A DNA stretch of 64,000 nt. Origin: Candidatus Aminicenantes bacterium UBA2190 (lineage in GTDB: Bacteria; Acidobacteriota; Aminicenantia; UBA2199). The notes under the pieces are model-generated. The model saw only the letters and a program-made list of their open reading frames with translations, was not told where the DNA came from and searched no databases. The stretch is from assembly GCA_002335385.1 (NCBI GenBank), contig DCVK01000071.1:13330-77329 (forward strand), read 5' to 3'. Below are positions 1 to 64,000 of the stretch, piece by piece. Numbering within the stretch: the stretch's first letter is position 1; each line of letters opens with the position of its first letter. Position numbers and translations under genes: made by a program.

Positions 1-1
1 C

Positions 2-1192
2 GGCAGTCCGGAGTACATCCAGGGGCTGCAGCGGTCGCCGCGGCACTATTTTCAGCGCCCGGACGCCGGCCACCTTTCTCTCGACGACGGCGCCGCATCG
101 CTGAGCGGCTGGGCCGGCCGCGTCACCCTCAACCGCCAAAAAGGCAGCTTGATCTTCAACGCCGCCCTGGGCGGGATATCCCCGGGCTTCGAGGCCAACG
201 ACCTGGGCTACCAGTCGCGCGGCGACTACGTCAACACCCACCTGGCCGCCGGCTACCGCTGGCTCCATCCCGGCAAGCTCTTCCGCAATGCCCAGTTGCT
301 GGGAGCCACGGCCCGGAGCTGGGATTTCGGCGGTCATGCCCTCTTGGAGAACTATTACGTTTTTGCCTACGGCCAATTCCTGAATTATTGGGGCGGCGAG
401 ATCGACCTGGGGTACATCGACGCCGCCTTTGACAAGGAGGCCACGCGCGGCGGCGTCCTGCTGCGCCAGCCGCCCGCTTACTGGATCAACGGCTATTTTT
501 TCAGCGACAGCCGCAAACGGCTCGTGCTCTCCGTGTTCGGCGAAGCCTCGCGGCGGCGGGACGGCAGCTGGGACCTCGGCATCGGGCCCGAGCTTCTCTG
601 GAAGCCGCGCAGCAACGTCTCCTTCTCCATCGAGCCGGAGTTCGCGATCATCCGCAGCCATCGCCAGTGGGTGGCCAACGTCGCCGACCCGTTGATGACC
701 GCCACCTACGGTCGCCGCCACGTTTTCGCCCAATTGGACCAGAAGGTCCTCTCGGCCGAGATGCGCCTGAACTGGATCTTCTCCCCGCGCATCAGCCTGC
801 AGGCGTTCCTGCAGCCGCTGCTGGCCGTCGGCGCCTACTCCGGCTTCAAGGAACTGGCGCAGCCGGCCAGCCGGTGTTTCCGTTCCTATGGCTCGGACGG
901 TTCGACGATCGTCCGCGGTGCCGAGGGCTTTACTGTAGATCCCGACGGCACCGGCCCGGCGTCGTCGTTCACTTTCCCCGATCCCGACTTCAACTTCAAG
1001 TCGCTGCGCGGCACGGTGGTCTTCCGCTGGGAGTACCGCCCCGGTTCCACCCTCTACTTCGTCTGGACGCAGAACCGCCGGGACTTCGCCAACCCCGGCG
1101 ATTTCGATTTCAGGCGCGACCTCGGCGACCTGGTATCCGCCCAGGGCGACAATGTTTTCATGCTCAAGGCCACCTATCGATTCAATCTGTAG
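2..1192 (+). CDS. Outer-membrane beta-barrel-like protein, DUF5916-like (5' end lies outside the window)
   Basis: The frame is open from nt 2 with no stop, so the track's TTG at 149 is internal. Stop is TAG at 1190-1192. Alternating aromatic/hydrophobic strand pattern, ending ...KATYRFNL. The family name is from memory and unverified. Confidence 0.55.
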   Translation, partial: GSPEYIQGLQRSPRHYFQRPDAGHLSLDDGAASLSGWAGRVTLNRQKGSLIFNAALGGISPGFEANDLGYQSRGDYVNTHLAAGYRWLHPGKLFRNAQLLGATARSWDFGGHALLENYYVFAYGQFLNYWGGEIDLGYIDAAFDKEATRGGVLLRQPPAYWINGYFFSDSRKRLVLSVFGEASRRRDGSWDLGIGPELLWKPRSNVSFSIEPEFAIIRSHRQWVANVADPLMTATYGRRHVFAQLDQKVLSAEMRLNWIFSPRISLQAFLQPLLAVGAYSGFKELAQPASRCFRSYGSDGSTIVRGAEGFTVDPDGTGPASSFTFPDPDFNFKSLRGTVVFRWEYRPGSTLYFVWTQNRRDFANPGDFDFRRDLGDLVSAQGDNVFMLKATYRFNL

Positions 1193-1216
1193 GGATATAC
1201 GGCATCCAGTTCAAGC

Positions 1217-1662
1217 CAGACGGCAGGGGGAAAAGTGTCAGTGTCAGTGACAGTGTCAGTGTCACTGTCAGCAGGAAAGGAAAGTAATCGGTTGACGGTA
1301 GACGGTTTACGGTTAACGGTCAGGATGGGTAATATTAAGACCTAAATCCCATTTCTTCGTTTGGGTCAATGTCCCAGCCAGGGGATTTGGCAATTTGAAT
1401 TTATTTGGGATTTGGAATTTGGTGCTTGGAATTTAATTCTTCACATGTCACGCGTCACGAAGATCGATTTCTTCTCTTTGTTTTGGACATTGGGTATTTG
1501 GAGCTTGGAATTTGTTTGGAATTTGGTGCTTGAGATTTGGAATTTAAGTCCTAATATTGCCTTTTTCTGACCCTCTACCGTAAACCGTCAACCGTACACC
1601 GAGTTCGCTCTGATGTTTTTTCCCTGCCGTCTACCGTCCGCCGTAAACCGTCAACCGTCCAC
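1217..1662. repeat. Mosaic intergenic element, copy A (6/7-nt periodic arrays plus AT-rich TTGGAAT-type core, nested inverted repeat)
   Basis: GTGTCA x6 at 1235-1270. NACGGTN heptamers at 1289-1321, with reverse-complement arrays at 1574-1600 and 1625-1662. Two direct AT-rich copies at 1354-1440 and 1470-1569. CACGCGT units at 1442-1460. Outer arms 1217-1350 and 1539-1662 are imperfect reverse complements. Confidence 0.85.
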
Positions 1663-1676
1663 CAAGCTCTTATAGT

Positions 1677-4424
1677 TCAATACACATTGCCGATGCCGAT
1701 CTGCACCAGGAAGTTCTGCTCGGCGGCCTTGCGCAGGTTGAAGGCGAAGTCAAGGCGGATGGGGCCCAGCGGCGTGCGGTACTTCAGGCCGAAGCCCAGT
1801 GCGCGTTCCATCTTCTTCAGGTTGAGGTCCGTGGACTTGCCGAACACGTTGCCCACGTCGGCGAAGAACGTGTAGAACAGGTTCTCCATGGGCAGCAGAA
1901 TGCTGGGCACGGTGGCCTCCAGGTTGAGCAGCAGCAGGATATTGCCGCCCTCGGGCTTGTCCGTATCGAGATTGATGGGGCCCAGGCGGTCGTTGCGCGT
2001 GCCGCGGAAGGAGTGCGAACCGCCGGCGAAGAAGCGCTCGGTGATCGACATGTCGCCGAAGCCGATGCCGTTCTTGACCGAGACGCTGAAGGTGCCGTCG
2101 CGCAGGAAGGGGTAGTGGCGTTGGTAGTTCCAGAAGAACTTCAGGAACGTGTAGTCCTTCTCGAACACGGGCAGGCCGAGCTTCAGGTCGGCGGTCAGGA
2201 AATGGCCGTTGCGGGGGTTGAACGGGTCATTGCGCCCCTCGTTGACGAAGGAGAGCGACAGGGCGGTGGTGTTGAAGGGTTTGTCCAGCTGGTCGACGCC
2301 GAACACCGGGATCTCCAGCCATGTGAGCGAGGTGCGGTACCACTTGGCCGAGCCGAGCAGGTACAGCTTGTCGGAGAATTTTTTCACGAACGAAGCGCCC
2401 AGCCCCCAGCGCTTGAAGCGGTAGCTGGGGTAGGTCTCGTCCTCTTCCCAGAGCTGGAGCGACGAAGTGATCTTCTGGTCGAAGAACAGGGGGGTGTCGA
2501 CGGTCAGGATGCCCCGGCGATCGTTGACCACCAGCTGCTTGTCGCGCGTGTTGATGCCCAGTTGCAGGGTGGCGGCGACGGACGAGGTCGATTGGAACAG
2601 GTTCCTTTCCTGGAACTCGAGCGTGCCGCGCGGGCCGCGGCGCTCCTCCCAGCCGACGCCGAAGCCGTAGAGGCGGCTGCGGTCGGGGGTGACCCGCACC
2701 AGGACATCGAGGACCTCGCCCTTCCTGGCGATCTTCTCCACGCGTACCTCGGAAAAAATGGCGCTGTTCTCGACATCGGTGCGGAAGGCGTCGAGTTGGT
2801 TGCGGCTGAACGGCTGCCCCCGGCGCAGCGGGAACAGTTTGCGCAAGAACCGGCGCTGGGAGGAGGAGGCGCCGATGAGGATCAGTTCGCCCATGCGCTG
2901 GCGCTCGTTCTCGCGGATGGTGATCAGCAGCGACTTCTCCTCGCCCGGGGAAAGCTCGTAGCTGACGACGGCGTCGTCGTAGCCCATGTCCCAGTAGAAA
3001 TTCTGCAGCCGGGCGATGTCGTCGCTGAACTGCTTGGGAACATAGGGGCTGCCGGTGCGGCTCTTCAGCAGCCGGTAGAGGTCGGTGCTGGCGAAAGCGC
3101 GGTTGCCGTTGAACTCGACGCTGCCCATGCGCAAGGACAGGCCCTCGCTGATGACGAAGTCGATGTCGACGCGGCGGCCGCGGAAGCTCGGTTCCAGGCG
3201 GATCTCGATGGGCGAGATGCCCTGGTAGTAGTAGTAGAGCTTGAGCACTTCCAGGTCGGCCACCAGGGAATTGAGCCGCAGCCAGAACAGCTTGTTGAAC
3301 AGCAGATCGTCGGCGCGGATGATCGCCTGGATCTTCTCGTCGCTCAGCGCCTGGTTGCCGCTGGCGGTGATCGCTCCCAACCGGTAGCGGCTGTTCTTTT
3401 GCGCCGTGAACACGATGGTCTTGTCCGCGCCGCGGGTGGTGACGGAGGATGCGATGCGGGCATCGAAGTAGCCCTCGTTCTTCAGGTGATTCAGCAGCCG
3501 GGCCCGGCTCTCCTCCTCGGCCCATTTCTCGAAGACCTGCCGCTCCCAGACGTCGGAGATCAGCGACATCCTGTCGGTCATGCCGTGGAAAAAGAAATGG
3601 TAGCGGAAGCCGCAGGCGATGGTCACCGTTACGTTGACCGCCGTGCGTTCGGGGTCCGAAAATTCCTCCTGCACCTTGATCTCCGGGAAATAATAGCGGT
3701 GCTCCTTCAGCCGCTTGCGGGCCTTTTCGCCCGCCTTGGCGAATTCGTCCGGGACATAGTGGCTGCGGCCGCCGTAAAAGCCGAGAATGGCGCCCGCCTG
3801 CTCCGGGTCATCGACGTCCACCACCAGGCGCGCGATGCGGGCGATGCGTCCCGGGGCGATGACGAACTGCACGGTGCAGGAGGAGCGGTCCCCGGAAAGG
3901 CTGACGCGGGGGGACACCCGGGCGTTGAAGTATCCTCGCGAGCGGAACAGGGTCTGCAGCTCCTCCACCGCCTTGGGCAGACGGCTCTCCTCGAACAACT
4001 CGCCCCGGCGCAGGGAATAAATGGCCGACCGCATCGCCTTCGTCCGCAGCGGCGGATCGCCGCTGAACTCCAGGGCGCGAACGCGCGGCTTGCGCTGCAA
4101 AAGGAAGAGGACGTCCAGCCCTCCGCCTTCCCTTTCCCGGACCTTGACCTCGATGCCGGCGAACAGGCCGGTGCGGTTCAGCCTCTCGATGTTGCGCCGG
4201 ACGTCGGGGTAGCGGTAGGGCTCGCCGCGGCGCAGGTCGACCAGGGGACGGTAGGGGAGCAGCCCGGCAGCGGCCTGCCCGTCGTCATCCAGCAGCAGCA
4301 CCTGGTCGATGAGCCGCTCCGACCCGGCGGCCGGTGCGGCGGCCAGCAGGCCGGCCGCCAGCGCCAGGAGCAGGCAGGCGGGCGCCAGCCGCTTGCGGGT
4401 GGGGAGTGCGTTGCGGCGTTCCAT
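1677..4424 (-). CDS. bamA: Outer membrane protein assembly factor, BamA/TamA (Omp85) family
   Basis: 915 aa. N-terminal signal peptide ([17 protein letters not shown]), repeated POTRA-like modules, and a C-terminal Omp85/D15-type barrel region (...GPIRLDFAFNL...). Sits immediately downstream of tamB. Confidence 0.85.
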   Translation of the reverse strand: MERRNALPTRKRLAPACLLLALAAGLLAAAPAAGSERLIDQVLLLDDDGQAAAGLLPYRPLVDLRRGEPYRYPDVRRNIERLNRTGLFAGIEVKVREREGGGLDVLFLLQRKPRVRALEFSGDPPLRTKAMRSAIYSLRRGELFEESRLPKAVEELQTLFRSRGYFNARVSPRVSLSGDRSSCTVQFVIAPGRIARIARLVVDVDDPEQAGAILGFYGGRSHYVPDEFAKAGEKARKRLKEHRYYFPEIKVQEEFSDPERTAVNVTVTIACGFRYHFFFHGMTDRMSLISDVWERQVFEKWAEEESRARLLNHLKNEGYFDARIASSVTTRGADKTIVFTAQKNSRYRLGAITASGNQALSDEKIQAIIRADDLLFNKLFWLRLNSLVADLEVLKLYYYYQGISPIEIRLEPSFRGRRVDIDFVISEGLSLRMGSVEFNGNRAFASTDLYRLLKSRTGSPYVPKQFSDDIARLQNFYWDMGYDDAVVSYELSPGEEKSLLITIRENERQRMGELILIGASSSQRRFLRKLFPLRRGQPFSRNQLDAFRTDVENSAIFSEVRVEKIARKGEVLDVLVRVTPDRSRLYGFGVGWEERRGPRGTLEFQERNLFQSTSSVAATLQLGINTRDKQLVVNDRRGILTVDTPLFFDQKITSSLQLWEEDETYPSYRFKRWGLGASFVKKFSDKLYLLGSAKWYRTSLTWLEIPVFGVDQLDKPFNTTALSLSFVNEGRNDPFNPRNGHFLTADLKLGLPVFEKDYTFLKFFWNYQRHYPFLRDGTFSVSVKNGIGFGDMSITERFFAGGSHSFRGTRNDRLGPINLDTDKPEGGNILLLLNLEATVPSILLPMENLFYTFFADVGNVFGKSTDLNLKKMERALGFGLKYRTPLGPIRLDFAFNLRKAAEQNFLVQIGIGNVY

Positions 4425-4431
4425 GGGCCCC

Positions 4432-7400
4432 TCAGCGCCGGGAGCGCAGGCGCAGGTCGAGGCTGTAGCGCCCTTCCTGGTTGCGCATGGCGATCAGCGA
4501 CATGGTCGGGGAAAGCTGGTATTGCAGGTAGAGGATCTCCTGGCGGGCGGTGGAGAGGGTGGTGGAGTAGACGACGACCAGATCCTTGGAGATCGACTTG
4601 CCGATGGTCAGCCGCGAGGTGTCCACGGTCGACTGCCCGGAAACGGAAAAGACGGGATCGATGCGCAGCATGTCGATCCCCAGCAGCTGGTTGGCCCGGT
4701 TCTTGATCTCTTCGGTCAGCTTGGCGGTGACCAGGGCGGTGCCGCCTTCGCGCGAGCTGATCTCCAGGGAGCCGGAGCGCTGGAACACCTCGCCCAGGGA
4801 CACCAGGGCCAGGATGTCCTGGATCGGCAGCGGCGGCGAGGAGCTCAGCTCGGGCTTGGCGCGCGAGGCGCTGCCGCGGATGTCGAAGCGGATGCGGTAA
4901 CTCTGGATGAAGGCCTCCGACTCGACGTGGATCAAGGGGTCGATGACGGCGTTGTTGTTGAACACCAGCTTGGCCTTCACCAGGCTGAAGGAGCGGTCGG
5001 AGAAATAGATCTCCCCCTGGCTGCCTTCGCAGCTGCCGCTCAGGATCGGGAAGCTGGCGGTGCCGGTCAGGCGCAGCTTGAAGCGGCCGCGGATGCGCCC
5101 CAGCGAGTTCTGCATCAGGATGCTCTCGCTGGCCATGGCGATGTCCAGCCGCAGCATCTCGAGGATCTTGGACTCGGCGGTGGATAGCTGCGAGCGGGTG
5201 CTGAATACGATGCGCTCGTCGATCTCGCGCAGCCAGTCGACCGTTTGAAAAGCCAGGGAACCCGAAAGCAGAAGATGTTTCTCCGCGTATTTCAGGGTCA
5301 GGCTGGGACTGACCAGGCAGGAAGTGCGGTCCATGGGATAGAGGCGCAGGTCCTTGCCCTGCAGGTTGAGGGTCATTTCCTGCAGTTCGCCCTCCGCCAC
5401 GATCAGCTGGCCGTTGCCCTCCACCGGGCCGCCCCCCATCTTGCCGCGCAGCGACTGCAGGGAGAAATTCGTGCCGGTGAAAGTGACCGTAGCCTGAAAG
5501 TCGTCCAGCGAGTGGGAAAAGTTCGGCAGCGAGAGGGTGCTCCCGGAGAACACGGCCACGCCGCGGCTGTGCATGCCGCCGTCGCTTCCGCTGTAGATCT
5601 GCCCCAGCAGGCGCATGGTGCCGGAGTTGTTCTTCCAGGGGATGAGCAGGTTGAGGTCGTTGAGCTCGAACTGGAAATTGCCGTCGTATCTCCCCTGGCG
5701 GAGACCGAGATCGAGCTTGTAGGGGAAAGCGCCGAGTTCATCGGTCACTTCGCCCTGGGCGGACAAACTGAAGTCGGAGAAATCGGTCAGCAGCGCGGCC
5801 GTGCCGCGGGCGCTGAAACCGCGGTCAGGGTAGTAGAACATGTCGTGGCAGCGATAGGATACGCTCAGCGGGTCCTTCATGAACTCGCCGCGGCCGTCGA
5901 TCTCCAGGTCGGCGCGGCCCTGGAAGCCCCCCAGCCACTGCGAGACGTCGAGGCCGGCGATGCGGCCCTGGATGTCGAACTGCCGGCGGGAGAAATCGAT
6001 GCGCACGTCGCCCTGGGCCCGGCCGCCGCGGTGGGTGAATTCGAGCCCCGACAGGCCGATGTCCTCCAGGTGGGAGCGCAGTTCGCCCTTGACCCGCTCA
6101 AGGGCGTAGCCCATGAACGTCAGGCGGTCGGCCGTGAAATTCCCGTGCACCTCGGGCTCCTTCAGCGCCTTGCCTGTGCTGTAGGTGAAGTCGCCCGCGA
6201 TCCGGCCTTGCAGGGCCACGTCCAGGTTGAGGATCCTCATGATCTTGTGTGCCTCGCCCTGCAGATCGGGGAAGCGGATGGCGGTCCTGCCGGCGGCGAT
6301 GGACAGCTCGATGCGGGAATCCAGGTCGGCAGCCGCGACGGTGATGTCGCCGCGGGTCCCCGGCGGCGCGTGGTGCACTTCGCCTTTCAGGCTGGATATG
6401 GCCTGGCGGTTGACCCGGAAGCCGTCCAGGCGGAAGCGGCTGTCGATGCGTTTGCGGCCCCGGCGCCTGTCGATCACGAGCTCGAAGGCGCCGCTGCCAC
6501 CGCTCAATTTCCAGGGCCGCAGGTCGATGTCCAGGTAGTGGGCCGAGTAGGGAGCGATGTTCTCCATGTCGTTGAGGGCGGCGTCGATGCGGATTTCCGT
6601 GGTGTGGGCCAGCGAATCGATCAGCCCCTTAATGCTGAGCTCGCCGGCTCCGAGCTGCAGCTTCTGCCCCGAGAACATGGTCCGTTTGGCCTTCTTGTCG
6701 CGCTGGAATTCGATGCCGCCCCGGAAGACGAAGGGGCGGTTGAGCGGCTGCGAGGGGGCGGCGTCCAGGTCGGCCCGGCCGCGGATGAATCCCGGGACGA
6801 ACTCCACCTCGCCGCGGCGGACGATGCCGGCCAGCGGCGCGTCGTCGGTGATGTCCAGGATGTCGGCGATGGCCGCGGCGGGCAGGTCCTGGAACGAGAT
6901 GCGGGTCTCCTTGCCCCGGTTGGCCACGCTCAGCTTCGTCCGCGCCAGCTCGCTGTGGAAGGAGGCCTCCAGCTCCAGGGTCCGGCCCAGGCTGTTCCAC
7001 TGCGCCGTGCCGCGCAGGTCGCGGCAGCGGTTTTCCTTGATGCGGCAGGAGGGCGAGTTGAAGTCGGCGCTGAGGCGCACGACATGCTGCGCGTCCCGGG
7101 TGATGCGGGCGTCGGCGTAGGTCAGGCCGTTGACGGCCAGCTCATCCAGCAGGGGCAGCAGGACGTTGTCCGGGTTGCCCTGGGCCGACACGTTGAAATG
7201 GTAGGCGCCTTGCGGCAGCAGGCGGCCGTTGAGGCCGAAGCGCAGCCGGCTGGTCTGCCAGGCGAAGCGGCTGATCTTCCAGTTATCTCCCTGCTGGTGG
7301 ACCTCGGCGGACATATTGCCCTCCAGCGACACCGGATCGCCGCTCACCGGCAGCGTGACCTTCAGATGGGGTGAATCGACGCGAAAGGAGTAGCCCTCGG

Positions 7401-7818
7401 CCAGGCTACCCGACTGCAGGTTGAAGGCGAGAAGCTGGGCTTCGATGTCCCGGCCCCGGAAGCGCAGCTCCCCGTTGCGGATGCGGATGCGCTGGATGGT
7501 GAAGGAGGAGCCGAGTCCCTTGCCGCCGGGCCTGCCCTTGAGGAGCGTATCGTCGAGGATGAACAGCGGCCGCTCGATCTCGATGCTGACGGCCTTTTTC
7601 TTCATGAACAGCGATGTCGGCGGCAGGTAGACGTTGACGCCGGCGAACGAGACCAGGTTGTCGTCGCGGATGGGAAAATCCTTGATGTTGCGGATCTCCA
7701 GGCCCAGGGGAAAGAGGGAGAGTCGCAGGTCGCTGAAGCGGACCGCGACGGCGCCGCCGCGGGCGATCAGGCGATAGACATAGTATTTCGCGCCGTAATA
7801 GGCGCCGGTGCATAGCAA
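4432..7818 (-). CDS. tamB: Translocation and assembly module protein TamB (DUF490 C-terminus); the 5' end is probably at ATG 7862, across a T9 tract
   Basis: 1128 aa, beta-rich, with a DUF490-like C-terminus (...RLTIGKSISKDLVVVYSTTLS...YLQYQLSPTMSLIAMRNQEGRYSLDLRLR). The track start is a TTG inside a hydrophobic segment. See the finding on the homopolymer at 7825-7833. Confidence 0.8.
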   Translation of the reverse strand: MLCTGAYYGAKYYVYRLIARGGAVAVRFSDLRLSLFPLGLEIRNIKDFPIRDDNLVSFAGVNVYLPPTSLFMKKKAVSIEIERPLFILDDTLLKGRPGGKGLGSSFTIQRIRIRNGELRFRGRDIEAQLLAFNLQSGSLAEGYSFRVDSPHLKVTLPVSGDPVSLEGNMSAEVHQQGDNWKISRFAWQTSRLRFGLNGRLLPQGAYHFNVSAQGNPDNVLLPLLDELAVNGLTYADARITRDAQHVVRLSADFNSPSCRIKENRCRDLRGTAQWNSLGRTLELEASFHSELARTKLSVANRGKETRISFQDLPAAAIADILDITDDAPLAGIVRRGEVEFVPGFIRGRADLDAAPSQPLNRPFVFRGGIEFQRDKKAKRTMFSGQKLQLGAGELSIKGLIDSLAHTTEIRIDAALNDMENIAPYSAHYLDIDLRPWKLSGGSGAFELVIDRRRGRKRIDSRFRLDGFRVNRQAISSLKGEVHHAPPGTRGDITVAAADLDSRIELSIAAGRTAIRFPDLQGEAHKIMRILNLDVALQGRIAGDFTYSTGKALKEPEVHGNFTADRLTFMGYALERVKGELRSHLEDIGLSGLEFTHRGGRAQGDVRIDFSRRQFDIQGRIAGLDVSQWLGGFQGRADLEIDGRGEFMKDPLSVSYRCHDMFYYPDRGFSARGTAALLTDFSDFSLSAQGEVTDELGAFPYKLDLGLRQGRYDGNFQFELNDLNLLIPWKNNSGTMRLLGQIYSGSDGGMHSRGVAVFSGSTLSLPNFSHSLDDFQATVTFTGTNFSLQSLRGKMGGGPVEGNGQLIVAEGELQEMTLNLQGKDLRLYPMDRTSCLVSPSLTLKYAEKHLLLSGSLAFQTVDWLREIDERIVFSTRSQLSTAESKILEMLRLDIAMASESILMQNSLGRIRGRFKLRLTGTASFPILSGSCEGSQGEIYFSDRSFSLVKAKLVFNNNAVIDPLIHVESEAFIQSYRIRFDIRGSASRAKPELSSSPPLPIQDILALVSLGEVFQRSGSLEISSREGGTALVTAKLTEEIKNRANQLLGIDMLRIDPVFSVSGQSTVDTSRLTIGKSISKDLVVVYSTTLSTARQEILYLQYQLSPTMSLIAMRNQEGRYSLDLRLRSRR

Positions 7819-7865
7819 AAGTGTAAAAAAAAACCGATCAGGAGCTTGAACTTTTTCTTCATCCT

Positions 7866-8510
7866 TCAGCGCTTGACTTTTTCCCAGTCCTTGAGGAAGC
7901 GCTCCATGCCGGAGGTGGTGAGGGGGTGGTTCAGGAGTTGCGCCAGGGTGGCGAAAGGAATGGTGGCCACGTGGGCGCCGATGCGCGCCGCTTCCACGAA
8001 GTGCAGCGGGTGGCGCACCGAGGCGACGATGATCTCGGTGGCGATCTCGTAGTTTTCGAAAATGAGGGCGATGTCCTCGACCAGGGCCATGCCGTCGCCG
8101 GAGATGTCGTCAACGCGGCCGACGAACGGCGACACGTAGGTCGCACCGGCCTTGGCGGCCAGCAGCGCCTGCGAGGGGGAGAATATCAGCGTGACGTTGG
8201 TCTTGATGCCGCGCCCGGAGAGGGCTTTGACCACCTGCAGCCCTTCCAGGTTGATCGGGACCTTGACGACCACATTGGCGGCAAGAGCGGCATAAGCTTC
8301 GGCCTGGGCGATCATCTCCTGCGGATGGCTGGCCGTCACCTCGACGGATACCGGCCCCGGGACCAGCGCGGCGATCTCCCGCACCAGGGGGATGAACTCC
8401 TTGCCCTCCTTGGCGACCAGGCTGGGGTTGGTGGTGACGCCGTCGATGACTCCGTACGCCAGGGCTTTCTTGATCTCAGTGATGCTGGCCGTGTCCAAGA
8501 ATATTTTCAT
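7866..8510 (-). CDS. tal: Transaldolase / fructose-6-phosphate aldolase (short type 3B family)
   Basis: [31 protein letters not shown]... is the classic family N-terminus. 214 aa counted from the ATG at 8510, which has a GGAG 7 nt upstream. The track's longer ORF (to 8573) adds 21 non-conserved residues. Confidence 0.9.
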
Positions 8511-8574
8511 GATGCTTCTCCATTCCTGAGCGGTTCCCATTATAACAAATTCACGGGAAAAAGTAACGAACAAT

Positions 8575-8970
8575 CGGAACGCGGAACACGTTATGCGTTA
8601 TGCGTGATGAGAAAGAACAAGAACTTTAAATTCGTGACGCGTAACGCGTGACGCGTGACATGTGAAGAATTAAATTCCAAATCCCAAGCACCAAATTCCA
8701 AATAAATATCAAATTCCAAATTCCAATTACCCAAACAAAGACACTCACAGGTTCTTCTCTTCGTTTGGGTCAAAGTCCCCGCCAGGGGATTTGGTAATTG
8801 GTGATTGGTATTTGTTTGTGATTTGGAGCTTGGGATTTGGAAATTAAGTCCCAATATTGCCTTTTTCTGCCTGTCAACCGTTCACCAATTACTTTCATTT
8901 CCTGCTGACACTATCACTAACACTGGACTCGTCTCTAATTCTTGCTGACGCTGTCACTGACACTTGCTGT
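8575..8970. repeat. Mosaic intergenic element, copy B
   Basis: Heptamer arrays at 8575-8607 (cgcggaa/cacgtta/tgcgtta/tgcgtga) and CGTGACG x4 at 8633-8660. AT-rich inverted arms at about 8663-8741 and 8757-8850. TGACAC-type hexamers at 8906-8929 and 8945-8968. Blocks 8758-8798 and 8836-8869 are near-identical to 1354-1394 and 1536-1569. Confidence 0.85.
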
Positions 8971-8975
8971 TCGTT

Positions 8976-11126
8976 CTATTTCTTTTTGGCCCTGCTGCTG
9001 CTCGAGCCGGAGGATGAAGAGGAGCTGGAGGCGCGGCTCGAACTCCCGGAAGAAGAGGAGCCGGAGCCATAGCTGCGGCTGGGGGAGGATGAGCGACTGC
9101 CGCCGGAGTAGGAACTCCCGGCATAGCTGCTCGCGGGGCGGCTGTAGGTGGAGGGGCGGCTCGACATGGCCTGCGGGCTCGAGCTGCCGCCCGTATCATC
9201 GCTGCGGGAGCGGTAAGCGCCGTCGCTGGAGCCGGGCCGCGAATAGCTGGAAGCGCCGGCGGAGGAGGGGATGCTGCCGATATACCTGCGGCCGGAATTG
9301 GCGGCCGCCTGGCTCCCCGTGTCCTCGCTGGAGGTGTATGCGGAGCCGCTGCCTGAAACGGTGCGGCTCCGATAACGGGCGACCGGGGCGGCGGCGCCGG
9401 CGGCATGGCCGGAATCGCCGCTCCCCGAATACGAGAGGTAGGACGGCTCTCCTTTTTTCTTTTTTCTGGCCGTGCCGCTGGAGCTGCCGGATGAGGAGGA
9501 TGAAGAGGAAGATGAGGAGGAAGATGAACTGCCGGAGCGGCTGCGGTAGCTGCCGCTGCTCGAGCTGCCGGTGCTGGAGGAGCTGCTGTCGCCCGAGTCA
9601 TCGGACCGGCTGCGGTAGCTGCCGGTGCGGGTCGAGCTGCCGGTGCCGGAAGAACCGCCGGAGCCGGATGTGTAGCGGGTGCGGCCGGATGACTCGTCGG
9701 CGGCGCGCGAACGGAACTCGGTGTCGTCCTTGACGGCCGGGCGGATCGTTTCCCGGCTGCCCGGGGCGGCGCTGTACCTGTAGACGGAATTGCGGATATC
9801 GGACCCCTGGGCGCGGTACTTTTCCGCGCTGACGACGGCGCCCTGCTTGTAGGTCACCGAGCGGCCCCTGGCGTTGATCACCGTGACCTTGTTCAGCTCC
9901 GGGCGCAGGGAGGGGGCCGAACCGCGGAAGGCGATGGTGCCGTCGTTGCCCTGGCCCGGCGTGGTCTTGTTCACGGCCACGCGGTGGATGTTGGCGGCCG
10001 ACAGCTCGTTCTTGCGGATAATGATGGTGGAGCGGGAATGGTGCGGGATGCCGCGGTGGTAATCATAATGGCGGTCCCAGTGGTTGTTGATGATGACCAC
10101 CGGCCGGTTCCACCAGCTCAGCGGGCTCCAGCCGTAGTAATGGTCATTCCAGAACCAGGAAACCCATGCCGGTGACCAGTGGTAGGAGGGAATCCAGTAC
10201 CAGCCGTTATTGTAGCTCCAGTGCCAGCGGCCATAGTGGTGGGTGAACCAGCCGCAGGTGTCGTACGAGGTCCAGACGTAGCCGTAATAGGGGTTCCACA
10301 CCCAGCGGCCATTGGCATACGGCCTCCAGTCGGCGCCGGCATGGTAGGGACGCCAGACATAGGAACTGTAATCGGACATGTAGATCCAGCGGCCGGCACG
10401 CGACATCTCGTACTCATAGTCTTCGTAGCCCCCCTGCAGGTAGCGGGAGGTGCCGTAGCGCGCGTAGCCCAGATCGCGGTTCTGTTCCTCGTTCCAGCGG
10501 TCGAAATCGTCCTTCTCCGAGGCGTAGAAATAAAAGGGCCGCTCGGCCATCTGGCCGCGCGCCATGACGATCTTCTGGTTCTCGCGGACATTGCGGCTGC
10601 TATCGCTGCCGGCCACCTCGGCGATGCCTTCCAGCACGACCACTTCCGTCTGCCCTTTAACGCCGGAGTTGACGCGGTACACTCCCTTGTCCAGGAGGAA
10701 AATGCCGCAGTCGGCGGTCTGGATCTCGATGCCCTTTTCGCTGTCCAGGTTCTCGATCTCCAGGTAGATGCTCCCCTCCTCCAGGCGCACGGCCAGGTCG
10801 GTGCGGCGCAACGCCGGCACCTTTTCCAGCACGACCACCGTGTCGGCGTCCAGGCGCAGGTAGTTCAGGCGGCCGAGGTATACGGCCAGTCGGCCGTCGG
10901 TGGTGCCCACGACGTCCTTCTCGAACAGAGGCAGGTTGACCGTGGCCTCCTCCATGCCCTCGTCATAGGATCGTTGGACGAAACCCTCGCCCTCCACGCT
11001 CTTGACGCGCACGACCTTGGCGTTGTCGTAATATTTGGCTTCGTTGGCGTTCGCTTCCAGGTCGTCGGACCAGCAGGCGCCCGACAACAGCAGCAGGCTC
11101 GCCAATGCGATTATTGTCTTTTTCAT
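8976..11126 (-). CDS. Secreted FecR-domain / Trp-Tyr-rich (DUF6600-like) protein with a roughly 250-aa Ser/Gly/Arg low-complexity tail
   Basis: Start ATG at 11126 with a GAGGAGG 5 nt upstream. Signal peptide MKKTIIALASLLLLSGA. FecR-like beta region, then a W/Y-rich segment (WYWIPSYHWSPAWVSWFWNDHYYGW), then a C-terminal tail of YRSRS...SSSS repeats ending RAKKK. Confidence 0.7.
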   Translation of the reverse strand: MKKTIIALASLLLLSGACWSDDLEANANEAKYYDNAKVVRVKSVEGEGFVQRSYDEGMEEATVNLPLFEKDVVGTTDGRLAVYLGRLNYLRLDADTVVVLEKVPALRRTDLAVRLEEGSIYLEIENLDSEKGIEIQTADCGIFLLDKGVYRVNSGVKGQTEVVVLEGIAEVAGSDSSRNVRENQKIVMARGQMAERPFYFYASEKDDFDRWNEEQNRDLGYARYGTSRYLQGGYEDYEYEMSRAGRWIYMSDYSSYVWRPYHAGADWRPYANGRWVWNPYYGYVWTSYDTCGWFTHHYGRWHWSYNNGWYWIPSYHWSPAWVSWFWNDHYYGWSPLSWWNRPVVIINNHWDRHYDYHRGIPHHSRSTIIIRKNELSAANIHRVAVNKTTPGQGNDGTIAFRGSAPSLRPELNKVTVINARGRSVTYKQGAVVSAEKYRAQGSDIRNSVYRYSAAPGSRETIRPAVKDDTEFRSRAADESSGRTRYTSGSGGSSGTGSSTRTGSYRSRSDDSGDSSSSSTGSSSSGSYRSRSGSSSSSSSSSSSSSSGSSSGTARKKKKGEPSYLSYSGSGDSGHAAGAAAPVARYRSRTVSGSGSAYTSSEDTGSQAAANSGRRYIGSIPSSAGASSYSRPGSSDGAYRSRSDDTGGSSSPQAMSSRPSTYSRPASSYAGSSYSGGSRSSSPSRSYGSGSSSSGSSSRASSSSSSSGSSSSRAKKK

Positions 11127-11223
11127 TTTGGCCTCCTCGCTGAAAAGAAAGCAATTCATATGCCAAATCCCGGCAAGGGAAACTGTCCTGTTTTCGTGAC
11201 AAAGAAGCGGGAAAAGGCTGATA

Positions 11224-12819
11224 TCAGGACAGGTCCCGTGCCGCCGGCAGGCGGTTGAACATTTGCGTCAGCTGTCGCAGGCGGCGGCCGATCTCCGGGG
11301 TCAGCGCCCCCGGGGTCAGGCGCCAGCGCCAATTGCCCACGGCCTGGCCCGGGGTGTTCATACGGAAACGCTCGTCGTAGCCCAGGATGTCCTGCACGGG
11401 AAGCACAGCCAGGCGGGCCACCGACTGCATGGCCAGGCGGTTGAAGTGCCAGTGGAACTCGTCGCGATGGGCGAGACCCATGTAGTCCAGGACGGCCTGC
11501 TTCTGTGTTTCGCCCGTCTCCGGGCCGTAGAACCAGCCGTTGCTGGTGTTATTGTCATGGGTGCCGGTATAGACCAGGCAGTTGGCGTCGGTGAAGTTGT
11601 GGGGAAGGTAGGGGTTGGCGCTCTGGCCGTCGAAGGCGAACTGCAGGATCTTCATGCCCGGGAATCCCAGGCGTTCGCGCAAAGCCACTACCCCCGGCGT
11701 GATCTCGCCAAGGTCCTCGGCGACCAGTGGCAGCTCGCCCAGCTCCCGCTTCAGGTGATCGAAGAAGTCCATCCCCGGCCCCGGATGCCAGCGGCCCTTG
11801 ACCGCCGTCGGCTCCGCCTCCGGGATCGCCCAGTAGGAATCGAAGCCGCGGAAATGGTCGATCCGCAGCACGTCGACCATTTGCAGCAGGTGACGGATGC
11901 GCTCCCGCCACCAAACCATGGTCGGAGCATGAAGCGCCCCGTCCTGCTGCCAGCGGTAAAGCGGGTTTCCCCAGCGCTGGCCGCTGGCGCTGAAGTAGTC
12001 GGGCGGGACGCCGGCCACGAACGCCGGCCGCCCCGTCCCCTTATCGACCTGAAAGATTTCGGGGCGCGACCAGGCGTCGGCGCTCTCGAAATTGACGTAG
12101 AAAGGGATGTCACCGATGAGACGCACCCCCTGGCGGTTGGCCGTTTCTTTCAGAGCCCGCCACTGGCTGAAAAAGATGAACTGCTCGAAGCGCCGCCGGC
12201 GGATGGCGTCCTGCAGCTCGTTTTGCCAGCGGGCGACGGCGGCAGGTTGGCGACGGGAGATCGCGTCGGGCCAGTCGGTCCAGCGGAAAGTAGCGAAGCG
12301 ATCAGCCAGGGCGCGGAACAGGGCGTAATCCTCGAGCCAGCCCTTTTCCCTGGAGCAGAAGCCGGCGAAGGCGGAGTCGTCGCCTTCGGCGAAGAAACGC
12401 CGGGCGGACGCCTCCAGCCAGGCGGCGTTCCGGGCCGCAGCGGCGTCGAGGTCGCAGAAATCGCTCGCGGGGACGACTGCACCCGCGCGCAGCTCGTCGG
12501 CGCTGAGCCAGCCCCGCTCGTGAAGCGCTTGCGGGTCGATCAGCAGCTCGTTGCCGGCGAAGGTCGAAGGCGACGAGTAGGGAGAGAAATTCCAGTGCGG
12601 GCAGACCGGCCCCAGGGGCAGCACCTGCCAGTAGGACTGGCCGCTGGCGGCCAGGAAGGAGGCAAAGGCTGCGGCCTCGCGGCCCAGGGTGCCGCAATGG
12701 CGGTCGCCGGGCAGCGAAGTAATGTGCAGCAGCAGGCCGCTGGCGCGCTCAATGGCCACGGGTTCCTCCTTGCAGGCCCCGTCCAGGCGGGGCGAGACGG
12801 CCGTTCCCGGCCCGGTCAT
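11224..12819 (-). CDS. malQ: 4-alpha-glucanotransferase (amylomaltase, GH77)
   Basis: SGLLLHITSLPG..., full-length GH77-like sequence of 531 aa. Its ATG overlaps the stop of the upstream GGDEF gene (ATGA). Confidence 0.9.
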   Translation of the reverse strand: MTGPGTAVSPRLDGACKEEPVAIERASGLLLHITSLPGDRHCGTLGREAAAFASFLAASGQSYWQVLPLGPVCPHWNFSPYSSPSTFAGNELLIDPQALHERGWLSADELRAGAVVPASDFCDLDAAAARNAAWLEASARRFFAEGDDSAFAGFCSREKGWLEDYALFRALADRFATFRWTDWPDAISRRQPAAVARWQNELQDAIRRRRFEQFIFFSQWRALKETANRQGVRLIGDIPFYVNFESADAWSRPEIFQVDKGTGRPAFVAGVPPDYFSASGQRWGNPLYRWQQDGALHAPTMVWWRERIRHLLQMVDVLRIDHFRGFDSYWAIPEAEPTAVKGRWHPGPGMDFFDHLKRELGELPLVAEDLGEITPGVVALRERLGFPGMKILQFAFDGQSANPYLPHNFTDANCLVYTGTHDNNTSNGWFYGPETGETQKQAVLDYMGLAHRDEFHWHFNRLAMQSVARLAVLPVQDILGYDERFRMNTPGQAVGNWRWRLTPGALTPEIGRRLRQLTQMFNRLPAARDLS

Positions 12820-13970
12820 TCGCTTTCCTTCTCGATGGCGTCATTGTAGATGACGGTGCGGTTGCGCCCCGACTCCTTGGCGAAGTACAGCGCCTGGTCG
12901 GCGCGGTTGAGGATCTCGTCGGCGGCGGCCCCGTGCTCGGGATAGGCGGCCAGGCCGATGGAGATGGTGAGTTTCTTCTGCGGCTGCGTCTCGGCGCCGG
13001 GGAACGCCTGCTTCTCCATGCCCTCGCGCAGCCTCTCGGCGGCCAGGTAGGCGCCGACCTTGTCGGTCTGCGGCAGGATAATGACGAACTCGTCGCCGCC
13101 ATACTTGGCCAGCAGGTCGCTGGCGCGGAACTTGCGGCGCATGAGGTCGGCGACGGCGCGCAGCGTCTCCGAGCCGCGCAGGTGCCCGTTATGGTCGTTG
13201 AAGTTCTTGAAGTGGTCGACGTCGAAGATGATCAGGGAATAGCTTCCGTCGTGGCGCTGCGATTTCCGGGTCTCGCGGTCGAGGAGCTGGAAGAAGTGCA
13301 ACTGGTTGTACAGGCCCGTCAGGCCGTCGGTGACCGACAGCTCGCGTGACTGCCGCAGCAGCTCCTTGAGCAGATCCTCGTTGCGGTGCAGGTTCTTGGA
13401 GAGGTAGCCGGAGACGAGGTAGGTGAAGACGAACATGAAGTAATACGCCAGCAGGTCGGTGACCGTGGGGCCGGAGAAAAAACCCCGGCCCTCCTGCAGC
13501 AGGGCGATGGCCAGGAGCAGCGCCATGGAGGCCACGGTGTTGCGCAGGGCCCGGCGGTAGTCGACCAGGAAGGTGGAGATCACGATATAGACGATGATCA
13601 GGGCGATGACCGGGCTTTGCAGGCCGCCGGAGAAGAACACGGTCAGGGAGAAGGCGGCCAGGTCGAAGTCGAGCTGCCGCGCGACCCGGCGCGCCCATTC
13701 GTCGTAGCCCGCCGGCGGGGCGCTCGCCCTTTCCCGCCGGCGGATGGCCAGCAGGAACAGCAGGTTGGCGGCGACGGGCAGCAGGAAGACCAGCAGCGCA
13801 TCCAGCGGGTTGATGGGCGAGCGCCGGGCCAGGAAACGGTAGGCCAGGAAGAAGGCCATGATGAAGACCGGGTAGACCCAGCGGATGCGCACCAGCCAGA
13901 GGTTCTTGCCGATCATGTGCCGCAGCGCCAGGGTGTCGGGATGCGGCGTGTCCGTTGCCTCGCCTTTCAT
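12816..13970 (-). CDS. Membrane-bound diguanylate cyclase (GGDEF domain)
   Basis: The N-terminal half has multiple hydrophobic helices. The C-terminal half carries DGLTGLYN...FDVDHFKNFND...YGGDEFVIILPQ. Confidence 0.9.
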   Translation of the reverse strand: MKGEATDTPHPDTLALRHMIGKNLWLVRIRWVYPVFIMAFFLAYRFLARRSPINPLDALLVFLLPVAANLLFLLAIRRRERASAPPAGYDEWARRVARQLDFDLAAFSLTVFFSGGLQSPVIALIIVYIVISTFLVDYRRALRNTVASMALLLAIALLQEGRGFFSGPTVTDLLAYYFMFVFTYLVSGYLSKNLHRNEDLLKELLRQSRELSVTDGLTGLYNQLHFFQLLDRETRKSQRHDGSYSLIIFDVDHFKNFNDHNGHLRGSETLRAVADLMRRKFRASDLLAKYGGDEFVIILPQTDKVGAYLAAERLREGMEKQAFPGAETQPQKKLTISIGLAAYPEHGAAADEILNRADQALYFAKESGRNRTVIYNDAIEKESE

Positions 13971-14013
13971 CCCACTAAAATATTTTTTTTCGCGGCAAAA
14001 GTCAAATGGGCGA

Positions 14014-14042
14014 TTGAAGTTACTTTCATAAAATACTACAAT
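14014..14042 (+). promoter_or_regulatory. Candidate sigma70-type promoter of the sdh operon
   Basis: TTGAAG (14014-14019), a 17-nt spacer, then TACAAT (14037-14042). If it is used, the ATG at 14041 cannot be the sdhC start. Confidence 0.4.
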
Positions 14043-14076
14043 GCTTTTTCATCGATCTCACGTCAAGGAGGAGAGC

Positions 14077-14451
14077 TTGTACAAGAGAACGCGCTTCTAT
14101 GACTTCACGTACTACAATTTCATCGGCTCCTGGGCCTGGATCCTGCACCGGCTCTCGGGCCTGGCGCTCATTTTTTACCTGAGCCTGCACATCTGGGTCA
14201 TCAACAGCCTGACCTACGGCGAGAAGACGTTCAACGACGTCATGACCTTCCTGAACAGCCCGTTGTTCAAGCTGCTGGAGGTGGGCCTGTGGGGCGTCAT
14301 CCTCTTCCACGCCTTCAACGGCGCGCGCATCGTCATCGTCGATTTCTTCAAGGGCTCGCTGGCGCACAAGAAGCTGTTCGTCGCGCTGATCGCCGCGGCC
14401 TTCGTCCTGTGGGCGCTGGGCTCCTTCCTGCTCCTGCGCCACGCGTTCTAG
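14077..14451 (+). CDS. sdhC: Succinate dehydrogenase/fumarate reductase cytochrome b subunit
   Basis: Three hydrophobic helices, and its position ahead of sdhDAB. I prefer the TTG at 14077 (AAGGAGG 5 nt upstream) over the track's ATG at 14041, which has no RBS and overlaps the putative -10. Confidence 0.75.
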   Translation: MYKRTRFYDFTYYNFIGSWAWILHRLSGLALIFYLSLHIWVINSLTYGEKTFNDVMTFLNSPLFKLLEVGLWGVILFHAFNGARIVIVDFFKGSLAHKKLFVALIAAAFVLWALGSFLLLRHAF

Positions 14452-14461
14452 GGAGGGCACG

Positions 14462-14836
14462 ATGGAAAAGAACTTCAAGCAATCCTCGCGCTCGGGGGCG
14501 GTCGCCTGGCTGCTGCAGCGCATCTCGGCCGTCATCCTGTTCGTCCTGCTCCTCTTCCATTTCCTTACCTACCACTTCCTGACCCGGGGCCGGTCGGTCG
14601 ACTACCAGCAGGTCCTGGAGCGGTCCCAGAGCTGGTGGTTCCCGCTGCTGCAGTTCGCCTTCCTGCTCACCGCCCTGTACCACGGCCTGAACGGGGTCTG
14701 GTCGGTCCTGGAGGACTACACCGCGAGCAGGGGCTGGCGCCTGGTCTGGTTCAGCCTGCTGCTCACGGTCGGGTTGGCGCTGCTGTTCGTCGGCACCCTG
14801 ACCATCATCAAGCTCTACACCCTGAAGGTTGCCTGA
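14462..14836 (+). CDS. sdhD: Succinate dehydrogenase/fumarate reductase hydrophobic membrane anchor
   Basis: 124 aa, three predicted helices, located between sdhC and sdhA. Confidence 0.75.
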   Translation: MEKNFKQSSRSGAVAWLLQRISAVILFVLLLFHFLTYHFLTRGRSVDYQQVLERSQSWWFPLLQFAFLLTALYHGLNGVWSVLEDYTASRGWRLVWFSLLLTVGLALLFVGTLTIIKLYTLKVA

Positions 14837-14848
14837 AGGAGCGACACC

Positions 14849-16579
14849 ATGAAGATCGAAGAAGCAAGAAGATATCACAAGATCGACGCCGTGATCGTCG
14901 GCGCCGGCCTGGCCGGCCTGCGCGCCGCCCTGGAGGTGGCCAAGAGCGGGCTGAGCGCCGCCGTGATCACCAAGGTCTACCCGACGCGCTCGCATTCGGG
15001 CGGGGCCCAGGGGGGCATCGCCGCCGCCCTGGCCAACGTCAGCGAGGACTCCCTGGAAGCCCACATGTTCGACACCATCAAGGGCAGCGACTACCTGGCC
15101 GACCAGGACATCATCGAACGCTTCGTCAACGAGGCGCTCAAGACAGTCTACGAGTTCGAGCACATGGGCGTCCCCTTCTCGCGCACCGAGGACGGCCGCA
15201 TCAACCAGCGCCCCTTCGGCGGCCATTCGGCGCCGCGGGCGTGCTTCGCCCAGGACATCACCGGCCACGTGCTGCTGCACACCCTTTACGAGCAGTGCCT
15301 GCAGCACAATGTCCTGTTCTTCAACGAGTTCCAGGTGCTTTCGCTGCTGCTCAGGGACGACGTCTGCCGCGGCCTGGTGGCCTGGGACATCCGCGCGGGC
15401 GGGCTGCATATCTTCCAGACCCGGGCGGTGCTGCTGGCCACCGGCGGCTACGGCCGCGCCTGGAAGGTCACTTCCAACGCCCACGCCAACACCGGTGACG
15501 GCGTGGCCCTGGTGCTCGAGGCCGGGCTGCCGCTGGAGGACATGGAATTCGTCCAGTTCCATCCCACCGGGCTCTACAAGCACGGCATCCTCCTTTCCGA
15601 GGCCGCCCGCGGTGAAGGCGCCTACATCGTCAATGACCGCAACGAGCGCTTCATGAAGACCTACGCCGCGGCCAAGATGGAACTGGCGCCGCGCGACGTG
15701 GTCTCGCGCGCCGAGCAGACCGAGATCAACGAGGGCCGCGGCATCCACGGCCAGGACTACGTCTACCTCGACCTGCGCCACCTGGGGCGGGAGAAGATCC
15801 TGTCGCGCCTGCCGCAGATCTACGACCTGGCCCTGAACTATCTCAAGGTCGACGCCATCCAGGAGCCGGTCCCCATCCAGCCCACCGCGCACTACTCGAT
15901 GGGCGGCATCCCGGCCAACGTGCGCACCGAGGTGATCAAGGACGCCGCCGGCCAGGTGGTCAAGGGACTGTACACCGCCGGCGAAGCGTCCTGCCTTTCG
16001 CTGCACGGCGCCAATCGCCTGGGCACCAACTCGCTGCAGGACGCGGCCACCTTCGGCCGCATCGCCGGCATCCACATGACCGAGTTCTGCCGCAAGAACG
16101 CCTTCTCCGACCTGCCGGTCAAGCCGCTGGAGACCGCCCAGGGCAAGATCGACCGCCTGTGGTCGGGCGGCAAGGAGCGCCACGCCCCCATCCGGGAAAT
16201 CCTGCAGGAGAACATGACCCGGGCCATGGGCGTATTCCGCAACCAGGACGACATGCTCAAGATGCTGGCCGTCATCAAGGAGCTGCAGGAGCGCTACCAG
16301 CAGGTGGGGGTCGACGACCATGGCCAGGCCTTCAACCTCGACCTGGTCGAGGCCCTGGAGCTGGAGAACCTGCTCAGCTTTTCGGAGGTCATCGTCGAGG
16401 GCGCCCTGGCGCGCAAGGAGTCGCGCGGCGCCCATTTCCGCAGCGATTTCCCCAAGCGCAACGACGGCGACTGGCTGCGCCATACGCTGGCCTGGCGCCG
16501 CGGCGGCAAGATCGTCCTGGACTTCAGCAAGGCGGTGGTCATTTACCCGCAATACCAGCCGCAGGAAAGGAAATACTAG
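14849..16579 (+). CDS. sdhA: Succinate dehydrogenase/fumarate reductase flavoprotein subunit
   Basis: [10 protein letters not shown] dinucleotide fold and [12 protein letters not shown] (the covalent FAD histidine region). 576 aa. Confidence 0.95.
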
Positions 16580-16589
16580 GAGGAGCACC

Positions 16590-17297
16590 ATGGCCAAGAT
16601 CGACATCCACGTGAACATACTGCGCTACCGGCCGGAGAGCGACGAGAAGCCCCGCTGGCAGGAATTCGCCATTTCCGTCGACGACGAGTCGACCGTCCTG
16701 GACGTGCTCAACGAGATCCACTGGCAGCACGACGGCACCCTGGCCTACCGCCGCTCCTGCCGCAGCTCGATCTGCGGCTCCTGCGCCATGAAGGTCAACG
16801 GCCGCAACGTGCTGGCCTGCGAGACCCCCATCCATCGCTTCGGCAGAAAGCTGAAGATCGAGCCGCTGTCGGGCTTCCAGATCATCAAGGACCTGGTCGT
16901 CGACCTCGATCCCTTCTTCGAGAAGCTCCAGCGCATCAAGCCCTACCTGATCCTCGACAAGTCGCTGCCCGACAAGGAGTTCGTGCAGACGCCGGCGCAG
17001 CTGGAGCAGATCGGCGAGTCCACGCTGTGCATCCTCTGCGCCGCCTGCAGCGCCGCCTGCCCCAGCTCGTGGCCCAACAGCGAGTACCTGGGCCCGGCGG
17101 CCCTGCTCAAGGCCTACCGCTTCGTCTTCGACAGCCGCGACGACGGCGCCGACCAGCGCCTGGAGATCGTCAACGACAAGAACGGCGTCTGGCGCTGTCA
17201 CACCATCTTCAACTGCATGGAGGCCTGCCCCAAGAAGATCAAGATCACCGAGTATTTGTCGCGCCTGAAGCTGAAGGTGGTGGAGAATTCGCTTTAG
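16590..17297 (+). CDS. sdhB: Succinate dehydrogenase/fumarate reductase iron-sulfur subunit
   Basis: Start ATG at 16590 follows AGGAGGAGC. Cys clusters are CRSSICGSC, CILCAACSAACP and CHTIFNCMEACP. The track ORF from 16320 is an overlap artefact with sdhA. Confidence 0.95.
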   Translation: MAKIDIHVNILRYRPESDEKPRWQEFAISVDDESTVLDVLNEIHWQHDGTLAYRRSCRSSICGSCAMKVNGRNVLACETPIHRFGRKLKIEPLSGFQIIKDLVVDLDPFFEKLQRIKPYLILDKSLPDKEFVQTPAQLEQIGESTLCILCAACSAACPSSWPNSEYLGPAALLKAYRFVFDSRDDGADQRLEIVNDKNGVWRCHTIFNCMEACPKKIKITEYLSRLKLKVVENSL

Positions 17298-17306
17298 CAG
17301 AAGGCC

Positions 17307-17334
17307 GCAGACGCACGACGTCAGACGTTAGCAG
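17307..17334. repeat. Heptamer-periodic array (gcagacg/cacgacg/tcagacg/ttagcag)
   Basis: Four units in strict 7-nt register, beginning 10 nt after the sdhB stop codon. Confidence 0.6.
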
Positions 17335-17452
17335 GAGAAGAACCAGAAGGCGACGGGCGCCAGGGGTTGGCCGCGATTTCGGGAAAATCATCATGGATTG
17401 AGATTTGTCGCGGAATTTCATATATCATCACCTTGGACAAGGAGGACGTGTA

Positions 17453-19057
17453 ATGATCAATTTAAAAAAGGCATTTTTCCTGTTCCTGGGTCTGGCATAC
17501 GCCGGCGGGCTGTTCGCCGCCAACAGCATCACACTGGTCTCTCCCAACAGCGGCGTGAACCTGACCTCCGGCCAGAAGGCGCACATCCACTGGACGTTCA
17601 GCGGTTATCCCGACAGCACTCCGGTGCGCATCGTACTCTGGCAGAACGGGGTCAAGAAAGGCGAGATCGCGACCAACATCCCCATCCGCTCCGGCCAGTA
17701 CACGGCGGGGAACGGGGGCTTCATGTGGACGGTGGGGGATTACGAGGGCGGTACCGCCGCCGCCGGCTGCGGCTATTCCATCAACGTGCGGGTACAGGAA
17801 ACCTCCGGAGAGAGCTCCATGAGCTCCCTGCCCTTCTGCATCGTCGGCCAGGGTCAGGGCTCCATCGTGGTGAGCGCGCCCAACGGCGGGGAAAAATACA
17901 GCCTGGGATCCCAGAAAGAGATCCGCTGGACGTCGAGCGGGCTGACCGGCAACGTCCGGATCCGCCTGCGCCTTCCCGGCGAGGGCATGGACCGGGCCAT
18001 CGCCACCAGCGTGCCGATCTCCGAGGGCAAATTCCTTTGGAAGGTCGGCGACCTGCTCGATCCGCATCCCGACCTGACCGGGCCTAAATCCGGGCTCAAG
18101 ATCGTCGTCCAGACCCTGAGCGGCGATTTCAGCGATGAGAGCGACGGAACGTTCGAGGTGGTGAGCGCGAGCATTCCCATCATCATTCAGCCCCGGGTCA
18201 GCAATTGGATCAAGGTGCAGAGCCCCGTCGACGGCGCATCTTTCCAGCGCATCGGGGACTGCGACATCGCCTGGACCTTCTCCGACTCCCTCAAGGGCAA
18301 GAAAGCCAAGCTCCTGCTGCTCAAGTCCGGCGGCGGCACGCAGATGGTGATCGAGCCGCAGCTGCCGCTGAACATCGACGACTACCACTGGAACATTCCC
18401 GGCGCCGACGCCCTGCCCGCCGGCGATTACCGCGTCCGCCTGCAGTCGCTTGACCATCCGGGCGTTTTTGGCGACAGCGGGCTGTTCAAGATCACGGCTT
18501 ATGTGCACCAGCTTGCGCCCAAGTACACGTTCACGCCGGTCATCACCAACAAGGGCCGTTATCACGTGCATCGTGACAGCAATAATGTTTTCATCATGGC
18601 CCCTGAGGGTCTGGAAATCCCCGACCCCGGGCCTTCCTGTTGCCGCCTCGGCTGGACGAACCGCTGCGAAGACGAATGGAACATCAACTGGATATACCGC
18701 AGCCACCTGGCGCTGAATGTGAGCAAGATCCCGGCGTCGGCGTCGGTGGTCAGCGCGCGCCTGACATGGACCACCAGCGGGGGCAACCCGACGGCGATCC
18801 GCCTCTTCAAGCTGACCGCCCCCTGGGACGGCGATTGGAAGACCCTTTTCTCCATCCCCTGCACGGAGATCGGCCTCAACCACCCCACGCAGCTGCGGGA
18901 CGCGGTGCGGGAGTGGGTGCAGCAGCCGGGCAAGAACTACGGGCTGGTGCTTGTCGGCGCGGACGAAAGCATGAATTGCAGCCACGCCAAGAAAAGCATC
19001 CACATCCTGTGCGACCTCAAGCTGGAGGTGGAAACCCAGCTGACGGTCGTGGATTGA
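17453..19057 (+). CDS. Secreted protein with tandem Ig-like (Kre9/KNH-type) repeats and a DNRLRE-like C-terminal domain
   Basis: ATG at 17453 with a GGAGGA 7 nt upstream. Signal peptide MINLKKAFFLFLGLAYAGGLFA. Repeats read I(T/V)LVSPN(S/G)G...W(T/S)..G. The C-terminus (ALNVSKIPASASVVSARLTWTTSGG...) resembles DNRLRE domains, a call from memory. Confidence 0.7.
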   Translation: MINLKKAFFLFLGLAYAGGLFAANSITLVSPNSGVNLTSGQKAHIHWTFSGYPDSTPVRIVLWQNGVKKGEIATNIPIRSGQYTAGNGGFMWTVGDYEGGTAAAGCGYSINVRVQETSGESSMSSLPFCIVGQGQGSIVVSAPNGGEKYSLGSQKEIRWTSSGLTGNVRIRLRLPGEGMDRAIATSVPISEGKFLWKVGDLLDPHPDLTGPKSGLKIVVQTLSGDFSDESDGTFEVVSASIPIIIQPRVSNWIKVQSPVDGASFQRIGDCDIAWTFSDSLKGKKAKLLLLKSGGGTQMVIEPQLPLNIDDYHWNIPGADALPAGDYRVRLQSLDHPGVFGDSGLFKITAYVHQLAPKYTFTPVITNKGRYHVHRDSNNVFIMAPEGLEIPDPGPSCCRLGWTNRCEDEWNINWIYRSHLALNVSKIPASASVVSARLTWTTSGGNPTAIRLFKLTAPWDGDWKTLFSIPCTEIGLNHPTQLRDAVREWVQQPGKNYGLVLVGADESMNCSHAKKSIHILCDLKLEVETQLTVVD

Positions 19058-19198
19058 ACGGGAACGGTTCCTGAAGAAACCGGGCGTCGGGCGTCAGTGA
19101 GAAAAGCAAGGCAACGGACTCCTCTTTTCTGACGCCGGGCACCGGAGGTCTTTTCGTGAAAGCATTCGCGGACCGTATGGCAGGATGTTTTTTCATGC

Positions 19199-19219
19199 CA
19201 ACGTCTAGCGTCTAACGCC
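19199..19219. repeat. Heptamer-periodic array (caacgtc/tagcgtc/taacgcc)
   Basis: Three units in 7-nt register inside a weak ATGCCA...TGGCAT hairpin. The hairpin is followed by a T7 run that overlaps the phoH2 stop codon. Confidence 0.45.
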
Positions 19220-19231
19220 TGGCATCTTTTT

Positions 19232-20557
19232 TTAAAGCAAATCGCTGGCCAGCTCGGCCAGCATGGAGCGCTCCCCCTTCTCCAGGGTGATGTGCGAATA
19301 GATCTTCTGCCCCTTCATGCGGTGGATCAGGTAGGTGAGGCCGTTGGAGCGGGCGTCCAGGTAGGGGGTGTCGATCTGGTAGGGGTCGCCGGTGAAGACC
19401 ACCTTGGTCCCTTCGCCGGCGCGGGTGATGATGGTCTTCACCTCGTGCGGCGTCAGGTTCTGGGCCTCGTCGACGATGAAGAAGATGCGCTCGAGGCTGC
19501 GGCCGCGAATATAGGACAGCGGGGTGATGCAGAGCTTCTTGTCCTCCAGCATGTTGTTGATGCGCTTGTATTCAGTGGAGTGTTCGTTGAACTGGTGCTT
19601 GATCACCGCCAGGTTGTCGAACAGCGGCTGCATGAAGGGGTCGAGCTTGGAATCGATATCGCCCGGCAGGAAACCCATGTCGCGGTTGGACAGGGGGATG
19701 ATGGGCCGGGCCAGATAGATCTGCCGGAACTGCCGGCTCATCTCCAGGGCGGCCGCCAGGGCCACCAGTGTCTTGCCGGTCCCGGCCTTGCCCATCAGGG
19801 TGACCAGCAGCACGCCGGGGTGGGTCAGGGCATGGAGGGCGAAGATCTGCTCGGCGTTCCTGGGCGTGATGCCGAAGGCGGGTTTCTTCTCGATGCGCTC
19901 CAGCCGGCCCGATTCGGGGTTGTGGTAGGTCAGGACCGACTTGCTGCCGTTCTTCAGGATGCAGTACTCGTGGGGCTGCAGGTCGTGCAGGCCGATAGCG
20001 GCGGGGTCGAGTCCTCCCGCCTCACTGTACATCCGCGAGATCATGTCGCCGGGCACGTCCGGCAGCGATCGCTTGCCGGCATACAGCCGGTCGATGTCCT
20101 GGATGCGGTCGGTGAAATAGTCCTGGGCCACGATCTCCAGCGACTTGGCCTTCAGGCGCAGGTTCACGTCCTTGGAGACCAGGACGACCTGGCCGGTGCC
20201 CGGCTTCTGCTTCCGCGACAGATAGTAGGCCACGCTCAGGATACGATGGTCGGGCCGGTTCTCGGTGAACATGCTCGTCACGGCGGGTTCCTGCAGGTGC
20301 TCGGTGATGATGCGGATCTTGCCGCCCTTGCGGCTGATCTTTGTTCCGCCCTTGAGGATCTTGTCGCCGGAGAGGGTGTCCAGGATGCGGATGAACTCCC
20401 GGGAGTTGAAATTGATCTGGTCGCTTCCCCTCTTGAACTGGTCCAGCTCTTCCAGGACGGTGATGGGAATCGCGATGTCGTTGTCCTCGAAGCTGTAGAT
20501 GCACTCGTAATCGTGAAGAATGACGTTGGTGTCTAGGACAAATGTCTTTTTGGCCAT
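19232..20557 (-). CDS. PhoH2-type protein (N-terminal PIN domain fused to a PhoH-like ATPase)
   Basis: N-terminus FVLDTNVILHD is PIN-like. Walker A is GKAGTGKT. The PhoH-like C-terminus includes IVDEAQN. 441 aa. Confidence 0.9.
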   Translation of the reverse strand: MAKKTFVLDTNVILHDYECIYSFEDNDIAIPITVLEELDQFKRGSDQINFNSREFIRILDTLSGDKILKGGTKISRKGGKIRIITEHLQEPAVTSMFTENRPDHRILSVAYYLSRKQKPGTGQVVLVSKDVNLRLKAKSLEIVAQDYFTDRIQDIDRLYAGKRSLPDVPGDMISRMYSEAGGLDPAAIGLHDLQPHEYCILKNGSKSVLTYHNPESGRLERIEKKPAFGITPRNAEQIFALHALTHPGVLLVTLMGKAGTGKTLVALAAALEMSRQFRQIYLARPIIPLSNRDMGFLPGDIDSKLDPFMQPLFDNLAVIKHQFNEHSTEYKRINNMLEDKKLCITPLSYIRGRSLERIFFIVDEAQNLTPHEVKTIITRAGEGTKVVFTGDPYQIDTPYLDARSNGLTYLIHRMKGQKIYSHITLEKGERSMLAELASDLL

Positions 20558-20680
20558 GGATCACCTTTTTTGTTGGATTTCGGGAGTTCCTTGAATTGAA
20601 TCTTCGTACGTTTCCGATCAAAGCCGTCTGGACATGCTTTTTCTATTTCTCCAAGAAATGACCGTGCCGGGGATGGCATG

Positions 20681-21085
20681 TTAAAGCCCCTTCAGCAATT
20701 CCATTTGGACGTTCAGAGGCCGGGCCAGGGTTTGGAAATGATTGTCCAGGGTAAGCACGGTCAGGCCGTGCGCCTTGGCCAGGGCGGCGATGAGCAGGTC
20801 GGAGAGGGGCATGTTGAACCCTTTTTTGCGCATGGAGGCCCCCATTTTCCCCGCCATCGCGAATATGTCACGGGTTGCTTCCAGGAAGGGCAATCCGAGG
20901 AAGGATTCTTCAAGAAAATCCTGATCCTTTTCATTGTGAATCCCGGTCAACAACTCCGCCAATATGATCCCCGAAACAACGGCACGGTTCTCGTCGAGAA
21001 GCTTTTCCAGCCGTTTTTTTATTGCCGTTTTTTCCCCGCGCAGGAATTCAACCCAGACCGAGGTGTCGACCAGGTATTCACTCAC
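20681..21085 (-). CDS. vapC: Type II toxin VapC (PIN-domain ribonuclease)
   Basis: YLVDTSVWVEFLRG is a PIN N-terminus. The GTG start at 21085 overlaps the vapB stop (GTGAGTGA). 134 aa. Confidence 0.85.
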   Translation of the reverse strand: MSEYLVDTSVWVEFLRGEKTAIKKRLEKLLDENRAVVSGIILAELLTGIHNEKDQDFLEESFLGLPFLEATRDIFAMAGKMGASMRKKGFNMPLSDLLIAALAKAHGLTVLTLDNHFQTLARPLNVQMELLKGL

Positions 21086-21293
21086 CCAGTTCTCTCCGCC
21101 GGAGTTCCCGCACGTCCACATCGACGGCGATCTTACCCCAAGCTCCCTTCAGCTTCTGCCGCCGCAGCCGGTCCAGCATCTCGCGCAGGGCTTTGTCGAT
21201 GATCTCCGTCTTGCTCTTCACCCCGGACAGCCGCGCGATCTCGCGCAGCTTGTCCTCGGCGATGTTGAGCGTGGTCCTCATCTGCATCTCCAA
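21078..21293 (-). CDS. vapB: Type II antitoxin VapB
   Basis: MRTTLNIAEDKLREI... is a typical VapB N-terminus, so the start may be the ATG at 21281 rather than 21293. Overlaps vapC by 8 nt. Confidence 0.8.
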   Translation of the reverse strand: MEMQMRTTLNIAEDKLREIARLSGVKSKTEIIDKALREMLDRLRRQKLKGAWGKIAVDVDVRELRRRELGE

Positions 21294-21413
21294 TCTGCAT
21301 TATAAGTGCATATAAAATGAAATGTCAATACATGGAAGAATGGGGGTGATTGCGATTTGCTTCCAAAGCAGGGGAGGGTTTTAAGCCCTCCCGTTTGTCA
21401 ATTCATTGATTGT

Positions 21414-21451
21414 ATTAAAAAGAAAGGGCAGGCACGGGGGCCTGCCCCTAC
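21414..21451 (-). terminator. REP-like GTAG hairpin (copy 1) followed by a T-rich tract; candidate intrinsic terminator of the aor operon
   Basis: The minus strand reads GTAG-GGGCAGGC-CCCCGT-GCCTGCCC and then TTTCTTTTTAA. This is an 8-bp GC stem with a 6-nt loop, about 108 nt downstream of the aor stop. Confidence 0.5.
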
Positions 21452-21475
21452 AAAACGCCTTAAACTGATTTCTTT

Positions 21476-21546
21476 GCCGTCGGCCGTAAACCGTCCGCCG
21501 TCAGCCGAGCCATTTAACGTCGAACAGCGAACGTCGAACAAAGAAC
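21476..21546. repeat. Two adjacent heptamer-periodic arrays (GCCGTNN x5, then AACGTCG-type x4)
   Basis: gccgtcg/gccgtaa/accgtcc/gccgtca/gccgagc at 21476-21510. aacgtcg/aacagcg/aacgtcg/aacaaag at 21516-21543. Confidence 0.7.
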
Positions 21547-21558
21547 CTCGGTCTTGCC

Positions 21559-23733
21559 TTACAGGTGCTTCCTGACCAGCTCGATGACCTCGGGCAGGTC
21601 CATGCCGATCTCCTTCAGGTGCTCGACCGTGGGCACGCCCTCGGGGGACCAGCCGCGGCGCTTGAAGACGGCGTCGATCAGGCTCTCGTATTGCGCCTCG
21701 CGGTACTGGCGCAGCAGCGTGATCTTCTCCTCGGTGCTCTTGCCCGTTGGGTCGATGTTCTGCTTTTCCTTCAGCGCCTTGTCGTAGCGCTCGGCGCGCG
21801 ACTCGTATTCCTCGACCGTGACCGGGCCCATGGCGCGGTAGGGGGGATAATCCTCAACGCGCTTGCCGTGGCCCATCTTCAGGTTGAAGACGCGCTGGAA
21901 GTTGTAGACGCGCTCCGACTGGCGGATGAGCTCCTCCTTGTCGATCTTCTCGCCGGTGATGGCGTTGTAGATGTCGACGTAGTTCTGCACGTGCTCGGGC
22001 ACCTTGTTGGGTTCCGGGTACTTGGCGTTGTCGGCCGGTTCGATGTCGTTCCAGGGCAGCTTGCACAGCCCCATCAGCCCGAACCAGGTGCGGAACATGG
22101 GGAAGTAATGCAGCGCCTCGGCCTTCTTCTCGAAGGTGGGGATCTGGTTGTTGACCATGTCCATGAAGATCAGCCAGGCCTCGTCGTGCTGCGGACCCTT
22201 GTTGGTCAGGTAGTAGCCGCCCTGCTGGGCCAGCGATTCCTTGGACTGGTATTCCGATTGTTCCAGCCCCTTGCCGTGCATGCCGATGTCCTTGAGGAAC
22301 CGGGCGTCGGCGCCGTATTCCCTGGCGAAGTACTCCTGCATGAACTTGATGCCCTTGCCGGCGATCAGGCCGAACTTCTCGCCGCGGGCGATCTGGTGCA
22401 TCATCTCCAGCGCCGCTTCCCAGTTGCCCCAGGTCATCTCCAGGCCGCCGCAGCGCTCGCTGTTCAGGATGCCGTTCTCATAGCAGTCCATGACGAAGCC
22501 GGTGATGGTGCCGAAGGAAATGGTGTCCAGGCCGTAGGTATCGCAGTAGAAATTGATCTCGACGACGGCCTTGGGGTCGAAGATGGCCGGGTTGGAGCCG
22601 CAGCCGCCGACCGTCTCGTACTCGGGGCCGTCGACCAGCACCTTGTGGCCCTTGTAGGGTCCGGTGCGCAGCTCGAAGTTGTCGATGCCGTGGGCGCAGG
22701 ACATGGTGCAGCCGAACCAGCAGCCGTCGGGGACGTTCTGGGTGAACATCTCCTTCCATACCCAGGAGGCGAGGTTCTTGGCGTCGGGGTGGCTGCCGAA
22801 GCGGAAGTTCTTGGTGGGCAGCAGGTCGTAGTCGTTCATGATCTCGACCAGGTGGGCGGTGCCGATGGTGCGCATCTGGCACTGCTTTTCGTCGTGGGCG
22901 ATGATCTCCTTGTGCAGCTTCAAGCCCGTTTTTTGCAGGGTCTCCATGTCGACGGGGTTGTTGGACTTGCCGGTGAGGCCCGAATACTTGACCACCATGG
23001 CCTTGATCTTCTTATTGCGGAACACCGTGCCGATGCCGCCGCGTCCCGCCTGCTTCAACCGGGGCAGCTTGCGGCGCTTGTCCCAGTAAGAGAAGTTCAG
23101 GCAGCCGATCCAGGCGTGCTCCGAGCCGCGGCCGGCGGAGACCACCGATATGTGCTGCTTCTCGCGCTCGCTGGCGGCGAACATCTCGTGCAGCTGCTCG
23201 GCCACCACGTGCGAGTCGGTCGCCTCCAGCGGCGCCTCCATGATCTGGACCTTGCCCTGGTTGCCGTCGATGTAGATCAGAACGTCGCGGTCGGCCTTGC
23301 CCTGGATCTCCATGGCGTCGAAACCGGAGAACTTCAGGTAGGGGCCGAAGTGGCCGCCGACGTTGCTGTCGATGGGGATGCCGGTCTGGGGCGAGATGGT
23401 GGTGACCAGCGACTTTCCCGAGCCCGGGTAATTGGTGTTGCCGGCGATGGGGCCGGTGGCGATGCAGATCTCGTTCTCGGGCGAGTCCCAGCGCGTGTCG
23501 CCGCTGACCGCGTCCCACAGCAGCTTGAGGTCATAGCCCTTGCCGCCGATGAACTTTTTCTTCATCAGCGCCGGCACCGGTTTCTCCTTGATCTCCAGGG
23601 TGGCCAGGTTGATGTACAGGGTGCGGTCGTTGTAGCCCTTGACCACCGGCTTCAGCTCGTAGGTGAATTCCTTCAGGACCTTGTGGGCCTGTCTGATCTT
23701 TTCGATGTCGTGCTTGGCTTCATTGGCGCTCAT
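21559..23733 (-). CDS. aor: Aldehyde:ferredoxin oxidoreductase family tungsto/molybdopterin enzyme (long form, 724 aa)
   Basis: Start ATG at 23733 follows AAGGAGGA. The N-terminal AOR fold includes YNDRTLYINLATLEIKEKPVP...KFIGGKGYDLKLLW. The track's 846-aa ORF runs on through the out-of-frame ferredoxin gene. Confidence 0.85.
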   Translation of the reverse strand: MSANEAKHDIEKIRQAHKVLKEFTYELKPVVKGYNDRTLYINLATLEIKEKPVPALMKKKFIGGKGYDLKLLWDAVSGDTRWDSPENEICIATGPIAGNTNYPGSGKSLVTTISPQTGIPIDSNVGGHFGPYLKFSGFDAMEIQGKADRDVLIYIDGNQGKVQIMEAPLEATDSHVVAEQLHEMFAASEREKQHISVVSAGRGSEHAWIGCLNFSYWDKRRKLPRLKQAGRGGIGTVFRNKKIKAMVVKYSGLTGKSNNPVDMETLQKTGLKLHKEIIAHDEKQCQMRTIGTAHLVEIMNDYDLLPTKNFRFGSHPDAKNLASWVWKEMFTQNVPDGCWFGCTMSCAHGIDNFELRTGPYKGHKVLVDGPEYETVGGCGSNPAIFDPKAVVEINFYCDTYGLDTISFGTITGFVMDCYENGILNSERCGGLEMTWGNWEAALEMMHQIARGEKFGLIAGKGIKFMQEYFAREYGADARFLKDIGMHGKGLEQSEYQSKESLAQQGGYYLTNKGPQHDEAWLIFMDMVNNQIPTFEKKAEALHYFPMFRTWFGLMGLCKLPWNDIEPADNAKYPEPNKVPEHVQNYVDIYNAITGEKIDKEELIRQSERVYNFQRVFNLKMGHGKRVEDYPPYRAMGPVTVEEYESRAERYDKALKEKQNIDPTGKSTEEKITLLRQYREAQYESLIDAVFKRRGWSPEGVPTVEHLKEIGMDLPEVIELVRKHL

Positions 23734-23735
23734 GT

Positions 23736-24128
23736 TCAGTCCTCCTTGACTTCGATCTTCAGGGCCCCGGTCGGGCACTCCTTGGCGCAGGCGTCGCAGG
23801 CGATGCACTTGAAGGGCACCAGCCCGCCGCGCCAGGTCATCATGGTGTCGGTGGGACAGGCGGCAACGCAGGCCAGACAGTTGATGCACAGGGCACGGTT
23901 GATCAGGACCACGCCCAGCCTGTTGACCGAGATGGCCTGGGTGGGGCATTCGGCGATGCAAGCCCGGCACTGGTCGCAGGCGCTCAGGGTGTAGGAGCCG
24001 TCGGCGGCCGGGGTGACCCGGATGGCCGATTTTTCCGGGTTGTCCTCCTTGAAGTAGAGCTTCGAGCATACGCTCATGCAGGCGTTGCAGCCGATGCACG
24101 CCTCGGCGATGGTCTTGAGATATTTCAT
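23736..24128 (-). CDS. Poly-ferredoxin (four CxxCxxCxxxC motifs), AOR electron-transfer subunit
   Basis: Motifs are CIGCNACMSVC, CDQCRACIAECP, CINCLACVAACP and CIACDACAKECP. Its stop lies 2 nt before the aor ATG. Confidence 0.85.
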   Translation of the reverse strand: MKYLKTIAEACIGCNACMSVCSKLYFKEDNPEKSAIRVTPAADGSYTLSACDQCRACIAECPTQAISVNRLGVVLINRALCINCLACVAACPTDTMMTWRGGLVPFKCIACDACAKECPTGALKIEVKED

Positions 24129-24146
24129 GGTGTCGCGGCGACCTCC

Positions 24147-24311
24147 TTATTTTTTTCCGGGCTGAAGCGAGATCTCGATCGTTTCCATGGGCTGGGGGAT
24201 CTTGTCCAGGGCCTGTACCGCTCCCAGCACCAGGTTGACGAAGATCTTTTTCACGAAAGGGTTGAGGGCAATGGTCCGGCCGTTGACCTTGAGTTCGATC
24301 TTAGTGTTCAT
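24147..24311 (-). CDS. Small ORF (54 aa) not in the ORF track; hypothetical protein of the mobB-aor operon
   Basis: ATG at 24311 has a GGAGGA 5-6 nt upstream and overlaps the mobB stop (ATGAACACTAA). Product is MNTKIELKVNGRTIALNPFVKKIFVNLVLGAVQALDKIPQPMETIEISLQPGKK. TAA at 24147-24149, followed by the ferredoxin gene's RBS. Confidence 0.45.
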   Translation of the reverse strand: MNTKIELKVNGRTIALNPFVKKIFVNLVLGAVQALDKIPQPMETIEISLQPGKK

Positions 24312-24786
24312 GTCGTTCCTCCATGAATGCGGCGATGGCGGCGATCTGATCGGGATGGAAACGCGGCCGGCCCGGGAGACCGCCGGAAACGCCGACCAGG
24401 GCCGCCAGTTCTTCCGGCCCGGTCTTCAGGGCGTTCCCCTGGCGCGGGCCTTCGACCTCGATGATGGGAATGCCCGGATGGGTCAGGCCTTCCAAAAGAA
24501 CAATGTCATCCTGGCCGAGCCGCGACCCCAGTTCGGCCAGCAGCTCCCCCGGCTCGGCAAGGGGGGTCATGCGCAACAGCTCCTTCCCGGCCAGGAGATA
24601 AGCTTCCTTGGCCCCGGCCTGGAGGAAGCGGGCCGTGTCCTTGCCCTCGGGCTGAACGCCGTAGCCGGCGTGGGTGCTTTTGACGGCGATCACCCGCCGG
24701 CCTCGGGCCTTGAAATTTTCGATCAGGCGGGTGATGAGCGTGGTTTTGCCGCTGCCCGACCAGCCGACGATCGAAAAAATCTTCAT
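24301..24786 (-). CDS. mobB: Molybdopterin-guanine dinucleotide biosynthesis adapter protein MobB
   Basis: MKIFSIVGWSGSGKTTLITRLI... is a Walker A motif. 161 aa. Confidence 0.85.
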   Translation of the reverse strand: MKIFSIVGWSGSGKTTLITRLIENFKARGRRVIAVKSTHAGYGVQPEGKDTARFLQAGAKEAYLLAGKELLRMTPLAEPGELLAELGSRLGQDDIVLLEGLTHPGIPIIEVEGPRQGNALKTGPEELAALVGVSGGLPGRPRFHPDQIAAIAAFMEERHEH

Positions 24787-24890
24787 GGGGCATCATCTTA
24801 TTATAGATGCCCGCGCGAGTCAACCGCGGCAAGAACCGCCCGCGCGAGCGCCGGGGCGCGGACGGCAGCTTCCGGGCCTGCCCGGAAAAC

Positions 24891-25661
24891 TCAGTCCCGG
24901 CTATCCTTCATGCCCGGGTCGGGCCTTTTTACGCTGCCGATGCCGATGGCGAACACTCCGTCGCTGCGGTCTTCGGTCTTTTGCGCACCCAACACGGCGG
25001 GCTTGGCCGCGCGGGCCATGCCGGCGACCGGCTGCTCCTGCCACTGGATCTGGATGCTGTAGCTGTTTCCCGGGGGATAGGGAATGCCGTTCAGCAGCCG
25101 CGAGCCGACCTGCCAGGTGTAACGCAGGCTGGAGGCCGGCAGGTTCTCGGCGATGGCGCCCAGCGGCTGGTTGTCCTTGAACAGGGTCAGGCTGACGTAG
25201 CCTCCCGCCCCGGCGCACGACCAGCTGATGTCAAAAGCGCTGCCCTTCTCCAGCATCTCGCCGCCGTTGGGCGTCATCAGCGCCACGACGGAAGCAGGGG
25301 CGGCGATGGTGAAGGCCGAGTCGCTCAGGTCAAAGATGTCGTCGCCGTCGCGGATCTCGATGATGACGCGATAATCCATCGCCGGCTTGGCGAAGGATCC
25401 GTCCATCTTCTGACCGGCCAGCCACGGCAGCGAGCCCTGGGAAACCGTGCTGTACGCGATCGGGCCGAAATCGGTCGCCCCTTCCAGGGCGATGAGCACC
25501 TGCTCGTTTCCGCTGAATCCGGAATATGTCCAGCTGATCGCCAGCGGCGTGCCGCTGAGCAGGGTTTCGCCGCCGTTGGGAGCGATCAGTGTGATCTTCT
25601 TGGCATGGACGGCGCTCAGGCTGAATATCACCATCAGGGTGAAAAGAAATACCTTTTTCAT
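24891..25661 (-). CDS. Secreted protein with two Ig-like (Kre9/KNH-type) repeats
   Basis: ATG at 25661 follows AAGGAGGAAACA. Signal peptide MKKVFLFTLMVIFSLSAVHA. ITLIAPNGGETLLSGTPLAISWTYSG and MTPNGGEMLEKGSAFDISWSC are paralogous to the 17453-19057 protein. Confidence 0.7.
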   Translation of the reverse strand: MKKVFLFTLMVIFSLSAVHAKKITLIAPNGGETLLSGTPLAISWTYSGFSGNEQVLIALEGATDFGPIAYSTVSQGSLPWLAGQKMDGSFAKPAMDYRVIIEIRDGDDIFDLSDSAFTIAAPASVVALMTPNGGEMLEKGSAFDISWSCAGAGGYVSLTLFKDNQPLGAIAENLPASSLRYTWQVGSRLLNGIPYPPGNSYSIQIQWQEQPVAGMARAAKPAVLGAQKTEDRSDGVFAIGIGSVKRPDPGMKDSRD

Positions 25662-25698
25662 TGTTTCCTCCTTTGCGGCAATTATATACAATTTCCCG

Positions 25699-26424
25699 TT
25701 ACATATCTCGCAAAAAAATCAAGCGCACGGCTTTTGTCTGCAGCAGCAGCCCCCGGGCGTCGAACAGGCGCAGCTCAAAACGGCCTTGGGCATCCCTGGC
25801 CAGTGCCTGGAGCGGCCGGCTGATCCTGGTCAGGAGAAAGCTGTTCATCCGCTTCCTGCCGCCGAATTTCCCCAGATCGGCCACTTCCTTTTGCTCGGCG
25901 AACAGGGCGATGCGGTACACTCCGCGGCAGTTCCTGAAGTCGTCCAGCAACGCCCTCAGGTCGATGCGCACGCACTCCGGGCATTCAGGCCAATGCGCGA
26001 GGTCGAGCTTGGTGACGGTGATCGCGGGGACGATCGGCGCCAGGATGGAAAAAGTGCCGTCGCTGGCGTCGGAGCCGTCGATCGCCTCCAGGTGGATCCT
26101 GTAGCCGGGCCCGGGAACGATCCAGGTGCCGTCGCTGAGCTTTCCCACCGCCTGCCATTTGAAAAAGCCCTGGCTCATCGGCACGCCGGCCGGGCTGATC
26201 TGTCCCGAATACCCCGGCCCGGAATGGATGGTGTTGGCTATTTCCACAATGACATGGGCGCTGCCGGCGCAATTGCTGCAGTTCCATATGATCGTGTATT
26301 CCGTTCCCATCACGAGGTTTTCCCCGCCGTTGGGAGAGGATACGGCCGCCTGCGGAGGGGCGGCGGACAAGGCCGCTGCGGAGATGGCCGCGATCCACAG
26401 CCGCCAAATGGTTTTTTGTTTCAC
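25699..26424 (-). CDS. Secreted protein with an Ig-like (Kre9/KNH-type) repeat
   Basis: GTG at 26424 follows GGAGGATGCC. Signal peptide KQKTIWRLWIAAISAAALSAAPP, then VSSPNGGENLVMGTEYTIIWNC. Confidence 0.6.
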   Translation of the reverse strand: MKQKTIWRLWIAAISAAALSAAPPQAAVSSPNGGENLVMGTEYTIIWNCSNCAGSAHVIVEIANTIHSGPGYSGQISPAGVPMSQGFFKWQAVGKLSDGTWIVPGPGYRIHLEAIDGSDASDGTFSILAPIVPAITVTKLDLAHWPECPECVRIDLRALLDDFRNCRGVYRIALFAEQKEVADLGKFGGRKRMNSFLLTRISRPLQALARDAQGRFELRLFDARGLLLQTKAVRLIFLRDM

Positions 26425-26496
26425 GGCATCCTCCTTGGAATTTCCGGATTCAGGCAAAGAATGTTTTTGATCCGGGCATTTTTTCTGCCCATGGCG

Positions 26497-27423
26497 TCAA
26501 TTCCCGTCCCAGCCGGCCAGTCGCGCCAGGAGCCACCACATGGCGCGGCCTTTGAGCACGCAGTTCAAGTTCTGCGAATGGGCGCATTCGGGGCAGTCGG
26601 CGGCCAGGCGGGCCAATTCGCTCCCCGGGTTGGCCGCGATCCAGTCCGCGGCCCAGTTGCGGTCGCGGGAGCCGTTGCCGTCGCTGTCGTAGTCGCAGTT
26701 GTCGTCGGCCATGCGTTCCATGTAATTGGCGTCGCCTCCCGGGGCGAAACTTTCGATGTCGGCGAAGTCGAAGAGGAATTTGCCGTTGGCGCGGCAAAAG
26801 GCGCGGATCTGTTCATTGCGGCGGTGCAGGTTGCCGTTGGCGCCGCCGCCGTCGAGATGGCCGGTCATATAGACGAATTGCACGCCCGGGTAGTCTCTCT
26901 CCAGGCCGTCCATGGCGTTGAGATAGGTGCCGATGCCGCCTTCGCTGCAGTCGCTCACCCCGCCGCACCAGGACCAGATGACCACGTTGCGGTCGTTGCC
27001 GGGACGGGAAAGCATCTCGACGGTGGCCGACCGCCAGCCCAGGTCGCCGTCATAGCCGAGATCGTCGGCACCGCCTTCGTTGCCCCAGTAGTCGTTGAGG
27101 AACACCCCCGCCTGCAGCCCCCAGTCGGAATAGGTGAAATAAAAAGCGGAGCCGCTGCCGCCGCGAAAGGCCATCATGCCGCTGACCGGCTGGCTGCCGT
27201 GGGAGGTGTGGCCGTAGCCGATGCGCAGGCGGCTGCGCGCCTGCTCGATCCAGGTGGCCGGGATCTTGGCGCTATCGGTGCAGAGGTGGTCGATGACCCT
27301 GGACGCGGCCGGGAGCGGATCCGGATCCGGATCCTCCGCCGGCGGATCGTCCCGGGGCGCCGGGCTGCAGCCCGACAGCATGGCCAGGGCCAGAAGAGCG
27401 AGAACCCACCGTGCAGGATTCAT
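26497..27423 (-). CDS. Lipoprotein, hypothetical (family not recognised)
   Basis: Lipobox LALAMLSGC. ATG at 27423 follows GGAGG. 308 aa with a conserved-looking HTSHGSQ and WSWCGG. I cannot name the family. Confidence 0.6.
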   Translation of the reverse strand: MNPARWVLALLALAMLSGCSPAPRDDPPAEDPDPDPLPAASRVIDHLCTDSAKIPATWIEQARSRLRIGYGHTSHGSQPVSGMMAFRGGSGSAFYFTYSDWGLQAGVFLNDYWGNEGGADDLGYDGDLGWRSATVEMLSRPGNDRNVVIWSWCGGVSDCSEGGIGTYLNAMDGLERDYPGVQFVYMTGHLDGGGANGNLHRRNEQIRAFCRANGKFLFDFADIESFAPGGDANYMERMADDNCDYDSDGNGSRDRNWAADWIAANPGSELARLAADCPECAHSQNLNCVLKGRAMWWLLARLAGWDGN

Positions 27424-27498
27424 GTCAACCTCCGAACGATTTTTCCTCTATTAGATATGGCGGAACGGCCGTTCATCTCATGAACCCAACGGGGAAAC

Positions 27499-27612
27499 AG
27501 TGAAAAGTGAAAAGTGAATAGTGAAAAGTGAATAGTTAAAAGAAGCCGCATTGCAGCGAACCATTGCTTTCATGTCATTGCTGTTTTACTTCTTATTTTT
27601 CACTTTTCACCC
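27499..27612. repeat. AGTGAAA heptamer array with an inverted partner (long hairpin) in a divergent promoter region
   Basis: agtgaaa x7 with variants at 27499-27545. CATTGC recurs at 27549, 27562 and 27576. The inverted partner cttcttatttttcacttttcaccc lies at 27589-27612. Confidence 0.75.
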
Positions 27613-27680
27613 GGGTCCTTCTATTTCAACTTCGCGCCTCCATGTTTACTATAGCCCGGAGTTCAACTATAATGGCCCCG

Positions 27681-28310
27681 ATGAGAATATTCACGGGCAT
27701 CGCTCTGGATGACGAGGTCAGAAGGAACGTCCTCAAGGAATTGCAGCCGTTCCAGAAGGCGGGCATTCCCATGCGCTGGACCGACGAGCGCAACATCCAC
27801 CTGACCTTGAAATTCATCGGCGAGGTGGCCGAGGCCGAGGCCGCGCGCGTGGGCGCGGTCCTGGAGGCGCTGCCCCCCGCTTCTTCCTTCCGCCTGCGCC
27901 TGCGCGGTTTCGGCAAGTTCCCCGCCGGGAACGGGTTGCACGTCCTCTGGGCCGGGGTGGAGGAGAGCCTGGAACTGCGGGCCCTGTTCGCCGTTGTCGA
28001 GGATGCCCTGGCGGCGCTGGGTATCCCCCGCGATACCCGTCCTTTCCATCCCCACGTCACCCTCGGCCGCAGTACGGACTCCCGGTCCGGCCGGCCCGGG
28101 ACGTCGGGGCTCCAGCGGCCCCTCCAGCCGTCGGTGCGGGGCCGTACGGCCGGTCAAGAATCCAATGGCGTCATGCCGCTGTTGCGGGAGAAGGGCGACC
28201 TCTTCCTCGGCGAATGGGAAGCGGCCGCCCATCGGCTTTATTCCAGCCGCCTGACCCCCGCTGGCCCTTCCTATACCGTTCTAAAGGAGATCCCCCTTGT
28301 CGAGTCATGA
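27681..28310 (+). CDS. thpR: RNA 2',3'-cyclic phosphodiesterase (2'-5' RNA ligase family, ThpR/LigT)
   Basis: MRIFTGIAL..., with two HxTx motifs (HLTLKF and HVTLGR). The start could alternatively be the ATG at 27672. Confidence 0.8.
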   Translation: MRIFTGIALDDEVRRNVLKELQPFQKAGIPMRWTDERNIHLTLKFIGEVAEAEAARVGAVLEALPPASSFRLRLRGFGKFPAGNGLHVLWAGVEESLELRALFAVVEDALAALGIPRDTRPFHPHVTLGRSTDSRSGRPGTSGLQRPLQPSVRGRTAGQESNGVMPLLREKGDLFLGEWEAAAHRLYSSRLTPAGPSYTVLKEIPLVES

Positions 28311-28896
28311 GATCCTTTATGTGGCCTGCTCCTACCTGCTGGGCTCCGTCCCTTTCGGCTACCTCATCTTCTTTTTCAGCGAGGGCAAGGATATCCGCAC
28401 CACGGGCAGCGGCAACATCGGCGCCACCAACGTGCTGCGCAGCAAGGGCAAGCTGGCCGGTCTGGCCACGCTGGCCCTGGACATCCTGAAGGGGGCGCTG
28501 CCGATCGTCTATGGCCGCGTCCATTTCGACCTGCCCTGGGTCGTGCTGCTGGGCGGCCTGGCCGTGCTGCTGGGCCACGTCTTCCCCGTCTTCCTGAGGT
28601 TCCGCGGCGGCAAGGGCGTGGCCGCGCTGGTCGGCGTCTTCCTGGTCTTCCATTATCCCTCCCTGCTGGCCTTCCTGGTGTTCTTCTTCGCTACCCTGGT
28701 GCTGACCCGCTATGTCTCGCTGGGCTCACTGCTGGGCACGACGGCGCTGTTCTTCGCCATCCTGTTCACCCAGACGGTCGAAACGGCCATGGTGGCGTTC
28801 GTCATGCTGCTGCTGATCGCGTTCCGTCACCGCGGCAATATCGCGCGCCTGCTGGAAGGCAGCGAAAGGAAGTTCGTCTTCAGGAAAAATGAATAG
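28297..28896 (+). CDS. plsY: Glycerol-3-phosphate acyltransferase PlsY
   Basis: GSGNIGATNVLR motif and multiple TM helices. 199 aa. Confidence 0.9.
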   Translation: MSSHEILYVACSYLLGSVPFGYLIFFFSEGKDIRTTGSGNIGATNVLRSKGKLAGLATLALDILKGALPIVYGRVHFDLPWVVLLGGLAVLLGHVFPVFLRFRGGKGVAALVGVFLVFHYPSLLAFLVFFFATLVLTRYVSLGSLLGTTALFFAILFTQTVETAMVAFVMLLLIAFRHRGNIARLLEGSERKFVFRKNE

Positions 28897-29899
28897 CATA
28901 CTGGTCATCGGCGGCGGCTCCTGGGGCACGGCCTTCGCCGACTACCTGGCCCGCCGGGGCGAAGATGTCCGCCTGTGGGCCAGGGAGGAGGAGGTCCTCG
29001 CCGCCATCCGCACGGACCGCGAGAACCGCGTCTTCCTGCCCGGAGTCAAGCTGTCCCCGCAGCTGGGGGTCGGCGCCGACCTGGAGGTCGAGGCCGGGCG
29101 CGCGGCCATTCTGGTACTGGCCGTGCCCTCGAAGTACATGCGCCCGGTGCTGCGGCGGCTGCAGGCTCTCCTCCGCGGGGACCACGCCCTGCTCTGCCTC
29201 TCCAAGGGCTTCGAGTCCGATTCCCTCAGGACCATGTCCCAGGTGGCGGCCGAGGTCTTCGGCCCCGGCGTGTTGCGGCAGTGGCTGACGTTGTCCGGGC
29301 CCTCCTTCGCCCGCGAGCTCGCGCAAGGGCACCCCACGGCCGTGGCCGCCGCCGCGGAGAACGAGGAGCTGCTCGGCCGCGTCCAGGAGAGCTTCTCTTC
29401 CCCGACCCTGCGCGTCTACCGCTCGGACGACCTGCGCGGCCTGGAGGTGGCCGGATCGTTGAAGAACGTGATGGCCATCGCTTCGGGCATGATCAGCGGC
29501 CTGGGCTACGGGTTCAACACCACGGCCTCCATGGTCACGCGGGCCAATATGGAGATCTCCCGCCTCGGCGTCCGCCTGGGGGCCAGGCCGGAGACGTTCT
29601 GGGGGCTGGCCGGGATCGGCGACCTGATGCTGACCTGTTTCGGCAGCCTGTCGCGCAACTTTCAGCTGGGGCGGCGCATCGCGCTGGGCGAGTCGCTGGA
29701 GGCGGTGGAGCGCTCGACGCCGATGGTGGCCGAGGGCGTGGAAACGACCAAGGCCATCCGGCGCCTGGCCGAGAATCTGGCCATCGAGATGCCCATCGCC
29801 CGCGAGGTGCACCGTGTGCTCTTCGAGGGCAAGAGCGTGGGCGAGGCGGTCGGCGAGCTGATGACGAGGAGCCTGAAAAGAGAATGGACTACAAGCTAG
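28889..29899 (+). CDS. gpsA: NAD(P)H-dependent glycerol-3-phosphate dehydrogenase
   Basis: ILVIGGGSWGTAFA Rossmann fold with full-length GpsA similarity. Overlaps plsY by 8 nt. Confidence 0.9.
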   Translation: MNSILVIGGGSWGTAFADYLARRGEDVRLWAREEEVLAAIRTDRENRVFLPGVKLSPQLGVGADLEVEAGRAAILVLAVPSKYMRPVLRRLQALLRGDHALLCLSKGFESDSLRTMSQVAAEVFGPGVLRQWLTLSGPSFARELAQGHPTAVAAAAENEELLGRVQESFSSPTLRVYRSDDLRGLEVAGSLKNVMAIASGMISGLGYGFNTTASMVTRANMEISRLGVRLGARPETFWGLAGIGDLMLTCFGSLSRNFQLGRRIALGESLEAVERSTPMVAEGVETTKAIRRLAENLAIEMPIAREVHRVLFEGKSVGEAVGELMTRSLKREWTTS

Positions 29900-31443
29900 A
29901 ATACCTGGCCGACGACGAGGTGAAGGTCTTCTTCCTGGCCAAGGAAGCGGTGGTCATCGGCAAGCTGCCCGACAACGACATCGAGTTGAAGGACAACACC
30001 GTCTCGCGCCAGCACTGCCGCCTGCAGCGCACCGCCAAGGGCTTCAAGCTCTCCGACATGAACAGCACCAACGGCTGCTACGTCAACGGCCGCCGCGTGC
30101 AGGCGAAGGCACTGGAGGTCGGCGACAAGATCACCATCGGCCGGACCATCCTCAGCTACCTGGCGGTCGACAAGAAGGAAAGCTACCGCGATACCGACGA
30201 CCAGCGGATCTCGATGATGGTCCCCCTGGAGGACCTGCTGCCGGCGGAGAAGAAGGCGCGGCGCAAGCGCGAGGAGCCGAGCTTCCTGGCCTCGCTCACG
30301 GCGCTGGGCAAAAGCCTGATCGCCTCCCAGGACATCGACGAGAGCTTCCAGAAGCTGGGCGACCTGATCTTCCAGTTCGTGCATCCCGAGAAGATCTATA
30401 TCTTCTACTATGACGAGAAGCAGAACGATGTCCGCCTCAAGTACACCTATTCCATGCAGGCGCAGGAGGCCGACGTCGTGCGCATCTCCAAGACCATCGC
30501 CCTAAAGGCCATCCATGAGAAGGTGGCCATCCTGTCGTCCAACACGCGCAACGACGCGCGCTTCGACAGCTCCAACAGCGTCATCATGTACGGCATCACC
30601 TCGGCCATCTCGGTGCCCATCTGGACCAAGGAGTGCATCTACGGCCTGATCTACGTCGACACGGCGAGCGTTTCCCAGGTGTTCGGCGAGAAGGACCTCG
30701 AGGTCATGTCCATCATCGCCAACTTCGCCGGCTTCGCCATCGAGGGGGCCAACAGCCTGGACAAGCTGAACCGCGAGCGGCGGCTGCGCGCCCGGCTCGA
30801 GCGCTACCACTCGCCGGCGGTGGTCTCGCGGCTGCTGGAGTTCCAGGACAGCAACACCGGCGAGCTCATGCCCTACCGCGAATCGGAGGCCACGGTCCTG
30901 TTCATGGATATCGTCCGCTTCACCTCGCGGGCCGAGCAGATGACCCCCATCGCCGTGGGCATGTTCCTGAACAATTTCTTCACCGAAATGACCGAGATCA
31001 TCTTCCGCCACAACGGCACGCTGGACAAGTTCATCGGCGACGCCATCATGGCCGTCTTCGGCGTTCCCCTCGAATGCGCCGATCATGCCGAGCGCGCCAT
31101 CGTCGCCGCCCTGGAGATGATGGCGCGGCTGGGCGAGCTCAATGGCCAGGTTGAGGAAAAGAACCGGGTGCAGGTGCGCATCGGCATCCATTCGGGCAAG
31201 CTGATCTCCGGAGACTTCGGCTCGCCCAAGCGCCTGGAATTCACGGTGCTGGGCAACACGGTCAACATCGCCTCGCGCCTGGAATCGACGGTGGCCGGCT
31301 GCGACGAGATCGTGGTCTCCGAGCAGACCCACCAGACGACCCGGGGGCGCTTCGCTTTCGAGCTTCTGGGCGAAAAGAAACTGACGGGCATTTCCAAGCC
31401 GTTGAAAGTGTACAAGGTCAAGGGACCAAAGGGGGCAACATGA
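29884..31443 (+). CDS. FHA-GAF-class III adenylate/guanylate cyclase
   Basis: ATG at 29884. FHA region is IGKLPDNDIELKDNTVSRQHCRL...STNGCYVNG. A GAF-like middle region follows. The cyclase domain includes VLFMDIVRFTSRAE...GDAIMAVFG. The track's 822-aa ORF is an overlap artefact with gpsA. Confidence 0.85.
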   Translation: MDYKLEYLADDEVKVFFLAKEAVVIGKLPDNDIELKDNTVSRQHCRLQRTAKGFKLSDMNSTNGCYVNGRRVQAKALEVGDKITIGRTILSYLAVDKKESYRDTDDQRISMMVPLEDLLPAEKKARRKREEPSFLASLTALGKSLIASQDIDESFQKLGDLIFQFVHPEKIYIFYYDEKQNDVRLKYTYSMQAQEADVVRISKTIALKAIHEKVAILSSNTRNDARFDSSNSVIMYGITSAISVPIWTKECIYGLIYVDTASVSQVFGEKDLEVMSIIANFAGFAIEGANSLDKLNRERRLRARLERYHSPAVVSRLLEFQDSNTGELMPYRESEATVLFMDIVRFTSRAEQMTPIAVGMFLNNFFTEMTEIIFRHNGTLDKFIGDAIMAVFGVPLECADHAERAIVAALEMMARLGELNGQVEEKNRVQVRIGIHSGKLISGDFGSPKRLEFTVLGNTVNIASRLESTVAGCDEIVVSEQTHQTTRGRFAFELLGEKKLTGISKPLKVYKVKGPKGAT

Positions 31444-32210
31444 AAAAGGTGATCCTGATGGCGGCGGCAACGGCGATGCTGCTGGCCTGCGGCGGCGGCC
31501 AGCCGCGCACGGCTCCGGGACAGCTGCAGCCCGGGTCGGCCGAATTCCTGGCCAACGAGGGCATCGGCTATCTCAACGAGGGACGGCTGGACGTGGCGGC
31601 GGACAGGCTGGAGGCGGCGCTGAAGAAAAACCCGCGCCTGGTGCCGGCCTTGAACGGCATGGCCCTGGTCCATGTCTACCGCCGCGAATTCCCCAAGGCC
31701 GTCGACCTGCTCAACCGCCTGCTGCAGGTCAGCCCGAAGTTCCATGACGCCTACAACCTGCTGGGCACGGTATACAGCGAGATGGGCGACTACGAGCAGG
31801 CCAAGGAGAAGCTGCTCATCGCCGCCAATGCCGAGGAATATCAGACGCCGGAGAACTCCTTCGCCAACCTGGCGATGCTGGAGATCAAGTTCGGCAAGCA
31901 TGAATCGGCCTTGCGCTACGCGGAGAAGGGGCTGCAACTCAATCGGCGCTTCGCCCCGCTCTTCAATCTGAAGGGACTGGCGCTGGAGAACCTGAACCGC
32001 CTGCCCGAGGCCGCCGAGAGCTTCATCCGCGCCCTGGCCCTGCTGCCCGCGCCGGAGCCGCTCATCCTGGTCAACAGCGCCAGGGTCGCCGCCCGGCTCG
32101 GGGAAAAGAAGAAGGCGCTCGACCAGCTGGAGCAGGCCCTGGGCCGGACCCAGGACGCGGCCCTGAAAGCCGAGATCATCCGCATGATCAGGGAAGTGGA
32201 AGGGCGCTGA
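31440..32210 (+). CDS. Tetratricopeptide-repeat lipoprotein
   Basis: Lipobox MLLACGG and TPR-like repeats throughout. ATGA overlap with the cyclase gene. Confidence 0.7.
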   Translation: MKKVILMAAATAMLLACGGGQPRTAPGQLQPGSAEFLANEGIGYLNEGRLDVAADRLEAALKKNPRLVPALNGMALVHVYRREFPKAVDLLNRLLQVSPKFHDAYNLLGTVYSEMGDYEQAKEKLLIAANAEEYQTPENSFANLAMLEIKFGKHESALRYAEKGLQLNRRFAPLFNLKGLALENLNRLPEAAESFIRALALLPAPEPLILVNSARVAARLGEKKKALDQLEQALGRTQDAALKAEIIRMIREVEGR

Positions 32211-32220
32211 AGCTCCCGCG

Positions 32221-32249
32221 TTGACAGGCAGCGGAATTCTCCCTATAAT
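32221..32249 (+). promoter_or_regulatory. Consensus sigma70-type promoter upstream of rubredoxin
   Basis: Perfect TTGACA (32221-32226), a 17-nt spacer, then perfect TATAAT (32244-32249), about 60 nt upstream of the rubredoxin ATG. Confidence 0.6.
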
Positions 32250-32308
32250 TGGGACCCAAGGCCGGAGCGGTGCCGATCCCGGCCCCGGCGGCATGAAAGG
32301 AGGCGGAC

Positions 32309-32470
32309 ATGAACAAGTATGTATGCACCGTGTGCGGCTACGTATACAACCCGGCCGACGGCGATCCCGACTCGGGAATCCAGCCGGGCACCGCGTTCGA
32401 GGACATCCCCGAGGATTGGGTCTGCCCGGTCTGCGGGGCCGGCAAGGACTCTTTCGAGCCCACGGACTGA
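32309..32470 (+). CDS. Rubredoxin (53 aa; below the ORF-track length cutoff)
   Basis: [53 protein letters not shown] carries both CxxCG knuckles. RBS is AAAGGAGG. Confidence 0.92.
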
Positions 32471-32549
32471 GCGGGAAGGGAAGATTCCTGGCCGGTCATG
32501 AGGCCGGTGCCGTTGGCGTCACCTTTTATTTTCTCACCTTGGAGGCAAC

Positions 32550-33737
32550 ATGGCGGCCATTGAACTGAAAAAAGATATCATTTGGGTGGGGGCCCTTGAC
32601 TGGGACCGGCGGCTCTTCGACGAGCTGATCCCGCTGCCCGACGGCACGTCGTACAACGCCTACCTAGTGCGCGGCAGCAGCAAGACGGCCCTGATCGACG
32701 CCGTCGACCCGGCCAAGGCCGGCGACCTGCTGGCCAACCTGCAGCAGGCCGGAGTGACGCGCATCGACTACCTGGTCAGCCAGCACGCCGAGCAGGATCA
32801 TTCGGGCACCATCGGCGACGTCCTGGATCTGTTTCCCGAGGCCAGGGTGGTGACCAACGAGAAGTGCAAGGCCATACTCCGGGACCTGCACCAGCTGCCG
32901 GAAGACAGGTTCCAGGTCGTCGCCGACGGCGCGACGCTGGACCTCGGCGGCCGGACCCTGGAGTTCATCCTGGCGCCTTGGGTGCACTGGCCCGAGACCA
33001 TGCTCACCTATCTGCGCGAGGACAAGGTCCTGTTCAGCTGCGATTTCCTGGGCGCCCACCTGGCCCAGAGCCACCCCGTCCTCAGCGACGAGGCCCGCAC
33101 GCTCAGCGCGGCCAAGCGCTACTTCGCCGAGATCATGATGCCTTTCCGCGGGCCGATCCGCAAGCACCTGGAGAAGCTGCAGGGAATGGCCATCGACATG
33201 ATCGCCCCTAGCCACGGCGTGGTCTACCCGCGCCCGGCCCTGATCCTCGACGCCTACCGCGAGTGGGCGTCCGACGCCACCCGGAACCTGGCCCTGATCC
33301 CCTTCGTCTCCATGCACGGCAGCACCCGCGAAATGGTGGAGTACCTTGCCGACGCCCTGGTGCGCCAAGGGGTCGAGGTCGTCCCCTGCAACCTGATCAC
33401 GGCCGACGTCGGCGAGTTGGCCAAGGAGCTGATCGATGCCTCCACCCTGGTCCTGGCCACGCCGACGGTGCTGGGCGGCGCCCACCCGGCCGCCGCATCC
33501 GCCGCCTACCTGATCAACGCTCTGCGGCCGAAGACGAAGTTCGCCTCGATCATCGGCTCCTATGGCTGGGGCGGCAGGACGGAGGAGAGCCTAAGGGCCT
33601 CCCTGGGCAACCTCAAGGCTGAATTTTTGCCGACGGTGCTGGTCAAGGGCTACCCGGCGGAGAAAGACTACCGGGCCCTGGACGAGCTGGCCGCAGCCAT
33701 CGCTGACCGGCACCGCGACATCGGTGTCCTTTCCTGA
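32550..33737 (+). CDS. Flavodiiron protein (rubredoxin:oxygen/NO oxidoreductase, FprA/ROO type)
   Basis: The metallo-beta-lactamase-like N-domain carries the diiron motif HAEQDHSG. A flavodoxin-like C-domain follows. 395 aa. Confidence 0.9.
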   Translation: MAAIELKKDIIWVGALDWDRRLFDELIPLPDGTSYNAYLVRGSSKTALIDAVDPAKAGDLLANLQQAGVTRIDYLVSQHAEQDHSGTIGDVLDLFPEARVVTNEKCKAILRDLHQLPEDRFQVVADGATLDLGGRTLEFILAPWVHWPETMLTYLREDKVLFSCDFLGAHLAQSHPVLSDEARTLSAAKRYFAEIMMPFRGPIRKHLEKLQGMAIDMIAPSHGVVYPRPALILDAYREWASDATRNLALIPFVSMHGSTREMVEYLADALVRQGVEVVPCNLITADVGELAKELIDASTLVLATPTVLGGAHPAAASAAYLINALRPKTKFASIIGSYGWGGRTEESLRASLGNLKAEFLPTVLVKGYPAEKDYRALDELAAAIADRHRDIGVLS

Positions 33738-33821
33738 AAGACGTTTTGACGTCTTGCCCGGCGTTCGCTTTGCGCGTACAATGAACCCGGCAATCGATGG
33801 CAACGTAGAAAATTCGCTAGC

Positions 33822-34439
33822 ATGGAGGAGATGAAAATGAAGAAGCTGTTGTTGAGTCCCCTGGTGATCCTGATCGGCGTGGTGGTGATCGTCGCCCTGT
33901 GGGTGATGAGTGCCTATAACGGCCTGGTCGCCCTGGACCAGAAAGCCCTTTCCCAGTGGGCGCAGGTGGAGAGCGCCTACCAGCGCCGCGCCGACCTGAT
34001 ACCCAACCTGGTGGAGACGGTCAAGGGCGCCGCCGATTTCGAGAAGGAGACCTTTACCCAGGTGACCGAGGCCAGGGCCAGGGTGGGCCAGGTGCAGCTG
34101 GGCAACAATCCGGCCAGCGACCCCGAGGCCTTCGCCAAGTTCCAGCAGGCCCAGGACGGGCTGTCGTCGGCCCTGTCACGGCTGCTGGTGGTGGTGGAGA
34201 AATATCCCGACCTCAAGGCCACCCAGAACTTCCGCGACCTGCAGGTGCAGCTGGAGGGAACCGAGAACCGCATCAACGTAGAGCGCATGCGCTTCAATGA
34301 GGCGGCCCAGGCCTTCAACACCAAGAGGATGAGCTTCCCCACGGTGATCATCGCCAACTTCTTCGGCAAGCGCTTCCAGGAAAAGTCCTATTTCAAGTCC
34401 CAGCCCGGCGCCGAGACCGCGCCCAAGGTCCAGTTCTAG
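33822..34439 (+). CDS. lemA: LemA family protein
   Basis: N-terminal TM helix, then YNGLVALDQKALSQWAQVESAYQRRADLIPNLVETVKG (LemA signature). The true start is probably the ATG at 33837, 6 nt after GGAGGAG. Confidence 0.85.
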   Translation: MEEMKMKKLLLSPLVILIGVVVIVALWVMSAYNGLVALDQKALSQWAQVESAYQRRADLIPNLVETVKGAADFEKETFTQVTEARARVGQVQLGNNPASDPEAFAKFQQAQDGLSSALSRLLVVVEKYPDLKATQNFRDLQVQLEGTENRINVERMRFNEAAQAFNTKRMSFPTVIIANFFGKRFQEKSYFKSQPGAETAPKVQF

Positions 34440-34442
34440 TCA

Positions 34443-35192
34443 GTGAAAACGCGGCGGCTTCTCCTGCCGGCGCTGGCCGGTCTGCTCCTCCTTGCCCTGG
34501 CCGTGGGAGCGCAGGCCCAGGCCGGCACCGGGGCCGAGACCCCGATCCCGGCCTCTCCCCAGCGCTGGTTCACCGATACGGCCGGGCTGGTTTCTCCGGC
34601 GGTCGCCTCTGAACTCGATGGCCGGTTGGAGGCCTTTGAAAGATCCAGCGGCCACCAGGTCGTGGTCTATATCGCAACGACCACCGGCGTGGTCCCCATC
34701 GAGGACTGGGCGGTCAAGGCTTTTGCCGCGTGGCGGGTCGGGCGCAAGGGCCTCGACGACGGCCTGGTCCTGTTCGTCATGGCCGATGACAAGCGGCTGC
34801 GCATCGAGACGGGCTACGGCCTGGAGGAACAGCTCCCCGATGCCCTGGCCGGCCGCATCATCAATGACGAGATCGCACCGCGGTTGCGGGACGGGGACAA
34901 CGACGGCGCCATGCGCGCCGCCGTCGACCGTCTGATCGCCGTCATCTCCGGGGAGGGGGCCGCCTCAGGCGGCGGGGAAGAGCCAAGGGCTGAGGGCCGG
35001 CCGATGACCCTTTCCGAAAAGATCCTGCTGGGCATCGGCATCCTGTTCTTCCTCATCCTGTTCATCACCAATCCCTCGCTGGCCATCTACCTGCTCTTCA
35101 CCATCCTGTCGGGGGGGCGCGGCGGCGGGCGGGGAGGGTTCTCAGGCGGCGGCGGCAGGTCGGGAGGCGGCGGCGCCTCCGGCTCGTGGTAG
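34443..35192 (+). CDS. TPM-domain protein (YgcG-like) with a Gly-rich C-terminus
   Basis: Signal peptide, a TPM phosphatase-like domain (VVVYIATTTG...GLVLFVMADDKRLRIETGYGLE), a TM helix, and a GGRGGGRGGFSGGGG tail. Confidence 0.8.
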   Translation: MKTRRLLLPALAGLLLLALAVGAQAQAGTGAETPIPASPQRWFTDTAGLVSPAVASELDGRLEAFERSSGHQVVVYIATTTGVVPIEDWAVKAFAAWRVGRKGLDDGLVLFVMADDKRLRIETGYGLEEQLPDALAGRIINDEIAPRLRDGDNDGAMRAAVDRLIAVISGEGAASGGGEEPRAEGRPMTLSEKILLGIGILFFLILFITNPSLAIYLLFTILSGGRGGGRGGFSGGGGRSGGGGASGSW

Positions 35193-35202
35193 GGAGGCGA
35201 TC

Positions 35203-35658
35203 ATGGCGTTCATGAGCCAGCACAAGCTGCTCGCGATCATCGACGACGACCGCATCAAGACGGCCATCGCCGCGGCGGAGAAGTGCACCTCGGGCGAGAT
35301 CCGTGTTTCCGTTTCGCGCTTTTTCTACGGCAGCGTCCGCCATGCCGCCGAAAAAGCCTTCAACCGCATGGGCATGCGCAACACCCGCGACCGCAACGGC
35401 ATCCTCTTCTTCGTCGTCCCCTCGCGGCACCGCTTCGTCGTCGTCGGCGACGAGGGCATCCACCGGAAGGTCGGCCAGGAATTCTGGGACCAGCTGGTCG
35501 CCGCCATGGCGGGCGACTTCAGGGAAGGGAAGTTCAACGAGGGCTTGCTCCACGGCATCGTGGAGTGCGGCCGCCTGCTCGCCGCCCACTTCCCCCACCA
35601 GGGCGAGCGCGACGTCAACGAGCTGCCGGACGACATCGATTTCGGCAACAAGGAATGA
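35203..35658 (+). CDS. TPM-domain protein (cytoplasmic type)
   Basis: SGEIRVSVSRFF...NGILFFVVPSRHRFVVVGDEGIHRKVG. 151 aa, third gene of the LemA-TPM-TPM set. Confidence 0.75.
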   Translation: MAFMSQHKLLAIIDDDRIKTAIAAAEKCTSGEIRVSVSRFFYGSVRHAAEKAFNRMGMRNTRDRNGILFFVVPSRHRFVVVGDEGIHRKVGQEFWDQLVAAMAGDFREGKFNEGLLHGIVECGRLLAAHFPHQGERDVNELPDDIDFGNKE

Positions 35659-35663
35659 AAGAA

Positions 35664-36012
35664 ACCGGTTGACGGTAGACGGTGTACGGTCATAACAGCA
35701 ATACGAAGACTAAAATACCAAATCCAAAATTCCAAATAACAAACAATATCCAAATTCCAAATTCCAATTTCCAAAACGAAAGCTCCTTGCAAAGGATTCT
35801 CTTTGTTTTGGTCATTGGGTAATTGGAATTTGGAATTTATTTGGAAATTGGTGCTTGGGATTTGGAATTTAAGTCCTATTAATTCCTTATTCTTCCACCT
35901 TACGCCCTGCGACTTCCGCTTTATGCCTTATGCCGAGTTCTGTTCTTCCTCGTTACGCGTCACGAATAGCGTCTTGTTTTCTTTCGCATAACGCCTGACG
36001 CATAACGAAACT
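35664..36012. repeat. Mosaic intergenic element, copy C
   Basis: NACGGTN heptamers at 35667-35690. AT-rich inverted arms at about 35708-35782 and 35801-35876 around an apex TCCTT-GCA-AAGGA (35784-35796). CCTTATG-type heptamers at 35898-35935. cgttacgcgtcacg and cgcataa/cgcctga/cgcataa arrays at 35951-36008. Confidence 0.85.
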
Positions 36013-36032
36013 CGTTGTTTATTCTTTCCTTG

Positions 36033-37400
36033 TCATGGAAAGAACTCGTCATGGATGGCGCGAACGGCGCGGTCCAGGTCCGGGCTCCTGACCAGGAAAT
36101 AACAGGCGACGGAGGAGGCGCCGGCGGCGGCCATCTCGACGTTGATCTTCTCGCGGGCCACGGCGGTGAAGATGCGGGCGTAGATCCCCTCCTTCTCCAT
36201 GATGCGCTCGCCCACCACCCCGACCAGCGCCAGCCGCTCCTCGAGCTCGATCCTCTTGATGACGCCGTTGACGGCGGCTTTCATTTTACGCAGGCTGCGC
36301 CGGGCGTCGGCGGGATCGAGCAACAGGTTGATGCAGGTCTGCGAGGTGAGCACCGAGTGGATGTTGATGCCGGCGCCGGCCAGCAGCGAGCTGACGCCGG
36401 CGAGCAGGCCGGGCTTGGAGCCGATGCCGGCGCCGTGGATGCGGATGACGGCCAGTCGGCGGTTGGCGGCGATCCCGGCCACGTCCACCGCGCGGTTCGG
36501 GCCGGAGGCGGTGATCTCGCTGCCCGCTCCGGCGGGATCTTCCAGGTTGCGCACGAAGATCCGGGTGCGCGTCCCGGCCAGCGGTTCCACGGTGCGCGGG
36601 TGGAGGATCCTGGCGCCGAAGTAGGAGAGCTCGGCCGCCTCGGCGAACGAGAGGCGCTCCAGGCGGCGCGCCGTCGGCACCCGGGACGGATCGGCGCTCA
36701 TGAAGCCGTCGACATCCTTCCATACCTCGAGGCGCTCCGCCCCCAGGGCATAGGCCACGGCGGCGGCGCTGTAATCGGAGCCGTTGCGACCCAGCAAGGT
36801 GACGGCCCCGCCGGGCCCGCGGCCGAAAAATCCCGGGATGACCGGGATGATGCCCCGGCGCAGCAGAGGGGCAACCTTGGCGCGCAGGACCCTGCGGGTG
36901 CGGTCGCGGTCGATGCTGGCGTTCTCGTAATTGCCGTCGGTGCAAATGCCGGCCCGATGGGCGTCCAGCGCCGCGGATCTTGTCTCCAGGCACTCCAGGA
37001 CGCCGGCCAGCAGCCGCGCCGCCAGCCTCTCGCCGTAGCTCAGCAGCCGGGCTCGTACCGCCGGCGTCAGGTCGCGGTGCCAGGCGATGCCGGTGAGCAG
37101 GCGTTCGACCTGGGCAAGTTGCGCGGCGATCGCAACCTGCAGGCGCTTTTTCGCGGGTCCGCCCGGGCACAACTCGTCGATGACGGCAAGGTGCCGGGTC
37201 GCCAGGGCGGCCAGGATGGGGGGGATGTTCCGCTCATGGCGCTTGGCCTGCTCGATGGCGGCGAGCAACCGCTCGGTCACGCCGTGGATGGCGGAGACCA
37301 CGACCACGGCCCGCCTCTGCGCTGAGATGATGGCGCAGGCCTGCGCGATGCTGCGGCTGTCGCGCAAACAGCCGCCGCCGAACTTCATCACCCTAGTCAT
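36033..37400 (-). CDS. lysC: Aspartate kinase
   Basis: VMKFGGGCL..., with a full-length amino-acid kinase domain plus ACT-like C-terminal domains. 455 aa. Overlaps asd by 8 nt. Confidence 0.9.
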   Translation of the reverse strand: MTRVMKFGGGCLRDSRSIAQACAIISAQRRAVVVVSAIHGVTERLLAAIEQAKRHERNIPPILAALATRHLAVIDELCPGGPAKKRLQVAIAAQLAQVERLLTGIAWHRDLTPAVRARLLSYGERLAARLLAGVLECLETRSAALDAHRAGICTDGNYENASIDRDRTRRVLRAKVAPLLRRGIIPVIPGFFGRGPGGAVTLLGRNGSDYSAAAVAYALGAERLEVWKDVDGFMSADPSRVPTARRLERLSFAEAAELSYFGARILHPRTVEPLAGTRTRIFVRNLEDPAGAGSEITASGPNRAVDVAGIAANRRLAVIRIHGAGIGSKPGLLAGVSSLLAGAGINIHSVLTSQTCINLLLDPADARRSLRKMKAAVNGVIKRIELEERLALVGVVGERIMEKEGIYARIFTAVAREKINVEMAAAGASSVACYFLVRSPDLDRAVRAIHDEFFP

Positions 37401-38451
37401 TCGCCGCCTCCGGGATCCATCCCTTCCGGACCGCCAGCTCGGCGTTCAGCACCGAGCCGCCGGCGGCCCCGCGCACCGTGTTGTGCAGCAGCAGGAAAAA
37501 GTCACAGCGGCTGCCCCGCGGCCGCAGCCGGCCCACGCTCACCGCCATGCCGCGGGCACGCCCGTGCCGCCCCGCCACGACGGGGTCCGGCTCACCCGCC
37601 TGGACGTCGAGGGACGGCTGCGGGCGGTCCTCCTCGCCGCGGACGACGATGGGCTGGGCCGGAGCCGTGGGCAGCTTCAGCTGCTGCGGCTCCGCCGCAA
37701 AGCCGGACAGCGCCTCCTTGATCTCTTCGCCGCCGACCGGCCGGACGAACTCGGCGCTGACGCTCTGCAGGTGGCCTTCGCGCACCGGGACGCGGCTGCA
37801 GGAGGGGTAGATCTCGATGGGGCTGTCCGCGACATGACCGCCCGCCAGCTCGCCGAGGATCTTGCCCGTTTCGCGCACGATCTTCTCTTCCTCGCCGGCG
37901 ATGAAGGGGACGACGTTGCCCAGGATGTCCCAGGCGGCGACGCCGCGGCGGCCGCCGCCGGAAACGGCCTGGAAGGTGGTGACGGTCACGGTCCGCAGTC
38001 CCAGGGCCGTGAGCGGCTTCAGGACCAGCGCCAGCCCTGCGACCACGCAGTTGGGATTGGTCACGATGAATCCGGGGTGGGTGCGCAGCTGCTGCCGCGC
38101 CAGCTCCAGGTGGCCGGGGTTGACCTCGGGGATGAGCAAGGGGACATTCCCGTCCAGGCGGTGGGCGCCGGCGTTGGAAAAGACGCGCAGGCCCGCGGCG
38201 CGCAGCTCGGCCTCCAGCGGCCCGGCCGCGGCGGCAGGCAAGGCCGAGAAGACGGCCCGTGCCCCGCTGCGGATGATTTCGGCCGCCGTGGTCTCGCGGA
38301 TCACCAGCGCCTCGGCGCAGGTCTTGTTCGCCGAGCGGCTGGAGGCGGTAAGGCAGGACAACTCAAAATAGGGATGATCGTCCAGCAGGCGGATGAATTC
38401 CCGCCCGACGAGGCCGGTGCAGCCCAGCAGGGCGACCTTGATCTTCTTCAT
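37393..38451 (-). CDS. asd: Aspartate-semialdehyde dehydrogenase
   Basis: MKKIKVALLGCTGLVGREF... Rossmann fold, and NPNCVVAGL containing the active-site Cys. 352 aa. Confidence 0.9.
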   Translation of the reverse strand: MKKIKVALLGCTGLVGREFIRLLDDHPYFELSCLTASSRSANKTCAEALVIRETTAAEIIRSGARAVFSALPAAAAGPLEAELRAAGLRVFSNAGAHRLDGNVPLLIPEVNPGHLELARQQLRTHPGFIVTNPNCVVAGLALVLKPLTALGLRTVTVTTFQAVSGGGRRGVAAWDILGNVVPFIAGEEEKIVRETGKILGELAGGHVADSPIEIYPSCSRVPVREGHLQSVSAEFVRPVGGEEIKEALSGFAAEPQQLKLPTAPAQPIVVRGEEDRPQPSLDVQAGEPDPVVAGRHGRARGMAVSVGRLRPRGSRCDFFLLLHNTVRGAAGGSVLNAELAVRKGWIPEAAND

Positions 38452-38460
38452 CTTCTCCTC

Positions 38461-39186
38461 CTATCCCCTGCTGATCCGCTGCGGCCGGACGGCGGTGCGG
38501 ACGAGCGGCGGCAGGCTGCCGCCCATGCCCAGGTGATCGCCGGCGACGACCAGCAGCCCGTCGATTCCGTCCGCCGGCGTCTCGCGGATGGCCCGGGCGA
38601 CGGCTGCCCCGTTCCTTTCGCTGACGCGGTTGCAAAGGGCGGTGGCCGTGGCGTCGGCCAGGCAGCCGCTTTCGGCCACGACCGTGGCCGCGTCGGCCCG
38701 GCCGAAGGAGAGGGAATGGCCCACGGTGCCCGACGAGGTGCAGACGGAAAAAATGCCGGGCCGCGGCTCAAGGCGCAGGGCGATGTCGCGCACGCGTGCG
38801 TCGCCGGTAAAGATGCCGACCGTCAGCGGCCGGTCGATGCGCAGCACCACGTCGCCGCCGTTGTCCACGACCACGTGACGGCAGCCGGCGGCGACCAGCG
38901 CCTCCACCGTGACCTGGGCGATGGCGCCGGCGACCGCCGCCATGGGGCCGACCCCGGCCAGGGCGGCGGCCGCGGCCATGCGCCGCGCCACCTGCGGCGC
39001 CGCCATGTCGATGGGCAGCGGCTCCAGCGAGGTGAGAAAGCGCGGCTCAACAACGATATAGGCCTCGATATCGGCGCGGGCGGCGGCGATGGCGCGCTCC
39101 GCCAGCTCCAGGAAGCGCTCGGCGGCGGTCACGGTGGCGAACGTATCCTTGATGCGGATCTGCCGGCGGACCAGGTCAGCGTCCAT
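38461..39186 (-). CDS. UPF0280 / ApbE-like (COG2122) protein
   Basis: 241 aa. The family call is from memory of UPF0280 proteins of methanogens. Overlaps the upstream DUF39 gene by 11 nt. Confidence 0.55.
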   Translation of the reverse strand: MDADLVRRQIRIKDTFATVTAAERFLELAERAIAAARADIEAYIVVEPRFLTSLEPLPIDMAAPQVARRMAAAAALAGVGPMAAVAGAIAQVTVEALVAAGCRHVVVDNGGDVVLRIDRPLTVGIFTGDARVRDIALRLEPRPGIFSVCTSSGTVGHSLSFGRADAATVVAESGCLADATATALCNRVSERNGAAVARAIRETPADGIDGLLVVAGDHLGMGGSLPPLVRTAVRPQRISRG

Positions 39187-40537
39187 GGTCTCCCCCGTGG
39201 ATGGCGCCGGCCGGGCATACCCGGTCGCAGAGGCCGCAGCCCGTGCAGTGCTGCTCGGCGGCCGTCACCTGCCAGTCGTTGTCCCGGCGAAAGACGCCGG
39301 CGGGGCAGATGCCCAGGCACTGGCCGCAGGAAAGGCACAGCGCACGCTCCCAGGCGACGCGCTCCCCCGCGGCCACCCTGCTTCCGGAGCGCCGGGAAGG
39401 AGCGTCTGGTCGCGGCGGCTGGATCGCCAGCGGCCCGGCCGCTCCCTGAACGGGGAGCTTCGCCGCCGGGATGCTCAGCTGAAAGGAGCCCTGTTCGATC
39501 CGCTCCTTCAGGGTGCGCGCGATCCGCCTGGCCATATGCAGGCTGGACAGGGGCGAGGCGGGTACATCCCGGTCCCGCAGCCGGACCGTTCCCGACTTGA
39601 GCTGCTCGTAGGAGCAGCGGCCCAGCAGCGGTCGTTGGCGGGCGGGAACGGCGAAATCGATGATGCCGGTCTCGATGTCCCGGTCGCGGACGGCGGCGGC
39701 GCGGGCGATGCCGGCGTGCAGCACCGGGATGGGGACGCCGATGCCCACGTAGAGCGAGGTGCCGTAGCCCGGGAATGCCGCCGCCCGCAGGAATTCAGGG
39801 GACATGCCCTGCAGGTCGCCCTGCACCATCAGGGTGGCGAACCCCTTTTGCGGGTCGTGCTGCGTGCCGGAGCCGGTGACGTAGCCGACGCCGCCGCCCA
39901 GGAAGATGCGCGTGCCGATGCCGATGGTCTCCAGGCCGGGGTCGTTCATCAGGGGTGACAGCTCGCCGGCGCCGGAAAATGTGACGTTGCCCACGCCGGG
40001 CAGGAGCTTGCCCATGTAGGTGTGCAGCGTGCGCGCGCCGGAGTTGGCGGCGGCGTGATAGCGCTGGTAGGCGTTGCGCGGGTTGCACAGCAGCGCCTGG
40101 TTGAGTCCGGCGAGGGTGACCTCGCCGAGCAGCTCCTTGCGCGGGTAGCAGTCGCTGCCGTAGGACACGGCGCGCAGCACCACCGGCCTGCCGCGCAGCA
40201 GGTCCTCGATGACGTGAGCGCCGCCGTAATCCGCCCCCGGCGTTTCGCAACCTTGCGTGGCGCCCAGGTAGGCGTCGACGGCGGCGATGCCGGCGTAAGC
40301 CTCGACGTCGTTGAGCCAGACGCGGGTCATCTTGATCGGCGGGTCGGAATGACCGAAGTTCAGGAAGGCGCCGCTGGAGCACATGGCGCCGAAGGTGCCG
40401 GTGGTGACGACGTCGACCCCGGCGGCGGCCTGCTCGGCCCCCAGCTCCTCCACGAGCGCGGGCATCTGGTCGGCCGTGACCACGCGCACGGTCCTATTCA
40501 GAATTTTGCGATTGATTTCCTCGACAGTCTTGGACAT
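39176..40537 (-). CDS. Homocysteine biosynthesis protein (DUF39/COG1900 domain fused to a 2x[4Fe-4S] ferredoxin domain)
   Basis: N-terminal region is VVTADQMPALVEE...VDVVTTGTFGAMCSSGAFLNFGHSDPPIKM...WLNDVEAYAG (DUF39-like). The C-terminus carries CLSCGQCLGICPAG and CTGCGLCDRVCPAG. Confidence 0.75.
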   Translation of the reverse strand: MSKTVEEINRKILNRTVRVVTADQMPALVEELGAEQAAAGVDVVTTGTFGAMCSSGAFLNFGHSDPPIKMTRVWLNDVEAYAGIAAVDAYLGATQGCETPGADYGGAHVIEDLLRGRPVVLRAVSYGSDCYPRKELLGEVTLAGLNQALLCNPRNAYQRYHAAANSGARTLHTYMGKLLPGVGNVTFSGAGELSPLMNDPGLETIGIGTRIFLGGGVGYVTGSGTQHDPQKGFATLMVQGDLQGMSPEFLRAAAFPGYGTSLYVGIGVPIPVLHAGIARAAAVRDRDIETGIIDFAVPARQRPLLGRCSYEQLKSGTVRLRDRDVPASPLSSLHMARRIARTLKERIEQGSFQLSIPAAKLPVQGAAGPLAIQPPRPDAPSRRSGSRVAAGERVAWERALCLSCGQCLGICPAGVFRRDNDWQVTAAEQHCTGCGLCDRVCPAGAIHGGDHGR

Positions 40538-40684
40538 GATAAGCCTCCATTTTCTGTTTTTTTTGAAATGGTGGAAGTTGGAGTTCCCCGAACCTGCGCT
40601 TCTAGATCAGAAGCGACAGGCCCGGGCCGGGCATTATCATGCAGTGCGAAAAGAAGTCATTTTGGCACATGGCTGTCAGGCGGG

Positions 40685-40713
40685 AGTTTACACCAGACGC
40701 GCCGGGCTGTCAA
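40685..40713 (-). promoter_or_regulatory. Candidate sigma70-type promoter of the DUF39-UPF0280-asd-lysC operon
   Basis: The minus strand reads TTGACA (40713-40708), a 17-nt spacer, then TAAACT (40690-40685). This leaves a leader of about 140 nt before the ATG at 40537. Confidence 0.5.
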
Positions 40714-40840
40714 TCGCTGCCGGCGAAAAAAAACAGTTGGGCCCGCGGCGCGCCGGTGAGCGCGGGTTGTATTTCCCGGGGAAGCATGCTAGATAATGAC
40801 GGCGCCGCATTGTTCGCGCGCCTTGGTGATGGAGTCATTC

Positions 40841-41608
40841 ATGGCCTTGTTCACGAAAGCCCTGGCAAGAAAACCGTGTCGCAACCTGGTCCACGGCCTT
40901 TCCGGCGCCGGCATGGGGCCCCCGGATTACGGGAAAGCCGTGGAGCAGCACGACGCCTACATCGAGGCCCTGCGCGGCTGCGGCCTGGCCGTGACGGTGC
41001 TGGAAGCCGACGAGGCCTATCCCGACTCGGTCTTCATCGAGGATACGGCGGTATGTTGCGAAAAATCGGCCGTCATCGCCCGTCCCGGCGCCAACAGCCG
41101 CCGCGGCGAGGAAAAAACCGTGGCCCTGGCCCTGGCCGATCTCTACCCGCGGCTGGAGGGGATCCGCGCCCCCGGGACGCTGGAGGGCGGCGACGTCATG
41201 CGCGCCGGCGAGCGCTTCTATATCGGCCTGTCGAACCGGACCAACGGGGATGGGGCGCAACAGCTGGCCGCCATCCTCCGCCGCCATGGCTACGAGGCGC
41301 TGTCCGTGCCCCTGCGCCAGGTCCTGCACCTCAAGACGGGCATGTCCTACCTGGAGCACAACCGCCTGCTGGCTTGCGGGGAATTTTTGCGGCACCCTCT
41401 CCTGTCTTCGTTCGCGACCATCCCCGTGCCGGCCGGGGAAAGCTATGCCGCCAACTCCCTATGGGTCAACGGCCGCGTGCTGGTCCCCGCCGGCTTCCCC
41501 GGGACCCGCCGGGCCATCGAGGACGCGGGCTACGAAACCGTGCTCCTGGACGTCTCGGAGTTCCGCAAGCTGGACGGGGGCTTGAGCTGCCTTTCACTGC
41601 GCTTTTGA
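40841..41608 (+). CDS. Dimethylarginine dimethylaminohydrolase-type amidinotransferase (DDAH family)
   Basis: ALARKP...VFIEDTAV...LEGGDVMR...LHLKTG...KLDGGLSCLSLRF with the C-terminal catalytic Cys. I prefer the ATG at 40841 (GGAG upstream) to the track start at 40796. Confidence 0.75.
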   Translation: MALFTKALARKPCRNLVHGLSGAGMGPPDYGKAVEQHDAYIEALRGCGLAVTVLEADEAYPDSVFIEDTAVCCEKSAVIARPGANSRRGEEKTVALALADLYPRLEGIRAPGTLEGGDVMRAGERFYIGLSNRTNGDGAQQLAAILRRHGYEALSVPLRQVLHLKTGMSYLEHNRLLACGEFLRHPLLSSFATIPVPAGESYAANSLWVNGRVLVPAGFPGTRRAIEDAGYETVLLDVSEFRKLDGGLSCLSLRF

Positions 41609-41673
41609 CCGGTCGTCGCGGAGGCGGCGCGAAATATTGCCGGCGCCGCCCGGTATACAAGCGTCGGCAAGAT

Positions 41674-41682
41674 TGTTATAAT
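41674..41682 (+). promoter_or_regulatory. Candidate extended -10 promoter element upstream of purB
   Basis: TGTTATAAT (TGn plus a perfect TATAAT) lies 20 nt upstream of the GTG at 41703. No good -35 was found. Confidence 0.3.
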
Positions 41683-41702
41683 CAAGGCCGAAGGAGACGC
41701 AC

Positions 41703-43004
41703 GTGATCGACAGGTACCAAGCGGCGGAAATCGCCCGCATCTGGAGCGAGGACAACAAATACCGCAGATGGCTGGACGTCGAGCTGGCCGTCGCCGAGGT
41801 CTGGGCCGAGATGGGGCAGGTGCCGGCGGCCAGCCTGAAGCGCATCCGCCGGCGCGCGGCGTTCGACGTCGGCCGCATCCACGAGATCGAAAAGAAGGCC
41901 AAGCACGACGTCATCGCCTTCCTGACCTCGGTGGAGGAGTCGATCGGGGCCGACTCGGCCTACGTGCACAAGGGCATCACCTCCTACGACGTGGTGGACA
42001 CGGCCCTGTCGCTGCTCATCCGCGAGTCGCTGGACGTGGTCCTGGCCCGCTGCCGGGAGCTGAAGCGGGTGCTGCTGGACAAGGCGTTCGCCTACCGCGA
42101 CCTGCCGGCCATCGGCCGCACCCACGGCATCCACGCCGAACCGATCGCCTTCGGCTGCAAGTTCCTGATCTGGCACGAGGAGATGGAGCGCAACCTGCGG
42201 CGGCTGCAAGCCGCCAGGGAGGCGACGGCGGTGGGCAAGGTCTCGGGCTCGGTGGGGACCTACATCCACTTCCCGGCCGCCGGCGAGGCGCGGGTGCTGC
42301 GCCGGCTGGGGCTGAAACCATGCCGGGTCTCCTCGCAGATCATCCAGCGCGACCGCCACGCCGAGGTCATCGCGGCGCTGGCCCTGCTGGGCACCAGCCT
42401 GGAAAAGATCGCCATCGAGATCCGCCACCTGCAGAAGACCGAGTCGCTCGAGGCCGAGGAGCCCTTCACCCGCGGGCAGAAAGGCTCCTCCTCCATGCCG
42501 CACAAGCGCAACCCCGTGCGCTGCGAGCGCGTATCCGGGCTGGCGCGCATCCTGCGCGGCCACGCGGCCGTGGCACTGGAGAACAACGTCCTCTGGCACG
42601 AGCGCGACATTTCCCATTCCTCGGCCGAACGGGTCATCTTCCCCGACGCCTTCCACCTGGCCGTATTCCTGCTCGACGACATGACCGACGTGCTGCGGCA
42701 CCTGGTCGTCTATCCCGAGAACGTCCGCCGCAACCTGGAGCTGACCCAGGGCGTGTACTTCTCCCAGAAAGTGCTGACCCTGCTGGTCGAGAAGGGCATG
42801 GCCCGCCAGCGCGCCTATGAGCTGGTGCAGGCGCAAGCCATGCGCTCCTGGCGGGAGAAATGCAGTTTCCCTGAACTGGTGCTGGCCGACCCGGCCATCA
42901 CCGCCGTCTGTTCCGCCTCCGAGCTCGAGAAGGCCTTTTCACTGCGGGCGATGCTGTCCGGGACACGGGACATCTTCAGGCGCTTCTCCCGGCGGGGGAA
43001 ATAA
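41703..43004 (+). CDS. purB: Adenylosuccinate lyase
   Basis: Full-length PurB-like sequence (RYQAAEIARIWSE..., SSSMPHKRNP signature loop). GTG start follows AAGGAGA. Confidence 0.92.
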   Translation: MIDRYQAAEIARIWSEDNKYRRWLDVELAVAEVWAEMGQVPAASLKRIRRRAAFDVGRIHEIEKKAKHDVIAFLTSVEESIGADSAYVHKGITSYDVVDTALSLLIRESLDVVLARCRELKRVLLDKAFAYRDLPAIGRTHGIHAEPIAFGCKFLIWHEEMERNLRRLQAAREATAVGKVSGSVGTYIHFPAAGEARVLRRLGLKPCRVSSQIIQRDRHAEVIAALALLGTSLEKIAIEIRHLQKTESLEAEEPFTRGQKGSSSMPHKRNPVRCERVSGLARILRGHAAVALENNVLWHERDISHSSAERVIFPDAFHLAVFLLDDMTDVLRHLVVYPENVRRNLELTQGVYFSQKVLTLLVEKGMARQRAYELVQAQAMRSWREKCSFPELVLADPAITAVCSASELEKAFSLRAMLSGTRDIFRRFSRRGK

Positions 43005-43011
43005 GCGGGCC

Positions 43012-43875
43012 ATGGCCCTGGCGACGATCGATTCGGTCCTGGAACAGATCGACGGCCTGGTGCGCGGCGCCGGCGCGGAAAGCGGCCGGGACTTCCGCCT
43101 GCGCCTGGAGGATCTGGTACGCCGGGGAGGAAGGAGCACCGAGAACGCCATCGTCCACTACATCACCGGCCGCGCCGTCGGCATGGGCACGCGCATCGAC
43201 CTGGTGCGCATGGCCGGCTACATCCGCAGTGACGCCTTCCTGCTGCCGTTGAAGAAGGTCATCGCCATGGGCGAGGACGACCTGCTGCGCGAGGAGGCCA
43301 TCCTCAGCATCGCCAAGTACAACGACCGCCGCGCCCTGGACATCCTGGAATCGGCCCTGGCCCGGATCGCCAAGCCGCAGCTGCAGGCGGTGATCACCCA
43401 GGCCATCGAGCGCATCAAGGCGAACAGCCCCCTGCTGGCCATGCTGCCGCGTTTCCTGCGCGGCGGCCGGGATTCCGACCTCTTCCAGGTCACGCTGAAG
43501 GTGTTCAAGAAGATCCTCGAGCCCGCCGACGCCAGGACCTTCATCGCCTACCTGCACCACGGCGACCAGGCGGTGTCGGAGGGGTCCTTCGAGATCCTGT
43601 GCGCCCGCGGCGACGAGGCGGTCTATTTTTTCGTGGCCGAGTATTTCCGCGAGCAGGCCCGCCTGCTGCTGCGGACGGCGGAGAGCCGGGTGGGGGCCGC
43701 GCGCCTGGAGCGGCTGATCGCCGCCCTGCGCGACTACCTGGGACGTTTCCCGCAGTTCTTTCCGCAGCTGCGCCCCGATATCGCGAACCTGCGCGAGCGG
43801 GCGGACGGGGCCGCCTGGGGCAAGGCGCTCTCGGCGCTGATCAGCGACCTGGATCGGGTGGCGGAAGCGCGATGA
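43012..43875 (+). CDS. Hypothetical alpha-helical (HEAT-like) protein
   Basis: 287 aa from the ATG at 43012. The track ORF from 42817 overlaps purB in another frame. Helical repeat character only; no family recognised. Confidence 0.5.
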   Translation: MALATIDSVLEQIDGLVRGAGAESGRDFRLRLEDLVRRGGRSTENAIVHYITGRAVGMGTRIDLVRMAGYIRSDAFLLPLKKVIAMGEDDLLREEAILSIAKYNDRRALDILESALARIAKPQLQAVITQAIERIKANSPLLAMLPRFLRGGRDSDLFQVTLKVFKKILEPADARTFIAYLHHGDQAVSEGSFEILCARGDEAVYFFVAEYFREQARLLLRTAESRVGAARLERLIAALRDYLGRFPQFFPQLRPDIANLRERADGAAWGKALSALISDLDRVAEAR

Positions 43876-43894
43876 ACGAGAAAGGAGCGGCAAC

Positions 43895-46800
43895 ATGGCG
43901 ATGATCCGCAGGGTATTCGTGGAAAAGAAAGGCGGGTTCGCCGGCGAGGCCCGGGCGCTGCTGGCCGACCTGCGCGACAACCTGGGGGTGAGGGCGTTGA
44001 GCGGCGTGCGCCTGCTCAACCGCTACGACGTGTGCGGCCTCCTGGCCGGAGAATGGCAGCGGGCGTGCCGGGGCATCTTTTCCGAACCGCCGCTGGACGA
44101 GGTGCGCGAGGAGAAATTGGCGCTGGCAGCGGGCGAGACCGCATTCGCCGTCGAATACCTGCCCGGGCAGTACGACCAGCGGGCCGACTCCGCCTGGCAG
44201 TGCCTGCAGCTGCTTTTCCCGCGCCGCCGCTCCGAGGTGGCCGCCGCCCGCGTCATCGTCCTGAGCGGGGAGCTGACGCCGGCCGATGTGGATACGGTCA
44301 AGCGCTATCTCATCAACCCGGTGGACTCGCGCGAGGCCGCCATGGCCAAGCCGCGTTCGCTGACGCTGCGCCCGGCCGCACCGGCAGCGGTGCCGGTCCT
44401 GAAGGGTTTCAACGCCATGAGCGGCGAAGGGCTGCGCCGCCTGGCGCAGGAGCTGGGCCTGGCCATGGACGAGGCCGACCTGCGCTTCTGCCAGGCCCAT
44501 TTCCGCGACCGGGAGAAGCGCGACCCGACCCTGACCGAGGTGCGCCTGCTCGACACCTACTGGTCGGACCATTGCCGGCACACCACCTTCCTGGCCGCCA
44601 TCGACAGCATCGAGATCTCCCCCGGCGCCTGGGCCGAGCCCATGCGCCGGGCTTATGAGAGCTACCTGGAGGCGCGCAGCGGCCTCTACCGCCGGCGCTC
44701 CGTCGATCTCTGCCTGATGGATCTGGCCATGATGGCCATGAAGGAGCTCCGCGCCCGGGGGCGGCTGGCGGACGTCGACCTCTCCGACGAGATCAATGCC
44801 TGCACCTTCAAGGCCCTGGTCGACGTCGACGGCGCCAGGGAGGAGTGGCTGGTCCTCTTCAAGAACGAGACGCACAATCACCCGACCGAGATCGAGCCCT
44901 TCGGCGGCGCCGCCACCTGCCTGGGCGGCGCCATCCGCGATCCCCTGTCGGGGCGGGCCTTCGTCTACCAGGCCATGCGCGTCACCGGCAGCGGCGATCC
45001 CCGCCGGCCGGTCGCCGCCACCCTGCCGGGGAAGCTGCCGCAGCGCAAGATCACCACCGAGGCGGCCCACGGCTACAGCTCCTACGGCAACCAGGTGGGG
45101 CTGGCCACCGGCCAGGTCAGCGAGGCCTACCATGAGGGCTATGTAGCCAAGCGCCTGGAGATCGGCGCCGTCATCGGCGCCGCGCCGCGGCGCAACGTCG
45201 TGCGCCGCGAGCCGGCGCCCGGTGACGTGGTGCTGCTGGTGGGCGGCCGTACCGGACGCGACGGCATCGGCGGCGCCACCGGCTCCTCCAAGGCCCATGG
45301 CGAGGGGTCGCTGCGCAGCTGCGGCGCCGAGGTACAGAAGGGCAACCCGCCGGTCGAGCGCAAGCTGCAGCGGCTGTTCCGCGATCCGCGCGCCAGCCGC
45401 CTGATCAAGCGCTGCAACGACTTCGGCGCCGGCGGCGTCGCCGTGGCCGTCGGCGAGCTGGCGCCGGGCCTGGAGATCGACCTCGACCGCGTGCCCAAGA
45501 AATATGCCGGGCTCAACGGCACCGAGCTCGCCCTCTCCGAGTCGCAGGAGCGCATGGCCGTGGTGCTGAGCGCCGCCGACGCGCGCCGCTTCCAGAAGCT
45601 GGCCGCCGCCGAGAACCTCGAGGCCACCGTCATCGCCCGGGTCAGCGCCCGCCCGCGACTGAGGATGAAATGGCGCGGCCGCGCCATCGTCGATCTGCAG
45701 CGCGCCTTCCTCGACAGCCATGGCGCCCGGCGCCGGGCAGCGGTAAGGGTCGAGGCGCCCGATGCCGCCGGCGACTTCTTCAAGGCCCTGCCCGGCGGCA
45801 ACAAGCTGGCCGACCTGGGCGCTGCCTGGAAGGCGATGCTGGAGGGTTTGAGCGTCTGTTCGCAGAAGGGGCTGGGCGAACGCTTCGACTCCTCCATCGG
45901 CGCCGCCACGGTCCTCTATCCCCACGGCGGCCGCTTCCTGTCCACCCCGGTGGAAGCCATGGTCGCCAAGATGCCCCTGGCGGCGGGGGAGACGAACAGC
46001 GCCACAATCATGAGCTACGGCTTCCAGCCCGCCCTCTCCGCCTGGAGCCCGTTCCACGGCGGCATCTATGCGGTGATCGAGGCGCTGGCGCGCCTGGCGG
46101 CCTGCGGCGGCGACAGCGGCCGCGCCCGCCTGACGCTGCAGGAGTACTTCCCCAAGCCCGGCCTGGACCCGCGGCGCTGGGGATTGCCGTTCGCCGCCCT
46201 GCTGGGGGCGTTCACCGCCCAGCGCGAGCTGGAGGTCGCCGCCATCGGCGGCAAGGACAGCATGTCGGGCTCCTTCCGTGACCTGGACGTGCCGCCGACC
46301 CTGGTCGCCTTCGCCGTCGCCCTGGTGGACGCGCGCCGCGTCCTCTCTCCCGAGTTCAAGAAGGCGGGCAGCCAGGTCGTGCTGCTGGCGCTGCCGCGCG
46401 ACGATCGCGAGATGCCCGATTTCGCCGTGTTCAAAAAGAACTGCGCGCGCGTTCACGAGCTGGCCGGCCGCGGCAAGATCCTGGCCGCCCAGTCGCTGCA
46501 TGCCGGCGGCCTGGCCGAGGCGATCAGCAAGATGTGCTTCGGCAACCGCCTGGGCTTCACGTTCGACAGGGAGCTGCCCGCCCAGGAGCTGCTGGCGCCC
46601 GCCATCGGCTCGCTGCTGCTGGAGGTGCCGGAAAAGGAGGACGCGGCCAGGCTGTTCGCCGGGACCGGCCACCGCCTCCTGGGCCGGACCGTTGCCGCGG
46701 CCAAGATCCGCGTCAACCAGTTGGAGCTGGACGTGGCGGAGCTGCAGGCGCATTGGGAAAAGCCGCTGGAGGAGATCTTTCCCACCCGGGCGCAAGCCGC

Positions 46801-47677
46801 CCCGCAGGACGCCGGCGGAGGCGAACGGCCGCTGTTCCGCGGTCGGCCGCCGGCCAGGAGCGGACGGCCGCTGGCCAGGCCGCGGGTGCTCATCACCGTC
46901 TTCCCGGGAACGAACAACGAGTACGACGTAGCCCGCGCCTTCGTGAAGGCGGGAGCCGTCCCCGACGTCTTCGTCTTCCGCAACCTGACCGCCGCCGCCA
47001 GCGAGGCATCCACGGCCGAGCTGGCGCGCAAGCTGCGCAACGCGCAGATGCTCATGATCCCCGGCGGCTTCAGCGCCGGCGATGAGCCCGACGGCTCGGG
47101 CAAGTTCATCGCCGCCGCCTTCCGCCATCCGCGCCTGTGCGACGCCGTCCATCACCTGCTGGAAAGGAGGGACGGGCTGATCCTGGGCATCTGCAACGGT
47201 TTCCAGGCCCTGGTCAAGCTGGGGCTGCTGCCCCACGGCGAGATCCGCGACCTCACTCCCGACTCGCCGACGCTGGCCGCCAACCTCATCGGCCGCTTCG
47301 TGTCACGGCCGGTGCGCACCCGGGTGGTCTCGACGCTGTCGCCGTGGTTCTCGCTCTGCAAGGCCGGCGAGATCCACACCGTGCCGGTGGCCCACGCCGA
47401 GGGGCGCTTCACGGCGCCGGCGGCGACCGTCGAGCTGCTGTTCTCCCTGGGGCAGGTGGCCACGCAGTACGTCGACTTCGACGGCAAGCCGGCCATGGAT
47501 TCCTTTTTCAATCCCAACGGCTCGCTGCTGGCCATCGAGGGCATCACCAGCCCCGACGGCCGCGTCCTGGGCAAGATGGCCCATTCCGAGCGCCTGCTGG
47601 GCAGCGACCTCTTCAAGAACGTCCCCGGCAACAAGGATCAGAAAATATTCGCCTCCGGGGTGAGGTATTTCAAATAA
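43895..47677 (+). CDS. purL: Phosphoribosylformylglycinamidine synthase (single-chain large FGAM synthase)
   Basis: 1260 aa with an AAGGAG RBS. Contains NETHNHPTEIEPFGGAATCLGGAIRD and a C-terminal glutamine amidotransferase domain (GICNGFQ). Confidence 0.92.
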   Translation: MAMIRRVFVEKKGGFAGEARALLADLRDNLGVRALSGVRLLNRYDVCGLLAGEWQRACRGIFSEPPLDEVREEKLALAAGETAFAVEYLPGQYDQRADSAWQCLQLLFPRRRSEVAAARVIVLSGELTPADVDTVKRYLINPVDSREAAMAKPRSLTLRPAAPAAVPVLKGFNAMSGEGLRRLAQELGLAMDEADLRFCQAHFRDREKRDPTLTEVRLLDTYWSDHCRHTTFLAAIDSIEISPGAWAEPMRRAYESYLEARSGLYRRRSVDLCLMDLAMMAMKELRARGRLADVDLSDEINACTFKALVDVDGAREEWLVLFKNETHNHPTEIEPFGGAATCLGGAIRDPLSGRAFVYQAMRVTGSGDPRRPVAATLPGKLPQRKITTEAAHGYSSYGNQVGLATGQVSEAYHEGYVAKRLEIGAVIGAAPRRNVVRREPAPGDVVLLVGGRTGRDGIGGATGSSKAHGEGSLRSCGAEVQKGNPPVERKLQRLFRDPRASRLIKRCNDFGAGGVAVAVGELAPGLEIDLDRVPKKYAGLNGTELALSESQERMAVVLSAADARRFQKLAAAENLEATVIARVSARPRLRMKWRGRAIVDLQRAFLDSHGARRRAAVRVEAPDAAGDFFKALPGGNKLADLGAAWKAMLEGLSVCSQKGLGERFDSSIGAATVLYPHGGRFLSTPVEAMVAKMPLAAGETNSATIMSYGFQPALSAWSPFHGGIYAVIEALARLAACGGDSGRARLTLQEYFPKPGLDPRRWGLPFAALLGAFTAQRELEVAAIGGKDSMSGSFRDLDVPPTLVAFAVALVDARRVLSPEFKKAGSQVVLLALPRDDREMPDFAVFKKNCARVHELAGRGKILAAQSLHAGGLAEAISKMCFGNRLGFTFDRELPAQELLAPAIGSLLLEVPEKEDAARLFAGTGHRLLGRTVAAAKIRVNQLELDVAELQAHWEKPLEEIFPTRAQAAPQDAGGGERPLFRGRPPARSGRPLARPRVLITVFPGTNNEYDVARAFVKAGAVPDVFVFRNLTAAASEASTAELARKLRNAQMLMIPGGFSAGDEPDGSGKFIAAAFRHPRLCDAVHHLLERRDGLILGICNGFQALVKLGLLPHGEIRDLTPDSPTLAANLIGRFVSRPVRTRVVSTLSPWFSLCKAGEIHTVPVAHAEGRFTAPAATVELLFSLGQVATQYVDFDGKPAMDSFFNPNGSLLAIEGITSPDGRVLGKMAHSERLLGSDLFKNVPGNKDQKIFASGVRYFK

Positions 47678-47778
47678 TCTGCCTGAACTGCGGGGGAGGG
47701 GGAACTGTGCTTCTTCCATATCGGCTGGTCGCTGTGGTTCATCAACTTGAGTAGGACGTTTATCCCGGCGTTAAAAAA

Positions 47779-48222
47779 ATGAGAATCACTGAAATGACAA
47801 AAGAAGAGAATGAAATCAAGGAAATGGTCGACCGCGAGACGCGGGGATGGGACACCCGGGACGCGGCGCTGCTGACGACCCTGTTTCATCCCGACATGGT
47901 CTGGCCCTGGCCGCGGACCTTTCAATCGCACGACCCGCTGGATTGGATATTCGTGCTCGGGAGGTTCAACCGGGAGCGCTGGATGAAAAACTGGCAGGAA
48001 CTGTTCGACTCCCATGAGCTGGAGCATAATATCAGGGAAATAAAGAAGATCGTCGTCAGCGAGGAAAAAGACGGGGCGTTCGCCGTCGTGGATATTGATA
48101 CGTTCTGGGTGGAAAAGCGGACGGGCAAGCATAACCATTGGAAGGGCAGGGTGTGCAAGGTCTATGCCAGGATCGGCGACGAATGGAAGATGACCATGCA
48201 CACCGGGGTATTGGCATATTGA
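47779..48222 (+). CDS. SnoaL-like / NTF2-fold (DUF4440-like) protein
   Basis: 147 aa; EMVDRETRGWDTRDAALLTTLFHPDMVW is typical of the fold. Noticeably more A+T-rich than its neighbours. Confidence 0.6.
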   Translation: MRITEMTKEENEIKEMVDRETRGWDTRDAALLTTLFHPDMVWPWPRTFQSHDPLDWIFVLGRFNRERWMKNWQELFDSHELEHNIREIKKIVVSEEKDGAFAVVDIDTFWVEKRTGKHNHWKGRVCKVYARIGDEWKMTMHTGVLAY

Positions 48223-48351
48223 TGAGGGAATGGAATAATTGACCATGTGCGGAAAAAGTGAGCGGCGCGACAATAGGCTGAAGATCGTGATGGCTTATAT
48301 GGCGAATGTTATGAAAGGAATACCGGAGGAACATATTTTACCCGAGGAGGG

Positions 48352-48834
48352 ATGTCCATGGCCAAGGCGTTGATCGTGTATTATTCCCGGAGCGGCAATA
48401 CCCGGAAGATGGCGGAATCCATCGCCGAGGGCATTCGCCGGGAGGATGTGGAGGCGGATGTCCGGGATGTCAAGGACGTCACCCCCGCCGATCTCAAGGC
48501 GTTCGCTGCCATCGTCGTCGGTTCTCCCACCTATTACGGGAGCATGGCCGCCGAGATCAAGAAGCTGTTCGACGAGTCCATTCGCTTCCACGGCAAGCTG
48601 GACGGAAAGATCGGCGCGGCCTTCGCCTCCAGCGCCAACATCGGCGGCGGCAACGAGACGACGATCCTTGATATTTTGAACGCCATGCTGATCCACGGCA
48701 TGATCGTGCAGGGCGACTGGCAGGGGGACCACTACGGCCCGGTGGCGATCGGCGCTCCCGATGAGCGGGCCGTCAAGGAGTGCCTGCGCGCCGGCGGCCG
48801 GATCGCCCGGCTGGTCAAGAGATTGGCGGATTAG
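48352..48834 (+). CDS. Flavodoxin-fold protein (WrbA/NAD(P)H-quinone reductase-like)
   Basis: KALIVYYSRSGNTRKMAE (FMN phosphate-binding loop) and GSPTYYGSMAAE. Confidence 0.8.
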   Translation: MSMAKALIVYYSRSGNTRKMAESIAEGIRREDVEADVRDVKDVTPADLKAFAAIVVGSPTYYGSMAAEIKKLFDESIRFHGKLDGKIGAAFASSANIGGGNETTILDILNAMLIHGMIVQGDWQGDHYGPVAIGAPDERAVKECLRAGGRIARLVKRLAD

Positions 48835-48922
48835 GCGCTCCACAAGAATATTTTCCGGCAGCGGATCCGGTGCCGCCGGGTTTGGACGTGGTCGCGTGTG
48901 GCTGCCCGGGTAATTTGCTATA

Positions 48923-49675
48923 ATGCCTGAAATGAAAACCTGGAAGACGAAGTGCGGATATGCGATCAGCAAATTACTGGCCGGCCGGAGCAATGTTTTT
49001 CTCTTGTCGCATGACGGAAAGAACATCCTGGTCGATACCGGCCCGGGCCGCAGCTGGAAAACGCTGGACCGGCGCTTGCGGCGGCTGGGTGTAGTGCGCC
49101 TCGATGCCCTGGTCCTGACCCACGCCCACTACGATCATGCCGGCAACGCGGCCCGGCTGCAGGAGAAGTATGAAGCCAGGGTGATCGCGCATATCGCCGA
49201 AGGGCCTTTCCTGGCCCGGGGCGAGAACAATGCCGTCGGCGGCACCAACGCGCTGGCCCGCCTTGTGGTCGCCGGCCTGGGCAAGTACTTTGCCCGGCGG
49301 GCCCGCTATGAACCGTGCCGGCCCAATCTCCAGGTCGATCCTTCCTTCGACCTGCGCGAATTCGGGTTCAATGCCCATGCCCTGCACACTCCCGGCCACA
49401 CGGCCGGCTCGCTGAGCGTGATCGTCGACGACGAGATCGCCCTGGTGGGTGACGCCATGTTCGGGATCTTCCCCGGGTCGGTCTTCCCGCCCTACGCCGT
49501 GGACACCGGCGAGACGGTCAGCAGCTGGGGAAAATTGCTGGCCACGAAATGCCGCCTTTTTCTTCCGGCCCACGGTTCGGCGAATCCCCGGCAGCTGGTG
49601 TTGAAGGATTATGATAAAAGAAGCGCCCGCAGGGAAAAAGGAGGATGCGCTGGGCCAAGTAAAATCGATCGCTGA
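48923..49675 (+). CDS. MBL-fold metallo-hydrolase
   Basis: LVLTHAHYDHAGN (HxHxDH motif). 250 aa. Confidence 0.85.
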   Translation: MPEMKTWKTKCGYAISKLLAGRSNVFLLSHDGKNILVDTGPGRSWKTLDRRLRRLGVVRLDALVLTHAHYDHAGNAARLQEKYEARVIAHIAEGPFLARGENNAVGGTNALARLVVAGLGKYFARRARYEPCRPNLQVDPSFDLREFGFNAHALHTPGHTAGSLSVIVDDEIALVGDAMFGIFPGSVFPPYAVDTGETVSSWGKLLATKCRLFLPAHGSANPRQLVLKDYDKRSARREKGGCAGPSKIDR

Positions 49676-49792
49676 AAGCAGTACGTTACCCGGTTCCAGG
49701 GCCGGATTCAAGGTCGTCGACCGCACTTCAAAAAACAGGCCCATGGTCAGGTTCTGCAAGCGAATGGATGCATCCACCAGGGAGAAAAATTC

Positions 49793-50386
49793 ATGAAAAC
49801 GGGAAAAAAACACCGCGTCTGCCCGGTGGAGGAGGCGGGGATGCTCGAGCACCCGCTGCGCCGGCTGTACGAGAGCCCGAAGCGCATCCTTCGCCCTTTC
49901 GTTTGCGAAGGGATGGCCGTTCTCGACTTCGGCTGCGGCCCGGGCTTCTTCACCCTGGAGATGGCGCGCCGCGTCGGCCCCGCCGGTCATGTCACCGCCG
50001 TCGACCTGCAGCAGGGGATGCTGGACAAGGCGCGGGAAAAGCTCGAGCGGGCGGGGCTGGCGGAGCGGGTGAGGTTCCATCGCTGCGGCGCCGACGTTGT
50101 CGGCCTGGCGGGGGCGTTTGATTTCATCCTGGTTTTCCATGTGCTTCACGAAGTGCCTGACCAAAAGAATTTATTGTTTGAAATGAAGAGTCTTTTGCAG
50201 CCGGGGGGCCGAATGCTTGTCGTGGAACCCGGTTTCCATGTTTCCCGGGAGGAATTCCGGGCAGCGAGCGAAATAATGGAACAGGCCGGGCTGGAGGTCG
50301 GACCAGGGCCGCGCATCCCGTTCAGCCGCACGGCCGTGTTGCGAGAAGCCGGCAATGAAAACGTAGAAAACCGGGCGCGGGACTAG
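49793..50386 (+). CDS. Class I SAM-dependent methyltransferase
   Basis: VLDFGCGPGFFT (motif I) and ILVFHVLHEV. 197 aa. Confidence 0.85.
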   Translation: MKTGKKHRVCPVEEAGMLEHPLRRLYESPKRILRPFVCEGMAVLDFGCGPGFFTLEMARRVGPAGHVTAVDLQQGMLDKAREKLERAGLAERVRFHRCGADVVGLAGAFDFILVFHVLHEVPDQKNLLFEMKSLLQPGGRMLVVEPGFHVSREEFRAASEIMEQAGLEVGPGPRIPFSRTAVLREAGNENVENRARD

Positions 50387-50522
50387 GATCGTCCAGGTTC
50401 CGGGAATGCCGGCACGGCGATTAATTTTCAATTTATGGTGCTCAAACGGCACGGCTGCGGGTTTAAGAGTTATCATGCTTGTGATAGAATTGCCAAACAT
50501 GTCGGCCATAAGGGGAACGCTC

Positions 50523-51635
50523 ATGAAAAGGATCGGCAACCGGCGGTTTTTGCTTTCACTGGTTCTGGTGTTCAGCTTGTTTCTCATGCCGGCCTGCCGG
50601 CCGGAGGAGGTCATCCCGACACCCGAGCCGGGGCCGAAAGCCGCGCGCGAAACGGTTGTATTCGTCGCCGGCTGGGGCGATACGGATGATGAAAGCTTCG
50701 CCGGCTATTGGCAGGATGGCCAATGGAAGGGTCTGAGCGCATGCAGCGACCCCGGGGAAAGGCCCTGGCGTTATGCCAATGCCATTTCCGTTTCCGGGGA
50801 CGATGTCTATGTCGGCGGATACAACGGCTGCGATTCTAAACTCGTGGCCTGTTATTGGAAAAACGGGGCGCGGACCGACCTGGCGCATCCCGCGGCCGAC
50901 AGCCATGCCAGATCCATGTGCGTTTCCGGGGACGACGTCTATATCGCCGGCTGGCTCGATTTCGGCGACTACACGATCCCCTGCTACTGGACGAACGGGG
51001 TGTGCACCGAGTTGAGCCGCCTGGGCCCGAGCAGGGTCGACCAGGCGGAGGCGATCGTCCTTGCCGACGGGGACGTTTATGTCGCCGGGACCGTCAACAG
51101 GAACCCCGACGCGAGCCAGATGATCTCCTCCCCCTGTTATTGGAAGAACGGCGAGCGGGTCGACCTGAAGGCCTACGATACCCTGAACCTCGGGTTCGGC
51201 AACTCGATCTGCGTGGCACAGGGCAAAGTCTATGTCGCCGGACATGTCGCGTATGGCTGCAGCTCGATGCCCTGCTACTGGGTCGACGGCGTCCGCTACG
51301 ATTTGAAAAAGGACGTCCCCGGCTGGGCGAACTCCATCCAGGTTTCGGGGACGGACATCTATATCGCCGGCATGGTGCAAACGGGGGAGGGCGAGAGCTA
51401 CAAGACGACGCCCTGCGTGTGGAAGAACAAGGCGCGCACCGACCTGGACGTGGCCGATAGCGGCTCCGCGTGGTCCATCTTTGTCCTGGACCAGAACGTG
51501 TTCGTCGCCGGATTCGGCAACAGCGGTTCTTATTACCATACCCCCTGCTACTGGAAGAACGGCGTGCGCACCGACCTCGTGCCGGGGGGCTATCCCGGAG
51601 GTTGCGCCCATTCCGTCTTCGCGACATACAAATAG
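50523..51635 (+). CDS. Lipoprotein with about seven tandem ~48-aa repeats (probable beta-propeller)
   Basis: ATG at 50523. Lipobox FLMPAC. The recurring unit is ...(S/C)(I/V)xVSGxDVY(V/I)AG...PCYW(K/T)NGxRTDL... Confidence 0.65.
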   Translation: MKRIGNRRFLLSLVLVFSLFLMPACRPEEVIPTPEPGPKAARETVVFVAGWGDTDDESFAGYWQDGQWKGLSACSDPGERPWRYANAISVSGDDVYVGGYNGCDSKLVACYWKNGARTDLAHPAADSHARSMCVSGDDVYIAGWLDFGDYTIPCYWTNGVCTELSRLGPSRVDQAEAIVLADGDVYVAGTVNRNPDASQMISSPCYWKNGERVDLKAYDTLNLGFGNSICVAQGKVYVAGHVAYGCSSMPCYWVDGVRYDLKKDVPGWANSIQVSGTDIYIAGMVQTGEGESYKTTPCVWKNKARTDLDVADSGSAWSIFVLDQNVFVAGFGNSGSYYHTPCYWKNGVRTDLVPGGYPGGCAHSVFATYK

Positions 51636-51744
51636 GAAACCCCGGAGTTGCCATTCTTGGCGGCGGCATTCCAAGCGCGCGGCATCTCCTCGCCGTCCGG
51701 AGCCGAAAAATCCGGCAGCCAACGGGAATTACTAAAGCCGCGCG

Positions 51745-51773
51745 TTGACATTTTCGCCGGAATTCCCCAGAAT
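51745..51773 (+). promoter_or_regulatory. Candidate promoter of the ligase-SDR-KASIII-KASIII operon
   Basis: TTGACA (51745-51750), a 17-nt spacer, then CAGAAT (51768-51773). The flank CGCGTTGACA and a GGAATTC in the spacer are shared with the rubredoxin promoter. Confidence 0.35.
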
Positions 51774-51856
51774 AGGGCGAATCGCAGACGGATATCCCGG
51801 TTCGAGCGACGGAATGCCGCCGGATGGCGGCGGAAGCTTGTCATGGAGGATACAGC

Positions 51857-53557
51857 ATGCAGATGGACCGTCCCTGGCTGAAGCACTACGAACCCGGCGT
51901 CCCCCACGACATCGAGACGCCCGCAACGACCCTGCAGGACCTGCTGCCCCGGGCCGCCGAAAAGTATCCCGGGCGCACGGCGCTGGTCATGGCGATGGCC
52001 GCCGCCGGCCGGCTCTTTTCCTACCCCGTCTCCTACCAGCGGCTCCAGCGCGACGTCGACCGCTTCGCCGCCGGGCTGCAGGGGCTCGGAGTGCAGGCGG
52101 GGGACCGCGTGGCCCTCTATTTGCCCAATTGCCCGCAGTTCGTCATCGCCTACCTGGCGGCCGCGCGCGCCGGGGCCATCGTCGTCCCCTTCAACCCGCT
52201 CTACTCGGCCCGCGAGACCGAGTACCAGCTCAAGGACTGCGGTGCGACCGTGGCCGTTGTCCTCGACCGCTTCTTCCCGCTGGTCGACGGCGTGCGCGCC
52301 AGGACCGGCCTGCGCCACGTGGTGGTCACGCGCATCAAGGAGTATTTCCCGCCGCTGCTCTGGACGCTGTATACCCTGACCAGGGAGCGCAGGCTGGAGG
52401 AGTTCCGCCTGCGCCCCGGCGACCGCTGGTTCCGGGACCTGCTCGGCTCCGGCACGCCCCGCCCGGTGCGCGTGGACAGCGAGGATACCGCGGTCCTGCT
52501 CTATACCGGGGGCACGACCGGCGTATCGAAGGGGGTCGAGCTTTCGCACCGCAACCTGATGGTGAACATGGAGCAGAACCGCATGTGGGCCGGCATCCGC
52601 GACGGCGTTGAGGTGTCGCTGGCGGCGGTGCCCCTGTTCCACGGCTTCGGCCTCACCTGCTGCCTGCACCTGGGATTGCGCACCGGGGCGACCATCCTGC
52701 TGGCGCCCATGCCCACCGACACCGCCGGCCTGATCCAGACCATCGAACGGCTGCGGCCGACGATCTTCCCGGTGGTGCCGACCTTCCTGATTTCGATCGC
52801 CGGCTTCCCGGGCATCGAGGGCCGCGACCTGCGCTCCGTGCGCGTCTGCCCCTGCGCCGGTTCGCCGCTGGCGCCGGCGGTGCAGCGCACGTTCATCGCC
52901 AAGACGGGCGTGCGCCCGGTGGAAGGCTACGGGCTGACCGAGGCCGGCCCGGTGACCCACGGCAACCCGCCTTTCGGCGACGACCGTCACGGCACCATCG
53001 GCCTGCCGTACCCGGGAACCGAGGCGCGCGTCGTCGACTTCGAGACCGGCGGGATCGACATGCCCTTTGAGGGCGAGTGGACGCAGCCCGGGGAGATCAT
53101 CATCCGCGGGCCGCAGGTGATGAAGGGCTACTGGCAACGTCCGCAGGAGACGGCGGCGCAGATCCGCAACGGCTGGCTGCACACCGGAGATATCGGCCAG
53201 ATGCATCGCGACGGCTACTTCCGCGTCGTCGACCGCCTGAAGGACATGATCATCCGCTCGGGGATGAACATCTACCCGGCCGAGGTGGAGGCCGTGCTCC
53301 ACGAGCACCCCAAGGTGCTCGAGGCGCTGGTGATCGGCATTCCCGACGCCGTGCGCGGCGAGCTGGTCAAGGCCTTCGTGGTGCCGCGCGACGGCGTTCA
53401 GCTCGAGGAGGAAGAGATCCTGGCCTTCTGCCGGCAGAACCTGGCCAAGTTCAAGGTGCCCTCGGCGGTGGAGATCCGCGACGGCCTGCGCCACTCGGCG
53501 GTGGGCAAGCCCCTGCGCCGCGCCCTGCGCGAGGAGCTGAACCTGGTGACGGCGTGA
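51857..53557 (+). CDS. fadD: Long-chain fatty acid-CoA ligase (FadD-like AMP-forming adenylating enzyme)
   Basis: ATG at 51857 follows GGAGGA. WLKHYEPGVPHDIE is a FadD-type N-terminus. YTGGTTGVSKGV is the AMP-binding motif. GWLHTGDIG is also present. Confidence 0.85.
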   Translation: MQMDRPWLKHYEPGVPHDIETPATTLQDLLPRAAEKYPGRTALVMAMAAAGRLFSYPVSYQRLQRDVDRFAAGLQGLGVQAGDRVALYLPNCPQFVIAYLAAARAGAIVVPFNPLYSARETEYQLKDCGATVAVVLDRFFPLVDGVRARTGLRHVVVTRIKEYFPPLLWTLYTLTRERRLEEFRLRPGDRWFRDLLGSGTPRPVRVDSEDTAVLLYTGGTTGVSKGVELSHRNLMVNMEQNRMWAGIRDGVEVSLAAVPLFHGFGLTCCLHLGLRTGATILLAPMPTDTAGLIQTIERLRPTIFPVVPTFLISIAGFPGIEGRDLRSVRVCPCAGSPLAPAVQRTFIAKTGVRPVEGYGLTEAGPVTHGNPPFGDDRHGTIGLPYPGTEARVVDFETGGIDMPFEGEWTQPGEIIIRGPQVMKGYWQRPQETAAQIRNGWLHTGDIGQMHRDGYFRVVDRLKDMIIRSGMNIYPAEVEAVLHEHPKVLEALVIGIPDAVRGELVKAFVVPRDGVQLEEEEILAFCRQNLAKFKVPSAVEIRDGLRHSAVGKPLRRALREELNLVTA

Positions 53558-54585
53558 CCCCGGGCGCCGGGGACGAACCGACCGCCCTGGTCACCGGGGT
53601 CTCCGCCCTGGTGCTGGGAGCGACGGGTTTCCTCGGCAGCCGCCTGGCCGTCGCCCTGAAAAAGAGCGGCGCCGCCGTCCGGGCCCTGGCCCGGCCGACC
53701 AGCGATGTTTCGTTTCTCGCTGCCAACGGCATCGAGATCGTGACCGGCGACCTGGCCGACGAGGATGCGCTGGCCCGGGCCGCTGCCGGGCAACGAGTGG
53801 TCTTCCATGCCGCCGCCCGGGTCGGTGACTGGGGCGGCGCCGGGGAATTCCGGCGGGTGAACGTCGACGGCACGGCGCGGGTGATCGCCGCCTGCTTGAG
53901 GAAGCGCGTGCGCCGCCTGGTCCACGTGAGCTCGCTGACCGTGCTGGGCCTGCCGCGCCGCGGCGCCCGCCTCGACGAAGAAACGCCGCCGGCCATGTCC
54001 GCCGCCGACGCCTACACCGCCAGCAAGATCGCCGGAGAGAAGCTGGTGCGCCGGGCACACGGCATGGACGGCCTGGAAACGGTCGTGGTGCGGCCCGGCG
54101 TGATCTGGGGTCCCGGCGATCCCACGTTCCTGCCGCGCTTCGCGGCGCTGCTGCGCCGGGGCAGGATGGTCCTGGTCAATGGCGGGCGCAACCGCGTCGC
54201 CCTCTCCCATGTCGACAACCTGGTCCAGGGGCTTCTCCTGGCCGCCTTCGTTCCCGGGGCGGCGGGGCAGGTCTTTCACATCACCGACGGCGAGGAGATC
54301 ACCGCCGCGGAGGCCTTCGGGCTGCTGGCCGAAAGGCTGGGCGTACCGCCGCCTCACCGCTCGCTGCCTTTCCCCGTCCTTCATGCCGCTGCCGCCCTGA
54401 TGGAAACCTGGGCGCGGCTGCGGGGCCAGGCCGCGCCGCCTGCGTTCACCCGCTACGGCGTGCGCCTGGTCGCCAGCGACGGTTGCTACGACATCGGCAA
54501 GGCGCGGCGCGAGCTGGGGTACCGGCCGGCGGTCGGCTTCCGCCGGGGGGTCGCCGCCCTGGCCGCGGCGACGGGGCCCGCATGA
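53554..54585 (+). CDS. NAD-dependent epimerase/dehydratase family reductase (extended SDR, 3beta-HSD-like)
   Basis: GTG at 53554 overlaps the fadD stop (GTGA). GATGFLGSRL Rossmann motif and YTASKIAGEK (YxxxK). Confidence 0.8.
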   Translation: MTPGAGDEPTALVTGVSALVLGATGFLGSRLAVALKKSGAAVRALARPTSDVSFLAANGIEIVTGDLADEDALARAAAGQRVVFHAAARVGDWGGAGEFRRVNVDGTARVIAACLRKRVRRLVHVSSLTVLGLPRRGARLDEETPPAMSAADAYTASKIAGEKLVRRAHGMDGLETVVVRPGVIWGPGDPTFLPRFAALLRRGRMVLVNGGRNRVALSHVDNLVQGLLLAAFVPGAAGQVFHITDGEEITAAEAFGLLAERLGVPPPHRSLPFPVLHAAAALMETWARLRGQAAPPAFTRYGVRLVASDGCYDIGKARRELGYRPAVGFRRGVAALAAATGPA

Positions 54586-55655
54586 GCGCGGCGGGGAAGA
54601 TCCGCATCGAAAGCCTGGGGGCCTATCTCCCCGAAAAGGTTCTGACCATGGAGGATCTGCTCGCCTCCTGCCGCCGCCGGCCGCCCTGGGACCTGGAGCG
54701 CATCACCGGCATCCGCGAGCGGCGGGTGGCGGTGGGGGAATACGCCGTTGATCTGGCGGTGCTGGCGGCAAGGCGGGCATTGGAGTTGTCGCGCTACCAG
54801 GCCGCCGAACTCGATGTCGTCATCTGCGCCAGCATCTCCAAGCACAATGGCGAGGACGAGTTTCATCTCGAGCCGGCCAGCGCCGGGCGCATTGCCGTTG
54901 CCATCGGTGCCCATGCGGCGCGTTCCTTCGACGTGGTCAACGCCTGCGCCGGCATGATGACCGGCATCCACGTGCTGCAGGGGTTGATCCGCGCCGGCGA
55001 AGCCCGTTGCGGCATGGTCGTTTCCGGTGAGCATAACCTGCCGGTGACCCGCACCGCGGCCCGCGAGCTGCGCCACCGCTTCGACGGCCAGATGGCCGCC
55101 CTCACCCTGGGCGACGGCGGCGCCGCGGTGATCCTCGACGCTGCACCCGGACCCGTCGGCGGGTTTCACCATATGGAGCTGGTCACCGGCGCCAGGCACG
55201 ATCATTACTGCTATTCCCGCCCGTCGCGGCGCGGCGCGGGCGGCATCCTGGTGACCAGGGCGCATGGGCTGCAGCGCAAGGGCAATGAGCATTTCCCCGC
55301 CTACCTGAAGGAGATCCTCGACCGCACGGGCTGGACCCTGGAGGATGTCGATCATATCATCCCCCACCAGGTCTCGGTGCGGGGCATCGAGAACAGCGCC
55401 CGGGCCGTGGAGCGCTATCTCGGCTCCCGGCTGCCGCCCGTTGTCCGCATCAGCGCCGGCCTCTATGCCAACACGTCGACCACCAGCCATTTCCTGGCCC
55501 TGCACCGCTTCATCCTCGACGGGACTATCCGGTCCGGCGACAAACTGCTTTTTGTATCGGGCGCCTCGGGGATCGTGATCTCCCATGCCACGTACACCTT
55601 CGATGACCTGCCCGGGCGCTACCGGACGATGTGGGACGAGGAAGGCAGGCAATGA
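54582..55655 (+). CDS. 3-oxoacyl-ACP synthase III (KAS III/FabH-like) family condensing enzyme with an intact catalytic triad
   Basis: ATGA overlap with the upstream gene. NACAG (Cys), IIPHQVS (His) and YANTSTTS (Asn) align by eye to the FabH triad motifs. Confidence 0.8.
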   Translation: MSAAGKIRIESLGAYLPEKVLTMEDLLASCRRRPPWDLERITGIRERRVAVGEYAVDLAVLAARRALELSRYQAAELDVVICASISKHNGEDEFHLEPASAGRIAVAIGAHAARSFDVVNACAGMMTGIHVLQGLIRAGEARCGMVVSGEHNLPVTRTAARELRHRFDGQMAALTLGDGGAAVILDAAPGPVGGFHHMELVTGARHDHYCYSRPSRRGAGGILVTRAHGLQRKGNEHFPAYLKEILDRTGWTLEDVDHIIPHQVSVRGIENSARAVERYLGSRLPPVVRISAGLYANTSTTSHFLALHRFILDGTIRSGDKLLFVSGASGIVISHATYTFDDLPGRYRTMWDEEGRQ

Positions 55656-56536
55656 AAAGGCGGGTGCGCATCGCCGGCATCGGAACCAGCCATCCGGGCT
55701 TCCGTCCTTGGCACCGGGGCTCGCTGGCGCGGGCGGTTCAAGCCGGCCGCCGCTGCCTGGCGGATGCGCGTCGCCGCCCGGCCGACGTCGGGCTGCTCAT
55801 CCATGCCGGCGTGACCCGCGACCATCATGTCTGCGAGCCGGCGAATGCCGCCTATATCCAGCATCGGCTGGGGATCAACGTTGAATTCCAGGGTGCGCGC
55901 ACCCTTTCCTTCGACCTGGGCAACGGCGGCTGCGGCATGCTCGACGCCGCCCACATACTCTGCGCGCTGCTGCAGGAGGGGAACGTGAGGGCGGGCATGG
56001 TCACCGCCTCCGAGGGCAACGCCGATTGGCGGGGAAAGGGCAAGCCCCCATGCCCCGACAGCGGGGCGGCGGTCCTGCTCGAGCTTTCGCCGCGCCCGGG
56101 AACGGGGTTCGGCAGTTTCGCTTTCCATGCACGCAGCGAGCATGCCGACATGGCGACGACCGTGGTCTCCCTGGCAGAGCCGCGCGGACGGCTGCTGACG
56201 AGGCGGGATCCCGGGCTGGCGGAACGCTGGCTGGAGATGGCCGGGCCGGTCGTTGACGACGTACTGCGGCGTGATGGCCTGAACCGGGATCAGGTCGACC
56301 GGGTCATCCCGGCGCAGATTTCGCCGGGTTTCCTGGCGCGCCTGCCCGGGGCGATCGGCATCCCGGCCGGGCGCGTCTGCGATTTCTCCGCCGACCTGCC
56401 CGATACCCTGTCCACCTCGGCGTTCCTGGCCCTGGAACGGGAATGGCGGCTTCGCCCCCCCGTGACCGGCCAGACGATCCTGCTGCTGGCCTTCGGCTCG
56501 GGACTTACGGCCGCCGCCGCCGCCTACCATTATTAA
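55652..56536 (+). CDS. KAS III-like protein lacking the His and Asn of the catalytic triad
   Basis: ATGA overlap with the upstream gene. GNGGCG retains a Cys. The HQ(A/V) motif reads VIPAQIS and the GNTS motif reads PDTLSTS. 294 aa. Confidence 0.7.
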   Translation: MKRRVRIAGIGTSHPGFRPWHRGSLARAVQAGRRCLADARRRPADVGLLIHAGVTRDHHVCEPANAAYIQHRLGINVEFQGARTLSFDLGNGGCGMLDAAHILCALLQEGNVRAGMVTASEGNADWRGKGKPPCPDSGAAVLLELSPRPGTGFGSFAFHARSEHADMATTVVSLAEPRGRLLTRRDPGLAERWLEMAGPVVDDVLRRDGLNRDQVDRVIPAQISPGFLARLPGAIGIPAGRVCDFSADLPDTLSTSAFLALEREWRLRPPVTGQTILLLAFGSGLTAAAAAYHY

Positions 56537-56584
56537 AAATCGGGAAGGGTCCTGCTGGCATGGATCGGGCTTGCGCGCGGGCGG

Positions 56585-58672
56585 CTATTTCTTTTCGGCG
56601 GCTTTCTTGGCGCGCAGGTCGGCCAGCAAGTTTTCCTCGATGGATTTGGGCAGCGGCGCATACTGCAGGAACTCGATGGAATGGCTGGCGCGGCCGCTGG
56701 AGACGGTGCGCAGCACCGAGGCGTAGCCGAACATCTCCATCAGCGGGATGCTGCCGTTGATCTTCTGCGAGCCCTTGCGAAAGCGGCGCATGCTGTCGAT
56801 GCGGCCGCGGCGGCGGTTGACGTCGCCGATGATCTCGCCCATGTACTCGTCGGGCGTGTTGATCTCGATCTTCATGATCGGCTCCAGGATGTGCGGCGCC
56901 GCCTTGGCGATGGCCTCCTTGATGGCCAGCTGGGCGCAGGTCTTGAAGGCCTGCTCGGAGGAGTCCACGGCGTGGAAGCTGCCGTCGAGCAGGACGAACT
57001 TGACGTCGACCATGGGGTAGCCGGCGAACGGGCCGCGCTCCATCGAGGCGCGGAAGCCCTTCTCGATGGCCGGGATGAACTCCTTGGGGATGTTGCCGCC
57101 CTTGATGTGGTTGACGAACTCCAGGCCCAGGCCGGTGTTGGGCTCGAGGCGCATCTCGATGTGGGCGAACTGGCCCTTGCCGCCGGTCTGCTTCTTGAAC
57201 TTGTAATTGCTCTCCCCTTCCCGGGTGATGGCCTCGCGGAAGGCCACGGCGGGCTGGCCGACCCTGACGTCGACCTTGTGCTCGCTCCTGAGGCGGTCGA
57301 CGATGATGTCCAGGTGCAGCTCGCCCATGCCCGAGATCACCGTCTCCTCGGTCTCGTCGTCGAAATGCACCTTGAAGGAGGGGTCCTCCAGCGACAGCTT
57401 GTGCAGGGCTGCCGACAGCTTGTCCCGCTCCCTGGCCGACGGCGGCTCGATCTTCAAGTCGATGACCGTGTCGGGGTAGTGGATGTTCTCCAGCAGCAGC
57501 GGCTCCTTCTCGGCGCACAGGGTGTCGCCGGTGGTGGTGAACTTGGTGCCGATCAGGGCGGCGATGTCGCCGGCGCGCACGGCGTCGATCTCCTCGCGGC
57601 GGTCGGCGTGGATGCGCAGGATGCGGCCGATGCGCTCGCGCTTGTCCTTGACCGGGTTGTAGACGTAGCTGCCGGCCTGCAGCTCGCCGGAGTAGACGCG
57701 AATGAAGGTCTGCTGGCCGACGAAGGCGTCGTTGATGATCTTGAAGGCCAGGGCGGCGAAAGGTTCCTTGGCCGACGGCTTGCGCGAGATCGCCTTTTCC
57801 CGGTCGTCGAGATCGCTGCCGACGATGATGCCGCGGTCGACGGGCGAGGGCAGGTAGTCGACCACCGCGTCCAGCAGCAGGCGGATGCCCTTGTTCTTGA
57901 AGGCGGTGCCGCAGAACACCGGGGTGATGCACAGGGTGAGGACGGCGTGGCGCGTGGCGCGCTTGATGTCCTCCTCGCTGATCTCCTTCTCGTTGAGGAA
58001 CTTCTCCATCAGGTCGAGATCGAAGTCGGCCAGCCTCTCCAGCATCTGGTAGCGCAGCTTGCGGGCCTGTTCCAGCAGGCCGGCGGGGACCGCGGAGATC
58101 TTCATCTCCATGCCGTCGAAGGTGACGGCCTGCATCCGGACCAGGTCGACCATGCCCTGGAAATTCTCCTCGCTGCCGATGGGCAGCTGGTAGACCAGGG
58201 CGTTGGCGCCCAGCATCTCGTTCATCATCTCCACGGTCTGGAACAGGTCGGCCCCCTGGCGGTCCATCTTGTTGACGAAGGCGATGCGCGGCACCTTGTA
58301 GCGGTCGGCCTGGTGCCAGACCGTCTCGCTCTGGGGCTCGACGCCGCCCACGGCGCAAAAGACCATGGCGATGCCGTCCAGCACGCGCAGCGAGCGCTCG
58401 ACCTCCACGGTGAAGTCGATGTGGCCCGGGGTGTCGATGAGATTGACCTGGTGGTCCTTCCAGCGGGTGGTGATGGCCGCCGAGGAGATGGTGATGCCCC
58501 GCTCCTGCTCCTGCTTCATGAAATCCATCACCGCCTGGCCGTCGTGGACCTCGCCGGTGCGGTGGGTGATGCCGGTGAAGAACAGGATGCGCTCGCTGGT
58601 GGTGGTCTTGCCGGCGTCGATATGGGCCACGATGCCGATGTTGCGGATCTTCTGCATGACGGACTGTTCCAT
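56585..58672 (-). CDS. fusA: Elongation factor G (standalone copy, outside a str operon)
   Basis: [20 protein letters not shown] (G1) and DTPGHIDF (G3). Full five-domain length of 695 aa. AAGGAG RBS. Confidence 0.9.
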
Positions 58673-58889
58673 GGGTCCTAGCTCCTTTTGCTATCGACCA
58701 GGCTCCAAGAACCGCCGTTCGACAGTAGGGCTTTTGTCTGGATGCGATTCCTCGGTGATTCTTGATCAGGGGATATGACGAAAAGTGATACCCGTTCTCA
58801 GGAAGCGATGGCCTTGATCGTAGAAGCGATTATACCACAGTCACTCCCGCCTGCCAAGGGCCCCCCGCTTGCGGACCGGTCGGCCCGGG

Positions 58890-58918
58890 TTGCAAAGATC
58901 GGCGGCTTCGGCTATGAT
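58890..58918 (+). promoter_or_regulatory. Candidate promoter giving a leaderless or near-leaderless plsC mRNA
   Basis: TTGCAA (58890-58895), a 17-nt spacer, then TATGAT (58913-58918). The ATG at 58927 is only 8 nt beyond the -10, and there is no Shine-Dalgarno sequence. Confidence 0.45.
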
Positions 58919-58926
58919 GGGCGCGC

Positions 58927-59658
58927 ATGCTGCGCACGGTCTTGTGGTTCGCCTACTTCTGGCTTTTCCAGCTCATCTCCACGGTCTTCCTGCTCGCCCA
59001 TTTCCTGCTCGGGCTCCTGGGCCTGAAGCGGAAACAGGCCAGGCTTCTCGAATGGATCACCGGCGCCTGGGCGCGGCAGATGATCGCCGCCGCCGGCGGC
59101 AAGGTCGAGGTGCTCGGCCTGGAGAACCTGCCGCACAAGCAGGGCATGCTTTTTGTTTCCAACCACCAGGGGGCTTTCGACATCCCGCTCCTGCTTGGCT
59201 TCGTGCCCGTGCTGAAGGGATTCGTCTCCAAGAAGGAAAATTTCCGCCTGCCCATCGTCTCCACCTGGATGAGGCTGCTGGGCTGCATCGTCATCGACCG
59301 CAACGACCTGCGCCAGTCGGCAGGCGCCATTGCCCGCGGTATCCGCGACCTGCGGGCCGGGCGCTCGCTGGTAATCTTTCCTGAGGGCACGCGCAGCAAG
59401 ACCGGGGCCCTGCGGCGCTTCAGGGAAGGGAGCTTCAAGCTGGCCACGCGCTCGGGAGCGACCATCGTGCCCCTGACCATCGACGGCTCCTATCGCCTGC
59501 TCGAGGGCAACCGCGGGCGCATCACGCCGGGGACCGTCCGTCTGCACATCCATCCCCCGGTCGTCCTGGCCGACCTTACGGACGAACAGAAAAAGGACCC
59601 GGTGGAGCTGGTGCGCGGCATCATCGCTTCCCGTCTCCCGGAGCAGCCGCGGCCATGA
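58927..59658 (+). CDS. plsC: 1-acyl-sn-glycerol-3-phosphate acyltransferase
   Basis: NHQGAFD (the HX4D motif) and FPEGTRS. N-terminal TM segment. Confidence 0.88.
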   Translation: MLRTVLWFAYFWLFQLISTVFLLAHFLLGLLGLKRKQARLLEWITGAWARQMIAAAGGKVEVLGLENLPHKQGMLFVSNHQGAFDIPLLLGFVPVLKGFVSKKENFRLPIVSTWMRLLGCIVIDRNDLRQSAGAIARGIRDLRAGRSLVIFPEGTRSKTGALRRFREGSFKLATRSGATIVPLTIDGSYRLLEGNRGRITPGTVRLHIHPPVVLADLTDEQKKDPVELVRGIIASRLPEQPRP

Positions 59659-60773
59659 GGATCGAGCCGTTTGCCCTGGAGCGCTTTTTCGCCGAGCACG
59701 AGTTCGGCGCCCAACATGTGCTGTGCGCCTCGGACTGCGAGACGCTGTCCGTCAGGGAGCTGCTGGCCATGGAACCGGGGGCGGACGAGGCCTTCGCGGC
59801 GTTGCGCCTGGGCTACACCGAGACCGCCGGCGGTCCGGCCCTGAGGAAGGAGATCGCCTCCCTGTACGAGGGGATCGCGGCCGACGACATCCTGGTTTTC
59901 GCCGGCGCCGAGGAGGGCATTTTCCTTTTCATGAACGCCGTGCTCTCCTCCGGCGACCACCTCATCGTCCATTCCCCTTGCTACCAGTCGTTGATTTCAG
60001 TGGCCGCCGCCGCCGGCTGCCGGGTGACGCGCTGGGATGCCCTGGCCGAGAACGGCTGGACGCCGGATCCCGGGCAGCTGGAGCGCGAGATCACTCCGGC
60101 GACCCGCGCCCTGGTCGTCAATTTTCCCCATAACCCCACCGGTCACCTGCCGGAAAAGGGGGCGTTCACCGCGATCGCGGACCTCGCCCGCCGGAACGGG
60201 CTCCTGCTGTTCTCCGACGAGGTGTACCGCTTGCTGGAATACGAAGAGGGCGACCGGCTGCCCGCCGCCTGCGAGATCTACGAGAACGGGGTCTCCCTGG
60301 GCGTCATGTCCAAGGCCTTCGGCCTGGCCGGGTTGCGCCTGGGCTGGGCGGCCTGCCGCAATCATGACGTCCTGGGCGCCATGGCCGGGTTCAAGGATTA
60401 CACCACCATCTGCACGGCCGCCCCCAGTGAGTTCCTGGCCGCACTGGCGCTGCGCCGGCGCGGCCTCATCCTGGCGCGCAACCTGGAGATTATCCGCGGC
60501 AACCTGCGGATCCTGGATGAGTTCCTTGCGCGCCATGAACACCAGTTCTCCTGGCAACGCCCCCATGCGGGCCCGGTCGCTTTTCCGGCAGTGCGCTTCG
60601 CCGCGGCCAGCGACGACTTCTGCGCCGGCCTGCTTCGTGAATGCGGCGTGCTGCTGGCGCCCGGACGCCTGTTCGGCGCCGCCCCGGAGCATTTTCGCAT
60701 CGGCTTCGGCCGCCGCGATTTTCGCCGTGGGCTGGAGGCGGTTTCCGGCCATATGCGGGAAAAACCGGCCTGA
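59655..60773 (+). CDS. Class I/II PLP-dependent aminotransferase
   Basis: 372 aa. NFPHNPTG and the SKAFGLAGLRLGW (Lys) motifs. ATGA overlap with plsC. Confidence 0.85.
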   Translation: MRIEPFALERFFAEHEFGAQHVLCASDCETLSVRELLAMEPGADEAFAALRLGYTETAGGPALRKEIASLYEGIAADDILVFAGAEEGIFLFMNAVLSSGDHLIVHSPCYQSLISVAAAAGCRVTRWDALAENGWTPDPGQLEREITPATRALVVNFPHNPTGHLPEKGAFTAIADLARRNGLLLFSDEVYRLLEYEEGDRLPAACEIYENGVSLGVMSKAFGLAGLRLGWAACRNHDVLGAMAGFKDYTTICTAAPSEFLAALALRRRGLILARNLEIIRGNLRILDEFLARHEHQFSWQRPHAGPVAFPAVRFAAASDDFCAGLLRECGVLLAPGRLFGAAPEHFRIGFGRRDFRRGLEAVSGHMREKPA

Positions 60774-60805
60774 GGATCCGGCAGCAGCGCGATCCCCGCC
60801 GCCGG

Positions 60806-61903
60806 CTACTCGCCGCCGCGCAAGGCGCGGTAGTGCCGGTGGCCCCAGGCCAATTCCTCGATGATCACCTTGATGATGCCGGTCACCGGGATGCAGAGCA
60901 GCAGCCCCATGATGCCGAACATCTCGCCGCCGGTGAAGATCACCAGGATGACCAGCAGGGGATGGATGTGCAGGCTCCGCCCCAGGATATTGGGCGAAAG
61001 CAGGGTGTCGTCGATGAGGCGGATGAGCAGGAAGGCGGCGATGACCGGCAGGGCGGCGCCGAGCCGCCCCTTGATGATGACATTGAGGATGACCGCCGGG
61101 ATGGCGCCGACGATGGGGCCGAAGTAGGGGATCATGTTGGCCAGCCCGGCCACGGCGCCGATCAGCAGGAAATAGGGGATGCCGAGAGCGGCCAGCGCCG
61201 CCCCCGCCAGGATGCCGACACAGAGCGAGACGAGCAGCTGGCCGCGGATATAGTTGCCCACCTGGCGGTCGATCTTGTGCAGCAGGCTGACGGCCATCTC
61301 GAAATAGCGGTTGGGCAGCAGGGCGATGAAGAATTTCTTCAGCCGCCGGCCATCCTTGAGCAGGAAAAAGGTCATGAAAGGGATGAGCACCGCGGCGATG
61401 GCCACCGGCACGATGCTGGGCAGGAGCCGGACACTGCGCTGGAACAGGGTCTGGATGAATTCCTCGGCATAGGCCAGGATCTGGGCGATGATGCCGGGGT
61501 TCTTCAGCCAGGGCAGGTTCTCGCGCAGCAGCGTCTTGAATTTTTGCAGCAGCGTGGCCGGCGTTTCGTTCTGGGCCAGATGGCTGAGGGTGCGGAACTC
61601 GTCGGCGATGACCGGGGCCAGCAGCGCCAGCGCCACGGCCAGCACCGTTCCCAGGGCGCAAAGGACCAGGATGACGGCGGCGGTGCGCCCCAGGCCGCGG
61701 CGCTCGAGCATGACCACCAGCGGGTTGAGCAGCAGCGAGAGGATGAGGGAAAGGATCAGCGGCGTCAGGACCATGCCGCTGTGGGAGAGGATCCAGGCCA
61801 GCGCCAGCAGGGCCAGCAGCGCCAGGGCCGTCTTGAACAGGAAGCGGACGAACTGGCGGTCGAAATGAACGACGATGCCCCGAGGCTCGCCGGACGGGCT
61901 CAT
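60806..61903 (-). CDS. AI-2E family transporter (PerM/UPF0118)
   Basis: 365 aa with about 8 TM helices and family-typical ...IPYFGPIVGAIPAV... Confidence 0.85.
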   Translation of the reverse strand: MSPSGEPRGIVVHFDRQFVRFLFKTALALLALLALAWILSHSGMVLTPLILSLILSLLLNPLVVMLERRGLGRTAAVILVLCALGTVLAVALALLAPVIADEFRTLSHLAQNETPATLLQKFKTLLRENLPWLKNPGIIAQILAYAEEFIQTLFQRSVRLLPSIVPVAIAAVLIPFMTFFLLKDGRRLKKFFIALLPNRYFEMAVSLLHKIDRQVGNYIRGQLLVSLCVGILAGAALAALGIPYFLLIGAVAGLANMIPYFGPIVGAIPAVILNVIIKGRLGAALPVIAAFLLIRLIDDTLLSPNILGRSLHIHPLLVILVIFTGGEMFGIMGLLLCIPVTGIIKVIIEELAWGHRHYRALRGGE

Positions 61904-62472
61904 GGTGCGCTCTCCCCCTCGGTCTCCACCACCAGCGCGTCCAGGGAGAGGCGCTGCAGTTCCTGGTTGGTCAGGCGCAGGCGGCGGGCCAGGACGTCGG
62001 CCAGCGCGGCCAGAAGCTTGACGCCCAGCTGCGGTTTGCGGCGGAAGAGGTGGAAAAGATCGGGATGGATCAGGCCAAAAAGACAGGCATCGCCCCGGGC
62101 CACCGCGGTGGCGGAGCGGCAGTCGCCCTCCAGCAGCGCCATCTCACCGAAAAAATCCCCGCTTTGCAGGCGCGCCAGCTCCCTCTGCCCCCGCTTGCCG
62201 TACTCCTTGTAGATGCTCACCTCGCCCTGCTGCACGATGTACATGCCCACGCCGGGTTCGCCCTCCCAGAAGACCACCTCGCCGTCCTTGTACAGGCGGC
62301 GGTGGACCAGGCGCTCGACATCCCGGAGCTCGCACTTGCGCAGCCCGGCGAAGAGCGGGACTTGCTTCAGCAGCGCCCCCGTCCGCTCGGCGTCATGGTT
62401 CCTTTTCCTGACGATGCTCGCCCACAGGGAATGGTTAGGCCTCATTTGCCTCCTCCGTTGCCTTGCGACCAC
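61900..62472 (-). CDS. Cyclic nucleotide-binding domain protein
   Basis: VPLFAGL...GDFFGEMALLEG..RSATAVA (cNMP-binding signature). 190 aa. Overlaps the transporter gene by 4 nt. Confidence 0.85.
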   Translation of the reverse strand: MVARQRRRQMRPNHSLWASIVRKRNHDAERTGALLKQVPLFAGLRKCELRDVERLVHRRLYKDGEVVFWEGEPGVGMYIVQQGEVSIYKEYGKRGQRELARLQSGDFFGEMALLEGDCRSATAVARGDACLFGLIHPDLFHLFRRKPQLGVKLLAALADVLARRLRLTNQELQRLSLDALVVETEGESAP

Positions 62473-62490
62473 CAGCGTATTGAAGACCGT

Positions 62491-63489
62491 TCATGACAAC
62501 TCGGTCAGCTCGCCGGCCAGCGACTTCTGGAAATTGCCCTTGATCAGTTCCGGCCGGTCGTACTGGCCCAGCAGGAACATGAGCTTGACGGCCGCCGCCT
62601 CGAAGGTCATGTCGCCGGCCGGGATCACGCCCATCTCCAGCAGCCGGCTGCCCGACTCGTAGAGCTGCGGCTCGATGCGGCCGCCGTGGGCCTCGCTGTC
62701 CAGCACCACCAGCTTGCCCTGCCGCAGCCAAGCCTCGATGCGCGGCAGCAGCTCGCCGGTCTGCAGGGGGATGGTGCCGGCGCCGTAAGCGACGATCAGC
62801 ACGGCGCGGACATCGTCCCCGGGCTGGAAATAGCCGCCGCTGCACCCCGGGAACAGCTTCAGCACCGCCAGTGCCGACGAGAATTCGTTGAACACATGGA
62901 AATGGCCGCCGGGATGCAGGATGTTGGGACGGTAGATCTCGATGTTGATGCCGACCTCGGCCAGCAGCGGGTAGTTGGGTGAATGGAATGCGTCGAAGAA
63001 ATTGATATGGTTCTTGCTGGTGCGGTTGCCGCGCATCAGCTGGTAGTCGAAGAAGATGCACACTTCGGGGATGTCGGCGCAGGCCAGCTCCACGGCGTTG
63101 ATCAGGTTGTTGCGCGCGTCGCTGCGCAGCTCGCCCAGCGGCTTCTGCGCCCCGGTCAGGATGACGGGAACGGGGACGTTGTGCAGCATGTAGGACAGGG
63201 CCGACGCGGTGTAGGCCAGCGTGTCGGTGCCGTGGGTGACGACCACGCCGTCGACGGCGCCGATGCGGGACTGGATGATGGCGGCCAGCCGCTGCCAGTG
63301 CTGGAAGCCGAGCTCGGCGCTGTCGAAGACGAAGGGAATCTCGACCTCGATATCGGCGATGGTGGAAAGCTCGGGGATGACCTTGAGCAGGCCGGCGTAG
63401 AAATGGTCGGGACGCAGCACGCCGCTGCGGCTGTCGCGGGTCATGCCGATGGTGCCGCCGGTGTGGATGAGGAGAATCTTCTTTTTCAT
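62491..63489 (-). CDS. ansA: L-asparaginase, type I
   Basis: KILLIHTGGTIGM (catalytic Thr motif) and HGTDTLAYTA. 332 aa. Confidence 0.9.
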   Translation of the reverse strand: MKKKILLIHTGGTIGMTRDSRSGVLRPDHFYAGLLKVIPELSTIADIEVEIPFVFDSAELGFQHWQRLAAIIQSRIGAVDGVVVTHGTDTLAYTASALSYMLHNVPVPVILTGAQKPLGELRSDARNNLINAVELACADIPEVCIFFDYQLMRGNRTSKNHINFFDAFHSPNYPLLAEVGINIEIYRPNILHPGGHFHVFNEFSSALAVLKLFPGCSGGYFQPGDDVRAVLIVAYGAGTIPLQTGELLPRIEAWLRQGKLVVLDSEAHGGRIEPQLYESGSRLLEMGVIPAGDMTFEAAAVKLMFLLGQYDRPELIKGNFQKSLAGELTELS

Positions 63490-63559
63490 GGTTTTCCGCT
63501 ATATGACAGGTTATAATCGGGAGCACGGGCAAAGTCAATAGGGGAAAGGGCCACACGAG

Positions 63560-63627
63560 CTCGGTATACGGTAGACGGCAAGAACGGAAACAAACTATCG
63601 GGACAAGTGACGAGTGACGAGTGACGC
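63560..63627. repeat. Heptamer-periodic arrays (NACGGNA x4, then GTGACGA x3)
   Basis: ctcggta/tacggta/gacggca/agaacgg at 63560-63587. gtgacga/gtgacga/gtgacgc at 63607-63627. Confidence 0.7.
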
Positions 63628-63684
63628 GGAAGAAGAGCATCGCGGGGCTTGCCTTTCCTTCCCGATGTAGTAAGGCAAAAATCT

Positions 63685-63710
63685 GTAGGGGCGGACCCCC
63701 GTGTCCGCCC
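63685..63710 (+). repeat. REP-like GTAG hairpin, copy 2 (variant stem)
   Basis: GTAG-GGGCGGAC-CCCCGT-GTCCGCCC. Same loop and GTAG as copies 1 and 3. Two stem positions differ, each with a complementary change on the other strand of the stem. Confidence 0.75.
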
Positions 63711-63744
63711 TCTTTCAATCATCGCGATCTGGTATTTATCGGCG

Positions 63745-63770
63745 GGGCAGGCACGGGGGCCTGCCCCTAC
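63745..63770 (-). repeat. REP-like GTAG hairpin, copy 3 (identical to copy 1)
   Basis: The plus strand gggcaggcacgggggcctgcccctac is identical over 26 nt to 21426-21451. It is inverted relative to copy 2, 34 nt away. Confidence 0.75.
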
Positions 63771-63805
63771 CCATTTCTTCTTTTTTACTTTATACTTTCT
63801 TGCAA

Positions 63806-64000
63806 ATGCTCAAGGAAGAAACGATCAATGCCTTGACCCACGGCGTGGGCGCCGTTCTGGGCGCGGCGGGGCTGGTGGCACTGGTGGTGCTGGCCGTCCT
63901 GCGCGGCGACGCCTGGCACGTCGTCAGCTGCGCCATCTACGGCGCCACCCTGGTGCTGCTGTTCACCAGCTCCACCCTCTACCACAGCTGCCGCGGGCCG
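63806..64000 (+). CDS. Hemolysin III / PAQR family membrane protein (3' end lies outside the window)
   Basis: MLKEETINALTHGVGAVLGAAGLVALVVLAVLRGDAWHVVSCAIYGATLVLLFTSSTLYHS is a typical Hly-III N-terminus. The frame is open to the window edge. It is absent from the track because no stop is reached. Confidence 0.8.
   Translation, partial: MLKEETINALTHGVGAVLGAAGLVALVVLAVLRGDAWHVVSCAIYGATLVLLFTSSTLYHSCRGP

Follow-up and report, generated by a model that had tools for sequence, protein, structure and literature searches.

Among the known regulators of methionine synthesis are riboswitches, T-boxes and repressors, and in the archaeal sulfurtransferase for L-aspartate semialdehyde (L-ASST) the NIL domain binds methionine and the CBS domain binds SAM, the NIL domain being regulatory and lying outside the catalytic definition of the enzyme. 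Both ferredoxin fusions of DUF39 and the adjacency of COG2122 were reportedly already noted in a study from 2014. The DUF39 route to homocysteine has been proven genetically in Desulfovibrio, where homoserine is not an intermediate and COG2122 is needed (PMC4045070, PMC5764234), the latter requirement having been shown in 2018 (PMC5764234). In Methanosarcina acetivorans L-ASST two cysteines, the essential Cys54 and Cys131, are conserved and near-universal in the family (PMC12068725).

The initial annotation of the locus described here, from Candidatus Aminicenantes bacterium UBA2190, read it as a bacterial operon for the methanogen-type route from aspartate semialdehyde to homocysteine. That assignment is supported by our analysis, but since bacteria are already known to use this route (PMC4045070, PMC5764234), the pathway itself is not a discovery, and it is the RNA leader upstream of the operon that is the more interesting part. 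Taken as a whole, the locus is likely a homocysteine operon under the control of a leader attenuator that senses methionine.

Gene organisation and the aspartate branch

Four closely packed minus-strand genes occupy positions 36033-40537 of the window, the whole 64-kb stretch of UBA2190 DNA that was analysed (Table 1), and their open reading frames were recovered exactly where four coupled genes had first been placed. Successive genes are joined, in order, by an 11-nt overlap, a 9-nt gap containing GAGGAG and an 8-nt overlap, and an SD of its own precedes every downstream gene start in the operon. The four genes occur in this order in 11 of 11 close Aminicenantes loci (L012-L022) as well as in L025, L026, L027 and L029, and since all close relatives and several distant loci thus retain it, the arrangement is not due to chance. 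The COG2122 gene furthermore adjoins the DUF39 gene in most of 80 related loci.

Table 1. Coordinates of the operon genes and of the leader features in the window
Feature	Position	Strand	Basis or remark
Sigma-70-type promoter-like site	40685-40713	-	TTGACA, 17 nt, TAAACT; 10/12 matches
Leader ORF, 22 codons + stop, MCQNDFFSHCMIMPGPGLSLLI	40602-40670	-	Frame conservation
Met-x-Met codons AUG AUA AUG	40632-40640	-	Both AUGs invariant in relatives
P0 5' strand CAUGAUAAUGCC	40630-40641	-	The Met-x-Met codons themselves
Hairpin P1	40587-40626	-	Covariation
SD GGAGG (40548-40544) and DUF39 start codon	40535-40548	-	40545-40535 is the P0 3' strand
DUF39-ferredoxin gene	39176-40537	-	453 aa; predicted L-ASST, COG1900a; without NIL and CBS
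COG2122/UPF0280 (ApbE-like) gene	38461-39186	-	241 aa; accessory protein of the homocysteine route
asd, aspartate-semialdehyde dehydrogenase, archaeal/eukaryal type	37393-38451	-	352 aa; sole copy in genome
ask, aspartate kinase with ACT domains	36033-37400	-	455 aa; sole copy in genome

Domain searches agree with the identities originally given, namely a DUF39/COG1900 protein with a fused 2x[4Fe-4S] ferredoxin domain, a UPF0280 protein, Asd and aspartate kinase. The 241-aa protein covers 236 of the 238 positions of NCBIfam PRK04334 (UPF0280/COG2122; E 7e-79) with 265 bits, slightly under the equivalog cut-off of 275, and matches PDB 2O34, a solved COG2122 member, at E 2e-30. Its role, which the initial annotation called unclear, can be stated more firmly, as genetic evidence from Desulfovibrio vulgaris shows that homocysteine synthesis needs COG2122 (PMC5764234). 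The 352-aa protein scores 362 bits with TIGR00978 (asd_EA; cut-off 301) and the 455-aa protein, in which ACT domains are present, 350 bits with TIGR00657 (aspartate kinase; cut-off 209). The proposed linkage of the semialdehyde-producing enzymes to the DUF39 machinery is likewise borne out, both genes lying in the same operon in a conserved order.

The leader, whose structure is treated below, is present once per genome in 22 of 27 genomes of the same genus, and in relatives it precedes metH, metA, metX-like and Cys/Met-PLP (metB/Y-like) genes as well as separate asd-ask pairs. Weak covariance-model matches at L126 and L130 were rejected as leaders, being coding-like in sequence and having no methionine gene downstream. 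Since the leader is common to the methionine genes of relatives, the operon does not appear to answer an unrelated signal, a possibility that had been raised at the outset. The same distribution bears on the notion that this is a general aspartate-family operon in which the sole ask and asd are housekeeping genes that lie beside L-ASST by chance. In agreement with this notion, ask and asd are indeed the only copies in the genome and not dedicated paralogues, hom is present, so that threonine synthesis also uses the semialdehyde, and most lineages have Ile, Thr or Met at the middle codon of a conserved Met-x-Met element in the leader. However, of the genus genomes searched, none of 6 had dapA and none of 13 had dapB, nor did a true LysX turn up in the genus, and the aspartate branch would therefore serve methionine (and threonine) but not lysine, leaving no lysine/DAP draw on the operon; judged by these gene contents the Aminicenantes lineage is probably unable to make lysine or DAP. 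Furthermore, the leader is elsewhere found only before methionine genes, and the asd-ask pairs of genomes G202 and G029 stand behind the very same Met leader. A general aspartate-family operon is for these reasons unlikely.

The leader and its proposed mechanism

The leader, of about 140 nt, lies upstream of the DUF39 gene, beyond the 36033-40537 interval of the initial annotation, and its conservation is far above that of the flanking DNA. Promoter-like sites numbered 3 against 0.3 expected, and the -35-like and -10-like hexamers of the site before the leader are both conserved in 11 relatives. The AUG of the leader ORF, which has no SD, follows the -10 box by 14 nt and lies roughly 7 nt away from the predicted transcription start. 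Among 44 distinct instances the frame runs open from an ATG to the Met-x-Met codons in 43, as against 6 and 3 of 44 for the other two frames, and a frame so conserved suggests that the leader ORF is translated, as we infer it to be. In relatives the middle codon of Met-x-Met encodes Ile, Met, Thr or Val (AUA, AUC, AUG, ACA, GUG). The residues PGP following Met-Ile-Met were considered as part of an arrest peptide and rejected, since distant loci reveal this stretch to be the 5' strand of a hairpin, conserved at the RNA level.

It could be argued that the leader is instead a metabolite-binding riboswitch (for SAM, methionine or homocysteine) and that the short ORF is incidental, a notion stemming from the invariant sequence around the covarying hairpin (GCCCG...CGGGA, then a conserved CC) and from the methionine-specific regulon of the leader. 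Such a function is however in poor agreement with the open frame described above and with the fact that the middle codon varies in the manner of a codon between two AUGs that, like the frame, do not change. In addition, the element is one hairpin only and lacks a multi-helix junction, and no Rfam family matches it: Rfam 15 gave no match at gathering thresholds over the window, and at E values up to 10 the region 40400-40900 returned a single spurious miRNA match. A riboswitch is thus quite unlikely.

The translated leader that we prefer contains two helices. The GC-rich base of P1 begins 5 nt past the second AUG and the stop codon of the leader ORF sits in its loop; 88-93% of the cells are paired and 6-12 pairs show compensatory changes, values that 0 of 500 shuffles reach, while slid controls are 21-52% paired. 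In the long-range helix P0, where the Met-x-Met codons pair with the RBS of the DUF39 gene, pairing reaches 90.9%, and two compensatory changes occur independently of each other. P0 was put in the place of an anti-SD helix from an earlier reading (CCACCAUUUC/GAAAAUGGAGG), which is just 60.8% paired across 21 relatives. The Met codons could in part be conserved because they are complementary to the AUCAUG start region. In the distant carriers L025, L027, L122 and L124 there is no obvious P0, and their expression platform may therefore be a different one. In a simulation, which is partly circular, the mean unpaired probability from SD through AUG is 0.17 for the free leader and 0.49-0.50 with a ribosome on Met-x-Met, as compared to 0.16 and 0.21 for control stall positions, making the opening specific to the position of the ribosome.

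The long invariant stretches, which exceed what structure alone explains, might also suggest that the leader is bound by a regulatory protein, be it as a DNA operator or as the target of an RNA-binding repressor. This is improbable, since compensatory changes in two helices indicate RNA structure, since the conservation of the frame indicates translation, and since the neighbouring genes are unrelated and include no candidate regulator.

Nothing terminator-like was found on the minus strand of the leader in a search for intrinsic terminators, which argues for translational rather than trp-type transcription attenuation. In the attenuator that we propose, pairing of the Met-x-Met codons with the SD and start region would keep the DUF39 gene shut, and a ribosome slowed on these codons by scarcity of charged Met-tRNA would melt P0 and thereby open the RBS. 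Hairpin P1 would hold the two strands of P0 together and may lengthen the pause. Both the pausing at Met codons and the direction of the regulation are predictions of this model, and we regard a methionine-sensing translational attenuator as fairly probable. We lean slightly towards seeing in the leader a family of methionine-sensing leader-peptide attenuators that has not been described before and that spans the Aminicenantes and other Acidobacteriota, its putative regulon comprising the DUF39 operon, asd-ask, metA, metX-like and metB/Y-like genes and metH; no description of a methionine leader-peptide attenuator was found in a literature search. If true, the leader would assume the regulatory role of the allosteric NIL and CBS domains in lineages in which L-ASST no longer has them.

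The DUF39-ferredoxin protein and homocysteine synthesis

PF01837 (HcyBio) matches residues 18-354 of the 453-aa protein with 453 bits over positions 2-349 of the 349 in the profile, and residues 394-447 contain the two CxxCxxCxxxCP motifs of the fused C-terminal 2x[4Fe-4S] ferredoxin. C53 and C130 are invariant in an alignment of 21 bacterial and archaeal homologues and, as judged from the one-residue offset, MA1821 being outside the alignment, we infer that they correspond to M. acetivorans Cys54 and Cys131. The full-length match and both family cysteines place the protein in COG1900, in agreement with the first assignment, and by sequence it is a COG1900a-type DUF39. A NIL domain appears to be missing, as there is no PF09383 match anywhere in the genome and the linker before the ferredoxin is merely about 40 residues long, and a domain search likewise found no CBS domain in the protein. 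In its domain content the enzyme is hence a stripped form, with the ferredoxin fused directly and the archaeal NIL and CBS domains missing. No solved DUF39 structure was detectable by sequence. Archaeal "long" matches, at one point read as DUF39-CBS-ferredoxin fusions, were rejected as such, being two separate genes.

As for the canonical alternatives, none of metA, metX, metE or a genuine Cys/Met-PLP enzyme (metB/Y/Z/C) was found in the 89%-complete genome, whereas metH is present; these absences are provisional, since the completeness of the UBA2190 MAG is 88.8%. Aspartate kinase and Asd would convert aspartate to aspartate semialdehyde, onto which the DUF39-ferredoxin protein, aided by COG2122, would reductively transfer sulfide-derived sulfur to give homocysteine. 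All three chemical steps from aspartate to homocysteine would thus be provided by the operon, and MetH, encoded elsewhere, would finish methionine. As context, the absence of a detectable alternative route, the presence of metH and the Met-regulon leader all point to a putative L-ASST activity forming homocysteine from aspartate semialdehyde and sulfide, and the operon very probably makes homocysteine from aspartate.

That the protein should perform another aldehyde-to-thiol conversion, for instance a CoM-like one, is extremely improbable, for although COG1900 includes the CoM synthase MMP16, for which L-ASST can partly substitute (PMC12068725), the score with TIGR03287 (CoM synthase MMP16/ComF, COG1900d) is 160 bits, where the cut-off is 364, and the ferredoxin sits at the C-terminus rather than being inserted, so that the protein is by these features not of the CoM-synthase subtype, its cysteine pattern is that of COG1900a, its gene is linked to asd/ask and the methionine regulon, and no other homocysteine route was found despite the presence of metH. 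With standard tools this Aminicenantes lineage would be annotated as auxotrophic for methionine; the evidence for homocysteine synthesis suggests that it makes methionine from aspartate and sulfide. The fused enzyme, NIL-less and CBS-less and encoded beside the enzymes that make its substrate, is furthermore a compact candidate for heterologous reconstitution.

Comparison with known systems

The UBA2190 enzyme has the same catalytic domain and both conserved cysteines of M. acetivorans L-ASST (MA1821, COG1900a with CBS; MA1822, NIL-ferredoxin), and like that system, in which MA1715 is the COG2122 member, it has a 2x[4Fe-4S] ferredoxin partner. The COG2122 gene is likewise adjacent in most related archaeal loci. 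It differs from the M. acetivorans system in that the ferredoxin is fused C-terminally, that NIL and CBS are absent, and that asd and ask are in the same operon. The Desulfovibrio pathway (Dde_3007; DvMF_1464, DvMF_0262, DvMF_0044) is likewise bacterial with a CBS-less DUF39, but its three genes are scattered and its ferredoxin protein carries a NIL domain, whereas those of UBA2190 adjoin each other or are fused, lack NIL and are linked to the genes of the substrate-making enzymes.

The leader shares with SAM riboswitches and Met T-boxes that it is a cis-acting RNA leader of a methionine regulon, but it differs from these in having no Rfam match and a conserved reading frame. As in E. coli trpL, thrL and hisL and in ermC-type leaders, there is a leader ORF with codons for the end product and, as proposed here, pairings that depend on the position of the ribosome, and the ORF begins close to, if not at, the transcript's 5' end, as do the mycobacterial polycysteine leaderless short ORFs (bioRxiv 10.1101/834739). 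In contrast to known leader-peptide attenuators, the UBA2190 leader would sense methionine and lacks a terminator, and its two Met sensor codons are far fewer than the regulatory codons of classical attenuators. If the two AUGs do sense Met-tRNA, methionine joins the amino acids of the attenuation repertoire. Furthermore, the sensor codons of UBA2190 would themselves form the anti-RBS strand, a double role that would set the leader apart from known leader-peptide attenuators.

The operon and the metabolism around it

The operon is real. Four minus-strand open reading frames had been recognised in the initial annotation at positions that proved exact, and their junctions consist, in order, of an 11-nt overlap, a 9-nt gap occupied by GAGGAG and an 8-nt overlap. 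The first protein, a predicted L-aspartate semialdehyde sulfurtransferase (DUF39-Fd), carries two canonical CxxCxxCxxxCP motifs in its C-terminal dicluster ferredoxin, and the second has no match in Pfam and resembles the solved hypothetical protein 2O34 (E 2e-30). The neighbouring genes bear no relation to the operon: upstream are adenylosuccinate lyase and a DDAH-like gene in divergent orientation, downstream are TPM-domain genes in convergent orientation. The unit is therefore made up of the four genes and their leader. The G+C content is 70-72% in the operon (window 36001-40000) against 62-65% in the adjoining 2-kb bins.

Features of the operon and its leader
Feature	Position	Strand	Basis or description
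Promoter-like site	40713-40685	minus	TTGACA-17-TAAACT
Leader short ORF	40670-40602	minus	22 codons; AUG 14 nt past the -10 box
Leader hairpin	40626-40587	minus	invariant GC-rich base begins 5 nt past second AUG
DUF39-Fd	39176-40537	minus	PF01837 HcyBio/DUF39, full-length, residues 18-354, 453 bits
COG2122	38461-39186	minus	NCBIfam PRK04334 (UPF0280/COG2122), E 7e-79
Asd, archaeal/eukaryal type	37393-38451	minus	TIGR00978, 362 bits
Aspartate kinase with ACT domains	36033-37400	minus	domain search

The earlier reading of these genes as a route to homocysteine is borne out by domains, cysteines and census, though what it describes is a member or a variant of a system already known. C53 and C130 of the DUF39 protein are invariant across an alignment of 21 sequences; assignment to the CoM-synthase subtype was rejected (TIGR03287 gives 160 bits, its cut-off being 364). 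The genome, a MAG of 2.95 Mb in 72 contigs, holds one DUF39 gene, one metH and one hom, and its only asd and ask are the operon copies, while at 88.8% completeness it yielded no NIL domain, no metA, metX or metE and no true Cys/Met-PLP enzyme, for which the strongest match was partial at 38 bits. Furthermore, dapA was found in none of six genomes (this one and five of the same genus, all MAGs) and dapB in none of 13 MAGs of the genus (completeness 90% or more in nine), and since LysX searches in the genus returned weak ATP-grasp matches and no true LysX, the alpha-aminoadipate pathway is not detectable either. Aspartate semialdehyde in these MAGs thus appears to be directed to methionine, and via hom to threonine, rather than to lysine and diaminopimelate (DAP), and the operon is therefore close to a self-contained aspartate-to-homocysteine pathway. 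That neither the DAP nor the alpha-aminoadipate pathway is detectable also suggests lysine auxotrophy in this Aminicenantes genus, and prompts the question what diamino acid its peptidoglycan contains. As to threonine, thrC is strong in only three of the six genus genomes searched, and in the window's genome (contigs C40 and C58) it gives weak matches alone, although hom is present at the edge of a contig.

A conserved leader with methionine codons

Alignment of upstream regions shows that, over the roughly 140 nt from the promoter-like site to the DUF39 start, conservation greatly exceeds that of the flanking DNA; no Rfam family matches this stretch. The leader ORF, whose AUG lies about 7-9 nt from the -10 box in more distant carriers, contains an AUG-x-AUG motif in which both AUGs are invariant, the middle codon being mostly AUA or AUC (AUG in locus L103, ACA in L114 and L116, GUG in L023 and L024). 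In 43 of 44 distinct instances the frame of these Met-x-Met codons can be followed without a stop from an upstream ATG, against 6 and 3 for the remaining two frames, and it is kept by at least 18 clearly divergent peptides; the ORF ends, depending on lineage, directly after Met-x-Met or up to 12 codons on, within the hairpin. The latter is 88-93% paired with 6-12 compensatory pairs, values attained by none of 500 shuffles and far above those of slid controls. Leaders of the window's genus and family also have a long-range helix between the Met-x-Met codons (CAUGAUAAUGCC) and the Shine-Dalgarno (SD) end with the DUF39 start codon (GGCUUAUCAUG), showing 90.9% pairing and two independent compensatory changes. 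An anti-SD helix put forward in a separate earlier note did not hold up, being only 60.8% paired.

Since the leader contains no terminator, translational attenuation is favoured. The DUF39 ribosome-binding site of the resting RNA would be concealed by the long-range helix, which the nested hairpin would clamp, and a ribosome on the Met-x-Met codons would take up one strand of this helix; scarce Met-tRNA would then slow decoding and prolong the open state, and a strong helix at a short, fixed distance may further cause the ribosome to pause at precisely these codons. Folding simulation of 21 leaders, which is partly circular, gave a mean unpaired probability from SD through AUG of 0.17 for free RNA, 0.16 with a ribosome at codon 3 of the leader ORF, 0.49-0.50 with any one of the three Met-x-Met codons in the A site (opening above free RNA in 20 or 21 of the 21 leaders, by codon) and 0.21 with a ribosome at the stop codon. 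The same partly circular simulation shows no back-up structure predicted to shut the ribosome-binding site again.

Distribution of the leader

A covariance model finds one copy of the leader in the window's genome, and one in 22 of 27 genomes of the genus; of 151 genomes sampled from the phylum, 11 have copies. Almost all copies stand in front of the DUF39 gene, the exceptions being found before asd-ask-metA (genome G029), before asd and before a MetX-like alpha/beta-hydrolase (G194), before a separate asd-ask and before metH (G202), before a Cys/Met-PLP enzyme (G040 and G138) and before metH (G204). As the leader stands before such varied methionine genes, it marks a methionine regulon whichever homocysteine route is used, rather than the unrelated signals that the initial annotation had named as counting against its reading. 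It is unlikely that the leader is a riboswitch, and less likely still that it is a protein-binding site; it probably represents a type of methionine sensor not described before, and as such is worth an experiment. G202, with three copies (L136, L139 and L140) preceding DUF39-Fd-COG2122, asd-ask and metH, would lend itself well to a test of coordinated control.

In two Planctomycetota-labelled loci (L024:1998-2205 and L023) the distance from the leader to the DUF39 start is 140-210 nt. The leader's ORF there has six Met codons and ends Met-Val-Met-stop, followed by a hairpin with a U-rich tail. These may represent a form of the element that acts by transcription termination. Around the Planctomycetota-labelled carrier the leader is rare (2 of 121 genomes).

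Relatives and known systems

The closest relatives are Candidatus Aminicenantes MAGs (DUF39 protein identity up to 89%), and several equally close contigs bear other NCBI labels (Clostridia, Patescibacteria, Chrysiogenales). Four loci so labelled, L012, L019 and L022 (69-77% identity) and L029 (64%), have operon and leader as in the window, and at least one 'Clostridia' bin, L029, is identical in sequence to a genome assigned to the same family as the window; the deviating labels are probably binning or labelling errors. Within the best 80 related loci, all 11 close Aminicenantes loci share the gene order DUF39-Fd, COG2122, asd, ask, as do four more distant ones, including L026:6965-11525 on a 669-kb contig labelled Candidatus Thorarchaeota, where the Met-codon leader is absent. 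In a quick, unrooted DUF39-domain tree, from which no direction of transfer is drawn, one branch (SH-aLRT 94) sets the 19 fused forms apart, and a single origin of the fusion would be compatible with this; L026 branches first among them, with archaeal split forms as nearest neighbours, and may reflect either transfer between domains or mis-binning of the contig.

The pathway itself was already known in bacteria. Homocysteine synthesis was found in 2014 to need DUF39 in Desulfovibrio alaskensis, ferredoxin-fused orthologues and frequent COG2122 adjacency being pointed out in the same work (PMC4045070), and in D. vulgaris the synthesis depends on each of DUF39, NIL/ferredoxin and COG2122 and does not pass through homoserine (PMC5764234). 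L-aspartate semialdehyde sulfurtransferase is the enzyme's present name, and its COG1900a members have an essential Cys54 and Cys131 in common (PMC12068725). The operon architecture is a variant, comprising a fused, regulator-less enzyme and the sole asd and ask of a genome in which no DAP pathway was detected. Methanogen-type loci have DUF39 with CBS, a small ferredoxin as a separate gene and COG2122, whereas in the window the ferredoxin is fused. The Methanosarcina acetivorans enzyme binds methionine by its NIL domain and SAM by its CBS domain (PMC12068725), while the window's protein keeps both cysteines and has neither domain, which would agree with feedback having moved from the protein to the mRNA.
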